IMG/VR virus record: IMGVR_UViG_3300025897_000009
Source of the DNA: a virus
Direction: 5' to 3' (one strand)
Length of the DNA: 64,000 nucleotides
Shown here: one piece after another, positions 1 through 64,000 of the stretch
Position numbering within the stretch: position 1 is the first letter of the stretch
Layout: every line of letters starts with the position of its first letter
Program-made: the position numbers and the translations under genes
The notes under the pieces: generated by a model
Told to the model about the DNA's origin: nothing
The model's database searches: none
Seen by the model: the letters and a program-made list of their open reading frames with translations, nothing else

Positions 1-20
1 TACTTGCATCCCCTATCATC

Positions 21-1532
21 ATGATTGGGGGTTTCCTTATAGGTATTGGTCAAGGATTGGTAAAAGCAACGAAAGCAGTAAAAGATGGTAGCAAATTTAC
101 CAAACTATTCTCTTTGCCTCTAATTGCTTTTAATGCAGCAATCCAAAGTATCACAAAACTGTTGGGGACTCGTACAGCATTTTTAACAAAGGCAGGTGGT
201 CCAATCTGGAACATCAAGCAATTGTTCAACACCCTTATAGCAGGATTCAAATTCGATTCAATCAACAAAAGTGCAACTAAATTTCAAAAAAGTGTCTTTA
301 ACATTGGACAACAATTTAAGAAGGTAGGTAAATCATTCGGTGCAGCAGGTGAATTGATTAAGAAGTTGTCAGCACCATTCAAAGGACTCGCCGATGGTGC
401 TAAAGCAGTAGGAAAAGTGATAGGGAAATTATTTGCACCACTCAACTTTATCTTCGTTGCTTTCGAAACAGTCAGAGAATCCTTAAATGGATTTAAAGAA
501 GCAGGAATTGTCGGTGGAATTTTAGGTGCAATCTCAGGATTTATAAAAGGTTTGATCACTATCCCATTAGATCTTATCATCAATGCTGTAGGTTGGATTG
601 CTGGTAAACTAGGATTTGAGAATGTAGCAACAGCACTCAAAGAGTTCTCATTCACTGGACTGTTAACCACATTCACAGATAAACTGTATGACATTATTAA
701 TAGTATACAAGAGTGGGTGGGTACTAAATTTGAAAATGTGAAAGAATCTTTACTGAACTTCGATCCATTTGAAGCAATAGGCAACATTGGTGACAAAATT
801 AGCACTGCTCTCTCAGATGCTGGTGCATGGGTGGGGGAGAAAGTTAAAGGTCTGCTAGCAAAACTCAATCCTCTGAATTGGTTTAAAGGTGATGATGCTG
901 AAGGAGACTATGCAGGTGAATTCGCAGAAGGTGGTAATATTCCTGCTGGTAAGTTTGGATTGGTAGGAGAACGAGGTCCAGAATTTGTAGGTGGTCCATC
1001 TTCAGTCATGTCTGCAGATAAATCCCGATCGATGATGCAGACTGCCACTAAACTCATGGGTGGTACAGGTGATGATGTTGATATTAAAGGTCAAGTTCTA
1101 TTCACTCGAGAAACAGGGGAACAAGCATTAGAATCATTTAATGCTGCACTCGAATCTGCTGGTATTCAAGAGAAGATCACTCTAGATGAACTTAAACAAG
1201 CACAGATGGATGGTATTGAAAATACTTCTAATCGTGTGGGTGATTTATATGATCAGTTCTTACGCAAAACTGAGACAGCAGCACTAGACATTAGTGATGC
1301 GTTTAATATTGAATTGGATGATCTTGGTATGGGATCAAGCAGTGGTGAAACTATTAAAGCAGCAGAGACTGAAATCGCTGATGCTAGAATGAGTAATCAG
1401 AGTGGTGGTGGAAGTGCTATAGCAAATTCAGGTAATGTCACTTCAAGTATTGTGACGAGTACGAATACAATTATGGCTGGAGTGAATACAAGAAACAACG
1501 ATTCTATCTCATTCCTTAACAAGAATATCTAA
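21..1532 (+). CDS. Baseplate hub/tape-measure-like protein (gp29-like), probably 5'-truncated by the window edge
   Basis: Long Gly/Ala-rich helical protein with FAEGG..GLVGERGPEFV tape-measure motif and Ser/Asn/Thr-rich C-terminus; only + strand gene, next to the gp32 region. Confidence 0.6.
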   Translation: MIGGFLIGIGQGLVKATKAVKDGSKFTKLFSLPLIAFNAAIQSITKLLGTRTAFLTKAGGPIWNIKQLFNTLIAGFKFDSINKSATKFQKSVFNIGQQFKKVGKSFGAAGELIKKLSAPFKGLADGAKAVGKVIGKLFAPLNFIFVAFETVRESLNGFKEAGIVGGILGAISGFIKGLITIPLDLIINAVGWIAGKLGFENVATALKEFSFTGLLTTFTDKLYDIINSIQEWVGTKFENVKESLLNFDPFEAIGNIGDKISTALSDAGAWVGEKVKGLLAKLNPLNWFKGDDAEGDYAGEFAEGGNIPAGKFGLVGERGPEFVGGPSSVMSADKSRSMMQTATKLMGGTGDDVDIKGQVLFTRETGEQALESFNAALESAGIQEKITLDELKQAQMDGIENTSNRVGDLYDQFLRKTETAALDISDAFNIELDDLGMGSSSGETIKAAETEIADARMSNQSGGGSAIANSGNVTSSIVTSTNTIMAGVNTRNNDSISFLNKNI

Positions 1533-1563
1533 TTTCTTTTTTCTATCGTATTGCTTTTTGGAT

Positions 1564-1830
1564 TTATGAATCTGTGTCTTTGCCTTCTTCGGCGAGACCT
1601 TGCGTACTTTTACTTTCGGCAATTTTGTCATAATTAATTGGACCCAATGGGTTCGGTAAGTCAATCCCAGATTCTACTCGATAGGCAAAGTCTCCTCTGC
1701 TCAAAACCTTCATGATCTTTGCTTTACCTAACTCGCCATAGTTGATTAGACTATTACTGTAATCTGTTTCTACCACAATGTGAAATCGTATCTTTCGATT
1801 ATCTTCCATGGCGATATCTACGAGTGCCAC
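1564..1830 (-). CDS. Hypothetical protein
   Basis: 88-aa ORF overlapping the rpsU 3' end, same strand. Confidence 0.55.
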   Translation of the reverse strand: MALVDIAMEDNRKIRFHIVVETDYSNSLINYGELGKAKIMKVLSRGDFAYRVESGIDLPNPLGPINYDKIAESKSTQGLAEEGKDTDS

Positions 1831-2035
1831 CTAATCCACTGCCCGATAATTTCCTAGCATCCTTTTGATGCCTGCGTATCGCTGCACCTTTTTTGCGATT
1901 TCTTTTATCACAAGGTTTCTCATAGAACTCTCGCTGTCTCACCTCTTGGATGATACCTGCTTTTTCTACTTGTTTTCTGAATCTAGAGAGCATTCGGTCG
2001 AAGTACTCTCGGTCTCTAGGTGTCACTTTTGGCAT
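1799..2035 (-). CDS. rpsU: Ribosomal protein bS21 (phage-encoded)
   Basis: MPKVTPRDREYFDRMLSRFRKQVEKAGIIQEVRQREFYEKP closely follows the S21 pattern (E. coli [30 protein letters not shown]). Confidence 0.93.
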   Translation of the reverse strand: MPKVTPRDREYFDRMLSRFRKQVEKAGIIQEVRQREFYEKPCDKRNRKKGAAIRRHQKDARKLSGSGLGGTRRYRHGR

Positions 2036-2059
2036 AATATATTTTCTTGTTGTAAATTA

Positions 2060-2229
2060 AAAAGTGTCAAGTCGCCCCACAATCTCTCGCTCTTGACTAA
2101 CAGTTCCCGCACTTTAACTGCTTTGCCCAATTCATCAGTTGCCCCATGGTCTTATGCCTATGCTGCCAATCCTTCGCACTGATGATGATGGGAACTGAAC
2201 CAGCAACAATCCAAACCCATCCCCACTTT
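2060..2229 (-). ncRNA. Candidate structured RNA / leader between gp32 and rpsU
   Basis: GC-richer intergenic region with several complementary pairs (CAGTTCCC/GGGAACTG, TCATCAGT/ACTGATGA, GTCAAG/CTTGAC, GATGGG/CCCATC) downstream of a late promoter. Confidence 0.5.
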
Positions 2230-2243
2230 ATCTGTATACAGAT

Positions 2244-2251
2244 TATTTATA
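2244..2251 (-). promoter_or_regulatory. T4-type late promoter TATAAATA
   Basis: Exact consensus right after the gp32 stop codon. Confidence 0.75.
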
Positions 2252-2252
2252 A

Positions 2253-3173
2253 TCAACTATCGTTTGCTAATCGTTGAAAGTAATCCATATCGTCGTCACT
2301 AGAAGCACTTGGTGCTACTTCTGCTGTTGCAGAAGGACTTTCGTCTGCTGTGTTCCAAGGTAAATCTGGTGCACTCGCAGAATCTAAATCAGCATCTTGT
2401 GCTACAGATTCAGCAGTTGCTCCAGAAACAGCAGTTCCTAGTACTCTATCCAACTTCTCTTTGAGTTCGTCATAAGACTTGAACTCTGCAGGAGCAATCA
2501 CACTGTTAAGTGAATATTGTTTGCTATAGAGTTCCTCTAAAGAAGTATCGTCGCCATCAAACAGAGGAGTCACTGGATCGAACTCTGATTTATCATAGTT
2601 CCAGAATCCATCAACTTTTCTTAGTTTGATTTTGAAGTTTGCACCTTCCCAAAAGTCGAAAGGGTTTAAAGGTGTTTCATCTTCAAATGCTGGGCACATT
2701 GCCTCTTTTAGCATTTCAAAGATCTTCTTACCATATCTGTATAAGAATACCTTTCCTTCGTTTTCAGGATGCTTAGGATCAGACACAACTAAAATGTTAG
2801 AAACATAGTGTAGTCTTCTCTTTTGTTTCCTTGCTTGATCTTTGTTTGCCTCGATTCCAGAGTTCCATAGTTGAGTATTGTACTCAGAAACTGGATCGTT
2901 TTTCCCAAGAGTCGTCAAGGACTTCTCAATGAACCAACCACCTGGACCTTGGAATCCATGATCCCAGTAAGTAACCCATGGTTGCTCTTCGCCTGCTGGG
3001 GATGGTAGGAATCTAACTACAGCAAACCCATTGCCAGACTTATCCATTTCTGGTTTCCAGAATCGTTCGTCTACATAGGATTTAGTTTTAGATCCACCAC
3101 TATCGGCATCAGCCATGGCAGTTTTTAGTTTATCGAGTGAACCTCGATTGCGTTTTAAGTCAGCGAATGACAT
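2253..3173 (-). CDS. 32: Single-stranded DNA-binding protein gp32
   Basis: MSFADLK, DERFWKPEMDKSGNGFAVVRFLP, HGFQGPGGWFIEKSLTT, acidic C-terminus YFQRLAND. Confidence 0.97.
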   Translation of the reverse strand: MSFADLKRNRGSLDKLKTAMADADSGGSKTKSYVDERFWKPEMDKSGNGFAVVRFLPSPAGEEQPWVTYWDHGFQGPGGWFIEKSLTTLGKNDPVSEYNTQLWNSGIEANKDQARKQKRRLHYVSNILVVSDPKHPENEGKVFLYRYGKKIFEMLKEAMCPAFEDETPLNPFDFWEGANFKIKLRKVDGFWNYDKSEFDPVTPLFDGDDTSLEELYSKQYSLNSVIAPAEFKSYDELKEKLDRVLGTAVSGATAESVAQDADLDSASAPDLPWNTADESPSATAEVAPSASSDDDMDYFQRLANDS

Positions 3174-3210
3174 ATCGTATCTCCTTTATATTGCATTGTA
3201 TTGCGTTGTA

Positions 3211-3942
3211 TTAATGATCAGGATACATTGGTATTCGGTCAACATAACCAGAGCCAAGTACCCATTCTTCATCTTCAGGTATATTATAGGTTATTTCATG
3301 GGTGTCAGTAAGTGACTTTTGGAAATTAAACTTAACTTTTTCAAAGTGCTTTACCATCGCCATTAACTGATCATATTGCGCAGTTAATACACGAAAGGTA
3401 TCTTCCTGTTCCCAATCATAATTGTCAGTTCCTTGATAGACATTCTCATAGGTGTTATTCCATAGAGAATCAAATCCTATTAGGTTGACTTCCTTTGCTC
3501 CATCTAACAATGCCAATCCTATGGCAGTGGTTCCACATACCATATCTCGTAGGATCGGATCGTCAAACTTCACGATCGAGTTGGGTTCTTCAAAACATAA
3601 TATTTCCATAGTCCCTTGGAGTGAAGATCCCTGACTAAAGAAATGAGTTGAAGACTCGTTAAGATTATGTGTAGTTATATCACTGTGATGTGAGTCAAAC
3701 CTTAACATCATCTTAAATTGTTCAAGAGCATCTATAGGAGTAGCATCCCAATCAGCGAATGCAACTTTATGCTCTTTGTAGTATCCAGAATTGATAATCT
3801 CGATTTGCATCGGGATATCGACTGCTACTAATGTGTCTGGTGAGAAATCTCTATAGAGTGCATTACACCCATAAGTGTTCTCAAGTTTGGTAAGGTCAAA
3901 TTGTGTCCTGCTAGGACCATTGCCTAAAATATGTGCTATCAT
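3211..3942 (-). CDS. MAF/DUF115-like (glycosyltransferase-like) protein
   Basis: ILGNGPSR..YGCNALYRDF.PD.LVAVD and LIGFD motifs. Confidence 0.6.
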   Translation of the reverse strand: MIAHILGNGPSRTQFDLTKLENTYGCNALYRDFSPDTLVAVDIPMQIEIINSGYYKEHKVAFADWDATPIDALEQFKMMLRFDSHHSDITTHNLNESSTHFFSQGSSLQGTMEILCFEEPNSIVKFDDPILRDMVCGTTAIGLALLDGAKEVNLIGFDSLWNNTYENVYQGTDNYDWEQEDTFRVLTAQYDQLMAMVKHFEKVKFNFQKSLTDTHEITYNIPEDEEWVLGSGYVDRIPMYPDH

Positions 3943-3957
3943 AAAAAACTGTTTTTG

Positions 3958-4473
3958 TTACTGTTGTTGCCCCATGGCAAGGATATACTCTAACCATTCT
4001 CTCATAGACCAATCTATATTTGCTGTAATCATGTTATACTGTTTAGGATGTTTCATGATTCCGAAGGCAAAGTGCCTGTTGATTAAATAAGGAGTGTATG
4101 GTTCTACTTGGTAGAATGCTTGAGTATTAGTTTCTGTATTTGCATGTTCATTGTCAGTTAGTTGTCTTTTGCTAAACAGACTGAGACGACCAACTGCTGC
4201 AGAAGAGTGTACCAATGTTACATCTTCATCAAATATTGCAAGAACTACTTTTTGATCTCTGTAAGGCATAGAATGCAACTTTCTGCCTTCCATTTTCTTA
4301 GCATCAAAGACTATGTCCCCATGATCTTTTTTGTTAATGCCAAAGTTAGTTTTCATCCACCTCACATATGAATCTAAATTGCCATCAGCAATTCTGTCAA
4401 ATGTTCGCTTCTGCATTGTCAATGCAAAATCAAAGATAATAAGGTTTTGTCGTAAGTCGTTGTATTTGTTCAT
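3958..4473 (-). CDS. Hypothetical protein
   Basis: 171-aa ORF coupled to the gp59 stop. Confidence 0.6.
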   Translation of the reverse strand: MNKYNDLRQNLIIFDFALTMQKRTFDRIADGNLDSYVRWMKTNFGINKKDHGDIVFDAKKMEGRKLHSMPYRDQKVVLAIFDEDVTLVHSSAAVGRLSLFSKRQLTDNEHANTETNTQAFYQVEPYTPYLINRHFAFGIMKHPKQYNMITANIDWSMREWLEYILAMGQQQ

Positions 4474-5060
4474 GTAAATATTTCTAATGCTATCGTTTTT
4501 AGTTTCTTATGATCACCTGATACAAATGCAGACAGTTTCTTTAACCTACCACTGTGTTCTTTCCACACAATGGTTTCTGCTATTTGCTTATCCCATACTT
4601 CAATGAACTTTGTTAACTCATTGAATAAGATGATCGATTCTGGCGATATTTTGTTTGCCAGATATTGTTTGAGTAGTACAGGATGTTGTCCATCCTTTAC
4701 TTGTAACAACTCGTCTAATGTATATTTAGTTGCTAGAGAACTTAGTTCTTTTTGAAAATTGTATGTCAAACTCTGTTTTCTTTTTTTGTAGTTGCTGTAT
4801 TGGGTTTCTGATTCATTACCAAGTAAATCCCCCACCCACTTGTCGGAAGTTGATAAGTTTGCGATAAGGAAATCACGCAACTCATGTCCGTGTTTTCTAG
4901 CAAGTTTCGCAAAGTGATACTTATCCTTTCTTTTAAGGAACGACTTGAGATCTGCTTTGACTTGTCCATTGTACTTAACATAATCGTATGAATCTGAGGT
5001 GAAATGCAATTTAATGCCTAAGTAAAGGCAGTATGCATCAAACCCTTCTCTGCTAGTCAT
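4470..5060 (-). CDS. 59: Helicase loader gp59
   Basis: AYCLYLGIKLHFTSDSYDYVKYNG, FLKRKDKYHFAKLARK, HPVLLKQYL; position between gp33 and gp32. Confidence 0.92.
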   Translation of the reverse strand: MTSREGFDAYCLYLGIKLHFTSDSYDYVKYNGQVKADLKSFLKRKDKYHFAKLARKHGHELRDFLIANLSTSDKWVGDLLGNESETQYSNYKKRKQSLTYNFQKELSSLATKYTLDELLQVKDGQHPVLLKQYLANKISPESIILFNELTKFIEVWDKQIAETIVWKEHSGRLKKLSAFVSGDHKKLKTIALEIFT

Positions 5061-5937
5061 ACTTTACAGTTGTCCTCCACATTGTTCTTTCACCAGCAAA
5101 CTGATGGTATGCACCTCGATGCATGCATGCAGTGTTGTTAAAGATCAAACAATCACCTTCTTCCCAATCTACTTGACATAGCAAATCTTCATCATTCGTT
5201 AATAGCATAAAGATTTCATTTGCCAAGATGGCATTACTTTTGTGAGGCAATACAGATACAGGAGAGATATACAATGTCTCTCTGTCAAGTATGTGATTGT
5301 GTCTCAACAGGGGATGAGATACTTCATCGGAATAGAAGAAGTCTATATCTTTTCCAACAAATTGATGATGATACTTATCATATGCGTTGACAAAATCAAT
5401 AAGCATAGTGGAACCACCACCAAGTCTCGGATTAATAATATTATATTCTTCGATATCCTTATCTCTGTCTGTCTGAGTTGGTTTATAATTCTTTGCATAC
5501 AAAATTCCAATATCTGGTAGATCAATCCTATGAGGAAAGTCTACATGCCAGTTCTTAAACCCACCGATTAATGCTCTCTTTGCTTTGTATTCATCACTCA
5601 TGTCACCCAAACCAGACAATCCTATTTCAATCTCTTCTTCTTGGTCTAACCCAGCATAATCAAATATTGAGAATCCTGGCAGGTTGGTGTTTGCTAACAC
5701 ATTGCGTGATGTGGAACTTTGCTCTCTAAACTCAGACATTCTTGTAGAATTAGCAATACGACTTACTTCATGGACATGGTATTGATCATTGTAACAGTCT
5801 AAATCTATTTCACCAATAGATAAAGAAAAGTCATAGAACTCTTGTTCTGACAGATCTCCCAAATGTACCACGACAGCGAACTCAGTTTTCAAGTCCTGTC
5901 GTATCGAGTCTATGGAAGTTTTTTTGAGTTTCCTCAT
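5053..5937 (-). CDS. TauD/TfdA-family 2OG-Fe(II) dioxygenase
   Basis: WHVD, HPLLR.N....R..LYI, WEEGDCLIFNNTACMHRG, R.MWRTT. Confidence 0.85.
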   Translation of the reverse strand: MRKLKKTSIDSIRQDLKTEFAVVVHLGDLSEQEFYDFSLSIGEIDLDCYNDQYHVHEVSRIANSTRMSEFREQSSTSRNVLANTNLPGFSIFDYAGLDQEEEIEIGLSGLGDMSDEYKAKRALIGGFKNWHVDFPHRIDLPDIGILYAKNYKPTQTDRDKDIEEYNIINPRLGGGSTMLIDFVNAYDKYHHQFVGKDIDFFYSDEVSHPLLRHNHILDRETLYISPVSVLPHKSNAILANEIFMLLTNDEDLLCQVDWEEGDCLIFNNTACMHRGAYHQFAGERTMWRTTVKYD

Positions 5938-6155
5938 ATAGGAAGTTTTCCTCTAGATTTTGCACCTTTTATCAGATTAAGATCTGATGCTTCTGCTTTA
6001 AGTCTATCCAGCAATGCATTGCTGAGCAGTCTTTTTGCTGATTCGGGTTCTAGAGAATAATTTTCACACACCCCTAAGATAGCATCGATGACTTCTGCAC
6101 CTTTACTAATCTTTGATTCAACTTGTTCAGAGAATTGTTTTTTTGAAAGTATCAT
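5934..6155 (-). CDS. 33: Late-promoter transcription co-activator gp33
   Basis: FSEQVE..IDAILGVCE..LEPESAKRLLS..LKAEA.DLNLI; synteny. Confidence 0.85.
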   Translation of the reverse strand: MILSKKQFSEQVESKISKGAEVIDAILGVCENYSLEPESAKRLLSNALLDRLKAEASDLNLIKGAKSRGKLPI

Positions 6156-6164
6156 AATTATCCA

Positions 6165-6332
6165 TTATATAAGTAATGATGCTGTAAACATCAGCAACAA
6201 TACGATTCCTAAGAAAGCAAATGCTAATGTTATTGCTACCATTAGAACAGCACTAGGAGTCAACTGTATATCGTTCACCTCAGTGCCAACTCCCAATAGG
6301 AGTTTTGCTATCACCTTAAAAAATTTTGTCAT
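6165..6332 (-). CDS. Small membrane protein (55 aa, DUF2970-like), not in ORF track
   Basis: Manual translation MTKFFKVIAKLLLGVGTEVNDIQLTPSAVLMVAITLAFAFLGIVLLLMFTASLLI. Confidence 0.6.
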   Translation of the reverse strand: MTKFFKVIAKLLLGVGTEVNDIQLTPSAVLMVAITLAFAFLGIVLLLMFTASLLI

Positions 6333-6516
6333 TAAAATAAAACACTACCAGCATTGAACCAAAAGCAACTGCTTGTACAACTGCAGGTATTACAACAAAG
6401 TAAACCATTGCACTGAATTTGCCAGCACGGAAGAAATCCTTTTTCTCCCACTCGGAAACTTCTTCAGGTGAAGCATCCTTCGTAGCATTCAATGGCAAAG
6501 GTAATTGTTGTGCCAT
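6316..6516 (-). CDS. Small membrane protein (66 aa)
   Basis: MAQQLPLPLN... with C-terminal TM; start overlaps upstream TAA (TAATG). Confidence 0.6.
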   Translation of the reverse strand: MAQQLPLPLNATKDASPEEVSEWEKKDFFRAGKFSAMVYFVVIPAVVQAVAFGSMLVVFYFNDKIF

Positions 6517-6626
6517 TATATAAAACTCACAGACCCTGTGGTTGCTGCGATTGAAAATCCAAACATGCATATCAGCATGAGCAACCCTACATTGTCTTTC
6601 AGTTTTTGTAGTCTTCTCTCACTCAT
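6516..6626 (-). CDS. Membrane micropeptide (36 aa)
   Basis: MSERRLQKLKDNVGLLMLICMFGFSIAATTGSVSFI, tightly packed. Confidence 0.5.
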   Translation of the reverse strand: MSERRLQKLKDNVGLLMLICMFGFSIAATTGSVSFI

Positions 6627-6629
6627 TGC

Positions 6630-6713
6630 TCATCCATTAATTAAAATGAATGGCACTGTTAATGCTGCAAAAAGTAAACAGAAAACAAAATCACGATGTA
6701 TGTTCTTTAACAT
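6630..6713 (-). CDS. Membrane micropeptide (27 aa)
   Basis: MLKNIHRDFVFCLLFAALTVPFILING with GGAG SD, downstream of TATAAATA. Confidence 0.45.
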   Translation of the reverse strand: MLKNIHRDFVFCLLFAALTVPFILING

Positions 6714-6750
6714 TTCTCTCCAAAGTTATAAATTGAACCAATTCGCAACA

Positions 6751-6758
6751 TATTTATA
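6751..6758 (-). promoter_or_regulatory. T4-type late promoter TATAAATA
   Basis: Exact consensus, intergenic, inside inverted repeat GTTATAAAT/ATTTATAAC. Confidence 0.7.
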
Positions 6759-6783
6759 ACTAATGGGAGTCTATAAGTTTCAT

Positions 6784-7455
6784 TTATGAAACTTTTTCAT
6801 TGTTTTTTTCATAGAGATTGTAATACTGTGTTCTTACATCTACGAGTTTGGGAACCCAATGTTCAGGTTGATCCACAAACAACTGTGAAGAACTATCTTC
6901 ATCAACAGATACAATCGTCACGATGATCTTAGGCATCTCACCTGTCATTTCATAAACACATTGTGCGTATGCTGTTTCTTGTATTAAGTATCCTTCTATG
7001 TACTTATGGGTCTTTTGTTTGTTTGATGTTTTGAAGTCGATAATTGCTAACTCACCTCTAAAGTATCCTACACAATCACAGCGACCTGCGATACGATACT
7101 TATCACTGTACATAGCAGATTCTATGGCAAGTGGTTCTATCTTATCTAACAGAGGTACTATAGATTTGAAGTTTGCTTGTTGTAAAGGATTGTCAAATTC
7201 GAACTCTTCTTTGCGTAGATACTTCTCACATAGAGTATGGAAAGATGTACCTCTTCGAGCAGCACGACTTGATATTTCGTTTGCTTTTTTCTCTCCGACT
7301 CTTTTCTTCCATGCTTTGATTTGCTTTCTGCTTAAGAGTCCTGTCACTGATGTGACTGAGGGATATTTGTTGCCTTCGGGAGTGACATAATGTCTTTTCC
7401 CATCAATAGTTTGTGTCTTGAGATTAAACTCAGACAACTCTTCAAATGTCATCAT
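6784..7455 (-). CDS. PD-(D/E)XK (Cas4-like) exonuclease
   Basis: RHYVTPEG.KYPSVT, RGTSFH, AGRCDC..IIDFKTS, Y..QETAYA. Confidence 0.88.
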   Translation of the reverse strand: MMTFEELSEFNLKTQTIDGKRHYVTPEGNKYPSVTSVTGLLSRKQIKAWKKRVGEKKANEISSRAARRGTSFHTLCEKYLRKEEFEFDNPLQQANFKSIVPLLDKIEPLAIESAMYSDKYRIAGRCDCVGYFRGELAIIDFKTSNKQKTHKYIEGYLIQETAYAQCVYEMTGEMPKIIVTIVSVDEDSSSQLFVDQPEHWVPKLVDVRTQYYNLYEKNNEKVS

Positions 7456-7461
7456 AGTTAT

Positions 7462-7491
7462 ATTATACTTTATTTATCAAGTGATCGTAAG
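7462..7491 (-). promoter_or_regulatory. Early-type promoter (CTTACG-N18-TATAAT)
   Basis: Variant of the repeated motif, 6 nt before the exonuclease ATG. Confidence 0.55.
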
Positions 7492-8123
7492 GTGGTTTTG
7501 AGATTTTCAAATTGCTGTTCGTTCCAACCCTCTTTATTTTTGTAGTGTTTCCATACCCTTTTCTGTAAAGGAACATCTTTACTTTCTTCAAACCCAAAGA
7601 TGGGTTTTAATTGTTCTATGTACAAACCTATAGGATTGATGCATCGTATCCCAACATATATGAGTTGTGTTTGAGTCTTTTCTATACCATGTGGAAGCGA
7701 AGACATGTAAGAAACTACTTCTCCTCTTTTAAAGAGATAATCTTCCCCATTAATACTAAAAGGCATATCAGTAAAAGGTATGATTGTCAAATCAGTAGGA
7801 AAAAACTCAGGATCTACATGCTCAGCAACCATATGTCCTTTAGGCATAATTCCACTTTGGGGTGAAAATCTGCATCTAGTGGAAAGTTTATCGATCTTAT
7901 CTTTTCGATCGGGAAATATATCACACAGTGCTTTATGAGATGCATCATGAAGAATATCGACATCATCATCATTTAGATGTCGCGACTTATCTATCACATA
8001 GTGCGACTGTTCTGTCATCTCTGAGAGTTTCATTCGAGCAGTCACTTCCCACAAATCAAACACAGATTGAGGAATCTCATTCAGAGTTTTGTATTTGATG
8101 TATATTGGATAGACTGAACTCAT
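7470..8123 (-). CDS. Cupin/2OG-Fe(II) oxygenase-like protein
   Basis: EHVD...PHGI facial triad; paralog of the next gene (shared YIKYK, PQSG.M). Confidence 0.6.
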   Translation of the reverse strand: MSSVYPIYIKYKTLNEIPQSVFDLWEVTARMKLSEMTEQSHYVIDKSRHLNDDDVDILHDASHKALCDIFPDRKDKIDKLSTRCRFSPQSGIMPKGHMVAEHVDPEFFPTDLTIIPFTDMPFSINGEDYLFKRGEVVSYMSSLPHGIEKTQTQLIYVGIRCINPIGLYIEQLKPIFGFEESKDVPLQKRVWKHYKNKEGWNEQQFENLKTTLRSLDK

Positions 8124-8806
8124 TTTTTTAATTTGTTAACATCTATATCAAAAGGACTCTTTGCCATCAAGTTAGTTTGCGTTCCACCCTTAACTTCTTC
8201 ATCACCCCATGCTCGTTTCAGTCCACCTTTGATTTGAGTCAAGTCTACATATTCTATTTGCTCATACTCAAACATGTTTGATAGATGTTCTATAGAACAC
8301 CTGTAAGGATCTAGAGACATTCTTACACCTGCCCACTTCATATCTGTAGGATAAGCAGGTACAGCATGTGGTATATTAGTTGGTATAGACCAGACATCCC
8401 CTTTCTGTATAGGGTACAATGTACGATTCACTTCAATATGCATATCTGTTAATGATACGATCAATGGATCTTTGGCGAACATAAGATTATCTACATGTTC
8501 AGTCACACTAGAACCAACAGTCATATATCCAGATTGAGGCATGTAGACTAGTCCATTAATACCTGACCAATCGAGAAAGATACTCTTGACAAATTGATCT
8601 GCTAATTCTGAGAGATGTTCTTTTGCTTCATCTCCACTGGTTCTTTCACCAGTGATATCAGTTTCATAGATACCATCGTCAGATGGTTTGAAGATATATT
8701 TGTTACGATCAGTTGTTTCTTTTTCGTATCTGAGTGTTGCATCCCAAAACTCATAAGCAATGTCAGGAACTTCTATGTTTTTATACTTTATGAAACTTGG
8801 ATACAT
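8120..8806 (-). CDS. Cupin/2OG-Fe(II) oxygenase-like protein
   Basis: EHVD...KGDVW...PHAV. Confidence 0.62.
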   Translation of the reverse strand: MYPSFIKYKNIEVPDIAYEFWDATLRYEKETTDRNKYIFKPSDDGIYETDITGERTSGDEAKEHLSELADQFVKSIFLDWSGINGLVYMPQSGYMTVGSSVTEHVDNLMFAKDPLIVSLTDMHIEVNRTLYPIQKGDVWSIPTNIPHAVPAYPTDMKWAGVRMSLDPYRCSIEHLSNMFEYEQIEYVDLTQIKGGLKRAWGDEEVKGGTQTNLMAKSPFDIDVNKLKK

Positions 8807-8954
8807 CTAAATCGTCTATGTCTGGCAACTTATCTGGATTCAGTATATCTAGGATATCTTGTTTCTCTTGTTCTTTAGAACCAAAGATTCTTTCCCACTC
8901 ATCTTGATATTTTGTGCCTACTTCTGGTCTGCGTTTACTTCCTTTGCCTGCCAT
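8781..8954 (-). CDS. Small conserved phage protein (57 aa)
   Basis: Manual translation MAGKGSKRRP..YQDEWERIFG, a motif recurrent in marine T4-like phages. Confidence 0.6.
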   Translation of the reverse strand: MAGKGSKRRPEVGTKYQDEWERIFGSKEQEKQDILDILNPDKLPDIDDLDVSKFHKV

Positions 8955-9181
8955 TTTTTATTCCTTATGAATACCAATTCTTGTTCCCAGTTCTTTTTAT
9001 TCTGTTCTGATTCGCCCGATCCCTTCTGAGCCAATATAACTCGACCCCCATCCATGTCAATCCTAATAGAATCAGTGGAGACCACCTCACCATGTCTTCC
9101 AATAAATACACCTGTCAATTCTCCTTTTGTATCTTCGGGATGAAGATTTGTTATCAATTCTATAAGTTCTTCCTTCATCAT
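8918..9181 (-). CDS. Hypothetical protein
   Basis: 87-aa coupled ORF. Confidence 0.6.
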   Translation of the reverse strand: MMKEELIELITNLHPEDTKGELTGVFIGRHGEVVSTDSIRIDMDGGRVILAQKGSGESEQNKKNWEQELVFIRNKKWQAKEVNADQK

Positions 9182-9498
9182 AATAATTTGCTAATCACTG
9201 TTTGTAGAAATAGAATTAATCCGACACCATTGAGCACGATAAGTGCTCTATCGTTCCAAAGAAACCCTACAATCATCCATCCTGATACACCTATGATGCT
9301 AAGTCCTAAGTCCCAATTGACTAACTCAACATTTCCTCTAATTGTCATGCTTGCTAATATAAAAGCACTGGCAGTCCATTTGATGTACCATGAAAGATCT
9401 TGTTTGGGTGTAGCACTTTTACTAATTCTAGTAGAGTTTTCTATTTCCTCAATAGTAAATTCTTGTCCCTTAGCAGATATAATTTTATTTTCGGACAT
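9178..9498 (-). CDS. Membrane protein (DUF6552-like)
   Basis: DLSWYIKWTAS..GW.IVG.LWNDRALIVLN, three TM segments. Confidence 0.65.
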   Translation of the reverse strand: MSENKIISAKGQEFTIEEIENSTRISKSATPKQDLSWYIKWTASAFILASMTIRGNVELVNWDLGLSIIGVSGWMIVGFLWNDRALIVLNGVGLILFLQTVISKLL

Positions 9499-9817
9499 TT
9501 CTTTCTTTCTCTTTTTGCTGTTTGACTACATGCTTGGCAACAGTCTCGATAGTTTTCTTTTGTTTGATAGAACGATTGTCACCAACCTTATCTGCGACTG
9601 CTGATCCTGGATGTGCCTCTGCCACTTTTTGTAACACTTCATTGAATCCACTGTTTGCCATTTTTCCTTCCATGCTAGTACCACTGATCACTGCAGGTGC
9701 AGTCACCACTCTTTGTATATGTGGAAATTTTTTTAGAAACTCTTCAAGTTCTGCATATGGCATGAGAACATCATAGGTCTCACTTTTTTTGTAATCGTGT
9801 ACTGTATAGGTTGGCAT
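9485..9817 (-). CDS. Conserved T4-like hypothetical protein (FmdB-like N-terminus)
   Basis: MPTYT..ELEEFLKKFPH..GFNEVLQKVAEAHPGS. Confidence 0.65.
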   Translation of the reverse strand: MPTYTVHDYKKSETYDVLMPYAELEEFLKKFPHIQRVVTAPAVISGTSMEGKMANSGFNEVLQKVAEAHPGSAVADKVGDNRSIKQKKTIETVAKHVVKQQKEKERNVRK

Positions 9818-9826
9818 AATAAATCC

Positions 9827-10165
9827 TCATGATTGCTCACTCATAGTTCTGGCAATCTGTCGTAGTATAGCATCAACATCTTCTGAATCGTTTGATGCGT
9901 CTACAAGTTCTTCTATCATAGCAATAACATCGTCATTGATATCGATAGGAGCATCTCTAGATGTTCCTAAAGCAACGACCAGTTTGTCTGCTAATTCGTC
10001 TGGTATCTTGATCTCATGAGACATCTCACCAACAACAACTTCTTCTGGTCTGCGAAATCTTACTATGTGACTTGCGAATTCCATGTTCTCGGCATCCACA
10101 TAATCTGTGTACCATGTGTCGGTGTCATCGCAATACCATTCGGTTGCATATCTTGTTTTAGGCAT
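9827..10165 (-). CDS. Hypothetical protein
   Basis: 112-aa ORF after a CTAAATA late-like promoter. Confidence 0.6.
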   Translation of the reverse strand: MPKTRYATEWYCDDTDTWYTDYVDAENMEFASHIVRFRRPEEVVVGEMSHEIKIPDELADKLVVALGTSRDAPIDINDDVIAMIEELVDASNDSEDVDAILRQIARTMSEQS

Positions 10166-10173
10166 ACTATTAT

Positions 10174-10710
10174 TTAGTTTGCCATGAATGCTGGTGTTGG
10201 TCTATCTGTCCATTTAGCGAATGTTTTTTTGTATTCGCGATAATAATTTTGGTATGCTTCTACGCAATCTTCTACCTTTACATCATCTGGCATTGCTTGC
10301 GGAGGAGCAAAGAACCTTTTGTTGATAGGTATGTTCTTTGGAGGTAAAGCAAGTATCTCTCTAAGTTTTTCATCTGTAGCATGAACTCTACCATATCTTC
10401 TAGTGTATTCATCACATAGAGAACAGAACAATTTGTAAAGGAAGTGATAATTGTAAGCACTCTCTCGAGTCCATATAGCACTCGGATGGTTTACATGTGA
10501 TGCTTTGTAAAGAGTTGCTTCTGCATTGCCACTCAATCTCCATCTTTGGATTCTTCTTCCACTACTGGCATCAATGTAGTGTTCACCATCTAACATTCTG
10601 TGAGCAGTGCTCATCAGTTGGGCATACTCAATAATCATTTTGACTACATGCTTGTCACAATGTAATCTTGCTGCGATCTTAGGGTCTTTATCTAGATAAA
10701 ATATATTCAT
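10174..10710 (-). CDS. denV: Pyrimidine-dimer DNA glycosylase / endonuclease V-like
   Basis: MNIFYLD.DP..AA..HCDKHVVKMIIEYAQLMSTAHR, HVNHPSAIW, EYT.RYG..H. Confidence 0.8.
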   Translation of the reverse strand: MNIFYLDKDPKIAARLHCDKHVVKMIIEYAQLMSTAHRMLDGEHYIDASSGRRIQRWRLSGNAEATLYKASHVNHPSAIWTRESAYNYHFLYKLFCSLCDEYTRRYGRVHATDEKLREILALPPKNIPINKRFFAPPQAMPDDVKVEDCVEAYQNYYREYKKTFAKWTDRPTPAFMAN

Positions 10711-10717
10711 AACACAT

Positions 10718-10747
10718 ATGATACTGTTTTGTTATGGTGTCGTAAAG
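10718..10747 (-). promoter_or_regulatory. Early-type promoter (TTTACG-N17-TATCAT)
   Basis: CTTTACGACACC motif, 7 nt before the denV ATG. Confidence 0.6.
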
Positions 10748-11283
10748 TGACTAATCCATTCTTCATAAAATTCTTCCATTTCAGTTGATGCTGTAAACTT
10801 TGTATGATCAATTGTTTTCCAAATAGGCAGATCTTGCTCGGTTTGCATTTTAGCATCTGCCATAAATAAATCACCCACAGTGTGTGGCATGCCTTCTGGC
10901 AACCAGAACTCTGCTGTGAGTTCTGTTTCATGCTCATCAACTTCTGTAAGTTTGTTTAGATTGGTCACCAAATGTACATCATCTACATAGATATCTAATC
11001 GATTGTTGAATGGGTCAAAACTTCTTACTCTTACAAAGGATCTCTTGCCTTCTGGTAAAGTTTTTACATCTCTGGGTTCTGATAAGTAAGTCTCTATGTA
11101 TGCTACATGATCATAATTGTCATGGCATAGTTCATAACCATAGTCTACGACTTCTACCTTGCCCCAACCATGTACTGTAGTAAAATGAGGAATGTCGAAT
11201 GCATTCCGTGTAATATTAATGTAATTCGTGGGAATGTCCATTGTGTAGACATCATGCAAAACTAATTCTGATTCTGGTACCAT
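10732..11283 (-). CDS. Rieske oxygenase catalytic (KshA/VanA C-terminal-like) domain, no Rieske cluster
   Basis: N-x2-D-x2-H-x4-H (NAFDIPHFTTVH) plus distal QDLPIW. Confidence 0.65.
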   Translation of the reverse strand: MVPESELVLHDVYTMDIPTNYINITRNAFDIPHFTTVHGWGKVEVVDYGYELCHDNYDHVAYIETYLSEPRDVKTLPEGKRSFVRVRSFDPFNNRLDIYVDDVHLVTNLNKLTEVDEHETELTAEFWLPEGMPHTVGDLFMADAKMQTEQDLPIWKTIDHTKFTASTEMEEFYEEWISHFTTP

Positions 11284-11819
11284 TTTATATAATTATCCAA
11301 TATAGGATCAATATCTGATTCTGGAATATGTATAGACACTTGATCCAATATGTCTTCATCCTCTCTTGTTATAGGTTGCTTTGCTTTAAACACTGACTCC
11401 ATAAAAACTCGGTTGAATTGGGGAGATTCAGTGTTATATAAGAAGATTTCTTTGTGTTTACAAGAGTTTTCATCTATATTTTCATTGGTTTCTATCGTTG
11501 TGTACATATAGTCACCATTCAGGTTGTAATTGTCAACGATTAACTCGTCTCTCTTATGAGATGCAATTTTGGTCATGAAATTATGCTTGCCTCCAGGCAT
11601 TGTTGCCTTGTAGCATATAAAAGCATATCTTTCAAATGAAGTGTGTACCACTTCTACATTGGTAAAGTTGTGTAGATGTTCTAGATGAGGAATATCAAAA
11701 GCATTCATTGTCATGATGAATGCTGGTGCAGGAAGAGTTAAGTAATGCTCTTTGTATATTTCATACTTATCGATCTTCCTTTGTGCTTGTTCAGAATACA
11801 TGTTAGTCCTTTTTATCAA
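11262..11819 (-). CDS. Second stand-alone Rieske oxygenase catalytic-domain paralog
   Basis: NAFDIPHLEHLH and distal EDEDIL. Confidence 0.55.
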   Translation of the reverse strand: MIKRTNMYSEQAQRKIDKYEIYKEHYLTLPAPAFIMTMNAFDIPHLEHLHNFTNVEVVHTSFERYAFICYKATMPGGKHNFMTKIASHKRDELIVDNYNLNGDYMYTTIETNENIDENSCKHKEIFLYNTESPQFNRVFMESVFKAKQPITREDEDILDQVSIHIPESDIDPILDNYIKWYQNQN

Positions 11820-12045
11820 TGTATCTTAGAATAACCTGTCGTTCTGTGCTAGAGAAGTCATCTTTAAAACTCTTGGGTCCATACATGCTACCAAATCGAG
11901 TAAGTTTGTCACCTGCAGTAATCGCAGCATTCCATTCTTCATCATTGTATTGAATAAGCATTTCTTCTGCTGACTTTACAATCTCTCTCCCCAGATTCGC
12001 CATATACTTTTCGGCAGGTGTCATATCATAAACATTAATTTTCAT
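11803..12045 (-). CDS. Hypothetical protein
   Basis: 80-aa coupled ORF. Confidence 0.6.
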   Translation of the reverse strand: MKINVYDMTPAEKYMANLGREIVKSAEEMLIQYNDEEWNAAITAGDKLTRFGSMYGPKSFKDDFSSTERQVILRYIDKKD

Positions 12046-12233
12046 TTTTTCTCCTTGAGAGTTTCATAGTATAGTTTTTGTAATTGGTTTACATTGGTTT
12101 TGAGAACAGCATTTTCTGATGTTAATGCTTTGTTCTCTTTCTTGAGTGCGATAATCTGCCTTCTTAACTGTTCTTCTAATGTATCGTTCAAACTACCCCA
12201 ATCTTCCATAGTTATATTATAAGTATTTCTCAT
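12042..12233 (-). CDS. Small coiled-coil protein
   Basis: Heptad-rich 63 aa. Confidence 0.55.
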   Translation of the reverse strand: MRNTYNITMEDWGSLNDTLEEQLRRQIIALKKENKALTSENAVLKTNVNQLQKLYYETLKEKK

Positions 12234-12831
12234 AGTGTGAGATAGTCATTTTTGCTATTTCTTTTGCTTTAATTTGCGCAATGCTGTCTTGAAGTCCCCA
12301 TACTCCTGGATCGAGGACAAGGATTTTTCCACCTGCTTCTTGGGTGAGTGCTTTGCAGATTTCAACTTGCGATAACTTATATATCCGATAACTAGCAGAG
12401 ACACGAATGTCTTTATGATTAGCATCGGCAGCAATACTACTGATGTGAACAATGGGTGTACCTCTCTTGACATACTCTCGATAGATTGCTAAGTAAGAAG
12501 TCACATTAGCAGTAAACCTTTCGTTGAGTGTCCATAAATTTTGATCCATGGCAGGAGAACCATTCATTCCTGTCATCATCATGTCGGAATCTTCTCTCTC
12601 TACTTCCCATTGATGCGCAACTCCTATCACAACATCAACATCGGGTGCATTGTCTACAAAATTTGAGACTTGCATGAGATTGTTGAGATTCAACTGAATG
12701 TATTTATCTATTTTTTGTTTCTGTGTGCGTTGCCAACTTCTAGTTGTTCGGAGTACTTCATGTTGGGGGGATAACTCTTCGTAGAGTGCTTTTCCTAGTC
12801 CTGTGCGACCACCTAATGTGAGAATTTTCAT
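12217..12831 (-). CDS. Short-chain dehydrogenase/reductase (SDR)
   Basis: LGGRTGLG Rossmann motif, IVHISSIAA, catalytic YRIYK (YxxxK). Confidence 0.8.
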   Translation of the reverse strand: MKILTLGGRTGLGKALYEELSPQHEVLRTTRSWQRTQKQKIDKYIQLNLNNLMQVSNFVDNAPDVDVVIGVAHQWEVEREDSDMMMTGMNGSPAMDQNLWTLNERFTANVTSYLAIYREYVKRGTPIVHISSIAADANHKDIRVSASYRIYKLSQVEICKALTQEAGGKILVLDPGVWGLQDSIAQIKAKEIAKMTISHYEKYL

Positions 12832-12847
12832 AATGTAAAGGTTTTAT

Positions 12848-13336
12848 TTACCAACCAGATTCAGGTATTGTAAACCTGCTATCGGTCAGGGGAAGACTTG
12901 CATAAGTTTTGTTCTTATCTCCATCCTCCATTGAATCTACTGTTTCAACTATAAAATCTAAAAAATCATTAATAAGTGCTTGTCCTGATTCTGTGTCGGA
13001 CTCATATTTAATATCACCATTGTAATTTGATCTGACAAACCTATGCTGATTGGATAATCCGTTATCAGTTCCAAAGTTTTCTTTGCAGAATGATAACCAA
13101 GTCTCCTCATTTGACCATTTGATCTGTAGTTCTACATAATCATTGCCTTTGATTAGTTCTACAGATTCTATGATGCCTGTTGCGTCTACATAATCATTAA
13201 ATGTCTGTGCACCTGAAAAGATTGGGATGATGTCTATGACATACTGATTAGTTTCTGGATCGATGACATTTGTAACCATATGATGATGAAATTCATTCAC
13301 ATTACTTACATTATATCGATTGGTTGTTGTGATCAT
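12848..13336 (-). CDS. Unknown protein, tandem paralog 3
   Basis: Shares FNDYVD.G.I, L.I.W...W, C-terminal P..GW with the next two ORFs. Confidence 0.7.
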   Translation of the reverse strand: MITTTNRYNVSNVNEFHHHMVTNVIDPETNQYVIDIIPIFSGAQTFNDYVDATGIIESVELIKGNDYVELQIKWSNEETWLSFCKENFGTDNGLSNQHRFVRSNYNGDIKYESDTESGQALINDFLDFIVETVDSMEDGDKNKTYASLPLTDSRFTIPESGW

Positions 13337-13339
13337 AAT

Positions 13340-13849
13340 TTATTCGGAAGGTATTGCCCATCCTTCTGCTGGAGCAGCAAACTGTGGGTGTTTATCATCT
13401 AATGCTGAAAGTGTAAATATGTTACAATGTTCTTCTTTTTGAGAAACCTCTTTCAGTACATAATTACACCATTCTTCATAATGGTCTCTTGCTGTTTCAT
13501 TGGTTTCATCATAAGAATAATTTATCGTTGCATTCCACAATGCTCGAGTATTCCTATAATTGATAGAAATGCCTGTCTCTCCAACCCAATTAGTCTTCAT
13601 ATAATTCAACCATTCTGATGTGTTGTTCCAGATGATAGAGAGAGTGACATGTGTTGAGTCATTCTCAATTATTTTTACAGCATTGATATGTCCAGCATCA
13701 ACAGCACTGTTGAATGCTGACACAGCAGAAAAATGAGTTGCTGTAGAATCGCGATATTTTTTTGTATGGGTATCTAAAATAACAGAACCTATATTGTTCG
13801 CGAAGTCAGTTGCATTATCGACTGTATATGTAATGCTGTGGGTTATCAT
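13340..13849 (-). CDS. Unknown protein, tandem paralog 2
   Basis: FNSAVDAGHI..LSIIWNN..W..PAEGW. Confidence 0.7.
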   Translation of the reverse strand: MITHSITYTVDNATDFANNIGSVILDTHTKKYRDSTATHFSAVSAFNSAVDAGHINAVKIIENDSTHVTLSIIWNNTSEWLNYMKTNWVGETGISINYRNTRALWNATINYSYDETNETARDHYEEWCNYVLKEVSQKEEHCNIFTLSALDDKHPQFAAPAEGWAIPSE

Positions 13850-14409
13850 TATGAATTATCCCATTGACTCCATGCCCATCCACCTGATGGTACAGAATAA
13901 CTAGCATGTTTGTCATCTAATAATAAGATTTCGCAATGAGCGAAATCTGCAGATTTGCCTTCATCTAGATGTGCTTGTTTGTTTGCTAATACCCAATTAC
14001 AATAATTGTTGTAAAAAAGTGTGCCTTGATCGTCTTGGGCATCATAGTCTATTACCATGGCATTATCAATTCTATCTTTCATGCGTAAGTGTTTCATGCT
14101 AGAATGGGTTGCATCTACTATCTTTGCTGCATTTGTATCCTCTCCTTTTGTGAATTCACACCAACTTGCTGCGTTGTACCATTCAACTGTAAGTCTAACT
14201 TTGGTGTTAGAATCAATCTTTTCAACTGTAACATCGCTGATAGATCCACTATCAACATAGTCGTTGAAGTCATCTTTTTGTAAAAAAGTTGCACCAGATC
14301 TGTACTTATTGGTTGAGAGGTCAAACACATTGGTAGTCATGTTTGTATAAAAAGATTCTACATCACTGGGTGTGTATGTAAATGTTGAGATTATCTCTAC
14401 TGTTGTCAT
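13849..14409 (-). CDS. Unknown protein, tandem paralog 1
   Basis: FNDYVDSGSI..LTVEWYN..W..PSGGW. Confidence 0.7.
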   Translation of the reverse strand: MTTVEIISTFTYTPSDVESFYTNMTTNVFDLSTNKYRSGATFLQKDDFNDYVDSGSISDVTVEKIDSNTKVRLTVEWYNAASWCEFTKGEDTNAAKIVDATHSSMKHLRMKDRIDNAMVIDYDAQDDQGTLFYNNYCNWVLANKQAHLDEGKSADFAHCEILLLDDKHASYSVPSGGWAWSQWDNS

Positions 14410-14582
14410 TGAACTTCCTCTGCTTTAATTTTAATGAACTTCTCTAAGTTCTTTTTGCTTAATATGTTTGTATCTGTCAATTCAGTCACCATCGCTGTGG
14501 CTCCTTGTCGCAGACCTTTATTGTAAGATATAACTGCGCACATTACTATAGTTATGATGTAAGCAATTTGTTCTGGACTCAT
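14406..14582 (-). CDS. Small membrane protein (58 aa)
   Basis: Manual translation MSPEQIAYIITIVMCAVISYNKGLRQG..., fills the gap with ATGA overlaps at both ends. Confidence 0.6.
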   Translation of the reverse strand: MSPEQIAYIITIVMCAVISYNKGLRQGATAMVTELTDTNILSKKNLEKFIKIKAEEVQ

Positions 14583-15010
14583 CTTGTTAGTTTTTTAATG
14601 TTTTCGATTTGACTCGTGATGATTGGTTTTCTATTTGGCCAATAGATGTATTCCTTATCTTCGTTCTTCATAAGGTTATACAACAATGGCAATATCATCT
14701 TCTCAAGTTCTATTAACTTATCTTTATATAATACTACTTGTTGGTCAGTGGTCGCTAGTGAGTTTTCTTTAGCATTTTCTAATTCAGTTAATGCTGAAGC
14801 AAGCAATCTCTGCATGTTATCAACCTTAGCATCAAGTTCTTCTAGTTGCTTAGAACTAGCACTACTTGCACTTGAGGTTGAGACTTCTTCTAATCTCTTA
14901 GCAAGTTCTTCATTAATGCCTGCAGATTCACCAGTGGCTGTGACTAATTCATCACTGTCAACTGCTGTGAATCCAAAGTCATTTTGTATATCGTAGTATT
15001 CGTCGCTCAT
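14579..15010 (-). CDS. Conserved T4-like hypothetical protein
   Basis: DFGFTAVD...ILPLLYNLMKNEDKEYIYWPNR; likely start MSDEY. Confidence 0.7.
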   Translation of the reverse strand: MSDEYYDIQNDFGFTAVDSDELVTATGESAGINEELAKRLEEVSTSSASSASSKQLEELDAKVDNMQRLLASALTELENAKENSLATTDQQVVLYKDKLIELEKMILPLLYNLMKNEDKEYIYWPNRKPIITSQIENIKKLTR

Positions 15011-15011
15011 A

Positions 15012-16028
15012 TTACTTTTGAGGAATCGCACCAAATGCTTTTCTTATTTCAACTAAGTTAGCAATTCCAGTTTCCATCTTGCCATAGTATTTAGTTGCAT
15101 CTAGATTGCAGTATTCAAATATTTTAGACATAATTCTCATTGGATTTTGTACTAATTCATCATATGTAACATGTAAATGGTCTACTGACACCATATCGCG
15201 ATATCTTTCTGTAGCATTTCGATTGATATCATATGCATCTAGATTGCATTCTACTTTTGATATGTTAGTGTAATTCTTTCTATAGTTATACAAGGCATTC
15301 GTAAGAGATTCTTTCTGAGCATCTTTGTCACGTGTGATCCAGATGATTTTAGAATTAGGGAACACTTCTTTAAAGTCTTTTACACTGTTTGCTGTTAAGA
15401 GTGGGGTTTTACAGAGAAAGAACTCTGCTTGTTTATTTCTCCATAGCAAATTATAAAATGATTTTTGCCATATGAGAGCATCGTTGTTTTTCTTGTATCT
15501 TTGGTGGCAATATTCAACAAATGGTTTACATCGAAATGCAAAGTGAATACTGTCTGCCAACATGGGTGGAAATAATGCTTGTGGATCGTCTTCAAAATCT
15601 TCTGCTCCTACTGTATGTGTTCCACCAAATGATTTGAATTGAAACAACTCTGTGATTTTTTTACAATCTTCTATCTTCTTTTGTCTATTAATATCATCCG
15701 TGATCGGTAATGGTTGCTGAAACTCAAAGAACTGTGGACCATGAAAAATGCCTGATGTTGCTAAACATCGATGTAGATAAGTTGACCCACTTCTGGGCAT
15801 AGACATTATTTGTATTAGAGGAAAGTCATGATCAAGATTGTCATGCTTTTCAAACTCTGCTTTGAGACCAAAGTATTGTTTGAGTCTGTGGGGTATAAGA
15901 TTATTCTCTAGAACTTGTCGACCAAAGTCATTGAAGTTGCCATAATGCTGATTCAATCCTTGAACATAAGCATGCCATTGTTCTGGGATATCTCTTGTTT
16001 CGTAATTATAATTCGACAGGTTGAACAT
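15012..16028 (-). CDS. Sulfotransferase (Sulfotransfer_3-like)
   Basis: PAPS loop MPRSGSTYLHRCL, KTP, FPNSKIIWITRD, VTYDELVQNP. Confidence 0.85.
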   Translation of the reverse strand: MFNLSNYNYETRDIPEQWHAYVQGLNQHYGNFNDFGRQVLENNLIPHRLKQYFGLKAEFEKHDNLDHDFPLIQIMSMPRSGSTYLHRCLATSGIFHGPQFFEFQQPLPITDDINRQKKIEDCKKITELFQFKSFGGTHTVGAEDFEDDPQALFPPMLADSIHFAFRCKPFVEYCHQRYKKNNDALIWQKSFYNLLWRNKQAEFFLCKTPLLTANSVKDFKEVFPNSKIIWITRDKDAQKESLTNALYNYRKNYTNISKVECNLDAYDINRNATERYRDMVSVDHLHVTYDELVQNPMRIMSKIFEYCNLDATKYYGKMETGIANLVEIRKAFGAIPQK

Positions 16029-16692
16029 TAATTAACTGTTGCTCCGATGCATCACTATCGAATTCATGTAGAATGGATCCTGTACCATCCCAAACAGTGA
16101 TCTTGACAGAATCAATTTCACCATCTACATGAGACTCTATATTTTTCATCTCAACAAATGCTTGATTCTTTTCTAAAGTTTTAGCAAGATCTTCATCACC
16201 TTGAATCAATAGTGTGTTCTTAATAACTCGATAGATTTCTTTTTCTTGTGTTGCATACATCATTTTAGGCATATCTTCATCTCTTTTATGAAATGATATT
16301 TGAATATAGTCTATACCTGTTTTTGGAATAATGTGTTCAAACAGTAAGTCATCCCCTGCCTTCCAGTCAGTTTTATCTTTGAGAAGTTCTTCATCAAATG
16401 CATAAGTTACATAATCATTATTGCTTGCTTCACCTTTTACTTTGCTCTGCCACATGCGTTCAGAAACATCCCATTCGTTTTTAGTTGTAGAGAGTTTCTT
16501 TTTCCAATTTTCATTGACATAGAATCGTATAGATTTGCCAACAAAAACCAACCAACCACTTGGACATTCTGGAGTCTTAGCATTTACTGTGTTTGCGATT
16601 GGGCAGGGTATACAGATGTTGACTTTTTGCTCAGCATGTTTGAATAACCTACTTCTGTAGAATGTTTTTCCGTCTTTTGAGATCTTTTCCAT
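16006..16692 (-). CDS. Hypothetical protein
   Basis: 228-aa coupled ORF. Confidence 0.6.
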   Translation of the reverse strand: MEKISKDGKTFYRSRLFKHAEQKVNICIPCPIANTVNAKTPECPSGWLVFVGKSIRFYVNENWKKKLSTTKNEWDVSERMWQSKVKGEASNNDYVTYAFDEELLKDKTDWKAGDDLLFEHIIPKTGIDYIQISFHKRDEDMPKMMYATQEKEIYRVIKNTLLIQGDEDLAKTLEKNQAFVEMKNIESHVDGEIDSVKITVWDGTGSILHEFDSDASEQQLINVQPVEL

Positions 16693-17633
16693 TAGTCTTT
16701 AGTATATGATGCTTCTGTCCAGCCAGATTCGGTATTAGATTCAACCTCACCTGCGTCTGTTAATTCTTTGACCATTTTCTTTGCTTGCTTATCGAAAGAT
16801 TTGATCATATTAACTTTAGTGTCTTTAAGATCAACCTCTAATCCTAATCCTTCAGCAACTTCTTTGATCGTTGCTTTCGTCATTGCATTGAGTTCTTTCT
16901 TATCAGGTATCACTAGTGTTTCGCCCTCTTCTGTAAACTCTTCAAAAGGATCTTCTACTGTAACTTCTGGTTCTGCTTTTTGTTCTTCTTCTGATTTTAC
17001 TCTAACTTGTGCGAACAAATCATCTGTAGAAACCTTTTGTGTTTCTTCTTGAGAATGAGTTTCAGGTACAACGAAGTCTGTTGACTCTTTCACATCAGAT
17101 ATAGATGGTTCATAATTACTCATCACATTCGCAGCATCTTCGACAGCACTCGGTGTATCTTCTGTAACATCACCTGATACAAAGTCATCTGCTTGTTCCC
17201 TAAACATCTGTGCCATTTTAACTGCACGTGATGGTTTCTTGGGTTCATTATTTGCTACCACAGGTGTTTGTGGTTGTGGTGTTGTTTCTACTTTAACTGC
17301 TTTCGGCACATCTGTCTCCAATCCCTTTCTTTGCATTTCTGCTTGAAGTCTATCAAGTCTTTGCTGTAATTCTTTTCTTTGCTGTCTTTCATTTGCAAGT
17401 GCATTATTTTCAGAAGTCTTTTTAAGTTCTTCTTGTTCTTGCTGTTGTAAGAATGCTTCTTGTTGTTGCTTAATTCTTTCTTCGGTTTGATGCTTTGCTT
17501 CTGCTTCGCATACATCCCTCAGTCGAGCGATGGGTGACAGTTCGTTTCCTCTAAGACCACCTCGTGTTGTCACGACGTCGACTAGATTTACCACTGCTGT
17601 TAAATCTTCAATTGTTATATATTGTGTTTGCAT
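16692..17633 (-). CDS. Hypothetical protein (conserved N-terminus, coiled coil, acidic linker, small C-terminal helical domain)
   Basis: DL..VV.LVDV...RGG.RG.EL; GGAG SD; late promoter upstream. Confidence 0.7.
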   Translation of the reverse strand: MQTQYITIEDLTAVVNLVDVVTTRGGLRGNELSPIARLRDVCEAEAKHQTEERIKQQQEAFLQQQEQEELKKTSENNALANERQQRKELQQRLDRLQAEMQRKGLETDVPKAVKVETTPQPQTPVVANNEPKKPSRAVKMAQMFREQADDFVSGDVTEDTPSAVEDAANVMSNYEPSISDVKESTDFVVPETHSQEETQKVSTDDLFAQVRVKSEEEQKAEPEVTVEDPFEEFTEEGETLVIPDKKELNAMTKATIKEVAEGLGLEVDLKDTKVNMIKSFDKQAKKMVKELTDAGEVESNTESGWTEASYTKD

Positions 17634-17721
17634 AATTACTCCATAATTAAAAAATAAGGTCTTCGACTAGCATAGTGACATGATGTTCTAAACAATTATC
17701 AAAGTTATGTCTAGCAGAATT

Positions 17722-17729
17722 TATTTATA
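17722..17729 (-). promoter_or_regulatory. T4-type late promoter TATAAATA inside an inverted repeat
   Basis: Exact consensus; flanked by TAAGGTCTTC/GAAGACCTTA. Confidence 0.7.
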
Positions 17730-17771
17730 GTCTTTTTGAAGACCTTACTAAACGAACTCATCTTATACTTT

Positions 17772-17945
17772 TTATCTCATCAATTCTGATAGTTCGTTTA
17801 AATCTTCGATCAACTTATCGCGATTCCTCCTAAGCATTGCTTTTTTTGAATTCGCTGTCCTCTTATGTCTAATCTTTCGATTTATTGCATTGATAGTCTT
17901 ATCAATTTTTACACAAGGGTTTGACAACAGTTTACTATGATACAT
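17772..17945 (-). CDS. Small basic protein (57 aa)
   Basis: MYHSKLLSNPCVKIDKTINAINRKIRHKR... preceded by extended SD AGGAGGTGATCC. Confidence 0.65.
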   Translation of the reverse strand: MYHSKLLSNPCVKIDKTINAINRKIRHKRTANSKKAMLRRNRDKLIEDLNELSELMR

Positions 17946-17991
17946 GGATCACCTCCTAAGTTGGTTAAAGGTTCTCCTCCCTCCGTCGTCT

Positions 17992-18282
17992 TTAAAGTCG
18001 AGAGATTGTTTTTACTCCTGTTGTTTTATCTTCCTGTTTCTGCACAGGTATTTCTACATCATCGTAAGTCCAATCACATGTCCAACCAGATCGTTCTCCA
18101 GTTGACTTCCATTTTTCAATAGAGTGATCATACAAAAACTCGACTATTGAATCTAGTCTAGAATCATACAGTTGTAGTAAACCAACTATGGGGTCAAAAT
18201 GTCTTAATTCACCTACACCTCTGCCAGTATCAGTAGCATAGTCGATGAATCTGTCATCCCCTGTTAATCCTAGTTTATTCAT
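17992..18282 (-). CDS. Hypothetical protein
   Basis: 96-aa ORF. Confidence 0.6.
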   Translation of the reverse strand: MNKLGLTGDDRFIDYATDTGRGVGELRHFDPIVGLLQLYDSRLDSIVEFLYDHSIEKWKSTGERSGWTCDWTYDDVEIPVQKQEDKTTGVKTISRL

Positions 18283-18291
18283 ATAGAATAT

Positions 18292-18894
18292 TTAGGCAGA
18301 TATGAGGTCTGGAAATGCTTTTTGTACCAAATTTTTAGTTAAAGATTTAAAAGCAACTAATCTTTTGTCTTTGACTTGATCCATTAGTGCTGCCTCTTCA
18401 GGTGATATCTTCTCTAGCATTTCTATCCACATGTGTTCTCTTTTAGTCTGTTGAACATCAGATGCACTTACTACAAAATATTTGAACATTTTAAACTCAT
18501 GTCTCAATGAGGATTCTGTCAAATCTGCTGCAGGTGCAGAGTTTTTCACAAAGGGTGTGACACCTTTGGGTAAACGAGACTCTATCGCATCATCAAACTG
18601 CCATTTAAGTACAGGTCTTAATGCTCCATTCTTTTGTGCCCAATATTGTAACCCATTGACACGAGTCTGTTCATCTTCTGCTTGCTCTACTGCTACCAAT
18701 ATTTCAAATACATTCGCAGTGGGTACAAGTCTGATGGGTTCTTTAGGTATGAGTGCCAATACAGGATCTTCTGCTGTTTTCACAGTGCCAGCATCTTGTA
18801 CGACAGTCTTTGGTTCTTTGGCAATTTTTGCCAAGGTCTTTTTGTTTAAGGATCCTGGTGGACGACCTCTACCTCTTTTCATTTTGTCAGCCAT
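18292..18894 (-). CDS. Conserved T4-like protein (DUF6433-like) with N-terminal AT-hook
   Basis: KRGRGRPPG AT-hook; LKWQFD..LP.G.TPF..KREHMWIEMLE..PEEA. Confidence 0.65.
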   Translation of the reverse strand: MADKMKRGRGRPPGSLNKKTLAKIAKEPKTVVQDAGTVKTAEDPVLALIPKEPIRLVPTANVFEILVAVEQAEDEQTRVNGLQYWAQKNGALRPVLKWQFDDAIESRLPKGVTPFVKNSAPAADLTESSLRHEFKMFKYFVVSASDVQQTKREHMWIEMLEKISPEEAALMDQVKDKRLVAFKSLTKNLVQKAFPDLISA

Positions 18895-18898
18895 TTTT

Positions 18899-19738
18899 CT
18901 AAAAATCTCCAATAGCATTTAATAATTCCTTCAATGAATTGTCCATTATGTAAGGTAAGAGTTTGCCTGAGGGTGGGATAGTTTCTTCGAATGCTTTAAG
19001 GATTCTGTTCGTCACATCTTCAGGTATCTCATCTAAATCGATAAGAGTTCTGTTTCTTACATAGTTTCGATAATAATTATCGAATTTGTCAACTCCATTT
19101 ATATACTTATTTAGTGTAGATTTCCTCATCGGTTTTTGACGAGTGCCTTCTACAATAACATTATCTCCAGATAGAATATTAGGTATCCCATCTCCTTTGT
19201 CACCTCTTAAAATATGCTCTTTAAGGAATTCCTCAGCATCATCGGGTGATACAAATTTGTTTACATTAGGTGACCATTGTTTTACATCAGAATATCTTTG
19301 TAATTGCTGGAAGTCTTTGTCACCACTTACAATAAGAATAGATTCTTCTCTTTTGTATTTGGTCAATGTACCTATGATATCATCTGCCTCTGCACCATCT
19401 ACTCGAAGGAACTTGTATGGCAGATTTAATTGGATCTCATCACGGATCTTATTGAGCATACCAAATATTGTATCCCAATCCATATCTGAGTCTTCGCGAG
19501 ATTTCTTTCGGTTTGCTTTGTAGTTAGGAAAGTAATCCCTTCGCCAGTAATGTCTGTCATCAGCACACAATACTATGTCACCATAATCATTCTTAAATCT
19601 TTTAGAATAACTGCGTATGGTGTTGAGTACCATGTGTCTTAACAGATCTTCACTCATCTCACCACTATCTATGCGATTCATTTTTACCTGAACCATCACA
19701 CCAGCGATCATGGTTTGTGTCAAATCAACTAAAATCAT
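18899..19738 (-). CDS. rnh: RNase H / 5'-3' exonuclease
   Basis: MILVD, WRRDYFPNYKANRKK, EADDIIG, SGDKDFQQL, GDKGDGIPNILS. Confidence 0.95.
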   Translation of the reverse strand: MILVDLTQTMIAGVMVQVKMNRIDSGEMSEDLLRHMVLNTIRSYSKRFKNDYGDIVLCADDRHYWRRDYFPNYKANRKKSREDSDMDWDTIFGMLNKIRDEIQLNLPYKFLRVDGAEADDIIGTLTKYKREESILIVSGDKDFQQLQRYSDVKQWSPNVNKFVSPDDAEEFLKEHILRGDKGDGIPNILSGDNVIVEGTRQKPMRKSTLNKYINGVDKFDNYYRNYVRNRTLIDLDEIPEDVTNRILKAFEETIPPSGKLLPYIMDNSLKELLNAIGDF

Positions 19739-20832
19739 TTCTCTACTCTTAATAATATACAGTGCTCATTGACTCTACCATTAGCAACCTTTTCGGTGGA
19801 ATTGATTTCATTCATTAATCCTTTAAGAACTAATTTGCCACCATCTAAGCATCTCTTGATGTATTTAGTTGGATTTCTACCAATGCTCTTTTCAATGGCA
19901 TCATCTTTCGCATAACCATATATGGTTGTACCTCTCACATCTAACTTGCCACGATAGACTTGAAGTTTCTTGTTATTGGTGTTATAAATCCACAACTCTC
20001 TGGCACCTATGATCAATGCAGGGTTTACACTGCTGATCTTAAGTTGAGTGTCAGAATCTTTAAACTTGAGTTTCTTAACTCTGTTGGTACCATCAACAAG
20101 TTTAGATTTTCTAATGCGAGGTTTAAACTGCTGTCTTTTATTCTTTGCCCATCTTTCAGCATCATCCATGATACTTCGAATAAACTCAATCAAAAGTTTT
20201 TTACCTTTGATTCCTAGATAAGCATATGCCTCTTTTAACTGTTCACAATCCTCTTTGTTCTCAAGTTCGTCTATCATTAAACTGTAATGTGTTGGGATCA
20301 ATGAAGTAGACTTAGCATTTAAGTCTAGTGCTTGGCACCATTCATACATATTGAAGTCTGACTTGAAATCATTATCCAAGAATTGATCAATCTCATACTC
20401 AACATCACCCAGCATGTCCATCAGTTTATCTTCCATAAGTTGCTGAACTGATTTCTTTGGTTTACGAGTTGAGACAGTAACTGATACCACTTTTCCTTTA
20501 GTTGCTTGCAGTTCGCGAATGGTTGAGTCAAGTCTAGTTTCTAAATCAGAATCTAGTTTCGCACCAAGCATTTTCTGCCTAACTAAAGATACAAAGGAAG
20601 TCATCATAAAACTGTTTGGGACACCTATAAAAGATTTGTAGAAATCTTTATCATAGTTTGCCTTTACATAGTCTCTCATGACTTTGCCTTTCGTCGGAGT
20701 ATCAAACATCACTCTATACCAATTGAAAATTGGGGCAAGAACTGCGTTCTCATTCGCGATGCTTGCTAACATCGGTTCTGGACCATAGTGTATAGTGTTT
20801 AGGTCTTTCGCACTTCGTTTAGATTTTTTCAT
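19735..20832 (-). CDS. Conserved T4-like hypothetical protein
   Basis: VKKLKF..SVNP..IIGA.ELWIYNT..KL..Y, C-terminal NGRVNEHCILLRV. Confidence 0.75.
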   Translation of the reverse strand: MKKSKRSAKDLNTIHYGPEPMLASIANENAVLAPIFNWYRVMFDTPTKGKVMRDYVKANYDKDFYKSFIGVPNSFMMTSFVSLVRQKMLGAKLDSDLETRLDSTIRELQATKGKVVSVTVSTRKPKKSVQQLMEDKLMDMLGDVEYEIDQFLDNDFKSDFNMYEWCQALDLNAKSTSLIPTHYSLMIDELENKEDCEQLKEAYAYLGIKGKKLLIEFIRSIMDDAERWAKNKRQQFKPRIRKSKLVDGTNRVKKLKFKDSDTQLKISSVNPALIIGARELWIYNTNNKKLQVYRGKLDVRGTTIYGYAKDDAIEKSIGRNPTKYIKRCLDGGKLVLKGLMNEINSTEKVANGRVNEHCILLRVEK

Positions 20833-20838
20833 TATCAT

Positions 20839-20869
20839 ATTGTAGTAAAAAACAATGGGTGTCGTAAAG
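20839..20869 (-). promoter_or_regulatory. Early-type promoter (TTTACG-N18-TACAAT)
   Basis: CTTTACGACACCC motif. Confidence 0.65.
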
Positions 20870-21259
20870 TTATTTCCACCAGTGTGTCATGTAAAGATAG
20901 TCTTCATATAGATATGCTTCTTTTTCAAACTCATCTGATGTCATGTGAAAAGAACCTGTAGTTTTGATTTTTTTGGATGAGGGTATTTCACCTCTAAAGA
21001 ATTGCTTGACATGTACTAATTCATGAGCAAGAGTGACCATCATATCTTCAGTGGTATCTCTAGCAATCTCTATATCAACTGCATTCTTATCACCATATGC
21101 GACACCCTTATATGAATAATCGTCTATGACAACTTCGTTCTTGAACTCGATGTAGATTTGACCTTTCTTTTTACGAGGCATTAATTCGAACATGATTGAT
21201 CGTGCATAGTCTTCTACACGATTCTTTTGACGACCATTAGCAACTATAATTTCAATCAT
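20870..21259 (-). CDS. Zinc metallopeptidase-like protein (HExxH)
   Basis: TLAHELVHVKQF..EKEAY. Confidence 0.7.
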   Translation of the reverse strand: MIEIIVANGRQKNRVEDYARSIMFELMPRKKKGQIYIEFKNEVVIDDYSYKGVAYGDKNAVDIEIARDTTEDMMVTLAHELVHVKQFFRGEIPSSKKIKTTGSFHMTSDEFEKEAYLYEDYLYMTHWWK

Positions 21260-21503
21260 CTACTTCAGGAAAGTAATTATCTGCCTTTTCATTATATCCA
21301 TAGAAAGATCCTTCTTTTTCTTCCTTCTTTGGAGATTTGGCAGGACACCAATTACAATCTTCACCCATCGCAGTATCAGTCGGTCCACTATCGGGACAAT
21401 CATGATGCCACCATTCTATTTTATTCACTTGTTCATTTTGAGTCATACATTCACAGTCCAATCTTTTCTTACCACACTTGGGGCATTCAATCATTAAGTA
21501 CAT
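21252..21503 (-). CDS. Small Cys-rich protein
   Basis: CPKC, CEC, CNWC; TATAAATA 5 nt upstream. Confidence 0.55.
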   Translation of the reverse strand: MYLMIECPKCGKKRLDCECMTQNEQVNKIEWWHHDCPDSGPTDTAMGEDCNWCPAKSPKKEEKEGSFYGYNEKADNYFPEVDD

Positions 21504-21511
21504 AAGATTAT

Positions 21512-22171
21512 TTATATCTCATAATAAAAGACATGATTTCCAATTTGTCCTTTGTGCTCCATGTCTTTACACCACCATGGTTTCACATTTGTAGAATGAT
21601 AATGAGTTGCCCCATCAGTCAGATCTATGTAAGTATCAGATAACAACATCATCTGTGCTAACATGACTGATTCTGCCCATGTGACATATTCTTTAGGTTC
21701 ATCAGACTTGCCATCACAATACCAACTAAAGTGACATTGAGCAATCTTAGGAACTTGTTCATTCTTCCAGTTTTCTCGATGTATTCCTTGAAAAACTACA
21801 GCACAAACATTGTTAGGGAATCTATCAGAAATCACTCGATTCAAAGTGACATTACCCACTGCGAGTTTGCCTTCAGTTGTTTCACCACGTGCTTCATGAT
21901 AGATGTTAAGTGCTAAGCAATATGCATCATCGGTAATGTTCATGTATTGTTCTTCAAAACTAAGGAACATATCGATCTTATCATTAATAATCTGAATTTC
22001 AGTAGCATGCATTTCTTGCCTTAAATTAAACTCTTCCAACTCATTTTCTATAGTTTTTAGTTCTGACGCATTAAACATGCCGATAATTGCTAGCAGTAGT
22101 CCAATGCCTATACCCAATTTGGCATACCATGGAACTAGAGGTTTAATTCCTTGTAATTCTTTTTGTTTCAT
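21512..22171 (-). CDS. Cell wall hydrolase (SleB/Hydrolase_2) with N-terminal TM anchor
   Basis: CLALNIYHEARGE, AVGNVTLNRV, CHFSWYCDGK, GATHYH, IGNHVFY. Confidence 0.92.
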   Translation of the reverse strand: MKQKELQGIKPLVPWYAKLGIGIGLLLAIIGMFNASELKTIENELEEFNLRQEMHATEIQIINDKIDMFLSFEEQYMNITDDAYCLALNIYHEARGETTEGKLAVGNVTLNRVISDRFPNNVCAVVFQGIHRENWKNEQVPKIAQCHFSWYCDGKSDEPKEYVTWAESVMLAQMMLLSDTYIDLTDGATHYHSTNVKPWWCKDMEHKGQIGNHVFYYEI

Positions 22172-22172
22172 G

Positions 22173-22487
22173 CTATCTACCTATATGTTTGACTTCATCT
22201 TTAGGGATGACTTGGTATGCACCTTTGTTATAAGCAGGAGCAATCGTCACACCCTCAACCACTTTGGGTTCTTCTTTGGGTGTTACTGCTCCTGTCTTAC
22301 CAGAATCATAAGATGCATATTGTTTTGTAGATCGTTCTTCATTATAACGATCCAACCCACTCTTTTCAACTGGATCAGATCGTTTGAAATCTGGACGATA
22401 TGCTGTAGAAGGAAGAAGTTTCTTCTTCTTGCGTTTTTTACCCACCATGGAATATCGCATGGTATCTGGTCTAAAGATCATAGGCAT
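22173..22487 (-). CDS. Conserved phage hypothetical protein
   Basis: C-terminal IAPAYNKGAYQVI..IGR. Confidence 0.7.
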   Translation of the reverse strand: MPMIFRPDTMRYSMVGKKRKKKKLLPSTAYRPDFKRSDPVEKSGLDRYNEERSTKQYASYDSGKTGAVTPKEEPKVVEGVTIAPAYNKGAYQVIPKDEVKHIGR

Positions 22488-22490
22488 AGT

Positions 22491-22691
22491 TTAAAATCCA
22501 GAAGTCCAATGTACATAAGACTCTGGGCAGTTATCTACCCCACAACAGCAAGTTTCGTCATCAACTAACACATCACTGTGTGTCATTGAAGATTCTACTT
22601 TTACTTCTACCACTGATTCGGTATAACCTGGAGCAGTATCTCTCCACTCTCTGTCTCTTTGGACAATATCTTTAAATTCTTGTATCGTCAT
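22491..22691 (-). CDS. Hypothetical protein
   Basis: 66 aa ending CCCG..CPESYVHWTSGF. Confidence 0.55.
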   Translation of the reverse strand: MTIQEFKDIVQRDREWRDTAPGYTESVVEVKVESSMTHSDVLVDDETCCCGVDNCPESYVHWTSGF

Positions 22692-22693
22692 CT

Positions 22694-22804
22694 TTATACC
22701 CTGTTGTCAATTTGATCAACTAGATCGCGAATTTTATCAAGATCTTTATCTTGCTCCTTTTGCTTATCAAGAATCTCTTGAAGCATTGCTTTTATTTCTT
22801 CCAT
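22694..22804 (-). CDS. Small coiled-coil peptide (36 aa)
   Basis: MEEIKAMLQEILDKQKEQ... with GAGGAG SD after an early promoter. Confidence 0.55.
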   Translation of the reverse strand: MEEIKAMLQEILDKQKEQDKDLDKIRDLVDQIDNRV

Positions 22805-22832
22805 AATTTACTCCTCTTTTTATAGTGTTTAT

Positions 22833-22863
22833 ATCATACTAAAAAGTAGAGGGTGTCGTAAAG
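22833..22863 (-). promoter_or_regulatory. Early-type promoter (TTTACG-N18-TATGAT)
   Basis: Identical 31-mer to 25676-25706. Confidence 0.7.
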
Positions 22864-22865
22864 TC

Positions 22866-23471
22866 CTAAAAGTATTCAACCCAACCTGTTGCTATGTACT
22901 TCTCACCACTGAGTGGTGGATTCCCTCGATGCAAATGAGTAAAGTATGCAGGAAATACAAGTGCTGTTCCTGCTTTAGGTTTAAATCGTAAGTGTTGATG
23001 TAGGAATTCTGTTTCGCCACCTTCTTCAACATCATTCAGGAATACAGACCATGCTAAGAATCTATCTCTATCATGAGTCTTGGTACCATTTTGTTCACAA
23101 TGCCAAATGTGATAACCTTGTCCAGGAAGTGTTCTTTGCACTTTACCCTCAAACACACATCTAGGATTCTCACCAAGTATCGGATGTTGTTTGACATATG
23201 CCTCTACGATTTCATCATTCATGTACTCTAAGAAACCTGCTTGGTTTTGAAAAGTAATCTTAGACAGTTCTGGACTAGGTTCTGCGAGAGTCATTGATTC
23301 GTCATCTTTACCAGTGATCAATGAATCATCATACTCTTGTCGCATTCTTGTCTGACCCCTTTCTTTGCTGGTTTTGAATGCATCGATCAGTTCTTCGCAA
23401 TGCTGATCTGTAATTGCATTCTCAAAGACACCGATAAATTCTTTCATCTCAAATGTAGTGTTTTCCATCAT
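22866..23471 (-). CDS. 2OG-Fe(II) oxygenase (prolyl-4-hydroxylase-like)
   Basis: GYHIWHCE, FLNDVEEGGETEF, FPAYFTHLHRGNPP, KYIATGW. Confidence 0.9.
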   Translation of the reverse strand: MMENTTFEMKEFIGVFENAITDQHCEELIDAFKTSKERGQTRMRQEYDDSLITGKDDESMTLAEPSPELSKITFQNQAGFLEYMNDEIVEAYVKQHPILGENPRCVFEGKVQRTLPGQGYHIWHCEQNGTKTHDRDRFLAWSVFLNDVEEGGETEFLHQHLRFKPKAGTALVFPAYFTHLHRGNPPLSGEKYIATGWVEYF

Positions 23472-24190
23472 ATCATGAGTTCCGCAAATTCTTTTAATTT
23501 AATTTCTTCTTCTATTGTAAGTTCTACAGGTTGTGATCTTTTAACTCGAATGTAGAATCTTGTTTCTTTATCTACCTTTATGTTGAGTAAAGGAAATGCA
23601 TTTGTAACATCATCTTTGATCAAAGAGTGTGGTATTACTGCATGGTTGTCTATCTTTTTTCTAAGATCAGCATCTCGTTGTCTATAATCCATAACAATCT
23701 GTGCACAAGTCTTCATCTTTTCCATTCTTTCTTCTAAGGTCCAAGAATTAAACTCTGTCACTCTATCACCTAACACTCTTGGGGTTTCCATTTCTTTGTT
23801 TCTAGATTTAAATGAAAAGAATTCATGAAAATGTGAACATGCTGAAATGTAAAAAGATTTTAGGTTCTCATAGGGATCTCTATCTATAAAGATAGGAATG
23901 TAATTGTTATTGTGTAAAAAAGTCAACATTCCTGGAACATGTTCTGGTGAAACCATGCCACCTTCTAATTTAAAAGGAGGGTTGCCTTCTGGTAAGTTAT
24001 CAAACCAACTAGAGTATCCATGTTTGTATAGTTGTACACCCTCACCACTTGCCCACATAGTTTCTGGCAAGTTAAGAAACTTTCCTTCTCTTGTTTCCCA
24101 GAGTCTCATCAGAGTTTGTGTAAGTGCTACACTAGAAGTTCTGGGATAACTCAGAACACAGTAGTTAGGCAACTTGATATTGTTCGTCAT
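23468..24190 (-). CDS. Sulfotransferase-like protein
   Basis: LSYPRTSS PAPS-like loop, IFIDRDPYE..KS. Confidence 0.55.
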   Translation of the reverse strand: MTNNIKLPNYCVLSYPRTSSVALTQTLMRLWETREGKFLNLPETMWASGEGVQLYKHGYSSWFDNLPEGNPPFKLEGGMVSPEHVPGMLTFLHNNNYIPIFIDRDPYENLKSFYISACSHFHEFFSFKSRNKEMETPRVLGDRVTEFNSWTLEERMEKMKTCAQIVMDYRQRDADLRKKIDNHAVIPHSLIKDDVTNAFPLLNIKVDKETRFYIRVKRSQPVELTIEEEIKLKEFAELMI

Positions 24191-24305
24191 GCGATGATTC
24201 TACTCCAATTGTTACACACTCTTCGCAGAGGTTATTTTCTAGTTTCGTATCATATTTATATCCACATTCCAAACAATCATTTTGCTCTTCTTTGTTTTTT
24301 GTCAT
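24165..24305 (-). CDS. Small Zn-finger protein (46 aa)
   Basis: Manual translation with CLEC...CEEC; fills the gap. Confidence 0.5.
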   Translation of the reverse strand: MTKNKEEQNDCLECGYKYDTKLENNLCEECVTIGVESSHDEQYQVA

Positions 24306-24510
24306 GGTAATCTCTCACAATATATACTCGCAACCAAGCGAATACAGTCATCATTAATGTAGTGTATGTGCCTATCATGAAAGCACTTGTTATGTCCCAA
24401 TGTTCAATAATAACCCATAAGCAAGCAAGTTGCAAAGGATAATTAATAACAGTCCCAGAGAAAACAATCCAAGAGGTTTCTCTAGCAACTGACTTCTCTC
24501 TCTTATTCAA
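24277..24510 (-). CDS. Small two-TM membrane protein
   Basis: ET...V.SG.VINYPL..R.YIVR. Confidence 0.65.
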   Translation of the reverse strand: MNKREKSVARETSWIVFSGTVINYPLQLACLWVIIEHWDITSAFMIGTYTTLMMTVFAWLRVYIVRDYHDKKQRRAK

Positions 24511-25043
24511 AAGAGTGATCCTTGGGAAGGATCAAATTCTGGGGATATCATAGACTTGAGTTTGTCTATGGTTCTTGGTGAATTACCAGAAATATGTAAT
24601 ATTCCTGTTCCACCAACATCGGTAAAAGATTTGATGTTTGACTTTCTGTCATCAATCAACACATAATCTGGTTGGGCAAAACCTCTTTTAGATCCACCCT
24701 TTTCTACGCAGTTAACAATCATGTTCGGATCAACCCATTCGTCAATCCATTCTCTTTTGTCTTTAACCACGATCTCTCTATTGATAGATCCTGTTGCTGT
24801 AAGAATCTCAGTTCTAATACCATGACTATCTTTAAGTGATCTGCAGAACTGTACCAATTCAAACATATCTTTATAAGGTTTGAGATGTCTAAACAATCTC
24901 TCACTAGTCAGTTTCTCTTTCTGAGCATCATAAGTTTCATGACCTTGTTTGTCATTCTCTATCACAGTATCTAGTCTTTCTTCAACACCAGATTTGAAGT
25001 CTGCTAAGACTCCATCCATATCTAAGTAGATGGTCTTGATCAT
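24507..25043 (-). CDS. HAD-family 5'(3')-deoxyribonucleotidase-like
   Basis: YLDMDGVLADF, ILTA, K..W, LIDDRKSNI..GG.GILH. Confidence 0.85.
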   Translation of the reverse strand: MIKTIYLDMDGVLADFKSGVEERLDTVIENDKQGHETYDAQKEKLTSERLFRHLKPYKDMFELVQFCRSLKDSHGIRTEILTATGSINREIVVKDKREWIDEWVDPNMIVNCVEKGGSKRGFAQPDYVLIDDRKSNIKSFTDVGGTGILHISGNSPRTIDKLKSMISPEFDPSQGSLF

Positions 25044-25228
25044 AATACCATGATTCCTAAGTCAAACATTATGACTGCTAGCAAGAAACCTGTTGCAAAC
25101 AAGTAAATGCCAAAGGCAACTTGTAGCATCTTATTGGTTTTATTGATTTCACTATCAATGTCTTTCATCTTTTTGATAGTCTTATCAAAGTAGTCTTGAT
25201 TTAATTTTGTTATTTCAATTTGTTTCAT
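25040..25228 (-). CDS. Small membrane protein
   Basis: C-terminal TM; TAGGAG SD. Confidence 0.6.
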   Translation of the reverse strand: MKQIEITKLNQDYFDKTIKKMKDIDSEINKTNKMLQVAFGIYLFATGFLLAVIMFDLGIMVL

Positions 25229-25383
25229 TTTCACTCCTATGTAAAATTAAAAAAGGGTGTGAGGTTAACAGTGGCATTTGCCCTAGTCCGAAGACTCCAG
25301 AAACCTCACTTTTGATTCTTGATTGATCCCGATCCCATAGCAGTCTAGCAGTTTTCGTTATCAGTTTCTCAATCATCAAGTTT

Positions 25384-25414
25384 ATCATATTAAAAAAGTA
25401 CCAGTGTGGTAAAC
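25384..25414 (-). promoter_or_regulatory. Early-type promoter (TTTACC-N18-TATGAT)
   Basis: Variant of the repeated motif, preceded by an ACCCTTTT/AAAAGGGG stem-loop. Confidence 0.6.
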
Positions 25415-25423
25415 CCCTTTTTA

Positions 25424-25639
25424 TTAAAAGGGTCCATCTGGTAATTCTTCAAATCTTTTGTTAACGAGTTTTTCAATAACTGCATCTCTGTCAGTCATTG
25501 CTACTCTCATATCGAAAGATTCACACAATCCAGGTCTGCTAACACCACCATCTAATTCTCTTAGAATGTTTCCAGTGTTCATTTCTGAGACCTCGTCGAA
25601 GATTCTTTCGAGGGTTGTTTCATTTGCTAAGTTTGACAT
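25424..25639 (-). CDS. Hypothetical early protein
   Basis: MSNLANETTLERIFDEV...RFEELP; TAGGAG SD. Confidence 0.65.
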   Translation of the reverse strand: MSNLANETTLERIFDEVSEMNTGNILRELDGGVSRPGLCESFDMRVAMTDRDAVIEKLVNKRFEELPDGPF

Positions 25640-25706
25640 TTTCACTCCTATATGATTTGTTTTCCTAGTATTATAATCATACTAAAAAGTAGAGGGTGTC
25701 GTAAAG
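25640..25706 (-). repeat. Early promoter + leader + RBS module, copy A
   Basis: Near-identical to 46427-46494. Confidence 0.75.
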
Positions 25707-25723
25707 TTTTTTATGAAGTTTTT

Positions 25724-26353
25724 TTAGATGTTCGAAGCGATATGTTCTGCGATGTCTTTGAAGTTGCTAAAGAATCTAAGAGATAGAAATTTAGCAGGGT
25801 GTTGATGATCTTTTTCTACAGAATGGAGTAAAGAGGCATCAAATATAAAGGGTTTGTATTTCGTTGCTTTTAGTTTGTGAGTCGAACCATTCTTACTTTT
25901 GATTGCGAAAGTCCAATCTGAAGATAAGGGCAAGATGAGTGGGTCTGTGTATTCATTCTGATGATCAGGAGCATAATCTACATGCCAAAGAACATGATCT
26001 CTCCAACCATATTCGCACCAAGCAAAGTCTAGATTCATATCAAAGTGTTTCTTCATGAATGACTTAACCACTTCAGAGTCTAGCATATTTACTTTATCAG
26101 CATTTGCTTTGTGTAGTTTTGGTGGATGTACAGCAACATTCTGCTCTAAATTGTAATTGATATAATTGGTTGAGAAGTAAGCATCCTTCTGGAAGTTAAG
26201 TTCTTTGGGTGGTTCAGGAGCAAACTCAGTATAGAATCGAGTCATCGAATTGGTCGCTTCTGATATTAAAGAATCTATTTCCGAGTCACTAGGACTGATC
26301 AACTTCATCTCGCAGAGGCAGTTTGCTCTGTTTAATAAGTTCTGTATATCCAT
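25724..26353 (-). CDS. Cupin/2OG-Fe(II) oxygenase-like protein
   Basis: WHVD..DPLILPL..FDASLLHSV. Confidence 0.6.
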   Translation of the reverse strand: MDIQNLLNRANCLCEMKLISPSDSEIDSLISEATNSMTRFYTEFAPEPPKELNFQKDAYFSTNYINYNLEQNVAVHPPKLHKANADKVNMLDSEVVKSFMKKHFDMNLDFAWCEYGWRDHVLWHVDYAPDHQNEYTDPLILPLSSDWTFAIKSKNGSTHKLKATKYKPFIFDASLLHSVEKDHQHPAKFLSLRFFSNFKDIAEHIASNI

Positions 26354-26876
26354 ATTTTGCTATGTAGAAAGCATCAATAATATCAGATATCGGATGCTCA
26401 ACTGTAGTGTCTAGTTGTTTTCGTAAGTCTACACCTGTCTGCTCTGTAAAGCACTCGTACATCTTTTCTTTGTTCGCATTACCTTTTCCTGTTGCGAACT
26501 TCTTTACTGTAGTTGGTGCCACTACAATAAATGGTATGCCTGATTTGAATAGTTTGTGTTTAAGTAAACCAGTGTTCTCAGCAATGTGGAACACTCTACC
26601 TTTACTGCCAAAACTATAGTCCTCTAGCACGACTAGATCTGGATCGTAACATAGAATTTGTGATACAGTCCATGTAGCAATCCAATCAAATCGCTCCTCT
26701 TGTGAGTTGTATTCAGGTTTGATGTCACCTTGAATATTCGTCGTGTATGGTGGGTTCTTTTTATCTATCAGATAATGAAATTCACAATCTTCATACAGGA
26801 ATTGCTTTTCAGGGGATCCTTTAAAACCACAGATTGCTGGACAACCCATGGCATAGTCTATACCAATTATGTTCAT
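26289..26876 (-). CDS. RuvC-like Holliday junction resolvase
   Basis: IIGIDY, VVLEDYS, IAENTG.LK, PTTVKKFATGKGNA.K, DIIDA; likely start MNIIG. Confidence 0.85.
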   Translation of the reverse strand: MNIIGIDYAMGCPAICGFKGSPEKQFLYEDCEFHYLIDKKNPPYTTNIQGDIKPEYNSQEERFDWIATWTVSQILCYDPDLVVLEDYSFGSKGRVFHIAENTGLLKHKLFKSGIPFIVVAPTTVKKFATGKGNANKEKMYECFTEQTGVDLRKQLDTTVEHPISDIIDAFYIAKYGYTELIKQSKLPLRDEVDQS

Positions 26877-27052
26877 TCGTCGTAGAAGTTCTCGTTCTCG
26901 TCGATTCCGTCCTCTAAATCTAATTGGCTGCCACAAAATGGGCAAAAATGTAATCTGTAAGGAAGTTTTAAATTATGTTCAACAGAACAATCAGCATCAC
27001 ACTCCTCACAATGAATGATGTATCTTGTATATGTATCTGTCAATGAAGTCAT
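26873..27052 (-). CDS. Zn-ribbon protein (59 aa)
   Basis: Manual translation with CEEC...FCPFCG. Confidence 0.65.
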   Translation of the reverse strand: MTSLTDTYTRYIIHCEECDADCSVEHNLKLPYRLHFCPFCGSQLDLEDGIDENENFYDE

Positions 27053-27327
27053 TAAGTTTTTTGTGCTTTATTTGTAAGAGATAAGAAAGCATCATAACCA
27101 CCGATCTTCTTACCTTTAAAAATAATCTGTGGAAAAGTTCTTGCCTCTGGAAACTCTTCAAAGAGTTGTTCTCTAGAGAAGTCTTCATTAAGTTTCTTAA
27201 CTTCTATAGTGAATCCTTGTGATCTTGCTAGATCTTCTGCTCTTACACAATAAGGGCAGTTGTCTTTACTATAAATTACAACTTCTGCTTGTTCTTTTAC
27301 TGTTTCAGTTTTTTTGCTTTTAGGCAT
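27052..27327 (-). CDS. nrdC: Glutaredoxin
   Basis: CPYC, TFPQI, IGGYD. Confidence 0.92.
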   Translation of the reverse strand: MPKSKKTETVKEQAEVVIYSKDNCPYCVRAEDLARSQGFTIEVKKLNEDFSREQLFEEFPEARTFPQIIFKGKKIGGYDAFLSLTNKAQKT

Positions 27328-27550
27328 GTTTGACCTCTACTATTCTTCTGATCGTTGTCACATCATTGTAGTCACCAAATGCAGTGTAGTCTCTTACGAC
27401 CTTTTCTTCAGTTAGATAACCATCAACCACTCTTGTGGTAATAATTTCTCTGCGTAAAACATCTTTTGTATCTTCAATACTATTAGGAAATGCCACACTA
27501 GTCATTGGTCCTTCTTGAATGTTTACTACCTTGTCATATTCTCTGCTCAT
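27320..27550 (-). CDS. Hypothetical protein
   Basis: 76-aa coupled ORF. Confidence 0.6.
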   Translation of the reverse strand: MSREYDKVVNIQEGPMTSVAFPNSIEDTKDVLRREIITTRVVDGYLTEEKVVRDYTAFGDYNDVTTIRRIVEVKHA

Positions 27551-28644
27551 AATTTAAATCCTTTAAAAGTTTCATTTGTTACATCTTGTTTAATACCACC
27601 CATTACATAAGACTCTATCTCAGTTTCCTGTGGAGCATTTTGTAATCCTCTACTAGATAACCAATGTTGTGTCCATGGTAATGGATTGTTGTTTTGTGGT
27701 ATGTTGTATATAGCATCCATACCCAATGCTCTTAATCGCTTGTTAGCAATAAACTCTACATATGATCCAAGAAGGGAAGCATTCAGTCCTATCATACTTC
27801 CCTTTTGGAACAAAAATTCTGCCCATTCTTTTTCTTGCTGAACTGCTTCTTCATACATTTGATACACAGTATCTTGCTGATCTTTGATCACCTTTAACAT
27901 CACTTTGTCATTCTCAGACTTCTGATAGTTTTTAATAATGTGTTGCGATATTGCTAAATGCTGTGATTCATCTCTGGCGATCAGTGATATAATCTTTGCT
28001 GATCCTTCCATTAATCGCAGTTCTCCAAATCCAAATGTACAGGCAAAAGAAACAAAGAAACGAATACCTTCTAAAATGTTTATACTTATTAATGCGAGAT
28101 ATAACTTCGTATAGAGTTCTTCTTTATCAATCTTGTGTCCTACTTCGTATCGTCGTGCGGTAGATATAAAGTCATCGTATGATTTTGTTACAGTTTCTGC
28201 TCTTTTAAGTATTGCTTCTTCGTTGAGTATAGTGTCAAATACATCACCTGGATTAGGATATAAATTCTTTATCATATATGTATACGATCTAGAATGAATG
28301 GTTTCCATAAAGTCCCAAGCAATAATACATGCTTCTAATTCTGGAAGAGTGGTGTAAGGTAATAGAGCAATCGCTGGTCCACGACCTTGTACACTATCCA
28401 GTAGTGTTTGGTATTTAAGATTAGAAGTGAAGATGTGCTTTTGCGCATCATTGAGTTGCTGAAAATCATTTCTATCTTTTTGTAAAGATACTTCTTCTGG
28501 TCTCCAAAAGTATCCTAATTGTGTTTGCGTGAGTTTATCAAAGATTGGATATTTAAATTCATCGAATCTCTGAGTATTAAGTGCTTCGCCAAAGAACATC
28601 GGTTCTTTTAGGAAGTTGACTTTTTTTCTGTTAAATATACTCAT
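27547..28644 (-). CDS. nrdB: Ribonucleotide reductase class Ia beta subunit
   Basis: FWRPEEV, LLDSVQGR, ETIHSRSY, LEGIRF, IARDE..H, APQETEIESY. Confidence 0.97.
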   Translation of the reverse strand: MSIFNRKKVNFLKEPMFFGEALNTQRFDEFKYPIFDKLTQTQLGYFWRPEEVSLQKDRNDFQQLNDAQKHIFTSNLKYQTLLDSVQGRGPAIALLPYTTLPELEACIIAWDFMETIHSRSYTYMIKNLYPNPGDVFDTILNEEAILKRAETVTKSYDDFISTARRYEVGHKIDKEELYTKLYLALISINILEGIRFFVSFACTFGFGELRLMEGSAKIISLIARDESQHLAISQHIIKNYQKSENDKVMLKVIKDQQDTVYQMYEEAVQQEKEWAEFLFQKGSMIGLNASLLGSYVEFIANKRLRALGMDAIYNIPQNNNPLPWTQHWLSSRGLQNAPQETEIESYVMGGIKQDVTNETFKGFKL

Positions 28645-29509
28645 CTATAATTGGTTCGTTTGTATAAGGGTCTGTAATGTCTGCACATGCTCGCATTGCT
28701 ACTTCACCTTTTTCTTGTAACATATCTCCATATATGGTTTTTTCTTTTTCTGCTATAGTGGAATAGTTATGATCATCATAAACACTTTCTCTACCATCGT
28801 ATCTTAATGATTCACACCCTCTATATAGAGGTCCATTGGCATCAACATAGTGTGCAAAGATATGTCTTGAGAATTTTCCTACTAACTTATCTCTCCAGTG
28901 TATAGCATTACATCCTTGATATGCTAATACATCTCCAGGTTCTAAGAATACTCTTTTGGCACCCATCGCAAACCTTTCTTCAAAGTTTTTTTGTTGTACA
29001 TATTCCCATGCTTCTTGGTAATCAACACCCACATAGTTCTTATCACCGAGTACCCATATTGACCATGGTTTCTTATCGTCAGTTTCATATTCTATTGGAA
29101 ATGTCATTGACACTTCACAACTAGGTCGATCTGTATGGGCAAACAGTCTAGCATCTCGATAGTAAGTCCTACCAAAACTATATGTTGGTACTAAAGACAA
29201 TTCTAATGCTTCTTGTAAAGGTTTCTTCAACATGATGAGCATTGACTCACCAAAAGGAACATTTGCCATGTTCTCAGATACATACTCGGTTTGTTCTCTA
29301 CCATGAGGTGTAGGAACTACTGATTTCTCTTCATCCAAACCCATACCCCATTGTTCTGAGTTTTCAGTTCTTCTCCAACTATGTTTTGCAAACTCAATCA
29401 TCCCTTCGGGAATAAAGTTTTTTAACACAACATATCGATTAGTTCTAAAAGATAAAGCAGTATCAGACATTCCTGAGTGATCTAATACTTTAGATATTGC
29501 ACGCATCAC
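28631..29509 (-). CDS. 2OG-Fe(II) oxygenase inserted between nrdA and nrdB
   Basis: LVPTYS..R.Y..L..HTDRPSCEVS, LEPGD.L.YQGC...HWR. Confidence 0.85.
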   Translation of the reverse strand: MMRAISKVLDHSGMSDTALSFRTNRYVVLKNFIPEGMIEFAKHSWRRTENSEQWGMGLDEEKSVVPTPHGREQTEYVSENMANVPFGESMLIMLKKPLQEALELSLVPTYSFGRTYYRDARLFAHTDRPSCEVSMTFPIEYETDDKKPWSIWVLGDKNYVGVDYQEAWEYVQQKNFEERFAMGAKRVFLEPGDVLAYQGCNAIHWRDKLVGKFSRHIFAHYVDANGPLYRGCESLRYDGRESVYDDHNYSTIAEKEKTIYGDMLQEKGEVAMRACADITDPYTNEPIIDEYI

Positions 29510-31796
29510 ATTCCTCAGGATCCTCTACTTGAAATGGATCCGCAGTTTTATTTAGTGTTTGTTCTTCTTCAACACTGTCGTCTGTTTTCATATCGTAAGT
29601 GTTTTGATAGTAAGATGTTTTCCATCCATACTTATATGTATTGAGTAAGTCGGTCGCCATCATTGAGATAGGAACTTCATTGTTCTCATAGTTCTCAGGG
29701 TTGTATGACCAATTACCTGAGATCCCTTGATCAAAGAACTTCTGCATTACAGATACAACCTTGATGTATCCATCATTATCAGGCATGTCCCATAACAAAG
29801 TGTAATAAGACATTAACTTTTTATATCCTGGAACTATTTGCTTGAGAGGTCCTTTCTTTGATTTTTTAACAGATAAGAAATCTCTTGGGGGTTCGATACC
29901 ATTGGTTTCGTTAGATACCACTGAAGATGACTCACTAGGCATCTGTGCTGTAAGTGTAGAATGTCGTAAACCAAAATCTTTAATATTAGCACGCAATGCT
30001 TCCCAATCACATTTGTATTCAGGTTTAACTAATTCATCGACTTCTTTCTTATAGTGATCAATAGGCAGTAATCCTTCTGAGTATTTGGTTCTATCGTACC
30101 CATCACACGCACCTCTTTCTCTTGCTAGATCATTAGATGCTTTGAGTAGATTGTATTGAAATGCTTCTGTAAGTTCGTGTACAACTTTGTGTGCTTCTGG
30201 ATCAGAATACTTTACTTTATGTCTTGCTAGATAATGTGCTAATCCTATGTATCCTATTCCTAAACTTCTTCTAGACTTAGTAGATCTTTCTGCTGCGATA
30301 ACTGGATATTGCTGATAATCGATAACTTCTTCTAGACCTCTTACTGCCAAATCACAAAGATTAGGCAATTCAGATAGATCGTCTTTAAGTGTGCCCACAT
30401 TAATAGCAGATAAAATGCATAAAGCAATCTCACCCTGTCCGTCAATGTGGTCTATAGGAACTGTGGGTAAGGTAATTTCTTGACACAAGTTAGACATGTT
30501 GATTTTATCTAAGAATGAACTATGACTGTTAGAATGATCAATGTTCATGATATAGATTCTACCAGTCTCTGCTCTTTCTTTGAGCATATCAGTAATCAGT
30601 TCTCTAGCACTTACTTTCTTTTTGGGTACTGAAGTTGCTCTTTCGTACTTCTCATACATCTCGTCAAACTCAGGTGTACCAAAGGCATCGTACAATCCTG
30701 GAACATCATGAGGTGAGAATAGAGTTATCTCACCATCACTTAAGAATCTTTCGTAGAAGAGTTTACTGAGTTGGATGCTGTAGTCGAGTTTTCTGACTCG
30801 GTTGTCTTCTGATCCTTTGTTGTTTTTGAGAACGAGGACATCTTCGATTTCAGCATGCCATATAGGGAAATGCACTGTTGCTGAACCACCTCGTACTCCA
30901 TTTTGAGTGCAGCAACGAACTGTTGCTTCAAATTTTTTAAGGAAGGGAATAACTCCTGTATGTTGAACTTCTCCTCCTCGAATTTTCGAACCGATCCCAC
31001 GGATCCTACCAGCATTGATACCAATTCCTGCCCTTTGAGCAACATAACGACCCACAGCCATATCAGAACTAAAAATAGAACCCAAAGTATCGTCAGTATC
31101 AACAAGAACACATGATGCAAACTGTCTAAGAGGAGTTCGCACACCTGCCATAATCGGTGTCGGAATGTTGATTTTAAATGTTGAAATTGCATCGTAATAC
31201 CTCTTTATATAACTGAGTCTGGTTTCTTTCGGGTAATTGTGAAAGAGTACACATGCGATGCACATGTACATGAACTGTGGTGTTTCAAAAACTATGTTTG
31301 TTGATCTATCTTGTACCAGATACTTATCAACCACTTGTCGCAAACCAGCATATGTAAATTCTAAATCTCTATCATGTTTAATAAAAGAATCTATCTTATC
31401 CCATTCTTCATCAGTGTAGTATGTTATTAAATTGCCATCATACACACCTTGCTTATTGTTTCGGATAATCATGTCTTTAATGGGTGGATAGATGTCTTGA
31501 TCTTTCCATTTAGTATTAAAGACTTGTTTGCGTATAAGGAATAGAAGTAATCTGGCAGCAACATACTGATAGTTTGGACTTTCTAAAGATATAAGATCGG
31601 ATGCTGATTTGATCAATATGTTTTGTATATCTGTAGATGTTATACCATCAAAGAATTGTAACCCACTATTCATTTCAACCAATGATTCAGACACACCTGT
31701 AATACCATTACATGCTGCTGATACCATTTTATGAATCTTATCTAGATTGAGTTCTTCTTTCGTGCCGTCTCTTTTTACAATAGAAATGTTTTCCAT
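29490..31796 (-). CDS. nrdA: Ribonucleotide reductase class Ia alpha subunit (ATP cone)
   Basis: VKRDG, PTPIMAG, SCVL, SNLCQEI, QMPSESSS, C-terminal CDAC. Confidence 0.98.
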   Translation of the reverse strand: MENISIVKRDGTKEELNLDKIHKMVSAACNGITGVSESLVEMNSGLQFFDGITSTDIQNILIKSASDLISLESPNYQYVAARLLLFLIRKQVFNTKWKDQDIYPPIKDMIIRNNKQGVYDGNLITYYTDEEWDKIDSFIKHDRDLEFTYAGLRQVVDKYLVQDRSTNIVFETPQFMYMCIACVLFHNYPKETRLSYIKRYYDAISTFKINIPTPIMAGVRTPLRQFASCVLVDTDDTLGSIFSSDMAVGRYVAQRAGIGINAGRIRGIGSKIRGGEVQHTGVIPFLKKFEATVRCCTQNGVRGGSATVHFPIWHAEIEDVLVLKNNKGSEDNRVRKLDYSIQLSKLFYERFLSDGEITLFSPHDVPGLYDAFGTPEFDEMYEKYERATSVPKKKVSARELITDMLKERAETGRIYIMNIDHSNSHSSFLDKINMSNLCQEITLPTVPIDHIDGQGEIALCILSAINVGTLKDDLSELPNLCDLAVRGLEEVIDYQQYPVIAAERSTKSRRSLGIGYIGLAHYLARHKVKYSDPEAHKVVHELTEAFQYNLLKASNDLARERGACDGYDRTKYSEGLLPIDHYKKEVDELVKPEYKCDWEALRANIKDFGLRHSTLTAQMPSESSSVVSNETNGIEPPRDFLSVKKSKKGPLKQIVPGYKKLMSYYTLLWDMPDNDGYIKVVSVMQKFFDQGISGNWSYNPENYENNEVPISMMATDLLNTYKYGWKTSYYQNTYDMKTDDSVEEEQTLNKTADPFQVEDPEECDACNI

Positions 31797-32791
31797 TATG
31801 TCCTCTTATATTGTCCTAGTTTCAATTTTGCTGATAATCCTTGATAGACATTATTTTCTATCGTATCCATTACTGTATCTATACCCAAAGCATTCACCAT
31901 TTCATTGATGTCTTTGAGTTCTCCTATTCTTTTGTCATCCCAAATAACCACTCGCCATCCATCTTCAATGACTTGGGAAATTTTATTTAGAATTTGTATA
32001 GATCTTGGTTCGTTGTCGTAAATGAGTATTGCTTGTTCTTTAAGTCCTTCATCTAGTTTACCAAAATCTGATCCTGCCACTGCTATACTATTGGGCAAGA
32101 ATAAACTATCTAGTGGTCCTTCTGTGACATAGATAGGTTGAGTCGCGTCAATCTTATTGAGATTGAAGATAAGTGGTTCGTTCTCATCAAACTTCATGGT
32201 AAGATAACGAAGATTGCTATCACCAATGGCTCGACCTGTGACACCTATAAGTGTGCCATCAAGAGAGTAGAAAGGCAAGATGATTCTCGCATCATTGCCT
32301 AAGATTCTCTCACGATACTTATCGCATATACTACTTAGTTCTTGTGCGTTTCTAATGAACCATATGTCTTTCCATGCTTCTTCAGGTATGTTTCTATTGA
32401 CAAGATACTCCTTTGCCTCTTCTACATTGACTGCCTTTTCGCACACTTTAGACAAAGGATGCTTGGGTTTGAACTTGGGTTTAAAAGCATGAGAGGGTGG
32501 AAGTTTTTGTTTCTTCTTACCACCATATATCTCTTTGATAAATTCTTTATAGAGTATAGAATCTTGTTCTTTTAGGAATGCTTTGAATGAAGTGGACATA
32601 CCACAGTTGTGGCATTTGTATACATAACTGCCTTTGTATAAGAAGTGATATCCTCTTGCTTTGTGTTCATGCTTTTCACTATCACCACAATATGGGCAAC
32701 TATGGTTTAATAGATCTTCGGTCTTCCATTTAGCATTGCTGAATCTGGGAGTAACCAGACGCAAATACTTTTTCTCTAACCATAATGTCAT
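31796..32791 (-). CDS. 61: DNA primase gp61
   Basis: CPYCGDS..CHNCG Zn finger, EGPLDSLF, YDNEPR, KDINEM. Confidence 0.95.
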   Translation of the reverse strand: MTLWLEKKYLRLVTPRFSNAKWKTEDLLNHSCPYCGDSEKHEHKARGYHFLYKGSYVYKCHNCGMSTSFKAFLKEQDSILYKEFIKEIYGGKKKQKLPPSHAFKPKFKPKHPLSKVCEKAVNVEEAKEYLVNRNIPEEAWKDIWFIRNAQELSSICDKYRERILGNDARIILPFYSLDGTLIGVTGRAIGDSNLRYLTMKFDENEPLIFNLNKIDATQPIYVTEGPLDSLFLPNSIAVAGSDFGKLDEGLKEQAILIYDNEPRSIQILNKISQVIEDGWRVVIWDDKRIGELKDINEMVNALGIDTVMDTIENNVYQGLSAKLKLGQYKRT

Positions 32792-32797
32792 ACAGAT

Positions 32798-32827
32798 ATT
32801 GTACTCTATAATCGGAATGTTGTAAAG
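32798..32827 (-). promoter_or_regulatory. Early-type promoter (TTTACA-N17-TACAAT)
   Basis: 6 nt before the primase ATG. Confidence 0.6.
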
Positions 32828-32833
32828 GTGGTT

Positions 32834-33202
32834 TTAGTTTTCTAGATCTTTTTCTAGATCTCTATAGTATTCAACTATGGAGATTATCTTTAATATGTAT
32901 GCTTTCATTTCAGCAGTATTATAAGATAAGTTTTTGTAGTCATCTGGGGAAAGAGCATAGTATGCTAACTCTGGTGCTAGACCTTGATCAACAAGATCTA
33001 AATACTCTCTCATGACATCAGGAGTTAATACTTTCCATTTGATTGGTTGTGTACTCACACCTGTGGGCATGGGTGGATGATACAAAGGAATGTTCATCGT
33101 TGCCCTGTTTACTTGTACTTCAGATATCTGTGGTTGATATCCACCAAGCATTGAACAACCACTAATCGTTAGGATTGCTATTATCGTTGCTATCTTCTTC
33201 AT
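32834..33202 (-). CDS. Outer-membrane lipoprotein, probable o-spanin
   Basis: Signal peptide with lipobox ISGC, Pro-rich segment, overlaps the upstream TM coiled-coil gene. Confidence 0.65.
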   Translation of the reverse strand: MKKIATIIAILTISGCSMLGGYQPQISEVQVNRATMNIPLYHPPMPTGVSTQPIKWKVLTPDVMREYLDLVDQGLAPELAYYALSPDDYKNLSYNTAEMKAYILKIISIVEYYRDLEKDLEN

Positions 33203-33590
33203 ATTGTTCTGGGTCAGTTAGGTTTTCAATATCTTTAAAAACACCTGTTGTGCCTTTGTTAATAATCTTTTCAATAAGTCCAGGTTTCCCAAGAGTAAGT
33301 CTGTCCATATCATGACCTGCATACTTGTCAGCGAGGTCTTTGATCTGCTTATCAGCATCCCTTGCCTTTTTAGTCAACTCCGAATTTGCCTTCTGCATTT
33401 GCTCAAAATTGCCCTTAATTTGTTCCAAATTGGCATTCAAATCTGCGATTTCATTGCGAAATTTGGTCTCATTTGCAACTGCCCTACCTATGTCACCCAT
33501 TAGGGTCTCTATCTTACTGGAAGTGTAGTTGTAGTATAAAAAGAATGCAAGGCAAACCGATGCCAATGCTCCTATAAGTATTTTAGACAT
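33162..33590 (-). CDS. Probable i-spanin
   Basis: N-terminal TM, long coiled coil, KPGLIEKIINKGT. Confidence 0.65.
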   Translation of the reverse strand: MSKILIGALASVCLAFFLYYNYTSSKIETLMGDIGRAVANETKFRNEIADLNANLEQIKGNFEQMQKANSELTKKARDADKQIKDLADKYAGHDMDRLTLGKPGLIEKIINKGTTGVFKDIENLTDPEQYEEDSNDNSNPND

Positions 33591-33883
33591 ATCTCTTTTA
33601 TCTCACCTGTTTGGTTGTTTTCTAGAACACATGTGTATCCTCTCTTCAAGTCAAACTCTAAAAGTTTATGTTCATCATCTATGATACTATCGTATTCTTC
33701 TCCAGTAAACTGGGTTCTGGTAAAAAGTTTAAAATCTTTATCATCTAAAGAATGTTTCTTTTTTTTCTTTTTTCGCCAAGTTGCTATATCGTCACCTGTA
33801 CCTACTACAGATGCACCTGTTGCGTTCACAGGTGCTTCTTCTTTCATTTTCTGAAACATGGTCTGTAGTTCTAACCAATTCAT
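33572..33883 (-). CDS. Hypothetical virion-associated protein
   Basis: EEAPVNATG..V.GTGDD motif. Confidence 0.55.
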   Translation of the reverse strand: MNWLELQTMFQKMKEEAPVNATGASVVGTGDDIATWRKKKKKKHSLDDKDFKLFTRTQFTGEEYDSIIDDEHKLLEFDLKRGYTCVLENNQTGEIKEICLKYL

Positions 33884-34443
33884 TTTACATCATCCCCTGT
33901 GATGAAAACAATGTCACCATATTCGTGTAATGCTGCATATACAGATACACCAAACACTTTACCTTTCTGTTCTAAAATGCTAACTTGAGTGCGGTGATCA
34001 TAGATCTTGTCGTTTTGTTCTAATCTTCTACGAATGTAGTATTTGCCACCAAGTACAAGTTCGTCCAAATAGATACCCTCATTAATTTCTTCTGCTGTAA
34101 GGGATCCCTCTTCCTTGATGTGATGATAAACTTTCTCACATAACTCTTCCATCTGATCTCTATTGAGATCTTGATCTTCTTTAAGTAATGCGAGTGCTAC
34201 TGCATAAGATGCTAATCTGGTTTTACCAAATGGCACCTTCTCTATGATTTTTTTAAGATTAAAGACTAATCTGTGTAAAAATGAATAAGCATTACGATCT
34301 TCGGTTGATAATAACTCTCGCTCTTTGATGCGAGTGCCTTTATCATCAATGATTCCTAGTTCGTATGCTTTTTGTTTTTTGAATGGTGTGGTTAGAAGTC
34401 GAAGTATTCTAAAAACTATTAATGTGTCTACTACTCTTGGCAT
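33880..34443 (-). CDS. Conserved T4-like hypothetical protein
   Basis: FRILRLLTTPF..AYELGIIDDKG..FLHRLVFNLK..LASYA.AL.LLKE. Confidence 0.75.
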   Translation of the reverse strand: MPRVVDTLIVFRILRLLTTPFKKQKAYELGIIDDKGTRIKERELLSTEDRNAYSFLHRLVFNLKKIIEKVPFGKTRLASYAVALALLKEDQDLNRDQMEELCEKVYHHIKEEGSLTAEEINEGIYLDELVLGGKYYIRRRLEQNDKIYDHRTQVSILEQKGKVFGVSVYAALHEYGDIVFITGDDVK

Positions 34444-34820
34444 TATAATTTTCTCAAAAGTTCTGTGACTGTCATGTCAATTTGGATTTCAGGTTTATAA
34501 TCTTCCTGTACATATCCAAGATATAATAACATCGTCTTAATTGTTCCCCAATACTTAGTCTTCTTTAATGGAATTTTGTATTCTAACATTCGATGACCAG
34601 CATCAAATCCAAATACATTGAACAGTACGATGAGATGATTTAAGAGCAATCGCTCTTTTAATTCACCTTGCTCGTGATAACGATACAACAATCTTTTGAG
34701 ATATCTAAATCTGCGTAGATCATCGTAGAACTCATCAATGCTTTCGCATTGTGGGTTATCGTAGTATTTGATTGCGTACAATGTAAAGTTGTCGCTGTTT
34801 AACTTGTCAAACAATTCCAT
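34443..34820 (-). CDS. Conserved T4-like hypothetical protein
   Basis: YAIKYYDNPQC..EFYDDL.RF.YLKRL..LKERLLLNHLI.LFNVFG. Confidence 0.78.
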   Translation of the reverse strand: MELFDKLNSDNFTLYAIKYYDNPQCESIDEFYDDLRRFRYLKRLLYRYHEQGELKERLLLNHLIVLFNVFGFDAGHRMLEYKIPLKKTKYWGTIKTMLLYLGYVQEDYKPEIQIDMTVTELLRKL

Positions 34821-34844
34821 AATGTAAAATATATTTAGTCTGTT

Positions 34845-35288
34845 TTAGACTAATGAACCAAATACTTTATATGATCCAGTTTGTTCGTGCCTTTCCCAAG
34901 CAATCTTGAGAGATCTTCCAGCACCTCTTTGCCCATCATCAACTGTGATTTCTTCAGGACCCTCTTCGCCAGTCTTTCCAAAAGTACCACCAAATTGAGT
35001 GATTGGCATTGAGACCTCACCACTAGTGGTAAGGTCTTGTTCATTGATTGCCAATAGATCGAAATCTACACCAATAGTTTGCAACTTTTGGTATAGTTGA
35101 TGAACAGCAGATTCTACATTTAGAAACTCTCTCTCAGCCATTGAACCTAACCATGAGTTAACTCTGTTAACTACTTGATCATCTTCAATGTAATGTGCTC
35201 CTGGAGATACTTGTGACATATCTGCAGATGCACCAGCAAAAGCACCTAGTGTTTCGCTTTCGTTGATAAACTGTCTAAATTTTTTCAT
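34845..35288 (-). CDS. Probable internal head protein
   Basis: N-terminal MKKFRQFINE resembles the T4 capsid-targeting sequence. Confidence 0.55.
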   Translation of the reverse strand: MKKFRQFINESETLGAFAGASADMSQVSPGAHYIEDDQVVNRVNSWLGSMAEREFLNVESAVHQLYQKLQTIGVDFDLLAINEQDLTTSGEVSMPITQFGGTFGKTGEEGPEEITVDDGQRGAGRSLKIAWERHEQTGSYKVFGSLV

Positions 35289-35306
35289 ACTGTTCTATCC
35301 TATTAA

Positions 35307-35846
35307 TTATGCTACACTGATGTCAGCATATGTTCCTGTACCTGTTGCACCGACTCTGTCACCAGTGACGAATGCTTTATCTGATACAGTTGATGTACCA
35401 TCGTCTACGATAGTACCACTGATTGTTTGTGCACCAATTGATAAATCTTCAGTTTGTGATGGAACTGTGAATGTGAATTCTGCTTTGTTGCTATCAGTTA
35501 CAGCACTTGCTGTAGCAGTGACAGAACCTGTAACAGATCCTGTGACAACTAATGTAGCACCATTAGTAACATCAACTCTTTCATTCCATGCAACAACAAC
35601 TGTTCCTGTATCACCTTGATCGTAAGATGCGTCTTTAAAGTAGACAGAAGTAATTGTTGCCTCTGCTATAGCAGTAGCAAGATTGTTACCACCAGATACA
35701 GCAACTAATAATTCTGTTTGAACTCTAGAACCTACAGTTTTATCGATTTTCCAACCAGTCGCATCAGCATATGTTCTTGTTTTTTCTTCGGTAGTAAGAT
35801 ATTTTGGTTTATCTTCAGCACCGTCTGTTATACCCCATAATGGCAT
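35307..35846 (-). CDS. Probable virion structural (Ig-like) protein
   Basis: MPLWG start, Thr/Val/Gly beta-rich. Confidence 0.55.
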   Translation of the reverse strand: MPLWGITDGAEDKPKYLTTEEKTRTYADATGWKIDKTVGSRVQTELLVAVSGGNNLATAIAEATITSVYFKDASYDQGDTGTVVVAWNERVDVTNGATLVVTGSVTGSVTATASAVTDSNKAEFTFTVPSQTEDLSIGAQTISGTIVDDGTSTVSDKAFVTGDRVGATGTGTYADISVA

Positions 35847-35855
35847 GATTTTCTC

Positions 35856-36107
35856 CTAGTCTCTAAATGCTACACTTGTAGCATGTATACTTGCGGATGC
35901 TACCAGAGTATCTGTAGGACTTTTCTCTATTAAGATTGATCCAGATGCTGGTAGAAACGCAGTTCCTATTGTTGAAGCACCACTGGTTGCTAGAGTAACC
36001 TCTACAGCACTAGTGGTGGTGTTAACGACAAAACAAAGTGATGCTGAATCTACATTATCTGCAGAACCTAAAGCAGTTGCACTTCCTAATATTTTTAATA
36101 CTTTCAT
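35856..36107 (-). CDS. Small beta-rich virion protein
   Basis: 83 aa ending IEKSPTDTL..V.F. Confidence 0.55.
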   Translation of the reverse strand: MKVLKILGSATALGSADNVDSASLCFVVNTTTSAVEVTLATSGASTIGTAFLPASGSILIEKSPTDTLVASASIHATSVAFRD

Positions 36108-36887
36108 TTATCGTCCTAATTTTTTCGCCACACCTAAAATTTTAGATATGGTTTGTTGAAAACTTCTTTTGTCCTTTTGTAGCAACTTGAGATACTGTGC
36201 TCTCGTTGCTGGTTTAATTTTATTTAGCATCATATGAACAATCTTTGCATCATTTGCTTTGAATGGAAACTTCTTAAGGTCATCTGTTGTGACAGTATAA
36301 GGTTTGTTCCCATCTGCTGCTTTTTTAATTTGGTTGAAGATGTTTCTATCTGCTTGGTCTTGCTGTCCACCTTTAGAGTTCTTCTTACTCTTAAAGGCAT
36401 CCATAGCAGTTTGTCTTACATCATCATCACCTGCTTCAGCATACTTGCCTCCAGCCATTTTAGAGATCTTATCTAATTTCATATTTAGATCTCTATCATT
36501 CTTTGCTTGAGCAACTGCTCTAGCAATCTTCTTATTTCCAGCATTACTTGCCATACCAAAGTCGCCAAGTGCTGCTTCCATAATTTGCTTAGTTATAACG
36601 ATGTTCTCTTGAACATTTTTGATATAACCCAGTCTTCTTAACTTTTCTTTAAAGTTTCTCAATCTTCCATCCAATTTGCTAAACTCTTCATCAGTTGCCT
36701 GAATCACCTTATTAGTTATTTTGTGAAATACATGCCCATGCATTTTCACTGCCTCTTTCTTTTTTTCAGCAAATTCATCTGCACTTAATGGTTTATCCAA
36801 CCCATGCATTTTAATTGCTTTCATTGCCTTTACCCAATCAGGGTGATTCTCATCCTTGGCAAGAGGAATAAGATAATAATGCTTCAT
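36108..36887 (-). CDS. Hypothetical (probable head-associated) protein
   Basis: 259 aa, Lys-rich, contains LDGR.R.FKE. Confidence 0.6.
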   Translation of the reverse strand: MKHYYLIPLAKDENHPDWVKAMKAIKMHGLDKPLSADEFAEKKKEAVKMHGHVFHKITNKVIQATDEEFSKLDGRLRNFKEKLRRLGYIKNVQENIVITKQIMEAALGDFGMASNAGNKKIARAVAQAKNDRDLNMKLDKISKMAGGKYAEAGDDDVRQTAMDAFKSKKNSKGGQQDQADRNIFNQIKKAADGNKPYTVTTDDLKKFPFKANDAKIVHMMLNKIKPATRAQYLKLLQKDKRSFQQTISKILGVAKKLGR

Positions 36888-36891
36888 AACT

Positions 36892-37470
36892 TTATGCTGG
36901 TTTTGCTTTACCGATTTTGCCTTTTACAACTCCTTTCTTCTTAGCAGGAGTAAATAATTGCTTAGATGCATGCATATGTGCTTCAGATTTTGTTATCTTT
37001 AGTTCTTCGATAGGCATTGCTCTTTTGAGTCCCACTCTTTCGAATACAACATCATAATGAGATACAGTACCATCTTCTGCTAAAGTATGTTCTGTAGATA
37101 CACATTCACCTAAACCAAACTCTTCATGAGCAACATGGGTTGCGCAATCATGAGCGATACCACCATTTGCTTTTGATGGTTCGTTTGCTTCTTCGACTTC
37201 ATCTTTATCTTTTTTAGATTTACGATGAGGGATATCGGCACCCTTCTCTTCGTCTTTGACATTTTTTGTTATTGCTTTGCGTCTTTTGGTAAGATACTTG
37301 TCAGTTGAATCATGGTCACCATCGTTATCGATGTCTTTGTCACCATGACCTACAGGATCCATTCCTTCACCATCATCATCTTTATCAGTGACAGGTGCTT
37401 TCTTAGATTTCTCTAGCAGTTCTTTAACTGCTTCTTGCATAGGGTCTGTTTTTAAGTCTCGGTATTCCAT
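36892..37470 (-). CDS. Hypothetical (probable head-associated) protein
   Basis: DPVG..D.DIDNDGD.D..D.YL..RRKAI and HDCATHV.HE.FG.G.C motifs. Confidence 0.65.
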   Translation of the reverse strand: MEYRDLKTDPMQEAVKELLEKSKKAPVTDKDDDGEGMDPVGHGDKDIDNDGDHDSTDKYLTKRRKAITKNVKDEEKGADIPHRKSKKDKDEVEEANEPSKANGGIAHDCATHVAHEEFGLGECVSTEHTLAEDGTVSHYDVVFERVGLKRAMPIEELKITKSEAHMHASKQLFTPAKKKGVVKGKIGKAKPA

Positions 37471-37478
37471 TGCTCTTC

Positions 37479-37988
37479 CTATTTTACTAGATTTATGTTA
37501 AGTCTCTTCGCATGTTTGTTGAAGATATCTCTAACAGTTTTGTTTTTGTTTTCGGGTCTCATGAAATCATCTGCTAATTCATCATCAGATAAGTATTTCA
37601 TTTCTAAATCCCTGATCAATTTAACTCCTTTTGGCGAACCTACTTTGGTGTTGCCTGGAACACTCTTCATTAACTTCTGAAACCCTTTGATTGCATTACC
37701 TTTAATTCTTGGATTGCTATCAAAGATACCAAATGCCATGGTTCCTTCTGTGACTTCAAATTGACTAATTCTTTTTTTAAGTTTGAGATAATCTAATGCG
37801 AGTTGCTCAGGATTCTCTATTAGTTGCTGGATAGTTTCCTGAAGATCCACTTCTGTTGTGACTTCTTCTAATAATGCATCTATTTCAGCAAATGCTTCTT
37901 GCTTCTGTGTGTTTTCTTCGAGCACAGGAGCCATTTGCCCTCTGACACTATCGAGTTGGTCTTTCCAAGATTGTCTATAATTTGCCAT
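37479..37988 (-). CDS. Hypothetical protein
   Basis: 169 aa; TATAAATA at 38010-38017 upstream. Confidence 0.6.
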   Translation of the reverse strand: MANYRQSWKDQLDSVRGQMAPVLEENTQKQEAFAEIDALLEEVTTEVDLQETIQQLIENPEQLALDYLKLKKRISQFEVTEGTMAFGIFDSNPRIKGNAIKGFQKLMKSVPGNTKVGSPKGVKLIRDLEMKYLSDDELADDFMRPENKNKTVRDIFNKHAKRLNINLVK

Positions 37989-38021
37989 AGTAGTCTCTCG
38001 CTTTTATATTATTTATATGAT

Positions 38022-38300
38022 TTAATGTTCTAGTTTCTCTATCTTTAGCACTAAATCGTTTATTCCTGGGAGTACACGATGGTACATTTCTCCTGGAATG
38101 TGATATTCATCACCTTCAATTAATTCTACAGGGAACTCACCATTGTATTGTAGTTGCCATCCCTGTCCTTCTAGCACTGTAATCTTTCTAGTTTCCTGAT
38201 CACGATGCCATACAAACTCACTCTCGTCTTGTAAATGATCTAGAGTGCGTATGTTTCCCTCGTCAATATAAGGTTTACCAATAGAAGTTTCCACCACCTG
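38022..38300 (-). CDS. Cupin-fold protein (start uncertain, approximate)
   Basis: FVWHRDQETR.I.VLEG.GWQLQ..YHRV. Confidence 0.6.
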   Translation of the reverse strand, partial: QVVETSIGKPYIDEGNIRTLDHLQDESEFVWHRDQETRKITVLEGQGWQLQYNGEFPVELIEGDEYHIPGEMYHRVLPGINDLVLKIEKLEH

Positions 38301-38676
38301 ATAATCCCAATTGACCTGCATATCTAGGCAAATTACATGCCCAATATGCAGCACTTGTTTTGTCTTTTTGCTGAGCACATTTATGCCTTGCTGCGAATGA
38401 TTTTCTTGCTGCCTTGTCTTTGAGTTTAATTTTAAGACCAGATGTATCACCCCATGTCACCTTTTTAATGTTGCCTGTAGATGGATCTTTTACATACACA
38501 TAGTATTTCTTCGGACCACCTGCTTTGGGTTTGTTAAGTTCTACATCTTCCCCATCAACCTTTGCTTCGATCATGGGTCTTTCTAAAGGAACTGCTCTGC
38601 CTTCGTATAGAGCATACTCAGGTTTGTCTGTGAAATCATGATCACATTCGCACCGATGTTCCTTAAAAGTTTTCAC
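38275..38676 (-). CDS. Conserved phage protein (DUF6321-like), probable head protein
   Basis: MKTFKEH start; KKYYVYVKDP..KV.WGD..RKSFAARHKC..YWAC. Confidence 0.65.
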   Translation of the reverse strand: MKTFKEHRCECDHDFTDKPEYALYEGRAVPLERPMIEAKVDGEDVELNKPKAGGPKKYYVYVKDPSTGNIKKVTWGDTSGLKIKLKDKAARKSFAARHKCAQQKDKTSAAYWACNLPRYAGQLGLSGGGNFYW

Positions 38677-38924
38677 TAAACTGCTCCTTTACCATTCCAT
38701 TGGACGATGCCATTCATCTTCCATTTGTTTTTCTTAGCAACTGAAATAGGCACAATTGCTTTATCTTTCATGTTGCCAGATTTAACCCATATAGATTTCT
38801 TTGCTTGTTGTGCTTCTTTTTTATCTGGCACACCTTTAACTATTTTCCACATGTCACCATTGACTCTAGTCATAACGATAAATGCTTCTTCTAGTTCTTG
38901 TTTATGTTCTAAAAATGTTTTCAT
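38676..38924 (-). CDS. Probable internal head protein
   Basis: MKTFLEHKQELEE start. Confidence 0.55.
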   Translation of the reverse strand: MKTFLEHKQELEEAFIVMTRVNGDMWKIVKGVPDKKEAQQAKKSIWVKSGNMKDKAIVPISVAKKNKWKMNGIVQWNGKGAV

Positions 38925-40099
38925 TCTTCAAATCCTTTGAAATTAAAAAATGCATTGGACTTACCCTGCGCACTCTTTCCACCTGTGTCGGTGAATGTTA
39001 AATTACCAGAAAAGAAGGGACTTCCATCTGGTGATAAAAATATAATATTCGCATTATTAGTTCCTTCGTTATGCTTAACTGTAAGCAAGAAGTCTCCTTT
39101 TACATTATCAATCAATTCTTTCATCTTTGCACTAGTCCTTGAACTAATGACTGTTTGTTTCTTTTCGTCTTTACCTATCGCAGCATAGAAGTCATCACTT
39201 CCATCCAACCCAAGTAAGAAAAGCATTCTATTGTTGATCTCTTTCTTATGACTCATATAGTATGTATCAAAGATTTCAACTATGAGTTGAATCACTGATC
39301 GATGTGATGATTTTGCTACTGCTCTTGCCTCTTCTTTACTCTTACCTTGTTTCATGTAATTAGGTATGATGTTTTGCAAGTCAGTTAATTGCTGTATCTG
39401 TGAACGAGAACCAAAGTCTTTCGCAAATTGTTCTATAAAATCTGGTGTACTGCGTTCTGCTTTACCTGTATCATAGAACAAAGTTTTTAAGAACGATATG
39501 TAAGTTGAATTTGCCAAATTGATGTTGCTGGTCTTATATGACTTTAGAGATGCGTGTATCTCGTCTACAACTTGTTTCTCATTCTTCTTAGTGACTGTGA
39601 TCACCAAATCTGCTTTGGTTGTTCCTTTACCACTGTCACCTGTTAATTCTATTTCAAACTCTAAGAATTTGTAATCTAATGCTGTTTGTACATCAGCAAA
39701 GATAGCATCAGCCATTGCTTTACCTGCTGCCATTTGTCTTTTAATATCTTTTTGTTCTGAAGGATTTAACAGTTTTTTAAGTTTTGCTGTATCACTTTTA
39801 AGTTCTGCTTTCAATGCAGGCAATTTAGTTCTTATGCCTAAAGATGCTGGCGAGTTCTCTATGTTCTTTGCTAATTCAACTGCTGTCACGATCTCTGAAA
39901 AGTATCCCAGCAATGACTTAGCATCTACACCTTCTGACACTGTCTTAGGTAGAGTGACAGGAATACGAACTCTTTGACCAAACTGAATCTTAGAGAATAC
40001 TTTTTTAAAGATAGATTTAACTTTCTTTAGTCCTCGTTGAATCAGACCTCGTATATTGAGTTCTTCTATTTGAGTAGTGTGTTCTAAAAAACTTTTCAT
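38921..40099 (-). CDS. Probable packaged protein, possibly PD-(D/E)XK-like fold
   Basis: MKSFLEH..IEE start; KADL..ASLK motif. Confidence 0.55.
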   Translation of the reverse strand: MKSFLEHTTQIEELNIRGLIQRGLKKVKSIFKKVFSKIQFGQRVRIPVTLPKTVSEGVDAKSLLGYFSEIVTAVELAKNIENSPASLGIRTKLPALKAELKSDTAKLKKLLNPSEQKDIKRQMAAGKAMADAIFADVQTALDYKFLEFEIELTGDSGKGTTKADLVITVTKKNEKQVVDEIHASLKSYKTSNINLANSTYISFLKTLFYDTGKAERSTPDFIEQFAKDFGSRSQIQQLTDLQNIIPNYMKQGKSKEEARAVAKSSHRSVIQLIVEIFDTYYMSHKKEINNRMLFLLGLDGSDDFYAAIGKDEKKQTVISSRTSAKMKELIDNVKGDFLLTVKHNEGTNNANIIFLSPDGSPFFSGNLTFTDTGGKSAQGKSNAFFNFKGFEE

Positions 40100-40103
40100 T
40101 ATA

Positions 40104-40328
40104 TTATGATTGTCTTACAAACATGTTTCCAGATGAGTTAAAATAAAAATCTCCGACTCCTACACCACCTGATGCAGCAGCAGAGTCATTAGAAAAAGGA
40201 CCTGGAATGTTAAAGTTTTGTCCCTCTATAATTTGAGTAATTGTAGTGGAGTTATCTATTGTTTGTTCAATCGTTTTCTTATCTGTTTGATCCAACCTAC
40301 CTGTAAAGATGTTAAAAGTCCAAGACAT
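40104..40328 (-). CDS. Small virion-type protein
   Basis: FNIFTG.LD; F.NDSAAA.GGV.VG..Y motif. Confidence 0.55.
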   Translation of the reverse strand: MSWTFNIFTGRLDQTDKKTIEQTIDNSTTITQIIEGQNFNIPGPFSNDSAAASGGVGVGDFYFNSSGNMFVRQS

Positions 40329-40540
40329 TATACTGTCCTCTCAACTGTCAATAGATTGTTAGACACATCATAAGTCATCACTATTGTGGCAACGATAGTA
40401 CCACTAGAACCACCCAATCTGTAATCAACCTGTGTTAGGTTATCACTTACATCATAGGTGTTTGAGATGTAGTCATATGCTGGTATCCCCATCGGATTGG
40501 CGATATAGTTTTCTTCTCCGAATTTTTTTGTTCCTGCCAT
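40328..40540 (-). CDS. Small virion-type protein
   Basis: YDYI..TY...NLT.V.Y..GG..G..VAT..MTYD..NNL. Confidence 0.55.
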   Translation of the reverse strand: MAGTKKFGEENYIANPMGIPAYDYISNTYDVSDNLTQVDYRLGGSSGTIVATIVMTYDVSNNLLTVERTV

Positions 40541-40543
40541 GTT

Positions 40544-42214
40544 TTAAATACTTTTTAGTACTCCTCTGTTGTTCTTATAAACTGTATATTGGCCACCATC
40601 TTTATCAACTTTGTTTGCTTTATTAGCATAGTTGATAGCATCTTTTTGCATATTGGCACCGAACACTAACTTCTCTTTTTCCTTTCTCTTTTTGTTTTGA
40701 TAAGATACAACAAAGTTATTTTTTGAAAATTGTCTAGGATCCATGCTTTCGTTTGCTTGTCCTGGAGTATCTTTAGAATACACTTGTCTAATTCTGTCAG
40801 TACCAAGTTCTAGATAAGAGTCATTACAATTACCATCACCAAGATTGTATTTGGGTTCTTCGTTCTTTTGCTTTTTCTTTTTAGCAATAGCAATTGCTGC
40901 TTGCTGTGCAGGGTTTGCTGCCTCTGACCACCAATCTTTGAATAGTGCGAAAGACTCATTCTTTTGTCCTTCTCTAAACTTTTTCAGTCTTTGCATTTCT
41001 TGCTTTCTTACAGCAGGAAGTAATCTCTTAGAAAGTTTTTTAATAGCACCTTTCTTCTTTTCAAGTTTCTTGGCAATATTAACTTTTTGTGAAATAGAAA
41101 GATCTGCCATGCTTAAACTACCCAGCATTCTTTTTGCTATTCTAGTTCTTGCTGCTCTCATTGCTTTCATTTGCAACTCATTAGCATTTTTCATTCTTCT
41201 CTTTTTTCTTGCTGCGGATCTTGCTCTTTTCTTAGCAGTTCTTCTAGCAATTTGACCTCTCTTCATTCGTTGCTGAACAGAGAGTGCTTCTTCTATGCTG
41301 TTAAAGGGTTCAAAATCTTCGCCCATAGTAAGACCAGATAATTGCTGAACAATTGTTTGTAATTGAGGTGTTGGGATTGATGCCAAAACCTCAAGTTGCT
41401 TTTTTGAAAGACCTTTGACCCTAGCAAACATCTTTTTGATATCTACTTTTTTTTGTTCTGGTAGATTATCATCTACAGTACCATAAGTTTCACAAGGTGT
41501 ATTGCCACAACCACAGTTCTTTTCTTCAGTCTGTGCTCGTTTTTCTCTTTCTGCTCTTTGTCTAGAAGTTTCTTTGTCTTTAAGCATATCCAGTTTTTTC
41601 TTAGAATCTGCTCTTGCCTTTGCTATCTTATCTTTTTGCATTTCTGCAGATTTTCTCATATTAGCAAGGTTGCGTTCTCTTTCTCTTTTGACTCGTTCTT
41701 TATGTGCTTTTTCTTTTGGATCTTCTTCTGCTTCTTCTTCGACTTCAGTCTCTTCTTTTCTACCCTTTTGATATTTCTTAATAGAGTCTTTTGCAGACTT
41801 CATCATTGCTTTTTGATGTGCCTTTTGTTGAGATTTAGTTTTATCTCTTAATATATCTGCAAGTCTTTTTTCTGTGACTTCTTCTTCTGCTTCTTCTGGT
41901 ACACAGTTGGGAACCATCTTGTCCCCTTTCTTTTTCATACCTTCTTTTTTGTATCCATTCCAGCAATCTTCATTGAACTGAGAGAAAGTCTTTTTATGTT
42001 CTACATGATCTCTTAAATCTTTATCTGCTGTGTTGTATGTTTTACCTTTAGTGATGTAAGAATTTACTCTAGCAAATGCCCATTGTTGTGGTGTAGTTCC
42101 AGGTCTATGCCCTGTTTTCCATGCTGCCATACCTCTATCATACACTTTCTTCAGTGTACCATAAGATATTCCAGACTCTTGTGCTTTCTTAACTAATCCT
42201 GCTATCTTTGCCAT
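40544..42214 (-). CDS. Multi-module probable head protein (DUF5824-like domain)
   Basis: KKAQESGISYGTLKKVYDRGMAAW..HRPG..QWAFARVNS; CW.GY...G.K.K..K.VPNCVPE; E.GTD. Confidence 0.65.
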   Translation of the reverse strand: MAKIAGLVKKAQESGISYGTLKKVYDRGMAAWKTGHRPGTTPQQWAFARVNSYITKGKTYNTADKDLRDHVEHKKTFSQFNEDCWNGYKKEGMKKKGDKMVPNCVPEEAEEEVTEKRLADILRDKTKSQQKAHQKAMMKSAKDSIKKYQKGRKEETEVEEEAEEDPKEKAHKERVKRERERNLANMRKSAEMQKDKIAKARADSKKKLDMLKDKETSRQRAEREKRAQTEEKNCGCGNTPCETYGTVDDNLPEQKKVDIKKMFARVKGLSKKQLEVLASIPTPQLQTIVQQLSGLTMGEDFEPFNSIEEALSVQQRMKRGQIARRTAKKRARSAARKKRRMKNANELQMKAMRAARTRIAKRMLGSLSMADLSISQKVNIAKKLEKKKGAIKKLSKRLLPAVRKQEMQRLKKFREGQKNESFALFKDWWSEAANPAQQAAIAIAKKKKQKNEEPKYNLGDGNCNDSYLELGTDRIRQVYSKDTPGQANESMDPRQFSKNNFVVSYQNKKRKEKEKLVFGANMQKDAINYANKANKVDKDGGQYTVYKNNRGVLKSI

Positions 42215-42216
42215 AA

Positions 42217-43500
42217 TTAATCCCTCTGCTCTCTATCTTTTAAACGATCTATAGAATCTCTCATTCTAGATCGCATTCTTTGTAATTGATCTTTATTTCG
42301 ATCTCGTTGTGCTTTGATTCTTGCTCTCTCAGCATCATCTAACTTTTCACCAAACATATCTTTGTACGTCTTAGTGTATTTAGATGGTTTTGTTTTTGCT
42401 TCTTTATCGCCAGGAGCAGGTTTGTAAGCAGATGCGTCATCATCAGATTTCTTTTCATTGCTTTTAAAATGTTTTGCTCTGGTTTCTTTTTCGTCTTTAT
42501 CCATTTTGGTAAAGTATTTTGCTGGTTGTTTACCTTTTACATTTGGAACTGCATCTTCTACGATTTCACCAAGTCCTTTAGTTGTTAACCAAACTCTCGC
42601 ACCTTCTAATTTAGTAACTGCTTTGAGTAAGTTTTCTTTGTTATCGATGGCAACAACTTTTCTATCTTGGATAATAGCATAATGAGGATTCTTAGATCCT
42701 ACTGCATCTTCACCCACTTTGATGGTTTTAACTTCTTGCACTTCTTCAGACACTTTCTTATAACCCATTTGAGTATAAGTTCTCAATTCATAAGAGTTGA
42801 TATATCTTACTGTTCCTTTCTTATTCATGACTTTGATCTTTTTTCCACCTTCGTAAAGATCTTTGTACATATAGTCTGGTAAATCCATTTCATTCCCCTC
42901 TCTTATGCCCATTTTAGATCGGACACTAAAGTATAATTTTTTGATGTCTGCTTCTTTGGCAGTACTTGGTACTGCTTTTTTGAATTCCTCGTATTCTCCA
43001 TCACTGGCGATTTGTCTTGCTTTACTTGCTGACATACCAGATGCACCTTCTGCGTCTGGATCTCTTTCACCAGCACTGATCACATTAATAGTTTCAAAAT
43101 CGTATCTACCATGTCTTGCTGTTTTGCCATTGTACATGTTTAGTAGTTTTTTAAACTCGTTGACCCTATCACTCCCCACAATCATAGAGATATCAGTGTA
43201 TCCCTGATCATTTAATTGAACAAGAATATCAAATACATTTCTAACTGGTTTGGTTGGGAATTTAACTTTACGTCCAAAGAACTTCTTAAGATACATCATC
43301 TTAATCTTGTAATCTAAAGGGTTCTTTTTGGGGTCTTGTGACTTGGATGAATAGACTAGAGGGTCTGCTCCAAGTGTTTTTGATTTGGCTGATATTTTTT
43401 GTATGAGTTTCTCGTGCCCACTCGTAGGAGGGTTAAACCTACCAAAAGTGAATACTGCACTCTTGGATTTTGCTTCAGTAATATCGCCAATAGTCTTCAT
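42217..43500 (-). CDS. Cytidyltransferase-like (HxGH nucleotidyltransferase) protein with C-terminal extension
   Basis: FTFGRFNPPTSGHEKL, KNPL, VGSDRV, SAGERDPDA.G..GMSASK. Confidence 0.85.
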   Translation of the reverse strand: MKTIGDITEAKSKSAVFTFGRFNPPTSGHEKLIQKISAKSKTLGADPLVYSSKSQDPKKNPLDYKIKMMYLKKFFGRKVKFPTKPVRNVFDILVQLNDQGYTDISMIVGSDRVNEFKKLLNMYNGKTARHGRYDFETINVISAGERDPDAEGASGMSASKARQIASDGEYEEFKKAVPSTAKEADIKKLYFSVRSKMGIREGNEMDLPDYMYKDLYEGGKKIKVMNKKGTVRYINSYELRTYTQMGYKKVSEEVQEVKTIKVGEDAVGSKNPHYAIIQDRKVVAIDNKENLLKAVTKLEGARVWLTTKGLGEIVEDAVPNVKGKQPAKYFTKMDKDEKETRAKHFKSNEKKSDDDASAYKPAPGDKEAKTKPSKYTKTYKDMFGEKLDDAERARIKAQRDRNKDQLQRMRSRMRDSIDRLKDREQRD

Positions 43501-43508
43501 GGTAAGAC

Positions 43509-43516
43509 TATTTATA
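43509..43516 (-). promoter_or_regulatory. T4-type late promoter TATAAATA
   Basis: Exact consensus 8 nt before ATG. Confidence 0.7.
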
Positions 43517-43528
43517 ACTTTTTGGTTC

Positions 43529-44458
43529 TTACTCTTCTTTGATATCTTCGAAGTGATCTGGATGTTCCTCCATACTTGTCAACAAGTGGAATAATGGACT
43601 GTCTGATCGACGTCCAACAAACTTATTTTCATTGACTTTTATATGGATCATTTCCTCTATTAAAATACTTTCCATCTCTTCGATAAATCTAGGAGTTATT
43701 GCCTCTGCTAAAGCATCGTACATTGCTCCTTTGGAAGGGTTTTGCTTGTAATCTATGTGCTCATTGATCTCATCGATAATGCCTTCTCTTTTCAGATTCT
43801 TTACATTATCAATAATAACATCAGAACTATTCTCTTCTCGAGAAGTATCGAAAGGTAAAAGGTGATCAACTGTATCATAAATAGACTTTTCTTTGTAGAA
43901 TTCTCTACACAGTATCCAACAATGAGATGCGAATTGCCCACTCTTATTAGGTAAGATAATTCTATCTAAGTTTCCTTGCCAAAAATGATGTATTAAAGAT
44001 GAAAACATATTTGCCATTTTAGGTATCTTATCATTGTAATCTATCGTTTCATCACAGGCATAGTTTTGTAGCATGGTCACAGATGAATGATCTAGTTCTG
44101 TAAACAACCCACTAATAAATCTAGATACAGGATGTCGTACAGTCATGTAAGAAGTATATCCTTCTAAATTAAGGCAATATGTTAATGGTTTGATAAACTT
44201 TTTTTCATCATTATCTGCTTCCATCCATGTCTCTGGTTTATCTCCCCAGATCAACCTGTAGAAATCACAAGTGCTGTAATCATCGGTTAGATGATCATCT
44301 GGATTTATTATGTGTTCTTTTTTTGTGATTAATGTATATCCATTATCTAAGAGCAGGTGTTTGATTGTTGAGTGTCCTGACTTTACAGGTGTGTACATGA
44401 CTATCTTTTTGTCATGGTTAACATAGGTTGGAATTTCTTCCCATATCACGTGTTTCAT
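43529..44458 (-). CDS. Sulfotransferase family 2-like protein
   Basis: PVKSGHSTIK and VRHPVSRFISG motifs. Confidence 0.72.
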   Translation of the reverse strand: MKHVIWEEIPTYVNHDKKIVMYTPVKSGHSTIKHLLLDNGYTLITKKEHIINPDDHLTDDYSTCDFYRLIWGDKPETWMEADNDEKKFIKPLTYCLNLEGYTSYMTVRHPVSRFISGLFTELDHSSVTMLQNYACDETIDYNDKIPKMANMFSSLIHHFWQGNLDRIILPNKSGQFASHCWILCREFYKEKSIYDTVDHLLPFDTSREENSSDVIIDNVKNLKREGIIDEINEHIDYKQNPSKGAMYDALAEAITPRFIEEMESILIEEMIHIKVNENKFVGRRSDSPLFHLLTSMEEHPDHFEDIKEE

Positions 44459-44461
44459 AAT

Positions 44462-45667
44462 TTACTTGTCCCAGTTCTTCTGAACTGTAAAATTGTTAAA
44501 TGAAAATTCTAATCTATCTACAAGTTTTACTGCCGATCCTTTTCGATCAATAGCAACATAACCTTCTGGTTCTGTGACTCTAAATCCTTTATCGGTTTTA
44601 GTAAATGTGCCGATAGACTTTAGTTTGTTAAGATGTTTGATTATAGCACTCTTGCCATCCACTAAATGTTTTTGGAAAGTTGCTATGGCATCTATTGTAG
44701 TTCGTAATCCTTTGAGTTCTCTTACCAACTGCTGTCCGATCTCTTCTTTGATCTTTCTATTCTTTTCAGTTTTAAGTTTTGCGACTACTTTTTCTGCCCA
44801 ATACTTCTCTACATAATTTATATATTCCTGCGCAGATGGATTGAATCTTTGTTCTCTAATAATAGAGTTAATGTAAGTCTTATAAGATGCACCAATCTGT
44901 CCTTTTGATGCATAGGTAGATTGAAGTTGTAGAAACTTCTTGACATCATTGCCTTTCATTTTCTTAAATGCTTTACCAGCATTGCTAAGAGCATTACGAA
45001 CTTGTAAGGATAGTTTGGCAGGCATGGTTGAATTACCACTCACATCTCTATAAGTAGCATCTTGTGCCCATACATATTTTGATTTTTTGAACTTGCTGAT
45101 TGACACACCAAAGGATGCTGACATATCTTGTAATGTTTTACCTTTGTATTCAGTATGCCAAACAATACCTATCTTAGATGCTTTGATGATATTACCAATA
45201 TCAGAATCGACTGGTACAGAATATGTGATGGCATTTGGAGTGAAAATATAAGATTTTACACCATCCATACCCTGTACACTTACATCGTCGGTGAACAATA
45301 AGTCACCTTGGAAGATGCCAGACTTTGGCATCGTGTCTTTAAGATACATGAAAGCAGTTTCAAACTTCTTCTTGAGACCATCGCTCAGTTCGTTTGCTGA
45401 TCTAATCTCTGGTACACTTCTATAGAATAAAGGTGTAGCATTGAACAGACTCTTCTTTGCTATAAAGAATTCATTTGTTTCTGGATGATAACCTGCAAAG
45501 ATTGCTGGTGCACCATCCCACTTAACTGTCATGTTGTAGGATCCTTTGGCATTACCATTCAGCATTTTATGTAGTTCGATTAAGAACAAAATGCTACCTC
45601 TGGCTCCTACAAAACCAGAGTTTAAGATTTCATCTTCTAAATGTTCGAGATGTAGATTCTTCGCCAT
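44462..45667 (-). CDS. Conserved T4-like protein (DUF6267-like)
   Basis: KNLHLEHLED, TVKWDGAPAIF, QGDLLF, FTPN.ITY, EGYVA..VKLVDRLEFS..NF. Confidence 0.8.
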   Translation of the reverse strand: MAKNLHLEHLEDEILNSGFVGARGSILFLIELHKMLNGNAKGSYNMTVKWDGAPAIFAGYHPETNEFFIAKKSLFNATPLFYRSVPEIRSANELSDGLKKKFETAFMYLKDTMPKSGIFQGDLLFTDDVSVQGMDGVKSYIFTPNAITYSVPVDSDIGNIIKASKIGIVWHTEYKGKTLQDMSASFGVSISKFKKSKYVWAQDATYRDVSGNSTMPAKLSLQVRNALSNAGKAFKKMKGNDVKKFLQLQSTYASKGQIGASYKTYINSIIREQRFNPSAQEYINYVEKYWAEKVVAKLKTEKNRKIKEEIGQQLVRELKGLRTTIDAIATFQKHLVDGKSAIIKHLNKLKSIGTFTKTDKGFRVTEPEGYVAIDRKGSAVKLVDRLEFSFNNFTVQKNWDK

Positions 45668-45675
45668 AAGACTAT

Positions 45676-45849
45676 TTATTTCTTAATGGTTTTAGTTGAG
45701 ATGGTTTTTTCGATTTTGCCAATCTTTACCATCAGTTCGTCTGCCTCGTCTTGTTTGCCTTCTTTTTTATAAACAATTAGTTGCTTCTTAAGAGCAACTT
45801 TCTCTTGTAAAAGATCTATTAATTTAGTTGGTTTCAATATTCTGTTCAT
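45676..45849 (-). CDS. Small protein (57 aa)
   Basis: Manual translation MNRILKPTKLIDLLQEKVALKK... Confidence 0.55.
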   Translation of the reverse strand: MNRILKPTKLIDLLQEKVALKKQLIVYKKEGKQDEADELMVKIGKIEKTISTKTIKK

Positions 45850-46091
45850 GATTCATAAGCAATCTCCAGTCCATATTGGATTGCTTTCCTGCATTTCTCA
45901 GCATTATTTATATCTGTAGCAGCAGTTGTTTTTAGGTCTCTGTATAAAACTCGATACAGATGTTCTACCACTTCTGTGTTTGTAGTAAGAGATCCATTAA
46001 GGATCGCATCTTGGAATCTACCTTGGTTTTGATAATACAGTTGATGCCCCCATTGAATGAGAGCATCGTGATTTGAGTTTAGATCGTACAT
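45846..46091 (-). CDS. Hypothetical protein
   Basis: 81-aa coupled ORF. Confidence 0.6.
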   Translation of the reverse strand: MYDLNSNHDALIQWGHQLYYQNQGRFQDAILNGSLTTNTEVVEHLYRVLYRDLKTTAATDINNAEKCRKAIQYGLEIAYES

Positions 46092-46426
46092 TATCCGAAA
46101 GATACGATTCCGAAACCTTCTTCTAACACAATCAATGTGTGCCCATTAGGTTCTCTGATTAAGTCACCTACAGAAACAGATGATCCGATAGCAACTTCTT
46201 CTATGTCTTCAGCATAGAAATCCCTCATGTTTCCCTTACGAAAAACTTCTTCAGAATAATCTGCTTCGATAAAAAATTTTGTGTAGAACTTTTCTAAGTT
46301 CTTGTAAGCAATTTTACATGCTGTGTTGAAATGATTGGATTCTTCGAGCATGATTGCTTTTCTCATACCCATTTCCCAGTCAGAACCTCTTTCTTCCCGA
46401 TTTACTTGTAACACTTCGTATCTCAT
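46091..46426 (-). CDS. Hypothetical early protein
   Basis: S.SVGD.I....GF C-terminal motif; TAGGAG SD. Confidence 0.6.
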   Translation of the reverse strand: MRYEVLQVNREERGSDWEMGMRKAIMLEESNHFNTACKIAYKNLEKFYTKFFIEADYSEEVFRKGNMRDFYAEDIEEVAIGSSVSVGDLIREPNGHTLIVLEEGFGIVSFG

Positions 46427-46494
46427 ATTCACTCCTAAATGATTTGATTTCCTAGTATCAATAATTGTACTAAAAATTAGGGGGTGTCGTAAAG
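46427..46494 (-). repeat. Early promoter + leader + RBS module, copy B (TTTACG-N18-TACAAT)
   Basis: Near-identical to 25640-25706. Confidence 0.75.
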
Positions 46495-47190
46495 TGGTTT
46501 CTGTCTTAAAAGTTCTTTATATTTGTATGTTTCTGGAGTTAACTTAGCAAGCAAATCAAGCATGCCTAGATCGTTGAATACTCTTTCTGTGATATCGAGT
46601 ATTTGTTTTTTGGTTTGGTTACTGATTCCTTCTGGAGGAGTTGTGTCATGATCTGTCAAAAATTTCTTAAGATTAGGTAATAAGATAATCTGATCAATAT
46701 GATCAACCAAATTAAATGCTGTATCATGATTCAATACTGGATAAAAGATAGACATAAATGTACCATTACGATGTATGGTTTTTGTTAAGAATCGATTCAT
46801 GACTTTATCTGGACCACCTGCTAATTCTATCCATGCTCTTAAAATATTTTCGTATTCTTCAGCAGTTTGTGTTTCATCAACTACAAAATTAGAAAGTCCT
46901 GTTCTCATCTCGTAACAAAAAGCAGAGATAAAGGATTCATCTACAGGTCTCCAAGTCATGTACTTTTTATAGTCTTTATATCTAGGACTCATTGCTTGAA
47001 TCGCATCTTCTATGGGTTCGTATCCCAGATTCTCAATGTTGGTTTTGTGGAAGATCCATCGTCCATTGTTTTTCAATGTATCTGTAAGTAGAGAAGTTCC
47101 ATGTTTAAAATGAGAAATCAAAATCTTCTTTTCAAAATGATTGAAATAAGTATCAATCATCATGTCTCTTAACTCTAAGACTCTACGCAT
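46477..47190 (-). CDS. Divergent sulfotransferase family 2-like protein
   Basis: HFKHGTS and WRPVDESFISA motifs; likely start MRRVL. Confidence 0.5.
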   Translation of the reverse strand: MRRVLELRDMMIDTYFNHFEKKILISHFKHGTSLLTDTLKNNGRWIFHKTNIENLGYEPIEDAIQAMSPRYKDYKKYMTWRPVDESFISAFCYEMRTGLSNFVVDETQTAEEYENILRAWIELAGGPDKVMNRFLTKTIHRNGTFMSIFYPVLNHDTAFNLVDHIDQIILLPNLKKFLTDHDTTPPEGISNQTKKQILDITERVFNDLGMLDLLAKLTPETYKYKELLRQKPLYDTP

Positions 47191-48571
47191 CGTAGTTGAA
47201 CTCCTGGAATTTTTGTACCAAGTTTTTGCCTGCTTTAGTATTATCAAACACAGGTCCATTATCAATCAACTCTTCTTGTGCGTTTTGTTCACAGTCATAA
47301 AGTTTCATTCTACTTCTATCCACACCCATTACAAATCTTTTGTTCATGGTTGGATCATTGTATCGATTCTTTAACTGTTTCACTAGCATTTGATCTAATG
47401 CTTCTAGTTCTTCACTACTAATTAATGCAAACATAAAGTCAGCAGTCGCAGGTAAACCAAAAGATTCTGAAGTATCTGTTAAATCAATATCTGTATTACT
47501 ATATCCAGATCTTGTAGTTTGAGTAGCACTTAACACAGGCACATCATACTCTACTGCTAATCCTCGCAGTTCTTCAGCAATACTCTTCACCAAAGTGTAA
47601 GAGTTAACATTAGATCCTGGACGCACTCTGAATGAAGTACAAATGTTTAGATAATCAATAACAATCAAGTCAGGTTTATAATCTTTCTTTAGATTTAACT
47701 CTTGTAGCAGATGTCTAAAGTGTCCCACATGAGCACCTGCTGTAGGATACTCTTTAATGATCAGTTTGCCTTTAGTCTTTTCTCTTAACCTTTCGATCTT
47801 CTTATCATACATATCCTTTGGTAAGTCAGTCAACTCTCTCATAGGTATGTTGAGTAGATTCGCATCGATTCTTTCAGCAATTCTTTCTTCTGCCATCTCC
47901 ATTGTGATGTACAAAACATTCTTGCCCATCATTAAACAGTTCGCAGCAACATGACCCATGAATAAAGTTTTACCCACACCTGTTCCTGCTAGTGCTATGT
48001 TTAATGTTTTATTAGGCAGACCACCTTTAGTGATCTTGTTAAAGTAATCTAAATCAAAAGGAAGTTTCTCTTCCTCAGTATGATAGAAGTCATATCTCCT
48101 ATCGCTGTCAATCAAAAAGTCATGACCAATGTTAGTGTCAAAAGATACAGACAATGCTTCTTTGAGTAAGTCTGGTATTTCACCTTGCGATCTTTTACCT
48201 TTCTCATCTAAGATTTCAATACTGTCCATAACAGCATTGTAGATAGCACGATCTTTACACCATTTCTCAGTTTGTTCAATTAACCAATCAAGAGGTGTAT
48301 CATCTTTGTCTTTGTAAAGTTTGTCAAGAATGACTTTGGTCAACTTGTAGTCTGCATCATTCATGGATGCACTATCAAGTTCTATGCCCAATGCTTCTAC
48401 TGTAGGAATGGTATTGTACTTGGTGAAGTACTCTCTGATTTGCTCATAGACATACCTTTCGTCTCTTTCTGCGAAGTATTCATCTTGAATGAATGGCAGT
48501 GTTTTCCTAGCAAAGACATCTTCTTTGACTAAGTTTTTCAGTATTACAAACTCTAATCTTTTATCTGACAT
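47183..48571 (-). CDS. 41: Replicative helicase gp41
   Basis: AGTGVGKT, ITMEMAEERIAERIDAN, IKEYPT, IDYLNI, ATQTTR, SESFGLP. Confidence 0.97.
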   Translation of the reverse strand: MSDKRLEFVILKNLVKEDVFARKTLPFIQDEYFAERDERYVYEQIREYFTKYNTIPTVEALGIELDSASMNDADYKLTKVILDKLYKDKDDTPLDWLIEQTEKWCKDRAIYNAVMDSIEILDEKGKRSQGEIPDLLKEALSVSFDTNIGHDFLIDSDRRYDFYHTEEEKLPFDLDYFNKITKGGLPNKTLNIALAGTGVGKTLFMGHVAANCLMMGKNVLYITMEMAEERIAERIDANLLNIPMRELTDLPKDMYDKKIERLREKTKGKLIIKEYPTAGAHVGHFRHLLQELNLKKDYKPDLIVIDYLNICTSFRVRPGSNVNSYTLVKSIAEELRGLAVEYDVPVLSATQTTRSGYSNTDIDLTDTSESFGLPATADFMFALISSEELEALDQMLVKQLKNRYNDPTMNKRFVMGVDRSRMKLYDCEQNAQEELIDNGPVFDNTKAGKNLVQKFQEFNYDA

Positions 48572-48697
48572 TTACTTTTTATTGGCGACTGTTTTCTTTC
48601 TTATTGTATATGCTTCATTCGTGTACTTGGTACGAGGATCATCAGCGATGTATCTGCCCTTGCCATCTCTAGCACGGATTCTCTCATAACCAGACAT
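48572..48697 (-). CDS. Small conserved phage peptide (41 aa)
   Basis: RARDGKGRYIADDP.T..NEAY. Confidence 0.6.
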   Translation of the reverse strand: MSGYERIRARDGKGRYIADDPRTKYTNEAYTIRKKTVANKK

Positions 48698-48707
48698 GAA
48701 GAAGTTT

Positions 48708-49781
48708 TTAAGACTTGTCAGTATATTCTTCATCAGTTATTTCTCCTGTTTCTTTATCAAAATCAACAGATCCTCCATACTTAAACTCTTTGCCAGCAGC
48801 ATCTTCTAGTTGCTCCATGATCTCTGGAGTATAGTATTTCTCAGGATTGTTATTTATAGTTTTACCAAATTGTGTAGTACCATCTGGCAGTTCGATTCTG
48901 GTGGACTTATTTTTAAAGACACCATACTTTAATCCTAATTCAAGCAGACCATAATATCTATCTAGTCCACTGTCATACATCAGTTTGGTATCTACTATTT
49001 TGTTTTCAATAGTCAACCTCGACTTAGCATTCTTACAGTGGATGATATTACCAACAACATCTTTACCATCTTTCTCTTTTCTTTTAGATAAGAAAATGAT
49101 AGAAGATGCAGCATACTTAAGACCTGATCCACCACCCATCTCTTTCGTTGGGAACATTGAACCAATACTGTCATAAGTATGGTTTGTCACTATCATAGGA
49201 ACTTTTGCTCGACCTAGTTTCAAAGTAAGAACTCTGAATGCACCTTTTAGAATCTGTGCTCTGGTCATATCTCTTGTTTCTTTACCCTCAGCAGTATCTT
49301 CAATCTCTTTGGTTGTAGATAACATGCCAAGTGAATCTAAGACGAACATCATCTTAGGTCTTTTATCTTCGGGTGTTTCTAGATAACGATCAATGACTTT
49401 GATCGTTTGAGTTCGGAACTCTTGTGCTGTTACGACTGGAACGATAACGATACGATCGGGATCAATACCTCGTTCTTCAATCATTTGTGTAGTAATCGCT
49501 GACTCTGATTCAAAGTACATTACTGCTGCATCAGGATTATCTTCTAAGAATCTTTTACATATTCCTAGAGCAAAAAAGGTTTTACCTGTGGCTGATTCAC
49601 CAGCGATTGCTGTTATTTTATTTTCGGGAAGTCCACCATACAGTGAACCTGAAAGTAAGGCATTAAAGATGTAAGAACCAGTGTCGACAAATCCATCGAC
49701 GTCTCCTGCTTCTATACCTTCTGATACGATATTGGCATACTCATTCCCTGATGCCTTCACTAGATCTTTTAGAAAACTCAT
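48708..49781 (-). CDS. uvsX: RecA-like recombinase UvsX
   Basis: [34 protein letters not shown]. Confidence 0.96.
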
Positions 49782-49935
49782 TATTCACTTCTCCATTACA
49801 AATTTTATCATCATACTTTATATGTTCTTTCATCATTGCCTTTATATCGCTCAACTGATGCTCCATGTATAACAGGATAGCAATCGTTGCGGAGCAAAAA
49901 ACAAAAAAGATTACGTCCATTAAGTTATGATCCAT
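49741..49935 (-). CDS. Small membrane protein
   Basis: N-terminal TM. Confidence 0.5.
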
Positions 49936-49943
49936 AATTTATT

Positions 49944-50378
49944 CTACTCTATTATTCCCTTTTCGTAAAGGTACTTTCGGTTAAATAGATGTAATTCTTT
50001 TATGTCATCCTTTGATTGCCCATGATATGGCACTGCCATTTTGTTTTCAATCAAAGAATCACAGACTGATTCCCATGACTCATTCACATTGTTGTGAACA
50101 TGGAAGTCTCCGATAATTCTACCAAACTTTCCTTTTGACTCATATTTCTTTGTTACAAGTTTATGTGTGCTGCCAACAGGTAGTTTTTCCAGTAGAAACT
50201 TCTTGGATAAAAGTCCAAATTTCTTTTCTTCTAAATCTCTAGTTCTTGACTCAGGTGTATCAATGCCTTCTAAACGAACTCGTTCATCTTTTAGAACGAT
50301 GTTGAAACCTAAATCTATATCGATGTCGACTGTATCGCCATCGACCACTTTCAATATTGTACATTTATATTCATACAT
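49944..50378 (-). CDS. Thermonuclease (SNase-like)
   Basis: KVVDGDTVD..RVRL.GIDTPE..KGKFGR. Confidence 0.88.
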   Translation of the reverse strand: MYEYKCTILKVVDGDTVDIDIDLGFNIVLKDERVRLEGIDTPESRTRDLEEKKFGLLSKKFLLEKLPVGSTHKLVTKKYESKGKFGRIIGDFHVHNNVNESWESVCDSLIENKMAVPYHGQSKDDIKELHLFNRKYLYEKGIIE

Positions 50379-50389
50379 AGTTTCAATAT

Positions 50390-52888
50390 TTAGGCAAAAA
50401 AACTGTCTAAACTAGCAGTTGGTTCTGTATTCCAGTCTATCGTATATAAAATTGCCTGTAGAGGTTCTAGAAAACTCTTTTTGAACTGTAAGTCATAATC
50501 TACATACTTGTGTAGATCAAACTCTTTTGGTAAGAAACCAATGAAAGCAATTACATTTTCATTGATAGTGTTAGGAAGTTTTAGATAACAGAACTTGATC
50601 TTCTCACCATTCTTGATCAAACTGTATCTCATCTCTAATCCTTTTTTGTTTAGATAATGATTGTATAACAAAGAACCTCTTACATGAATCGGTGTACTCT
50701 TTGTGTAGATGTTAGCATTATCTTTATACTGTAGTAATCCTTTAACACTACGAGGGAATGCTACTTCTTCAGGTGGTAGTTGAGTAAACATTATCCTGCT
50801 CTCCTCTACAAAGTTATGTATTGCTGTTTCGTCACCTTGCATGACCACCTTTAATCCTTCTTCTAACCTTTTGCGTACCCAAAGAGGAGTAGATGATTTT
50901 GCAGTTTCAATACCCATCATCTTCAACTTAGGTTGAGCAAGTCGAACTCCTTCGTCATCAAGTACATTTAGAATGTATCTTTTCTTAGCAGTCCATATAC
51001 CTTTGTCTGCTATTACTTCTCTTGCCATTTGCATCTTTTGATCATAAGCATTTACATAGTCAGCAAGTTCTTGATAAGACTGATCAATAAAAGGTTCAAT
51101 CTTTTCCTTAGCAATCTGATCTAAAAATTGTAATGGGTTCTTAGGATTCACTTTCTGTATCAATTCATCAAACCTTACATACACTGAATCAGTATCCATT
51201 GCGATAACATAATCGGCATCAGTCTTGAGTAAATTGTTCAACCATTCGTTAATCTTCTTTTCAATCCATTGTATAGATAACTGCCCTGCTGTAGTAATGC
51301 CTTCTGCGATTCTGAGATTAAAGAAAGCAAAGTATTGGTTAGCAAGTGCACCATATGCTGAGTTAAGAGAAATCTTACGCACCATTTGGTTATTATGACA
51401 AATGGTAATTAATGATTGTAGTTCTTGTTTCTTTTTAGGATCAGTTTCAGTTTGAAGTTTCTTTGATGCTTCAATCATTCTACCTTTCCACAACTTCCTT
51501 TCATCATAGAACTGTTCCATTAACTCTGGTAAGAATCCTTGTTTCTTCTTACTAAACACTGCACCATTAGGCACAACTGTCACATCTTTGCGTTTGATAT
51601 ATGTAGAATCATATTGCCCATTAAGTAGTTTCTTAACAGTGACATCTTCATGATCTTTTGTTAAGGTTTCTGGTGACATATTGTACTGCATAATCAAATG
51701 AGGATACAGTGAGTTTAAGTCAAAGGAAAGTACCCAATCGTGCCCACCAACTTGTGGTTCTTTTACATATGCACCTATAATTGGACCCTTCTTATCGTTG
51801 CCTGTTTTTAAAGCAGGTGGTGGAGTTTGTATGTTCCTATCTCTCAAGAAGTTGTAAATAATAGTTTCCCAGTATCTTACTTGACCAAAGGTATCACCAT
51901 AATTACACTTCGCAGTATAAGTCATAGCAAAGATTAAATCAATCAATCCTAGTTTCTTATCTAATCTTTCTACCAAGTCAACATCTTTGATGTTGTACTC
52001 TAAGAACTTAATGTAGTCTTGTTTGTATAGTAAGTGTAGAGATGACTGTTCATAGTCCAATTTACCCTCACCAAGTTCTACTTGGGCAATGTTATCTAAA
52101 CGATAAGACTCTTGGTTCTTGTAAGTAAATTTGCGATAGATCTGTAAATAATCTAAAATAGTAATACCATGAAGTTTCCAAGATTGCTGTAGATTTGTAC
52201 CACCCATAAAGTTCCATTCTCTGGTGTCTGACATACCCCATGGTGATAGTTTCTTATGTTCTCCATCACCAAACAGTTTGTCAATTCTATTACAAAGATA
52301 AGTGATGTCAAAGGTTTCTACATTCCAACCTGTGATACAATCTGGAGATAGTTCTCTCCAAACTTTGATGAATTTTAAAAGTAATTCCTTCTCAGATTGA
52401 CAAGGATGATAGATTATGTTTTGTTGATGATCCCATTCACCAAACCCAAACACATGGGCAGGTTGATCAAATTGTTTAAGGGTGATGGCATTGACTCTTT
52501 CATTTGCCAATGTGGGTTCGGGGAATCCTTCTTCACACTCACACTCAATGTCAAGAGTACAAACTCGAATGAGTTTGGGGTCGTACTCTATTTCACCTTG
52601 AAAGTTCTCTGCGATATAGGTATATGCCCAACGATCAAAACCATGAACCTCAAAAGAATCAATACCAGAATACTTCTCACGAAATCTTCTTGCTCCACTC
52701 ATCCCATTTAGTTTAACAGGTTCGAGGTTTCTTCCGTCTAAGGTTTTATATGGCGAGTCGGGTTTATTAGAGAGAACATACAGAGTTGGTCTGTATGGCA
52801 AGGTTGCCTTTGCTTGCTTGCCATCTTTATAACCTCTTACAAGTATCTTGTCTCTAGTTGGGTGTACATGCGTATAAAAATCCATCAA
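50390..52888 (-). CDS. 43: Family B DNA polymerase gp43 (uninterrupted)
   Basis: DIEC exo I, FDLNSLYPH, KISLNSAYG, DTDS, KKRY. Confidence 0.98.
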   Translation of the reverse strand: MMDFYTHVHPTRDKILVRGYKDGKQAKATLPYRPTLYVLSNKPDSPYKTLDGRNLEPVKLNGMSGARRFREKYSGIDSFEVHGFDRWAYTYIAENFQGEIEYDPKLIRVCTLDIECECEEGFPEPTLANERVNAITLKQFDQPAHVFGFGEWDHQQNIIYHPCQSEKELLLKFIKVWRELSPDCITGWNVETFDITYLCNRIDKLFGDGEHKKLSPWGMSDTREWNFMGGTNLQQSWKLHGITILDYLQIYRKFTYKNQESYRLDNIAQVELGEGKLDYEQSSLHLLYKQDYIKFLEYNIKDVDLVERLDKKLGLIDLIFAMTYTAKCNYGDTFGQVRYWETIIYNFLRDRNIQTPPPALKTGNDKKGPIIGAYVKEPQVGGHDWVLSFDLNSLYPHLIMQYNMSPETLTKDHEDVTVKKLLNGQYDSTYIKRKDVTVVPNGAVFSKKKQGFLPELMEQFYDERKLWKGRMIEASKKLQTETDPKKKQELQSLITICHNNQMVRKISLNSAYGALANQYFAFFNLRIAEGITTAGQLSIQWIEKKINEWLNNLLKTDADYVIAMDTDSVYVRFDELIQKVNPKNPLQFLDQIAKEKIEPFIDQSYQELADYVNAYDQKMQMAREVIADKGIWTAKKRYILNVLDDEGVRLAQPKLKMMGIETAKSSTPLWVRKRLEEGLKVVMQGDETAIHNFVEESRIMFTQLPPEEVAFPRSVKGLLQYKDNANIYTKSTPIHVRGSLLYNHYLNKKGLEMRYSLIKNGEKIKFCYLKLPNTINENVIAFIGFLPKEFDLHKYVDYDLQFKKSFLEPLQAILYTIDWNTEPTASLDSFFA

Positions 52889-52893
52889 GACTT

Positions 52894-52923
52894 ATTGTAC
52901 CTCAAAAGCACAATGTTGTAAAG
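52894..52923 (-). promoter_or_regulatory. Early-type promoter (TTTACA-N17-TACAAT)
   Basis: Immediately before the gp43 start. Confidence 0.6.
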
Positions 52924-52933
52924 TGGGTTCTGA

Positions 52934-53140
52934 CTAGAAACGATTAATTTCTTCAAGTAAATCTCTGTAATGTGCCATCTTAGTCAGTTCTGCTTCAATC
53001 GTTTCCATAACATCTGGATGTTCTGCAACACCAACTGAATTGTGTAAGATGTTCAATACATTTACTTTGTGTTTGTTTATTAATGCCTCGTAATGCATTT
53101 GACCTGCTTCGAGGATGGAGTCTCTCATAGTTTTAGACAT
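52934..53140 (-). CDS. Conserved small phage protein
   Basis: HKVNV..L.N.VGVAEHPD.METIE.EL. Confidence 0.7.
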   Translation of the reverse strand: MSKTMRDSILEAGQMHYEALINKHKVNVLNILHNSVGVAEHPDVMETIEAELTKMAHYRDLLEEINRF

Positions 53141-53155
53141 AATGTAGTTCTCTCT

Positions 53156-53692
53156 TTAAGGGTTTTGTCGATCGTTTTCGTCGAAGTCTAAGAATCCTGT
53201 TGCTGCGAAATACTCATCGCCAGATTCTATTGCTTTGCCAACATTAACAACTCTATCTCTGAGTCTTGTTGATCTTGGTCCAACTTGGGTTGCCCATTTT
53301 GAATCCATCATTTGTACTGCCATTTCAGCATAGTCACCAGCATCAAGTGCTGCTAACATTTTTTTGAATCCTGCTAATCTAGTCATACCCATATTAAACA
53401 TCATGTTAAGCAATACATGTTGGATCTCTCCAGGGAATGCAAGGAACTTATCCTCACCCCACATGTGTAAGCATTCTTTAAAATGTTTATCAATGTCTAA
53501 AAATAATAATTCGTTAACTCTTTCATCTGATATAGTATCACCGACTTCTAGTTTTTCTAATCCTGCGTCTCCTTCTGGATTAATGAGGTGTCCTACCCCA
53601 ACTGTCTTTAGTCCTAAAGAGTCTAGATACACATCATTTTTGACTCCTTCGTCAAATTTGATTTGTTCTATAAATTTATGGTCTCTTCTCAT
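53156..53692 (-). CDS. Lysozyme (GH24, T4 e-like)
   Basis: DEG..VYLDSLG..TVGVGH catalytic E-D-T, NMMFNMG..L..FKKM, DSKWA.QV..R; TATAAATA at 53841-53848. Confidence 0.9.
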   Translation of the reverse strand: MRRDHKFIEQIKFDEGVKNDVYLDSLGLKTVGVGHLINPEGDAGLEKLEVGDTISDERVNELLFLDIDKHFKECLHMWGEDKFLAFPGEIQHVLLNMMFNMGMTRLAGFKKMLAALDAGDYAEMAVQMMDSKWATQVGPRSTRLRDRVVNVGKAIESGDEYFAATGFLDFDENDRQNP

Positions 53693-54342
53693 TTCAATAG
53701 TTCTCCTGAAAAATATTTTTTTAACATGTCTGTGAATGACAGCCATGGTTCGTATAATAGTACAACTTCGCATCCTTTATCCTCTCTCATTGTTTTTACT
53801 CCATGGGGGAGCATAAAGTTGCAGATATGTGCTGTATCATTATTTATAGTAATCGTTCTCTCATATGATCTTAAGTTCTTAAGAGGAATGATTCCTAAGT
53901 GTTCTCCATATACATCCCATTGAGGAATCGATACTTCATAATGTAGATCCAAAGGATAGTCTGGATCTGTAGCATAAGTAATACCTGATGCTCTCATGGG
54001 CATATCTAAGTGTAATAGATATGGGGTATTGGGTTTCATTCTCAAGTATGCCAATACAGGTCTCTTGAGATTAAAGTTTTCAAGTACCCATGGATGGTCA
54101 ACGATTCTACTGTGTAGTATCTCTGCACAATCCCCATCTGGTATTTGATCTCGCAGATCTTGTACCACATGTGAGGGTAGTGTACCCATCTTTGGTTCTT
54201 CGATAGGATGTGCCATCCCACCTATTGTTAGAGGATCATTACGATGCTCTATACCAAACTCTTCTATTAATTGTTGCTGTGTACTAAAGATGACATCTTG
54301 GTAGACATCTTCATTCGTTATCTTCGTCTTTTTGATTGACAT
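53689..54342 (-). CDS. Cupin/2OG-Fe(II) oxygenase-like protein
   Basis: LHLD...PHGV. Confidence 0.5.
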   Translation of the reverse strand: MSIKKTKITNEDVYQDVIFSTQQQLIEEFGIEHRNDPLTIGGMAHPIEEPKMGTLPSHVVQDLRDQIPDGDCAEILHSRIVDHPWVLENFNLKRPVLAYLRMKPNTPYLLHLDMPMRASGITYATDPDYPLDLHYEVSIPQWDVYGEHLGIIPLKNLRSYERTITINNDTAHICNFMLPHGVKTMREDKGCEVVLLYEPWLSFTDMLKKYFSGELLK

Positions 54343-54706
54343 CTATTTTATCTATAACTTCTTTTTGTTCTTGTCGTACTTGATTCATAATCAGTTCTAC
54401 TAGAATATCACCCATCAATGCTTGCAACTGCATGTCTGTATACAGGTCTTCAACTCTATCTTCATAAACTTCCCCACCCCATCGAATATTTCTTTCGAAC
54501 TGTAGTTCTTTTTCACCTTCTACGAACGACACTCTACCATACTGAAATATAAGTCCTTTGTATTCAGATATATTTATTCTTACACCTGCATCATTCTCTT
54601 TAGGGTTTTCAACTATGGTATAGACACCATCATCAAACAAAGGATTATCTCCATCCTGGAACATCATCCTTTCACTAGAAAGCATTACATCTCTGGTTTC
54701 ACTCAT
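54311..54706 (-). CDS. Conserved hypothetical protein
   Basis: YKG.IFQYG.V...MGDILVEL. Confidence 0.65.
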   Translation of the reverse strand: MSETRDVMLSSERMMFQDGDNPLFDDGVYTIVENPKENDAGVRINISEYKGLIFQYGRVSFVEGEKELQFERNIRWGGEVYEDRVEDLYTDMQLQALMGDILVELIMNQVRQEQKEVIDKIDVNQKDEDNE

Positions 54707-54993
54707 GATACAATACCAGCAGATGCTACTTTAATTGAACTCGTAGCATCTTCATATGCTTCAGCAACTTTCTTATTTGTGGGTGTCATGAACACGATAG
54801 TTTGAAATTGAACTTCTGTAGGATTTTCATTTCCTGTTACAGCAATACCTTTTGCGAAACCCATTTGTCCATCTTGATTTTGAAGAATCATTCTAGGATC
54901 TTTCATCACAACATGGGTGTCACCATACTCTGTGAGTTTTCCTACATATTCTCCACTTATTGTCACCACTGTGACGATATCACCTACTTGCAT
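54703..54993 (-). CDS. Sm-like small conserved protein
   Basis: GDIVTV.T.SGEYVGK..PRMI. Confidence 0.6.
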   Translation of the reverse strand: MQVGDIVTVVTISGEYVGKLTEYGDTHVVMKDPRMILQNQDGQMGFAKGIAVTGNENPTEVQFQTIVFMTPTNKKVAEAYEDATSSIKVASAGIVS

Positions 54994-55828
54994 AATATTC
55001 TCCTAGTTTGTCATCGTCAAAACTAGATCTCCAGTTTACTCGATGTTTGTGGTTATCGTTTAAGATAACTCTGTGATTTGTCATGAGTTGATTCCATATT
55101 AGAATGTCACCTTTCTCATACCTGTGCTTATAAGCAAACATCGGATTGTTTGCTTCCATCTCTATGTGATTCATCAGTTGTATAACTTTTGGATCTTGTT
55201 GCTGATTAATCATCGTTGGGTTAAAGCAATAATGCATTTTACCAAAGAACGATTGAACTAATGGATGATCATGACTTAACTTCTCATAATCTTCAGTAGT
55301 TGGGTTCTTAATAGTATGTATATTCGTATTGAAGTGGGTGTACTGCACATCCTTTGCTTCTTCTTTATGTTGACTGTACTTATAAGTTGCTGCCAAGTTT
55401 CTAAACTCAGTCATCGGATGAGGTGTTCCCTCGACCGATTGATTCATGATAATACTGAATCTTGTTGGTTTGGGCATACAAGTCATATCTTGATGCCATT
55501 CACCGATGTACTTTCCATTTGCTTTGAATAAGTCATCTTTGTTATCCATTGCATAGATATCCATAGGAGTCATATGCATTTTGGGTTCATACTTGCTCAG
55601 AGGCACATGTAATTCATCTGCACCCATAGTTCCTAAACTATTAATGAACTTGAATGCCCATTCCCTATCACCTGTTCTTACTTTTTTAGAACGAATAATT
55701 ACCAATGGTGATCTGAGTAGATTATCCCAAATATCTTCAGGTTCTATAGTATCTACAAGAGTAAAATTATTCGGGAAGGATATGTTTAACATTATCGCTG
55801 TAATATTCCTTGATAAGATTATCGTCAA
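54980..55828 (-). CDS. TauD/TfdA-family dioxygenase
   Basis: WHQD, TEF, HPLVQ, GDILIWNQ..TNHR, R..WRS. Confidence 0.82.
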   Translation of the reverse strand: MTIILSRNITAIMLNISFPNNFTLVDTIEPEDIWDNLLRSPLVIIRSKKVRTGDREWAFKFINSLGTMGADELHVPLSKYEPKMHMTPMDIYAMDNKDDLFKANGKYIGEWHQDMTCMPKPTRFSIIMNQSVEGTPHPMTEFRNLAATYKYSQHKEEAKDVQYTHFNTNIHTIKNPTTEDYEKLSHDHPLVQSFFGKMHYCFNPTMINQQQDPKVIQLMNHIEMEANNPMFAYKHRYEKGDILIWNQLMTNHRVILNDNHKHRVNWRSSFDDDKLGEYYASR

Positions 55829-56609
55829 AGTTAGAACGATACATAATTCTTTTGCCAGTGTAAGTTTCTGGTATGATTGCTCTATGTAAAGTTGCTGTAT
55901 GATTCCATATTACAATATCACCATTCTTCCAATGATGAGTGTGTTTGAGTGTGTTTCTGTTTTCATACACTTCTTTAAACACACTAGTCGAAAACTCTGC
56001 CCAATTTTTACACTCTTGATTTAGAGGTGGGTTATAACTGAAATGCTTTCTACCAAACCATTCTTGTACCACAGGGTGATAATATGCTCCTTCATATGCT
56101 TCGGTATGTAATATATTGTCTATGTCTTGACCTGATGGATCAAAGACTTTATGTAATAATTGCATTTTCAAATTTTGATGCTCGCTGATTCGATAAGCAT
56201 CAAACAAATCTATAAATTCGGTTGGGGGTGCATCATAAGTGTCTACTGCTTTAGCATATAGCAAACAGAACTTAACAGGTTTCTCTGTTGCTGTATAATC
56301 TTGGTGCCAATGCTTAGTGTATTGATTCTGTGCTCTGTCCCAATCACTTTGAGAATCAAATTCTGTAACAAATTCATGGGTGTTGGGTGGGTTTCCAAAC
56401 TTACTTCCGATCTCTTCTTTCCATTGATCTAGATCGTTCATGTCTACACCATCTAAGCAAGTTCTCCAACAAGGTTGACCCAACTGCCTAGTTAGGTCTG
56501 CGATATCAGACATCTCAAGTTCTTTACCGAGACTGAGATGTACTATAGGTGAGAAGATAAGTGCTTCTTTAATCTTATCTATATCTAAATTGAATAATCT
56601 TGTAAACAT
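55767..56609 (-). CDS. TauD/TfdA-family dioxygenase (tandem paralog)
   Basis: WHQD, TEFID, HPVVQ, W.NGDIVIWNH.ATLHRA, R.MYR. Confidence 0.85.
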   Translation of the reverse strand: MFTRLFNLDIDKIKEALIFSPIVHLSLGKELEMSDIADLTRQLGQPCWRTCLDGVDMNDLDQWKEEIGSKFGNPPNTHEFVTEFDSQSDWDRAQNQYTKHWHQDYTATEKPVKFCLLYAKAVDTYDAPPTEFIDLFDAYRISEHQNLKMQLLHKVFDPSGQDIDNILHTEAYEGAYYHPVVQEWFGRKHFSYNPPLNQECKNWAEFSTSVFKEVYENRNTLKHTHHWKNGDIVIWNHTATLHRAIIPETYTGKRIMYRSNFDDNLIKEYYSDNVKHILPE

Positions 56610-56767
56610 TAAAAATAAAAATCCTCAATTGCTAGATAGATGAAGTATGAGAATGCTAATGCAAACCCTACAACAAAAATGCTACCTATATGAACAGCAA
56701 GAACAAACATTGAAACTAATAAAGCATTAAAGAAATCTACTGTTCGTTGATATATTGTATTTAGCAT
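56609..56767 (-). CDS. Small membrane protein
   Basis: Hydrophobic; likely start MLNTI. Confidence 0.5.
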   Translation of the reverse strand: MLNTIYQRTVDFFNALLVSMFVLAVHIGSIFVVGFALAFSYFIYLAIEDFYF

Positions 56768-57333
56768 AGTGACTCTCGTGCCCTTTCCTTCCATTCCATT
56801 AACCAATTATCGAACTCTTCATCATCACTCCAGTCATAATCTGCTGGTGTGACTTCAATCACTGCTCCTCGAATGCTTTGTATTTCTTCCCAAGTCATTT
56901 CGTCATAGTCCATGGTGGTGGTTTCACCTGCCCATTCTGTGACCATAACTCCTGTGAAGTTATAGAACTCATCGTCATATTGATTGATCAGTTTTATTTC
57001 AGGATCCCATTGAGATAGATACTCTGTTAGTTTTTCTACGAAAGCATCGGCAATAGACCATGCTGAATACATACAGAAGTAATCATCTTCTGCCTCTGTG
57101 ATATGACACCACTTGGCACCTACATTATCACAGTACCAATCCCATGAATGTTCTTCCTCAAGTTTTGGTATTCCTATAAGAGGAGCATAGTCCTCTGGAC
57201 TTGCATCTTGTAAGAAGTCATTAGGATATTCTTTTTCAAGTTTATCATGTACCAATTGCTTGATTCTTTGCCACTCTTCGAGTGCTGACTCATTTGCCTC
57301 AATATCTACATACTGATAAACATGATTTGCCAT
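56761..57333 (-). CDS. Conserved phage protein (DUF1281/YubB-like)
   Basis: MANHV..WDWYCDNVGAKW..SAWS. Confidence 0.6.
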   Translation of the reverse strand: MANHVYQYVDIEANESALEEWQRIKQLVHDKLEKEYPNDFLQDASPEDYAPLIGIPKLEEEHSWDWYCDNVGAKWCHITEAEDDYFCMYSAWSIADAFVEKLTEYLSQWDPEIKLINQYDDEFYNFTGVMVTEWAGETTTMDYDEMTWEEIQSIRGAVIEVTPADYDWSDDEEFDNWLMEWKERARESLC

Positions 57334-57851
57334 TAGGACTTAGTTCCTTCTATGTAATTGAATACTGTGTCAGGATCTGATACAACATAGGAGTCATCAT
57401 TAGCATTGTCTCTTTGATTAGGTTCTATGAAAGATTTTTCAACAACCATATCATTAATGACCATAGCATATCTCCAAGATCTCATACCAAAACCAATGTT
57501 TGACTTATCAACTAAAGCACCCATCAATCGAGTAAATTCTCCAGTTCCATCAGGTAATGCTTTTACATTCTCAACACCTTGTGATTGAAACCATGCGTTC
57601 ATTACGAACGAATCGTTTACTGATAAGCAGTAGATTTCATCTACACCATTTTCTAAGAACTTGCTATACTGTTCTTCGTATCCAGGCAACTGCTTAGTTG
57701 AACATGTGGGGGTAAATGCTCCAGGAAGTGAGAATAAAACGACTCTCTTTCCACCAAACATTTCTACTGTTTCTTTAGTTACAAATTCACCTAGTTCTCT
57801 GAATGTAAACTTGACATTCGGAACAAAATTTTTCAATTCAAATTCTGACAT
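57333..57851 (-). CDS. Peroxiredoxin (Prx5-type)
   Basis: SLPGAFTPTCS..QLPGY, SVNDSFVMNAW, RSWRYAM. Confidence 0.95.
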   Translation of the reverse strand: MSEFELKNFVPNVKFTFRELGEFVTKETVEMFGGKRVVLFSLPGAFTPTCSTKQLPGYEEQYSKFLENGVDEIYCLSVNDSFVMNAWFQSQGVENVKALPDGTGEFTRLMGALVDKSNIGFGMRSWRYAMVINDMVVEKSFIEPNQRDNANDDSYVVSDPDTVFNYIEGTKS

Positions 57852-58012
57852 TATTTATCTCCCATAACGATAGATGGATCTTTTGCAGAGAATAACTCTT
57901 TTAAGAATCTCATCACTTTAGTTTGTCTATCGAATACAAAGTTTCTAAACTCTTCCATGTATTCAACTTGTACGATAAATCCATTTTGGACTTTTTCTAC
58001 TTCTATTTTCAT
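57851..58012 (-). CDS. Small protein (53 aa)
   Basis: MKIEVEKVQNGFIV...; GAGG SD. Confidence 0.6.
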   Translation of the reverse strand: MKIEVEKVQNGFIVQVEYMEEFRNFVFDRQTKVMRFLKELFSAKDPSIVMGDK

Positions 58013-58033
58013 AATATATATTTCCTCAAATTA

Positions 58034-58110
58034 TGGCGATCCAGAAGGGACTCGAACCCTCAACTTCTGCCGTGACAGGGCAGTGCTCTAACCAATTGAA
58101 CTACTGGACC
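58034..58110 (-). tRNA. tRNA-Asp(GTC)
   Basis: Cloverleaf GGTCCAG..CTGTCAC..GTTCGAG..CTGGATCGCCA, CCA encoded. Confidence 0.95.
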
Positions 58111-58114
58111 AAAG

Positions 58115-58190
58115 TGGTGGAGTGAGAGGGACTCGAACCCTCGACCTCTTCCGTGCAAGGGAAGCATTCTCCCAACTGAACTACCACCCC
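58115..58190 (-). tRNA. tRNA-Ala(TGC)
   Basis: GGGGTGG..CTTGCAC..GTTCGAG..TCACTCCACCA, G3:U70. Confidence 0.95.
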
Positions 58191-58194
58191 ACAT

Positions 58195-58270
<76 letters not shown>

Positions 58271-58385
58271 ATTCATTTGTCTATTTTGTATTTGCGCCAT
58301 TTCCATAACAATAAACGAACCCTCCACCGATAGTAGAAGGTTCGTAGTTTGCTAATTCTTTCACGCAAATTCATAATACAAGTAT

Positions 58386-58415
58386 ATTGTACTATTAAAG
58401 TTGTGTGTCGTAAAG
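58386..58415 (-). promoter_or_regulatory. Early-type promoter of the tRNA cluster (TTTACG-N17-TACAAT)
   Basis: CTTTACGACAC motif. Confidence 0.65.
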
Positions 58416-58421
58416 GTAGTT

Positions 58422-58874
58422 TTATTCAGAAAGTAAACTTTTTTTAGATGTTTTGCTTACTTTTCCACCAATATCGAAGATTTTTGGTTTCTTTTCTTCT
58501 GGAATAATGCGTTCTAGATCAATGAGTAAGATACCATTGGCCAAGTCAACATTAACTACTTCCACATCTTCAGCAAGGGCAAAAGATCTTTTAAAGAAAC
58601 GAGAAGAGATTCCTTTGTGTAGGAATGACTCTTCGTCATCTTTATCTTTGTTTCCTTCAATGAACAGAGTGTGTTCTTTGAGTTCTACTTTAAGATCATC
58701 CTTACCAAAACCAGCGACTGCTATTTCAATAGTGAAATGCTCATCATCTGTTTTGCGGATGTTGTAGGGTGGATATGATGTAGAGGAATTTGCTTGAGAC
58801 GCAATCTCTAATCTGTTGAATAAGGAATCTAGACCGATTCCATACATAAGGTTTGATGTATTAAATGTTACCAT
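58422..58874 (-). CDS. hsp20: Small heat-shock protein Hsp20 (IbpA-like)
   Basis: YPPYNI, IEIAVAGF, FLHKGIS.R.F.RSF.L, NGIL.I.L...IPEEKKP; start MVTFN with AGGAG SD. Confidence 0.95.
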   Translation of the reverse strand: MVTFNTSNLMYGIGLDSLFNRLEIASQANSSTSYPPYNIRKTDDEHFTIEIAVAGFGKDDLKVELKEHTLFIEGNKDKDDEESFLHKGISSRFFKRSFALAEDVEVVNVDLANGILLIDLERIIPEEKKPKIFDIGGKVSKTSKKSLLSE

Positions 58875-58964
58875 CGTTTTTCTCCTTTTTAGCGAGTTGT
58901 AATTTGGCACCCATAATGGCATGCCTCCAAGTTGAGAATCTACTGATCCTCAAATATTATTTAG
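58875..58964 (-). promoter_or_regulatory. ROSE-like RNA thermometer 5' UTR with upstream CTAAATA late-like promoter
   Basis: Three hairpins; the last pairs CTCGCT with SD AGGAG leaving a bulged G. Confidence 0.55.
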
Positions 58965-59124
58965 TCAATTTGTCACGTGAAACTTCTAATTGTTTCAACT
59001 TTATTTTCCAAATTTCCTTAAATTCTGGATCTTTTGCTTTTAGGATAGCATTCTGTAATGCTTCCTTTCTGTTAAGATAGTTGTACTCTCGTACAGCAGC
59101 AACCATGACTGTATTTGTAATCAT
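58957..59124 (-). CDS. Small protein (55 aa)
   Basis: AKDPEFKEIWKIKLKQL motif; coupled start. Confidence 0.55.
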   Translation of the reverse strand: MITNTVMVAAVREYNYLNRKEALQNAILKAKDPEFKEIWKIKLKQLEVSRDKLTK

Positions 59125-59279
59125 CGTCCTTGACCTCTATATCTGCCCTGTGCTCTTTTCTTATGCTTATTCAAAGTAGATGTTGCTTGTCGCACTTGTC
59201 TACCTCTGCCTGGAGTTCCTTGACTTGTTTTCTTACGAGTCACAGGAGTATGTTTGGTCAATCTAAATTTTGCTGCCAT
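59121..59279 (-). CDS. Small basic conserved T4-like protein
   Basis: KKTSQG...NKHKKR..YRGQGR C-terminus. Confidence 0.7.
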   Translation of the reverse strand: MAAKFRLTKHTPVTRKKTSQGTPGRGRQVRQATSTLNKHKKRAQGRYRGQGR

Positions 59280-59287
59280 AATAATTC

Positions 59288-61333
59288 CTATTTTGTAGTT
59301 GCTTCCCAGATGCCTTCCCAATCGCTTGGGTTTAATTGTTTCATCTTTTTACATCTTGATACCATTATTTTACTATAATCTTCAAGTGGTGAAAAGGTGA
59401 TTTTAGAATATATGTTGATGGATTTATCCCACTCTCCTTTTACATAAGCATCCCAAGCATCTTCTATATCCCTAACAGTATGTTTGTACACAGGAATATC
59501 AAATACAGTGTAGATGTTAACAGGTTCTTTCTTACCCTTAACAATCAATTTGTCAAGCAGAATCCAAGTTAGACGATCATCATCTATGCCTTGCTTGGTG
59601 TTTTCTGATACAACCAATTCTACACCATAACTTTTTGATTGTCCTTCTAATCTTGCTCCCAAGTTTACAGGATCTCCAAGTACTGAGTAATCAAATCTTT
59701 GATCAGAACCCATGTTTCCTACAACTGCCTCTCCTGTGTTAATCCCTATACCTATGTTGATGGGTAGTAATCCTTCTTCAGTAAGTTCTTCATTCAAATC
59801 TTTCAAATCAGTTAGCATGTAAAGTGCAGAGTACACTGCTTTATGTTCTTGGTTCTCTATATCTAAGGGTGCATTCCAAACTGCCATAATGCAATCACCC
59901 ATGTATTTGTCGATCATACCATCTTTCTGTATAATGATATCCGTCATGGGTGTAAGGAATCTATTGATCAAATGAGTAAGTCCTTGCGGATCTGTTTTGT
60001 ATTGTTCACTGATAGGAGTGAATCCTCTAATGTCACAGAACAAGTAAGTCATTTGTTTGGTCTCACCACCCAACTGTAGCATCTCAGGATTCTTTTGTAG
60101 TTGTTTAACTAACTTAGGTGATAAATATGTACTGAACTGTTTTGAAATCTGTTGTCTTAATCTAAACTGACGATAGAAGTTATTAAATGATGCTTGAGTA
60201 AATATAACCCATAACGACAAGAGAGGAAAACTTGCGTCGATCAAAACTTTATAAGAATCATAACTATAAACAGATAAGACATAACTCCCGAGAGTCAAAG
60301 AAGCAACCAAAGGTATTTGAACAACCAGAGGACTTCGATATACTATCAATACCAACAATAGACCAAGCACCAGACTGGAAATTATTTCTGCGAGCAGTAC
60401 TAGCGATGGACGACTAATTACAGTCCCATCTAGCATTGTTTGTAATATGTTTGCTTGAATCTCGTGAGGGAGTTTTGCTCCATATGGAGTATTCACTTGA
60501 GGTACGATGCCTTCTGCGGATACACCCATGATCACTGCTTTGCCTGATAGATCGGGCAGGGTATCTTTACCCAATTCATAACTGTCAAAGTGATACTTGT
60601 AATCTATGTACACTCTTCCATTGCTGTCTGTTATGATCTTATCGTAAGGTGGTATTCTGAATGCTTCTATTCCTAATTCATTTACAAAGACCTGATAAGA
60701 GGGTTCTCCTGTGAGGTTTCTTAACATCTCTAAAGCAAAAGAAGGATAGATCTTATCGTTTACATTAATTGATACAGGAACTTGTCTTACTTTACCATCT
60801 ACATCATTGGGTGCCACAGCAACACCTACACCAAAGGCATTGTCTTCGAATATTTCTAGATTGGTGACTATCCCTGGATAGTTATAAAGATAAGGTAGAG
60901 CATCTCCACCTATGGTACCTGTTCCTACATGAGGTGCCTTACTATCTAAACCTTTGATTGAAGGCATTTGTGATAGAACAACCCCACCATAAGGAAAGAC
61001 TGATGATAAGAACTCATCATCGGTTGGGTTTGATGGATTTGCGAAAGTCGTATTGATTCCTAGTACAAAACCACCAGAATTAAATGTCTCAATTACATAG
61101 TTTCCGAGAACACTTCTATTAATAGGATAACCTGTATTTTGTAATGTGGTTTCACCTATCTCTAGTAGAACTATCTGATCACTATGCACTGGTTCAGTTG
61201 ACATTATGTAATCAAACCAATTGAGTCGCAAAGTTTCTACTGGGACTGGATCAGATACTCTTAAAGCAGTCAATCCACCCAAAACTAATAAGCACATCCA
61301 CCAAGATGTTAAAATCTTAGCAAATTTGTTCAT
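59288..61333 (-). CDS. CHASE2-domain membrane adenylate cyclase (class III)
   Basis: N-terminal TM, CHASE2 (DVDGKVRQVP, YPSFALE, TPYG...HE.QA), 3 TMs, FCDIRGFT, DKYMGD, FDYSVLGDPVNLGARLE. Confidence 0.93.
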   Translation of the reverse strand: MNKFAKILTSWWMCLLVLGGLTALRVSDPVPVETLRLNWFDYIMSTEPVHSDQIVLLEIGETTLQNTGYPINRSVLGNYVIETFNSGGFVLGINTTFANPSNPTDDEFLSSVFPYGGVVLSQMPSIKGLDSKAPHVGTGTIGGDALPYLYNYPGIVTNLEIFEDNAFGVGVAVAPNDVDGKVRQVPVSINVNDKIYPSFALEMLRNLTGEPSYQVFVNELGIEAFRIPPYDKIITDSNGRVYIDYKYHFDSYELGKDTLPDLSGKAVIMGVSAEGIVPQVNTPYGAKLPHEIQANILQTMLDGTVISRPSLVLLAEIISSLVLGLLLVLIVYRSPLVVQIPLVASLTLGSYVLSVYSYDSYKVLIDASFPLLSLWVIFTQASFNNFYRQFRLRQQISKQFSTYLSPKLVKQLQKNPEMLQLGGETKQMTYLFCDIRGFTPISEQYKTDPQGLTHLINRFLTPMTDIIIQKDGMIDKYMGDCIMAVWNAPLDIENQEHKAVYSALYMLTDLKDLNEELTEEGLLPINIGIGINTGEAVVGNMGSDQRFDYSVLGDPVNLGARLEGQSKSYGVELVVSENTKQGIDDDRLTWILLDKLIVKGKKEPVNIYTVFDIPVYKHTVRDIEDAWDAYVKGEWDKSINIYSKITFSPLEDYSKIMVSRCKKMKQLNPSDWEGIWEATTK

Positions 61334-61374
61334 AAGGTTATTTATTAGATTCTAAAATTGACTATATACTTATA

Positions 61375-61450
61375 TTACGATTCTGAAACTTTTAAGTTAC
61401 GAATCTGAAACGAATTATGATACTACGAATATACAAACGATTTGACAAAT
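61375..61450. repeat. Short degenerate direct repeats (ACGAAT/ACGATT core)
   Basis: TTACGATTCTGAAAC and TTACGAATCTGAAAC plus three more cores in an AT-rich intergenic region. Confidence 0.5.
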
Positions 61451-61488
61451 TAATGAAAGTCTCCAGAATACAAAAAGTCTGGAAAATC

Positions 61489-61971
61489 TCACTCAAATAA
61501 TTTATACTTAAACTCTAGTGACACTTCATGCCTTTCTGTATTGAAAAGGTATTCATTGTGCACGACTACACTCCATTGCATCGTATTAATGAATCTAAGG
61601 TACTTGATTCTAAACTCATCATCCATGTAATCTATAGAATTTTTTATATACCAACCTGCAAAAATCTTCGTTAAGAGTACTCTCTGTCGATCAGGATTAG
61701 TTTTAAATAGAGGATTGCCCTCTTTAAGATTACAAGTAAACTCTTCAATGCATTTCTTTAATCTTTTAGTTTGATGATGATCTATTGCGGATGCAATAAG
61801 ATATTTCTTATATAGTCTCTTACTTGTTCTGGACCATGAGGTCTGATCAACTCTATAGTTGTCTATATAATTTTTCTTCACAGGCAAAGGCAAAGAGATT
61901 AATATCTCCTCAACCTGTGCGTGTAAAAAGAGTGGCAATGCTAGAACTAAGGTAAACAAAGTTCTAGTCAT
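61489..61971 (-). CDS. Secreted/outer-membrane hypothetical protein
   Basis: Signal peptide MTRTLFTLVLALPLFLHAQ; D..QT...E.NPL motif. Confidence 0.6.
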   Translation of the reverse strand: MTRTLFTLVLALPLFLHAQVEEILISLPLPVKKNYIDNYRVDQTSWSRTSKRLYKKYLIASAIDHHQTKRLKKCIEEFTCNLKEGNPLFKTNPDRQRVLLTKIFAGWYIKNSIDYMDDEFRIKYLRFINTMQWSVVVHNEYLFNTERHEVSLEFKYKLFE

Positions 61972-62125
61972 CGCAATACTCTGGGTTGTTAGAACAATAG
62001 AATTTAACTGCGTTCAGCATAAACATCATTTCGTCTTGCGTTAAATCTCCATCACCCTTGACATTCCTAGCATCCTTTTTAGGGGATGCAGGAGTTTGTC
62101 TTTGGGGTGGAGTTCTTACTTTCCC
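61964..62125 (-). other. Programmed -1 frameshift signal and 51-aa transframe extension
   Basis: G GGA AAG (62125-62119) directly before TAA, stem-loop 6 nt downstream, open -1 frame to TAG at 61964. Confidence 0.75.
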
Positions 62126-62400
62126 TCTTTGGATTCTGGTTTAGACTGTAGTTCGTCTGTCTGTTTGTCGACTTCCTCAACTACTGTTTCGACTACACCA
62201 CCAACTGCTGTTGATGCTGTGGAAACGATGCTTGCTGCATCTTCTAATACTGCTTGTCCAACACCACCGACAGTGCCGACAGTCGCATCGATAACACCTG
62301 TAGAAAGTTCTTTACCACCTTCTATAACTGCACCAACTGATGCGCATGATTGAACAAATAGTCCAAGAATCAATATGCTTATTGTATACAATTTAAACAT
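62116..62400 (-). CDS. Lipoprotein (94 aa; 145 aa if frameshifted)
   Basis: MFKLYTISILILGLFVQSC lipobox, AGGAG SD, amphipathic Gly/Val/Thr repeats. Confidence 0.8.
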   Translation of the reverse strand: MFKLYTISILILGLFVQSCASVGAVIEGGKELSTGVIDATVGTVGGVGQAVLEDAASIVSTASTAVGGVVETVVEEVDKQTDELQSKPESKEGK

Positions 62401-62490
62401 AATATCTCCTTTTGAGTTTTTCAACTCTAGTTAACTCGTAATGTGCTCTCTAAGAGAGTACAATACTCCTTTTTCCTCTTTCCTATGTAT

Positions 62491-63285
62491 TTAGTTGCCT
62501 TGTGTCACTGATATCGAACATCCACCAACTGTTTGACAATCTTGCGTAAGAGAATAAGTTTGTGCTGTGGATCCTTGTTGAAGCATGTATAAGTCTGTAT
62601 CATATGTTCCATTTATTGTAACTGTGGCAGTATGTGTCGCACTTCCCTGTTGTATCATATCAACATCATTGTAACTATTATTGATTGTTAAACTGAGTGT
62701 TTTGTCTTGGTTGCTTTCTTGTCTTGTGTACACATCGTTATAATCACCATAGATATAGGTGATGTTTGAATGTTCGTGTCCTGAGTTATTTGCTCGTTGA
62801 CTTCCCAAAAACTTATTGTTAGAACCATGAATATCTAATCGTGTAAAATGCCCACCATATTCATAATCATCAATTGCTAACAATGTGCCTGAACTTGTTA
62901 CATGATATCCTTGATAGAAGTCTACATCATTACTATTGCCTGCGATATGAAATTCAAATCTATCACTCCCACAGGATGATCCTTGATTACATGTTTGTAC
63001 AATTTTTAGATTATTGTAATCGCCATCTAAATCTCCACCCCAACTTAAACCTGAACCCCATAATGTAGTGTAACCAACATATGCACTATTGCCTTGTTGT
63101 GTTATGTCAACTACATTATTGGCACCACCCACACTAAAATCTACTTTGCTGTTGTATCCTGTTTGGTTTATGGTGAGATCAAAGTTGTTACCCACTTGAT
63201 TCATATAGATTTCATTATCTTGTGCTATTAGTAATGAAGCATAAGATGCTAAAATCATCCAACCAATAATAAGCAATTTGTCCAT
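62491..63285 (-). CDS. Curlin-like (CsgA/CsgB-type repeat) secreted protein
   Basis: Signal peptide then repeated N-x-x-x-I-x-Q-x-G units (NEIYMNQVG, DLTINQTG, VDITQQG, VDMIQQG, SISVTQGN). Confidence 0.75.
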   Translation of the reverse strand: MDKLLIIGWMILASYASLLIAQDNEIYMNQVGNNFDLTINQTGYNSKVDFSVGGANNVVDITQQGNSAYVGYTTLWGSGLSWGGDLDGDYNNLKIVQTCNQGSSCGSDRFEFHIAGNSNDVDFYQGYHVTSSGTLLAIDDYEYGGHFTRLDIHGSNNKFLGSQRANNSGHEHSNITYIYGDYNDVYTRQESNQDKTLSLTINNSYNDVDMIQQGSATHTATVTINGTYDTDLYMLQQGSTAQTYSLTQDCQTVGGCSISVTQGN

Positions 63286-64000
63286 TATCCTTCCTGTTTT
63301 ATAATTATGTTAATAGAACCACCTTCGTTCACTGTAATCTCACTGGTAGCACCTGAGTTGTTGGTGGCATTGATAGTAGCATTTGCTTCCATACTCATTT
63401 TTATCGATAACACACCACCAGCATCTCTAAAGAATGTCACTGTACCTGAACCCTGATCGATAAAAGTATTGAAGTTGGTGACTTTGTCAAATCCTGGAGC
63501 AATTGTCCCTTTGATAAAAGAACCATCTCCCGATTTGTTTTGAGAGCCACCACCTTTCTGTCTTTGTATTTCAATATTTTCTAATACTTCTAATACATCT
63601 TGAAGTAAATCAACATCAAGTAAGTCAATATCTAATTCAGTAAACTCTAAACTGTCTTCTGTTAATTCTGGATCTTCTTCTAATAAGTTTTCTTCTAGTA
63701 GATCTATATCTAATATTCCACCATCTGAAGAATCACTCGAAGACATCTCTTCTTGCTGTTTTGTTATTTCTTTTGGTGGCGAAACTATAAACATGTTATC
63801 AATTAGATTCATGTCTATATCTAAAGTTGTTGGTGGAGTTGGACTCGTTTCTATATTCGGAGTCATTGTTGCTTGATATGCCTCGTTAAGAGTCACACTA
63901 CCACCAGCAGTCGTCACCAATATCTCACCAGATGCGTTTCCGTTTTCATCTGGTAATAGTATGATGAGAGATCTTCCTATCTCATCTACTGTTGTTGTAA
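63285..64000 (-). CDS. FecR-domain protein (5' part outside the window)
   Basis: Frame open to the window edge: TTTVDEIGRSLIILLPD..GEILVTTAGGSVTLN.AYQAT, acidic linker, C-terminal I.I.Q. Confidence 0.65.
   Translation of the reverse strand, partial: TTTVDEIGRSLIILLPDENGNASGEILVTTAGGSVTLNEAYQATMTPNIETSPTPPTTLDIDMNLIDNMFIVSPPKEITKQQEEMSSSDSSDGGILDIDLLEENLLEEDPELTEDSLEFTELDIDLLDVDLLQDVLEVLENIEIQRQKGGGSQNKSGDGSFIKGTIAPGFDKVTNFNTFIDQGSGTVTFFRDAGGVLSIKMSMEANATINATNNSGATSEITVNEGGSINIIIKQEG

Follow-up and report, generated by a model that had tools for sequence, protein, structure and literature searches.

A family of predicted structured RNAs at the gp32/rpsU junction of uncultured marine T4-like phages

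The DNA analyzed here, referred to as the window, is the whole 64,000-nucleotide stretch of virus record IMGVR_UViG_3300025897_000009 from IMG/VR. On its minus strand lies a gene for the gp32 single-stranded DNA-binding protein (2253-3173; Pfam gp32, E 9.5e-41), whose stop codon reads at 2255-2253, followed by a gene for a phage bS21 (rpsU; 1799-2035; Pfam Ribosomal_S21, E 3.5e-17) with its ATG at 2035-2033. Among the ribosomal protein genes that viruses carry, the one for bS21 is the most common. As the gp32 DNA is about 73% identical to gp32 of pelagiphage HTVC008M, the window derives from a marine T4-type myovirus. HTVC008M has no copy of the RNA described below. Between the two genes a predicted T4-type late promoter box, TATAAATA, occupies 2244-2251 on the minus strand and is also present in all four groups (A-D) of close relatives. 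The gap from this box to the bS21 gene is about 210 nt without a credible ORF, and the rpsU start has no clear Shine-Dalgarno (SD) sequence. A preliminary description of the window had proposed a G-rich non-coding RNA between a late promoter and rpsU, and in these respects it was correct. The gap between the gp32 stop and the S21 ATG is non-coding, the box lies upstream of the RNA with S21 downstream, and the G-richness is real across the family found here (mean G 32%, mean C 14%, with 4-8 runs of at least three G per RNA). The bounds it gave, 2243-2060, do contain the RNA and are slightly wider than the model matches at 2228-2061.

No conserved small ORF accounts for the gap. The 35-aa and 32-aa ORFs within it are disrupted by a 1-nt indel in relatives, and the lengths of the element across the family spread evenly over the three classes modulo 3.

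The box TATAAATA occurs ten times in the window, always on the minus strand (2244, 6751, 17722, 21509, 24253, 38010, 43509, 45905, 48851, and 53841) and never on the plus strand, with 5.4 occurrences expected over both strands. This distribution fits functional late promoters, and the ten boxes provide a map of likely late promoters in the window. A sigma70-like TTGACA-18-GAAAAT (2070-2041, minus) overlaps the 3' arm of P4, the last hairpin of the RNA, and lies 5 nt upstream of the S21 ATG; it was rejected as a promoter, since neither L012 nor group B preserves its spacing. On the 3' side of S21 an 88-aa ORF with no Pfam match (1564-1830, minus) overlaps the S21 gene by 32 nt. Its DNA is 95% identical to groups B and C (L003/L058 comparison) with S21 there only about 65% identical, a mosaic pattern that suggests recombination near the RNA.

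The RNA in the window is about 168 nt long and is modeled as four consecutive local hairpins, P1 to P4, with G-rich conserved loops (2061-2228, minus; bounds from matches to the models R1 and R2, below). P1 (2187-2221) pairs GAUGGG with CCCAUC (arms 2221-2216 and 2192-2187) and carries GUUGCUGG in its loop (2207-2200). P2 (2132-2185) is formed by UCAUCAGU and ACUGAUGA (arms 2185-2178 and 2139-2132), encloses GCGAAGG...AUGGGGC, and holds a clade-specific insert at about 2169-2147 with a UGG/CCA pairing and GUAAGACC. The unpaired segment J2/3 (2122-2131), GGG-N-AA(A)G, includes positions whose conservation among 98 sequences is 97% or more. P3 (2100-2121) pairs GCAGUU with AACUGU (2121-2116 and 2105-2100) around the loop AAAGUGCGGG, which contains a conserved GCGG. 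P4 (2066-2097) has a 6-bp stem, GUCAAG/CUUGAC (2097-2092 and 2071-2066), plus two inner pairs and a conserved 20-nt loop, AGCGAGAGAUUGUGGGGCGA. Downstream of P4, after an AC spacer, a U5 run (2063-2059) begins the terminator-like U-rich tail UUUUUAAUUU (2054-2063), and 30 nt separate this end of the RNA from the rpsU start codon. A terminator scan did not call P4 and its U-run in the window. The RNA is single-copy in the window. A K-turn in P4 was considered and rejected, as the G in AGC is paired to the C in GGGGC and A-U replaces this pair by covariation.

Within the P2 insert, GGCAUAA (2158-2152) is complementary to UUAUGCC (2037-2031) over the S21 start on the minus strand. Groups B-D keep only UGGCA/UGCCA (4-5 bp) of this start-codon pairing, which was set aside and may be chance.

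Folding of the sense strand gives -47.4 kcal/mol, with z = -0.11 against shuffled sequence, no better than chance. By itself the sequence thus gives no proof of a structure; the case for structure in this RNA is comparative and not thermodynamic. The minimum free energy of the antisense strand has z = -2.8, a value that reflects the Watson-Crick arms only.

Close relatives were found through the S21 protein, as IMG/VR and metagenome contigs with the gp32-gap-S21 order. Ten different gap sequences result, and they form four groups: A (the window, L048, L049, and L053), B (L002, L003, and L079), C (L012 and L083), and D (L060). All keep the order gp32-RNA-S21 with a homologous RNA. Between groups, the 3' half of the gap, with the 3' domain of the RNA, is 91-95% identical, compared with about 65% for the S21 coding sequence. 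Compensatory pairs inside this clade number five in P1, two in P2, and one in P3. In P1, GAUGGG/CCCAUC changes to AAUGAG/CUCAUU, with three more pairs; in P2, UCAUCAG/CUGAUGA changes to GCUCAG/CUGAGU; in P3, CAGUU/AACUG becomes CAGAU/AUCUG (U-A to A-U) in L012 and L083. The P4 stem is invariant within the clade, and L012 has only U3 downstream of it.

Further members of this clade were sought by pattern. Exact-pattern scans of IMG/VR gave seven contigs, and a metagenome pattern scan added one new variant (L083) along with three chance matches. A looser tandem-module pattern hit L037, a chance match in a coding repeat that is unrelated to the RNA: at L037:11500-12100 a GC-rich phage contig encodes a tandem 60-nt repeat (...ATLADQLVV(A/S)S(T/A)LSASGSGG...) in an 865-aa protein. 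The nearest bacterial rpsU loci found, from Zetaproteobacteria (L038-L043), have no such RNA.

To reach beyond the clade we used models of the RNA. R1, built from the close clade, scores the window RNA at 194.5 bits and has no match at more distant S21 loci. One such locus, L007, encodes an S21 that is 51% identical, with gp32 upstream and a gap of 225 nt. The L007 gap has the same plan with every stem exchanged, including GUAUGU-AGCG...GUGGGGCGA-ACAUAC followed by U6, a resemblance spotted by eye and confirmed by R2. Searching with the L007 S21 gave 80 further IMG/VR loci with 49 distinct upstream regions, 34 of which carry the element. The RNAalifold consensus of a MAFFT alignment of 32 elements is four hairpins with 30 pairs, 24 of them showing compensatory changes. 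R2 was made from the MAFFT alignment of these distant relatives, leaving out the window's clade. It matches the window over the full length at 2228-2061 (46.6 bits, E 1.2e-10, model positions 1-164), and groups B-D at 45-55 bits. Since R2 was built without the window's clade, this full-length match makes the window RNA a divergent member of the family. A scan of IMG/VR for the P2 motif found at least 120 contigs with the RNA, and 98 distinct sequences were aligned.

In the R2 alignment of these 98 sequences, which is fitted to the model and with which the MAFFT result agrees, 99.3% of pair cells are standard, compared with 29-41% in slid controls. Twenty-five of the 30 pairs have changes on both sides, with 756 such cells against 186 +/- 15 in shuffles. 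All seven modeled pairs of P1 covary, as do six of seven in P3. P2 appears as ACUGAG/CUCAGU, ACUUGG/CCAAGU, or ACUUCG/CGAAGU, and the P4 stem, though invariant in the window's clade, is exchanged across the family (for example GUAUGU/ACAUAC and GUGAAG/CUUCAC), with an inner G-C covarying with A-U. G-U pairs are frequent in the helices, which places the RNA on the gp32 strand. A mutual-information scan of the family alignment picked up the helices again, added a single further P1 pair, and gave no convincing pseudoknot. The preliminary description had called for gp32-rpsU intergenic regions to be collected from relatives; the collection shows strong conservation and covariation.

The same alignments separate the parts of the fold first put forward. 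Its P1 arms (GAUGGG/CCCAUC), P2 arms (UCAUCAGU/ACUGAUGA), and 3' stem (GUCAAG/CUUGAC, then U5) are all present and are kept with compensatory changes in relatives, so that P1, P2, and P4 stand, and P3 had been missed. It had also drawn a long rod, CAGUUCCC/GGGAACUG, around P2, alternating with P1, making the RNA bistable, as a 6S-like rod or a two-state switch. The rod can be drawn in the window sequence (2197-2190 and 2108-2101), and both pairings are possible there. It is broken without compensation by CAGAUCCC in L048, L049, and L053 and by GGGAUCUG in L012 and L083. Mapped onto the R2 family alignment, only 49.6% of its cells pair, within the 25-55% of slid controls. Its 3' half falls inside P3, and P1 and P3, which share the rod's bases, each covary. 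As the rod pairs no better than controls, mutually exclusive folds are not supported, nor is a conserved 6S-like rod, and we consider a bistable RNA highly improbable.

The family core consists, in order, of a 5'-GGG, P1, P2, J2/3 (AGUA-N-GGG-N-AA), P3, whose loop has GCGG at its end, P4, and the U-rich tail. A common build recurs in P2 and P4: next to the stem comes a 1x2 internal loop, then a set of two pairs and a G-rich loop. This shared build explains the tandem GCGA..GGGGCRAC modules in the window. The two inner pairs read CC/GG or GC/GC, and the GC/GC form covaries with AC/GU. Of the unpaired positions, 20 reach a conservation of at least 97% among the 98 sequences and 15 of these are G; the conservation implies a specific partner or a tertiary fold. 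Each RNA has 4-8 runs of at least three G and almost no C runs.

Canonical members have AUGUGUCCGUGA in the P1 loop, CCGUGGA...GGGGG in P2, and AGCGGG-UGCUGUAA-GGGGCGA in the P4 loop. The window's clade retains GCGAAGG...GGGGC, the GGG-N-AA of J2/3, GCGG, and AGCG...GGGGCGA. Its P1 loop is without AUGUGUCCGUGA and its P4 loop without UGCUGUAA; as extras it has GUUGCUGG in the P1 loop and the insert in P2 bearing GUAAGACC. The canonical J2/3 also holds a 5-6 nt SD-like UAAGG(G) that is absent from the window's clade. By these sequence differences the clade is best classed as a divergent subfamily. The RNA has no match to small subunit rRNA models of Rfam 15, either in the window region or in eight canonical relatives.

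Catalogues gave no identity for the RNA. Rfam 15 searched against window positions 1700-2600 at E up to 10 returned only two chance matches below threshold, and against eight canonical relatives at E up to 1 it returned none. The families without a match include tRNA, tmRNA, 6S, SRP, RNase P, OLE, the glnA/glutamine riboswitch, and self-cleaving ribozymes. Over the whole window, Rfam 15 reported three tRNAs elsewhere and none at the RNA, and ARAGORN found no tRNA or tmRNA there. The absence of tRNA, tmRNA, SRP, and RNase P hallmarks noted in the preliminary description agrees with these searches. The tRNA cluster of the window lies at 58034-58270 on the minus strand (Asp-GTC, Ala-TGC, and Thr-TGT). 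GenBank phage records have no BLAST match to the RNA and no close S21, and literature text searches returned no description of such an rpsU leader or motif. The suggestion of an undescribed phage RNA thus holds for Rfam 15, GenBank phage records, and the literature searched.

We also examined what surrounds the RNA across the family. Among the matches listed, gp32 is directly upstream in all 119 contigs with enough flank, and S21 is downstream in all 110 where it could be placed, the 10 others having too little flank. S21 follows the RNA immediately in 95 listed contigs with gp32 upstream (96 including one without upstream flank). In 15 of the 120 contigs among the matches listed, some 970 nt more separate the RNA from S21, taken up by an inserted gene for a 293-aa DNA-methyltransferase-like protein (L149:620-1749; also L107, L133, L155, L159, L164-L166, and others). 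The stop of the inserted gene overlaps the S21 start (ATAATG), suggesting that S21 may be translationally coupled to it. Four contigs of 105-151 kb each carry the RNA a single time, with no second copy found. The carriers are uncultured marine T4-like phages of the pelagimyophage type and form one lineage. Taken together, comparison of the sequences shows that the RNA is real, structured, single-copy, strongly constrained, and fixed at the gp32/rpsU junction, and that it is a new family.

Most members have 6-15 nt from the gp32 stop to the RNA and no late box. Without a promoter between them, the RNA is expected to be made together with gp32 in most members. The box TATAAATA upstream of the RNA is found only in the window's clade and is absent from that place in the canonical family. 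The window RNA is accordingly predicted to be transcribed from its own late promoter at 2251-2244, and is probably also transcribed by read-through from gp32. The RNA-seq libraries of two studies yielded contigs over the element, at low depth and with DNA carry-over possible. They give no ends, strand, or level; one of these contigs (record 3 of run X1, 1867-2291) spans gp32 through the RNA into S21. Metatranscriptome coverage had been put forward as a check on the RNA; these contigs speak to it where they lie, and gaps in their coverage carry no information.

Downstream of P4 three arrangements were seen. In the first, 16-56 nt lie between P4 and the next start, with a median of 22 nt where that start is S21's, and an AGGA(G) is often present. 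In the second, the methyltransferase-like gene starts closer to P4, with a median of 14 nt. In the third, found in about 10-13% of members among the matches listed, a U5-7 run is followed by a near-consensus sigma70 promoter (TTGACA or TAGACA, N17-18, TATAAT) and then S21, the promoter ending 6 nt upstream of the S21 ATG (L087:1455-1503, L093, L099, L128, L173, L213, and L214 are examples). The S21 mRNA in this arrangement is probably leaderless and probably early. A U-rich tail past P4 is found throughout the family, with U-runs of 2 to 8 and a mean of 5.6 where S21 has its own promoter versus 4.5 otherwise. For most relatives, 9-25 nt separate P4 from the start codon that follows, and there the U-run is often interrupted. 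The insertions, whether methyltransferase-like gene or promoter, are always 3' of the RNA and never between gp32 and the RNA.

What the RNA does can be approached from this layout. The reading we favor, tentatively and with somewhat less than even confidence, is a cis-acting, partner-binding element at the gp32/rpsU junction that would set read-through and translation of bS21. As an intercistronic leader, its folded core would bind a protein or the 30S platform, with bS21 the prime candidate; an S21-binding leader was among the suggestions of the preliminary description. P4 and the U-run, lying inside the ribosome footprint at the next start, could double as a leaky terminator and a structure beside the platform. 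Occupancy of the RNA would then set the share of the gp32 or late transcript that continues into bS21 and is translated; where the methyltransferase-like gene is inserted, bS21 would be translationally coupled to that gene. This reading draws on the nearness of the RNA to the next start site, within the 30S footprint and by the platform where bS21 sits, on S21 remaining coupled to the RNA across the inserted gene, and on the late promoter that precedes the RNA in the window's clade. There are also precedents. In Flavobacteria (Flavobacteriales), bS21 regulates the mRNA that encodes it (McNutt et al. 2023, PMC9976891), and RpsU binding has been proposed for OLE RNA (bioRxiv 10.1101/2024.12.08.627333).

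Several observations temper a cis role. P4 has a short stem (6 bp, 20-nt loop), with only U3 behind it in L012. Neither an alternative antiterminator nor an anti-SD pairing was found. The constant neighborhood of S21 is weak evidence of a functional link, because the carriers are one lineage and share gene order by descent. Control of S21 in cis cannot be the sole role of the RNA, since the 10-13% or so of members listed whose S21 is served by a separate promoter keep the RNA too. The insertions, always 3' of the RNA, fit a tie to the gp32 transcript at least as well.

These last points lead to the main rival, which we hold possible but doubtful: a non-coding RNA derived from the gp32 3'-UTR that acts in trans and ends at P4 and the U-run. 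It would be the tail of the abundant gp32 mRNA (in the window's clade with its own late promoter too), present as free RNA or as a ribonucleoprotein. Its target could be the bS21 of host or phage, some other part of the ribosome, or a different protein, or it could simply protect the 3' end of gp32 mRNA. The close and constant placement behind gp32, mostly with no intervening promoter, is what such an RNA would show, and the family-wide U-rich tail, the single copy in the four long contigs, the retention of the element where S21 has its own promoter, and the position of every insertion 3' of the RNA all fit as well. OLE offers a precedent in its proposed RpsU binding. Against it, the next start is so near P4 in most members, with the U-run often interrupted, that full termination would leave S21 without a transcript, and some 20 invariant unpaired bases are superfluous for plain 3'-end protection.

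A riboswitch, in which the core is a small-molecule or ion aptamer and P4 with the U-run a terminator-embedded expression platform gating rpsU, is unlikely in our judgment. The conservation is aptamer-like, with invariant unpaired bases inside covarying helices, and the element precedes a gene and finishes in a hairpin and U-run. Aptamers embedded in terminators do exist, the HMP-PP riboswitch being an example (PMC6478431). The lack of a competing antiterminator pairing speaks against this reading, and no Rfam riboswitch matched at E up to 10. The downstream genes, bS21 and the DNA-methyltransferase-like gene, hint at no ligand, the P4 loop is itself among the most conserved parts, and the RNA persists where S21 has its own promoter.

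A more specific trans-acting role would make the RNA a dedicated cofactor for phage remodeling of host ribosomes, docking on bS21 or the 30S platform and organized by its G-tracts, possibly around a G-quadruplex; we regard this as a long shot. If true, such an RNA would be made alongside gp32 and bS21, and it could either titrate host bS21 or act as a chaperone that brings phage bS21 into ribosomes.

A DNA-level or R-loop element, either an origin primed by the G-rich transcript or a recombination site, would suit a G-rich non-template strand in an AT-rich genome beside a replication gene, and the T4 origins oriF and oriG do use R-loops, but it is very improbable given that the covarying helices contain many G-U pairs, which would turn into A-C mismatches if the opposite strand or a hairpin of DNA were the functional form, and that the conserved bases sit in RNA loops.

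In pelagimyophages S21 is reported as a core gene, and a search by Riboswitch Scanner reported no regulatory RNAs (PMC7029224). Contrasting with that report, one locus carries a strongly covarying, highly conserved RNA. At least 120 contigs of uncultured marine phages have it between gp32 and rpsU, each genome once, and Rfam does not contain it. It provides a testable handle on how abundant marine phages control or use their own ribosomal protein, on what makes gp32 transcripts end or continue, and on the role of unpaired G runs in a natural RNA fold. The R2 model and alignment can be used to annotate the element in marine viromes.

Compared with known systems, the RNA resembles intrinsic terminators and 3'-UTR-derived small RNAs in having a final hairpin and U-run behind a highly expressed gene. 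It differs from an intrinsic terminator in its P4 stem of 6 bp (plus two inner pairs), its conserved 20-28 nt loop, its AC spacer, and the three further conserved hairpins upstream of P4. The T4 gene 32 translational operator, a pseudoknot with an AU-rich unstructured ribosome-binding region that is bound by gp32, is likewise found in a T4-type phage at the gp32 locus, and likewise has a folded element followed by an AU-rich ribosome-binding-site stretch. However, the T4 operator is 5' of gene 32 and controls gp32, whereas this RNA is 3' of gp32, before rpsU, and has four hairpins with no pseudoknot detected. Like the orphan motifs in the collections of Weinberg et al., and like ROOL and GOLLD, it was discovered by covariation only and belongs to uncultured marine phages; it is much smaller than ROOL and GOLLD, and is single-copy at one gene junction. 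With OLE RNA (RF01071) it shares many conserved unpaired bases and a link to bS21, proposed for OLE and positional for the phage RNA. OLE is a bacterial RNA of Firmicutes with a length of about 600 nt that associates with the membrane together with OapA/B/C, in contrast to about 165 nt for the phage RNA, and the two have no sequence or structure match. Autoregulatory leaders of ribosomal proteins bind the protein encoded behind them, mostly through a likeness to its rRNA site; for the phage RNA, bS21 binding or rRNA mimicry is putative. The flavobacterial rpsU signal is an extended SD, whereas the phage RNA is four hairpins before an rpsU whose SD is weak or missing, and about 10-13% of the phage members listed have a promoter between RNA and rpsU. 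Still, both systems have a special or structured 5' region directly before rpsU, both could plausibly read ribosome composition (with or without bS21) as the signal, and both would place that structure where the 30S platform, bS21, and mRNA meet.

What the first reader, a model, noticed from the sequence alone, without database searches (positions are those of the whole stretch)
61964..62400. Hidden programmed -1 ribosomal frameshift gives two forms of a phage lipoprotein in the curli/cyclase module
Seen: the lipoprotein ORF ends GAG GGA AAG TAA. The heptamer G GGA AAG (62125-62119) is in the correct X XXY YYZ phase. Six nt later (TAAGAA) an extended stem-loop starts: CTCCACCC with GGGTGATGGAG, GACA with TGTC, CCTGCATCC with GGATGCTAGG (about 62112-62047). 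The -1 frame is open for 51 codons (VRTPPQRQTPASPKKDARNVKGDGDLTQDEMMFMLNAVKFYCSNNPEYCDD*), has no start codon for 30 codons, fills the gap exactly and its TAG overlaps the next ATG (ATGACTAG). Known: GGGAAAG is the lambda gpG/gpGT slippery site, and a 5-9 nt spacer plus structure is the standard stimulator. Inference: a fixed ratio of 94-aa and 145-aa lipoproteins is made, the long form adding a Pro-rich linker and a C-x6-C helical tip, and downstream translation may be coupled to the shift. Phage frameshifts are mostly known in tail chaperone and capsid/tail genes; I know of none in a curli-associated lipoprotein.
Basis: partly seen in the sequence, partly recalled or inferred. Interest (0 to 1): 0.88.

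Follow-up and report, generated by a model that had tools for sequence, protein, structure and literature searches.

The report
Frameshift-extended lipoprotein of marine phages
A small lipoprotein gene of a marine T4-like (pelagimyophage-type) phage ends in a conserved ribosome slip site plus RNA hairpin, so it very probably makes a 94-residue protein and a 145-residue one with an extra two-cysteine tail; the mechanism is classical, but I found no published description of it in this kind of gene.

Summary
These are the in-phase G GGA AAG (62125-62119) abutting the TAA, a 6-nt spacer, a 66-nt hairpin (-29.9 kcal/mol, z = -6), a 51-codon -1 ORF with no start codon before its conserved part, and the ATGACTAG overlap with the next gene.

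Comparative evidence supports a programmed -1 frameshift.
- Of 121 distinct homologous junctions from marine viral and metagenomic contigs, 61 have an in-phase A AAA AAG or G GGA AAG 0-1 codon before the stop. All 61 have a -1 extension with a C-x6-C pair.
- 56 junctions have neither heptamer nor extension.
- The extension is under purifying selection (dN/dS 0.06-0.5), and 29 of 33 distinct versions have no usable start codon.
- A hairpin starts about 6 nt after the heptamer in nearly all clades and shows covariation.

Caveats: two lineages deviate (G GAA AAG with a TAATG overlap; one allele with the extension in the +1 frame). The heptamer/extension association rests on only 2-5 independent evolutionary events. 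No protein or RNA data exist, and the function is unknown.

This scan had already found the same family's frameshift in four other genomes. I found no published description. Verdict: a new member of a known kind.

The parts
62406..62411 (-). Shine-Dalgarno-like AAGGAG, 5 nt upstream of the lipoprotein ATG
   Evidence: Read directly from the sequence
62116..62400 (-). 0-frame lipoprotein ORF (94 aa plus TAA): signal peptide, invariant lipobox Cys19, Gly/Ala/Val-rich helical body, conserved DKQTDELQ near the C-terminus
   Evidence: 153 homologs at E<=1e-3, of which the 120 listed are 83-137 aa and mostly 88-97 aa. Cys19 is invariant in alignment A3. The AF2 model is all-helical but low confidence, pLDDT 54. 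No Pfam or informative PHROG family.
62119..62125 (-). Slippery heptamer G GGA AAG in X XXY YYZ phase, immediately followed by the 0-frame TAA (62118-62116)
   Evidence: An in-phase GGGAAAG or AAAAAAG occurs 0-1 codon before the stop in 61 of 121 distinct homolog junctions, always together with a -1 extension.
62113..62118 (-). 6-nt spacer TAAGAA (includes the 0-frame stop)
   Evidence: The core stem starts 6 nt after the heptamer in most of 46 distinct homolog regions.
62047..62112 (-). Extended hairpin, the putative frameshift stimulator
   Evidence: MFE -29.9 kcal/mol, z = -5.99. Its base (CTCC..ACC / GGTGATGGAG) is kept in the closest clade, L081/L082. Equivalent hairpins of different sequence occur in other clades, with covariation. 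It is not terminator-like and has no Rfam match.
61964..62119 (-). -1 frame extension: 51 codons plus TAG, giving a 145-aa trans-frame product with junction ...ESKEGK|VRTPPQR
   Evidence: dN/dS is 0.06-0.5 and codon-position entropy is 0.95/0.62/1.30 in this frame across homologs.
61967..62038 (-). Conserved C-terminal module of the extension: amphipathic helix followed by Y-C-S-N-N-P-E-Y-C (C-x6-C)
   Evidence: Y41, C42, P46 and C49 are invariant in alignment A2 and are encoded by mixed synonymous codons. In the AF2 model the helix spans residues 28-44 with pLDDT above 90.
61489..61971 (-). Next gene (160-aa exported protein) whose ATG overlaps the extension's TAG (ATGACTAG); possibly translationally coupled to frameshifted ribosomes
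   Evidence: The overlap is kept in L081/L082. Among the L001-L080 viral loci this gene has no homolog outside the window.

Best explanation
The lipoprotein gene is decoded in two ways. Most ribosomes read GAG GGA AAG and terminate at the adjacent TAA, giving a 94-aa precursor of a small, helical lipoprotein. A fraction pause over the hairpin that starts 6 nt downstream. Their P-site tRNA-Gly and A-site tRNA-Lys slip back one base (GGA AAG to GGG AAA), and these ribosomes continue in the -1 frame for 51 codons. This gives a 145-aa form with the same signal peptide and lipid anchor plus a flexible Pro/Lys-rich linker and a short helix ending in a C-x6-C loop. Once exported, that loop could form a disulfide. 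The result is two nested isoforms from one gene, as with lambda G/GT or dnaX tau/gamma, here in an envelope protein of a pelagimyophage-type T4-like phage. Shown computationally: the cassette anatomy, its conservation, selection on the -1 frame, the lack of an independent start, and hairpin covariation. Inferred only: that slippage actually happens, its efficiency, lipidation, the disulfide, and the biological role. My guess at the role is an adaptor isoform in the phage's curlin-like/FecR/CHASE2-cyclase envelope module.
For: (1) Anatomy: in-phase G GGA AAG abutting the stop, a 6-nt spacer, and a hairpin with z = -6. G_GGA_AAG and A_AAA_AAG are among the most shift-prone heptamers in E. coli (review PMC5009743, read).
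(2) Conservation: among 121 distinct junctions from 181 loci, 60 have an in-phase XXXAAAG and a -1 extension with [YFWH]C-x3-P-x2-C. One more (L137) has heptamer, hairpin and a divergent C-x6-C extension. 56 have neither, and no heptamer occurs without an extension.
(3) The site changes sequence while keeping slipperiness and phase: GA|G GGA AAG|TAA or TAG, CC|A AAA AAG|GAC TAA, GA|A AAA AAG|TAG, and others.
(4) Protein-level selection in the -1 frame: dN/dS 0.06-0.5 in 16 pairs, third-position entropy highest, and invariant Y/C/P/C encoded by synonymous codons (C2: TGC 18, TGT 15; P: CCT 15, CCA 17).
(5) No independent start: 29 of 33 distinct extensions have no ATG/GTG/TTG upstream of the conserved helix, and L010/L012 have none at all.
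(6) Hairpin: it starts about 6 nt after the heptamer in most clades, built from different sequences. It is more stable than background windows in all 16 representatives (Fisher p 4e-10). In the alignable clade 92.7% of cells pair, against 83% in shuffles and at most 57% when slid; 3 pairs change on both sides; the covariation score is 0.313 against 0.149, reached by 0 of 500 shuffles.
(7) Where the extension is absent, a terminator or an unrelated gene in a variable frame follows and the heptamer is gone. For example, sister pair L010 has A AAA AAG and L001 has T AAA CAG.
(8) An exhaustive profile search of 1.84 billion proteins found only 11 hits to the extension. Most are short (35-83 aa): contig-edge fragments or short ORF calls in the extension's frame. 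None is a credible in-frame fusion, so the domain is essentially reachable only by recoding.
(9) The window junction is identical in six independent assemblies.
Against: The heptamer/extension association, though perfect in counts, reflects only 2 well-supported and at most 5 independent changes on the family tree, so the sign test has no power. Two lineages do not fit simply. L024/L160 have a degenerate G GAA AAG and an ATG overlapping the stop (TAATG), so there the tail could be made as a free 37-aa peptide. One allele, seen in two samples (L098/L099), has the heptamer destroyed (A AAG AAG) and the extension in the +1 frame with an upstream ATG, while keeping the hairpin. The hairpin in L010 is weak (z +0.5). 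Frameshift propensity of these heptamers is documented for E. coli, not for the presumed SAR11-type host.
Confidence: 0.87

Rival explanations
1. The extension is a separate small gene, translated by its own initiation or by termination-reinitiation after the lipoprotein stop, and is not fused to the lipoprotein.
For: L024/L160 carry an ATG overlapping the stop (TAATG), and a gene caller predicts a 37-aa ORF there (P0139). L098/L099 have an ATG-initiated 79-aa ORF in another frame. Many clades have a Met about 9 residues before the first Cys.
Against: 29 of 33 distinct extensions lack any ATG/GTG/TTG before the conserved helix, and two have none in the whole -1 ORF. The Met at -9 is not conserved; it is Ile or Leu in L010 and L020. 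The frame is always -1, always open back to the heptamer, and the heptamer is always in phase, none of which a separate gene requires. In contrast, truly separate downstream genes in extension-less homologs sit in varying frames. A related module occurs three times in a protein with a signal peptide (P0145), which suggests it works outside the cytoplasm, and a free peptide has no export signal.
Confidence: 0.05
2. The two frames are joined at the RNA level by transcriptional slippage of RNA polymerase on the A-run rather than by ribosomal slippage.
For: Many homologs have runs of 6-7 A at the site.
Against: The window and at least 13 other distinct junctions use G GGA AAG, which has only three A and three G, too short for polymerase stuttering. 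That process is established for runs of about 8-9 or more (PMC5009743). The motif is always in the ribosomal X XXY YYZ phase. It is followed at 6 nt by a conserved hairpin, which is a ribosome-level stimulator.
Confidence: 0.04
3. The -1 ORF is a decaying remnant of an ancestral longer gene broken by a frameshift mutation, or a chance open frame shaped only by the RNA hairpin.
For: About half of the family lacks the extension, so it is dispensable. The L098/L099 allele may be such a decayed copy.
Against: dN/dS is well below 1 across clades that differ at most synonymous sites. The Cys/Pro residues are invariant with synonymous codon turnover. The heptamer is kept in phase through changes of its own sequence. 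The conserved part lies downstream of the hairpin, so RNA structure cannot explain it.
Confidence: 0.03

Closest known systems
Phage lambda G/GT tail assembly chaperone -1 frameshift (G GGA AAG) and its analogues in tailed phages
   Same: Identical heptamer in the window. The slip occurs at the very end of the short ORF. Two nested products share an N-terminal part, and the arrangement is conserved across relatives although gene callers miss it.
   Different: The gene is not a tail chaperone. It carries a lipoprotein signal peptide, lies in an envelope/signalling gene block rather than between tail tube and tape measure, and has no sequence similarity to G or T. A clear downstream hairpin is present and conserved here.
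E. coli dnaX tau/gamma and IS3/IS911-type cassettes (A AAA AAG plus downstream stem-loop)
   Same: Most homologs use A AAA AAG with a stem-loop 6 nt downstream, the same core layout (PMC5009743 read).
   Different: In dnaX the shift truncates the protein, whereas here it extends it. No conserved upstream Shine-Dalgarno-like stimulator was seen by eye. The 0-frame stop lies 0-1 codon after the site.
3'-terminal frameshifts that add C-terminal extensions to phage capsid or tail proteins (for example T7 10A/10B, Lactobacillus phage A2 major head protein)
   Same: The recoding site lies at the last codons of the gene and adds a short C-terminal module to a fraction of the molecules.
   Different: Those are virion proteins. 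This one is a predicted exported lipoprotein, and nothing tested here links it to the virion.
Phage o-spanins (Rz1-type small outer-membrane lipoproteins with functional cysteines)
   Same: A small phage lipoprotein, a Pro-rich segment and periplasmic cysteines; unusual gene architecture is typical of spanins.
   Different: No similarity to any spanin PHROG. No adjacent i-spanin-like gene was recognised. The family sits next to curlin-like and CHASE2-cyclase genes instead. This is resemblance only, recalled from general knowledge.

Membership tests
Programmed -1 ribosomal frameshift cassette (heptamer plus 3' structure) | X XXY YYZ heptamer in the 0-frame phase, of a type known to be shift-prone in bacteria | tested here: met
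   G GGA AAG at 62125-62119. In-phase GGGAAAG or AAAAAAG in 61 of 121 distinct homolog junctions. Shiftiness documented in PMC5009743.
Programmed -1 ribosomal frameshift cassette (heptamer plus 3' structure) | Stable RNA structure starting 5-9 nt downstream, conserved with covariation | tested here: met
   Hairpin 62112-62047, z = -6. Core stem at 6 nt in most clades. Covariation score 0.313 against 0.149 in shuffles, reached by 0 of 500. Only 10 distinct sequences entered the formal test, and L010 is weak.
Programmed -1 ribosomal frameshift cassette (heptamer plus 3' structure) | -1 ORF without its own start, under purifying selection, conserved in relatives | tested here: met
   Exceptions: L024/L160 (an ATG at the junction) and L098/L099 (+1 frame).
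Programmed -1 ribosomal frameshift cassette (heptamer plus 3' structure) | Two protein products demonstrated, dependent on the heptamer | not testable with these tools
Lambda G/GT-type tail assembly chaperones | Position between major tail and tape measure genes, and homology to G/T families | tested here: not met
   No Pfam hit. The only PHROG hits are chance-level (E 0.02-0.07) and match a tape measure and an unknown family. The neighbours are a curlin-like gene, an exported protein and a CHASE2 cyclase.
Bacterial-type lipoprotein (signal peptidase II substrate) | N-terminal hydrophobic signal followed by a lipobox with invariant Cys | tested here: inconclusive
   Cys19 is invariant after a hydrophobic stretch in 18 diverse homologs, but the -2 position (Q or P) is atypical and no dedicated predictor was available.
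Phage spanins (o-spanin) | Similarity to spanin families and/or an adjacent or embedded i-spanin partner | tested here: not met
   No spanin PHROG hit. Flanking genes are unrelated to spanins.

The most novel reading that the evidence does not exclude
The frameshift sets the stoichiometry of a phage-encoded envelope signalling device. The rare long isoform would use its disulfide-looped helix to dock a periplasmic partner, either the CHASE2 sensor domain of the adjacent adenylate cyclase or the curlin-like or 160-aa exported proteins. In the window's clade the next gene would be translated only by ribosomes that have frameshifted (ATGACTAG coupling), so that partner and long isoform are made in matched amounts.
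Probability: 0.12. Interest if true: 0.75.

Novelty: new member of a known kind. Interest (0 to 1): 0.6.

Why it matters
Programmed frameshifts in phages are annotated almost only in tail chaperone and some capsid or tail genes. In the SEA-PHAGES set used to train PRFect, 2397 of 2476 joined genes are tail assembly chaperones (PMC10885494). This is a well-supported case in an exported, non-structural-looking protein. It is widespread in abundant marine T4-like phages: at least 387 metagenomic and 122 viral-contig stretches encode the family. It is invisible to gene callers, since the extension domain is almost absent from a library of 1.84 billion predicted proteins. It adds a hidden domain to the poorly understood curli-like cluster of pelagimyophages, whose function the literature calls unclear (PMC7029224). 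It also offers a natural series of heptamer and hairpin variants for studying frameshift stimulators in AT-rich, streamlined hosts.

Tried and rejected
- **In-frame fused homologs.** None appeared among the 120 best lipoprotein hits; the longer ones are N-terminal over-calls. None appeared among longer proteins searched with the extension profile. The one apparent fusion (P0140) lies on a pilon-polished long-read contig whose lipoprotein gene is itself riddled with indels, so I discarded it.
- **Cultured phages.** blastn and tblastn against GenBank phages found nothing; the window's own or nearest record may be masked. The nearest held virus record, G001, is a 43-kb fragment without the locus.
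- **Function by homology.** No informative match in Pfam, PHROGs or the ESM Atlas. There is a weak DUF6726 lead at score 0.87, below the level worth trusting.
- **Structure.** The AF2 model of the lipoprotein was too poor (pLDDT 54) for a fold search.
- **Hairpin as a terminator or known RNA.** No T-tract, no terminator-like site and no Rfam family; the only hits, at E 0.07 and 0.7, are far below gathering scores.
- **Extension-first locus search.** It confirmed only 4 loci because confirmation uses the first sequence only. The one new locus (L089) fits the model.
- **Independent-contrast test.** The heptamer-against-extension test has too few independent changes to be significant.
- **Context of P0145.** The genomic context of the tandem-module protein was uninformative.
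- **Complex prediction.** I did not run one, because I do not claim a specific binding partner.

Full report
**Observation**

On the minus strand, ORF 62400..62116 encodes a 94-aa protein. It has a hydrophobic N-terminus and a Cys at position 19, and it ends GAG GGA AAG TAA. G GGA AAG (62125-62119) is in X XXY YYZ phase.

After the spacer TAAGAA, a 66-nt hairpin (62112-62047) folds at -29.9 kcal/mol. Dinucleotide shuffles average -14.3, giving z = -5.99, and none of 200 is as stable. The -1 frame runs 51 codons to TAG 61966-61964, inside ATGACTAG, where the next ORF (61971..61489) starts. Its only start-type codons lie inside the conserved helix.

In the whole window there are ten in-phase shifty heptamers in ORFs of at least 80 aa. 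Only this one abuts its stop and opens a long -1 frame (51 codons against 2-15). Six independent metagenome assemblies, with contigs up to 148 kb, carry the identical junction, so it is not an assembly indel.

**Relatives**

The lipoprotein family is large and found only in viral or marine metagenomic data. There are 122 viral-contig matches, at least 387 metagenome matches and 153 protein clusters. There is no Pfam or PHROG assignment.

I classified 181 loci into 121 distinct junctions.
- 60 have an in-phase XXXAAAG 0-1 codon before the stop and a -1 frame open to a [YFWH]C-x3-P-x2-C motif.
- L137 has G GGA AAG, a hairpin and a 43-codon -1 ORF with a divergent C-x6-C.
- 56 have neither heptamer nor extension. 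In those, a terminator or an unrelated gene in a variable frame follows.
- No junction has a heptamer without an extension.

The site varies in sequence but keeps its slipperiness and phase. Variants include GAG GGA AAG TAA or TAG, CCA AAA AAG GAC TAA and GAA AAA AAG TAG. More divergent lipoproteins of 107-112 aa (L093-L096) show the same layout, and there gene callers had invented GTG starts for the extension.

**Is the -1 frame translated?**

The extension aligns across clades as a variable linker, an amphipathic helix and an invariant Y-C...P..C. Several lines point to translation as a fusion.
- Pairwise dN/dS in that frame is 0.06-0.5, and codon-position entropy is 0.95/0.62/1.30.
- The invariant residues use mixed synonymous codons.
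- 29 of 33 distinct versions have no ATG/GTG/TTG upstream of the helix, and two have none at all.
- A profile of the extension, searched against 1.84 billion representative proteins, found 11 hits. Most are short (35-83 aa): contig-edge fragments that read through the 'KK' slip site, or short ORF calls in the extension's frame.
- One of those hits (P0145) is a signal-peptide protein with three tandem [F/Y]C-x2-NP-x2-CE units. This suggests the module acts outside the cytoplasm and so needs the lipoprotein's export signal.
- AlphaFold2 models the extension as a disordered linker plus a confident helix (residues 28-44, pLDDT above 90).

**The stimulator**

In nearly every clade a GC-rich stem starts about 6 nt after the heptamer, built from different sequences: GCCTTTT.../...AAGGC, GCCATTC/GAATGGC, CTTCATC/GATGAAG, CCCCTG/CAGGGG, and in the window CTCCACCC/GGGTG-ATGGAG.

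The 48 nt after the heptamer are more stable than background windows of the same loci in all 16 representatives (Fisher p about 4e-10, though the lineages are not fully independent).

In the alignable A AAA AAG GAC TAA clade, 92.7% of cells pair. This compares with 83% in shuffles and at most 57% when partners are slid. Three pairs show double-sided changes, and the covariation score is 0.313 against 0.149, reached by 0 of 500 shuffles.

The linker peptide encoded over the hairpin is not conserved between clades, so the constraint there is at the RNA level. The hairpin has no T-tract and no Rfam match.

**Mechanism**

The most likely reading is classical tandem -1 slippage. With GGA in the P site and AAG in the A site, the tRNAs re-pair to GGG and AAA while the ribosome is held by the hairpin. 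Decoding then resumes at GUA, giving ...E-G-K-V-R-T-P-P... and a 145-aa product. Non-shifted ribosomes terminate at the adjacent TAA and give the 94-aa form.

Both heptamer types are among the most shift-prone in E. coli (PMC5009743). Transcriptional slippage is unlikely because G GGA AAG has no long homopolymer and the phase and hairpin are ribosome-level features.

**Caveats**

On a tree of the lipoprotein body, built with the tail excluded, the extension/heptamer label needs only 3-5 changes, 2 of them on well-supported branches. The perfect co-occurrence therefore reflects few independent events and the sign test has no power.

Two lineages deviate.
- L024/L160 have G GAA AAG and an ATG overlapping the stop (TAATG), which might allow a free 37-aa peptide.
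- One allele found in two samples (L098/L099, identical through the cassette) has A AAG AAG and the extension in the +1 frame with an upstream ATG, yet keeps the hairpin. It may be a recently broken copy, or it may use another route. A -2 shift is formally possible, but that is speculation.

No expression data could be obtained.

**Context and function**

The genome is a T4-like marine myophage according to earlier notes of this scan, with contigs of about 148 kb. Its curli-type cluster matches what has been described for pelagimyophages. That paper mentions no lipoprotein, cyclase or frameshift (PMC7029224).

In 28 of 81 loci (the 80 viral loci plus the window) at least one of the window's neighbour genes (curlin-like gene, CHASE2 adenylate cyclase or the upstream 237-aa ORF) has a homolog nearby. 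In 23 of the 80 viral loci the lipoprotein lies upstream of a CHASE2 cyclase, usually after a curlin-like gene. The large L044-L080 clade, however, has the cassette with none of these neighbours within the roughly 4 kb held on either side, so the frameshift belongs to the gene and not to the module.

The ATGACTAG overlap with the 160-aa exported protein is kept only in the window's clade. Function is unknown. I favour an envelope lipoprotein with a minor adaptor isoform, which is inference only.

**Novelty**

Full-text searches found no report of a frameshift in a phage lipoprotein or in this cluster. Known phage cases are dominated by tail chaperones (PMC10885494).

Follow-up agents of this scan had already reached the same conclusion for the same family in four other genomes. 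I re-tested the claim independently here and add three things: the exceptions, the small number of independent events, and the tandem-module protein. The mechanism is textbook, so this is a new member of a known kind.

Noticed in passing
L098:402-641 and L099:188-427: One allele of the family has the Cys-motif extension in the +1 frame (79-aa ORF with an ATG inside the lipoprotein gene). The heptamer is destroyed (GAA GAA AAG AAG TAA) but the downstream hairpin is kept. The two contigs are identical through the cassette and diverge right after it.
   Followed up: partly
L024:313-432 and L160 (junction near 819): This lineage has a degenerate G GAA AAG and an ATG overlapping the stop (TAATG), so the tail might be made as a free 37-aa peptide. 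It could be an intermediate between frameshifting and reinitiation.
   Followed up: partly
P0145 (L181:3001-3435): A 144-aa protein with a signal peptide and three tandem [F/Y]C-x2-NP-x2-CE units, related to the extension's C-terminal module (E 3e-4). Its genomic context is uninformative.
   Followed up: partly
L137 (junction near 416): This locus has G GGA AAG TAA, a hairpin (CCTTCTT...AAGAAGG) and a 43-codon -1 ORF. Its tail has C-x6-C but lacks the Y-C...P motif, so it is a second type of extension.
   Followed up: partly
window 58034-58270 (-): A cluster of three phage tRNA genes (Asp-GTC, Ala-TGC, Thr-TGT). No tRNA-Lys or tRNA-Gly is encoded in the window.
   Followed up: no
window 59288-63998 (-) and loci L005-L042, L058: The gene order of a 237-aa ORF homolog, a curlin-like repeat protein, the lipoprotein and a CHASE2 class III cyclase recurs in many marine T4-like contigs. 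The pelagimyophage curli paper does not mention the cyclase or the FecR-domain gene.
   Followed up: partly
window 62398-62486 (-): A weak preQ1-II riboswitch-like match lies in the lipoprotein's 5' leader (25 bits against a gathering score of 47, E 0.07). It is most likely chance.
   Followed up: no
L093:1201-1326, L095:1169-1318: Public gene calls give the extension spurious GTG starts (41- and 49-aa 'genes'). This shows how the frameshifted part is mis-annotated.
   Followed up: yes
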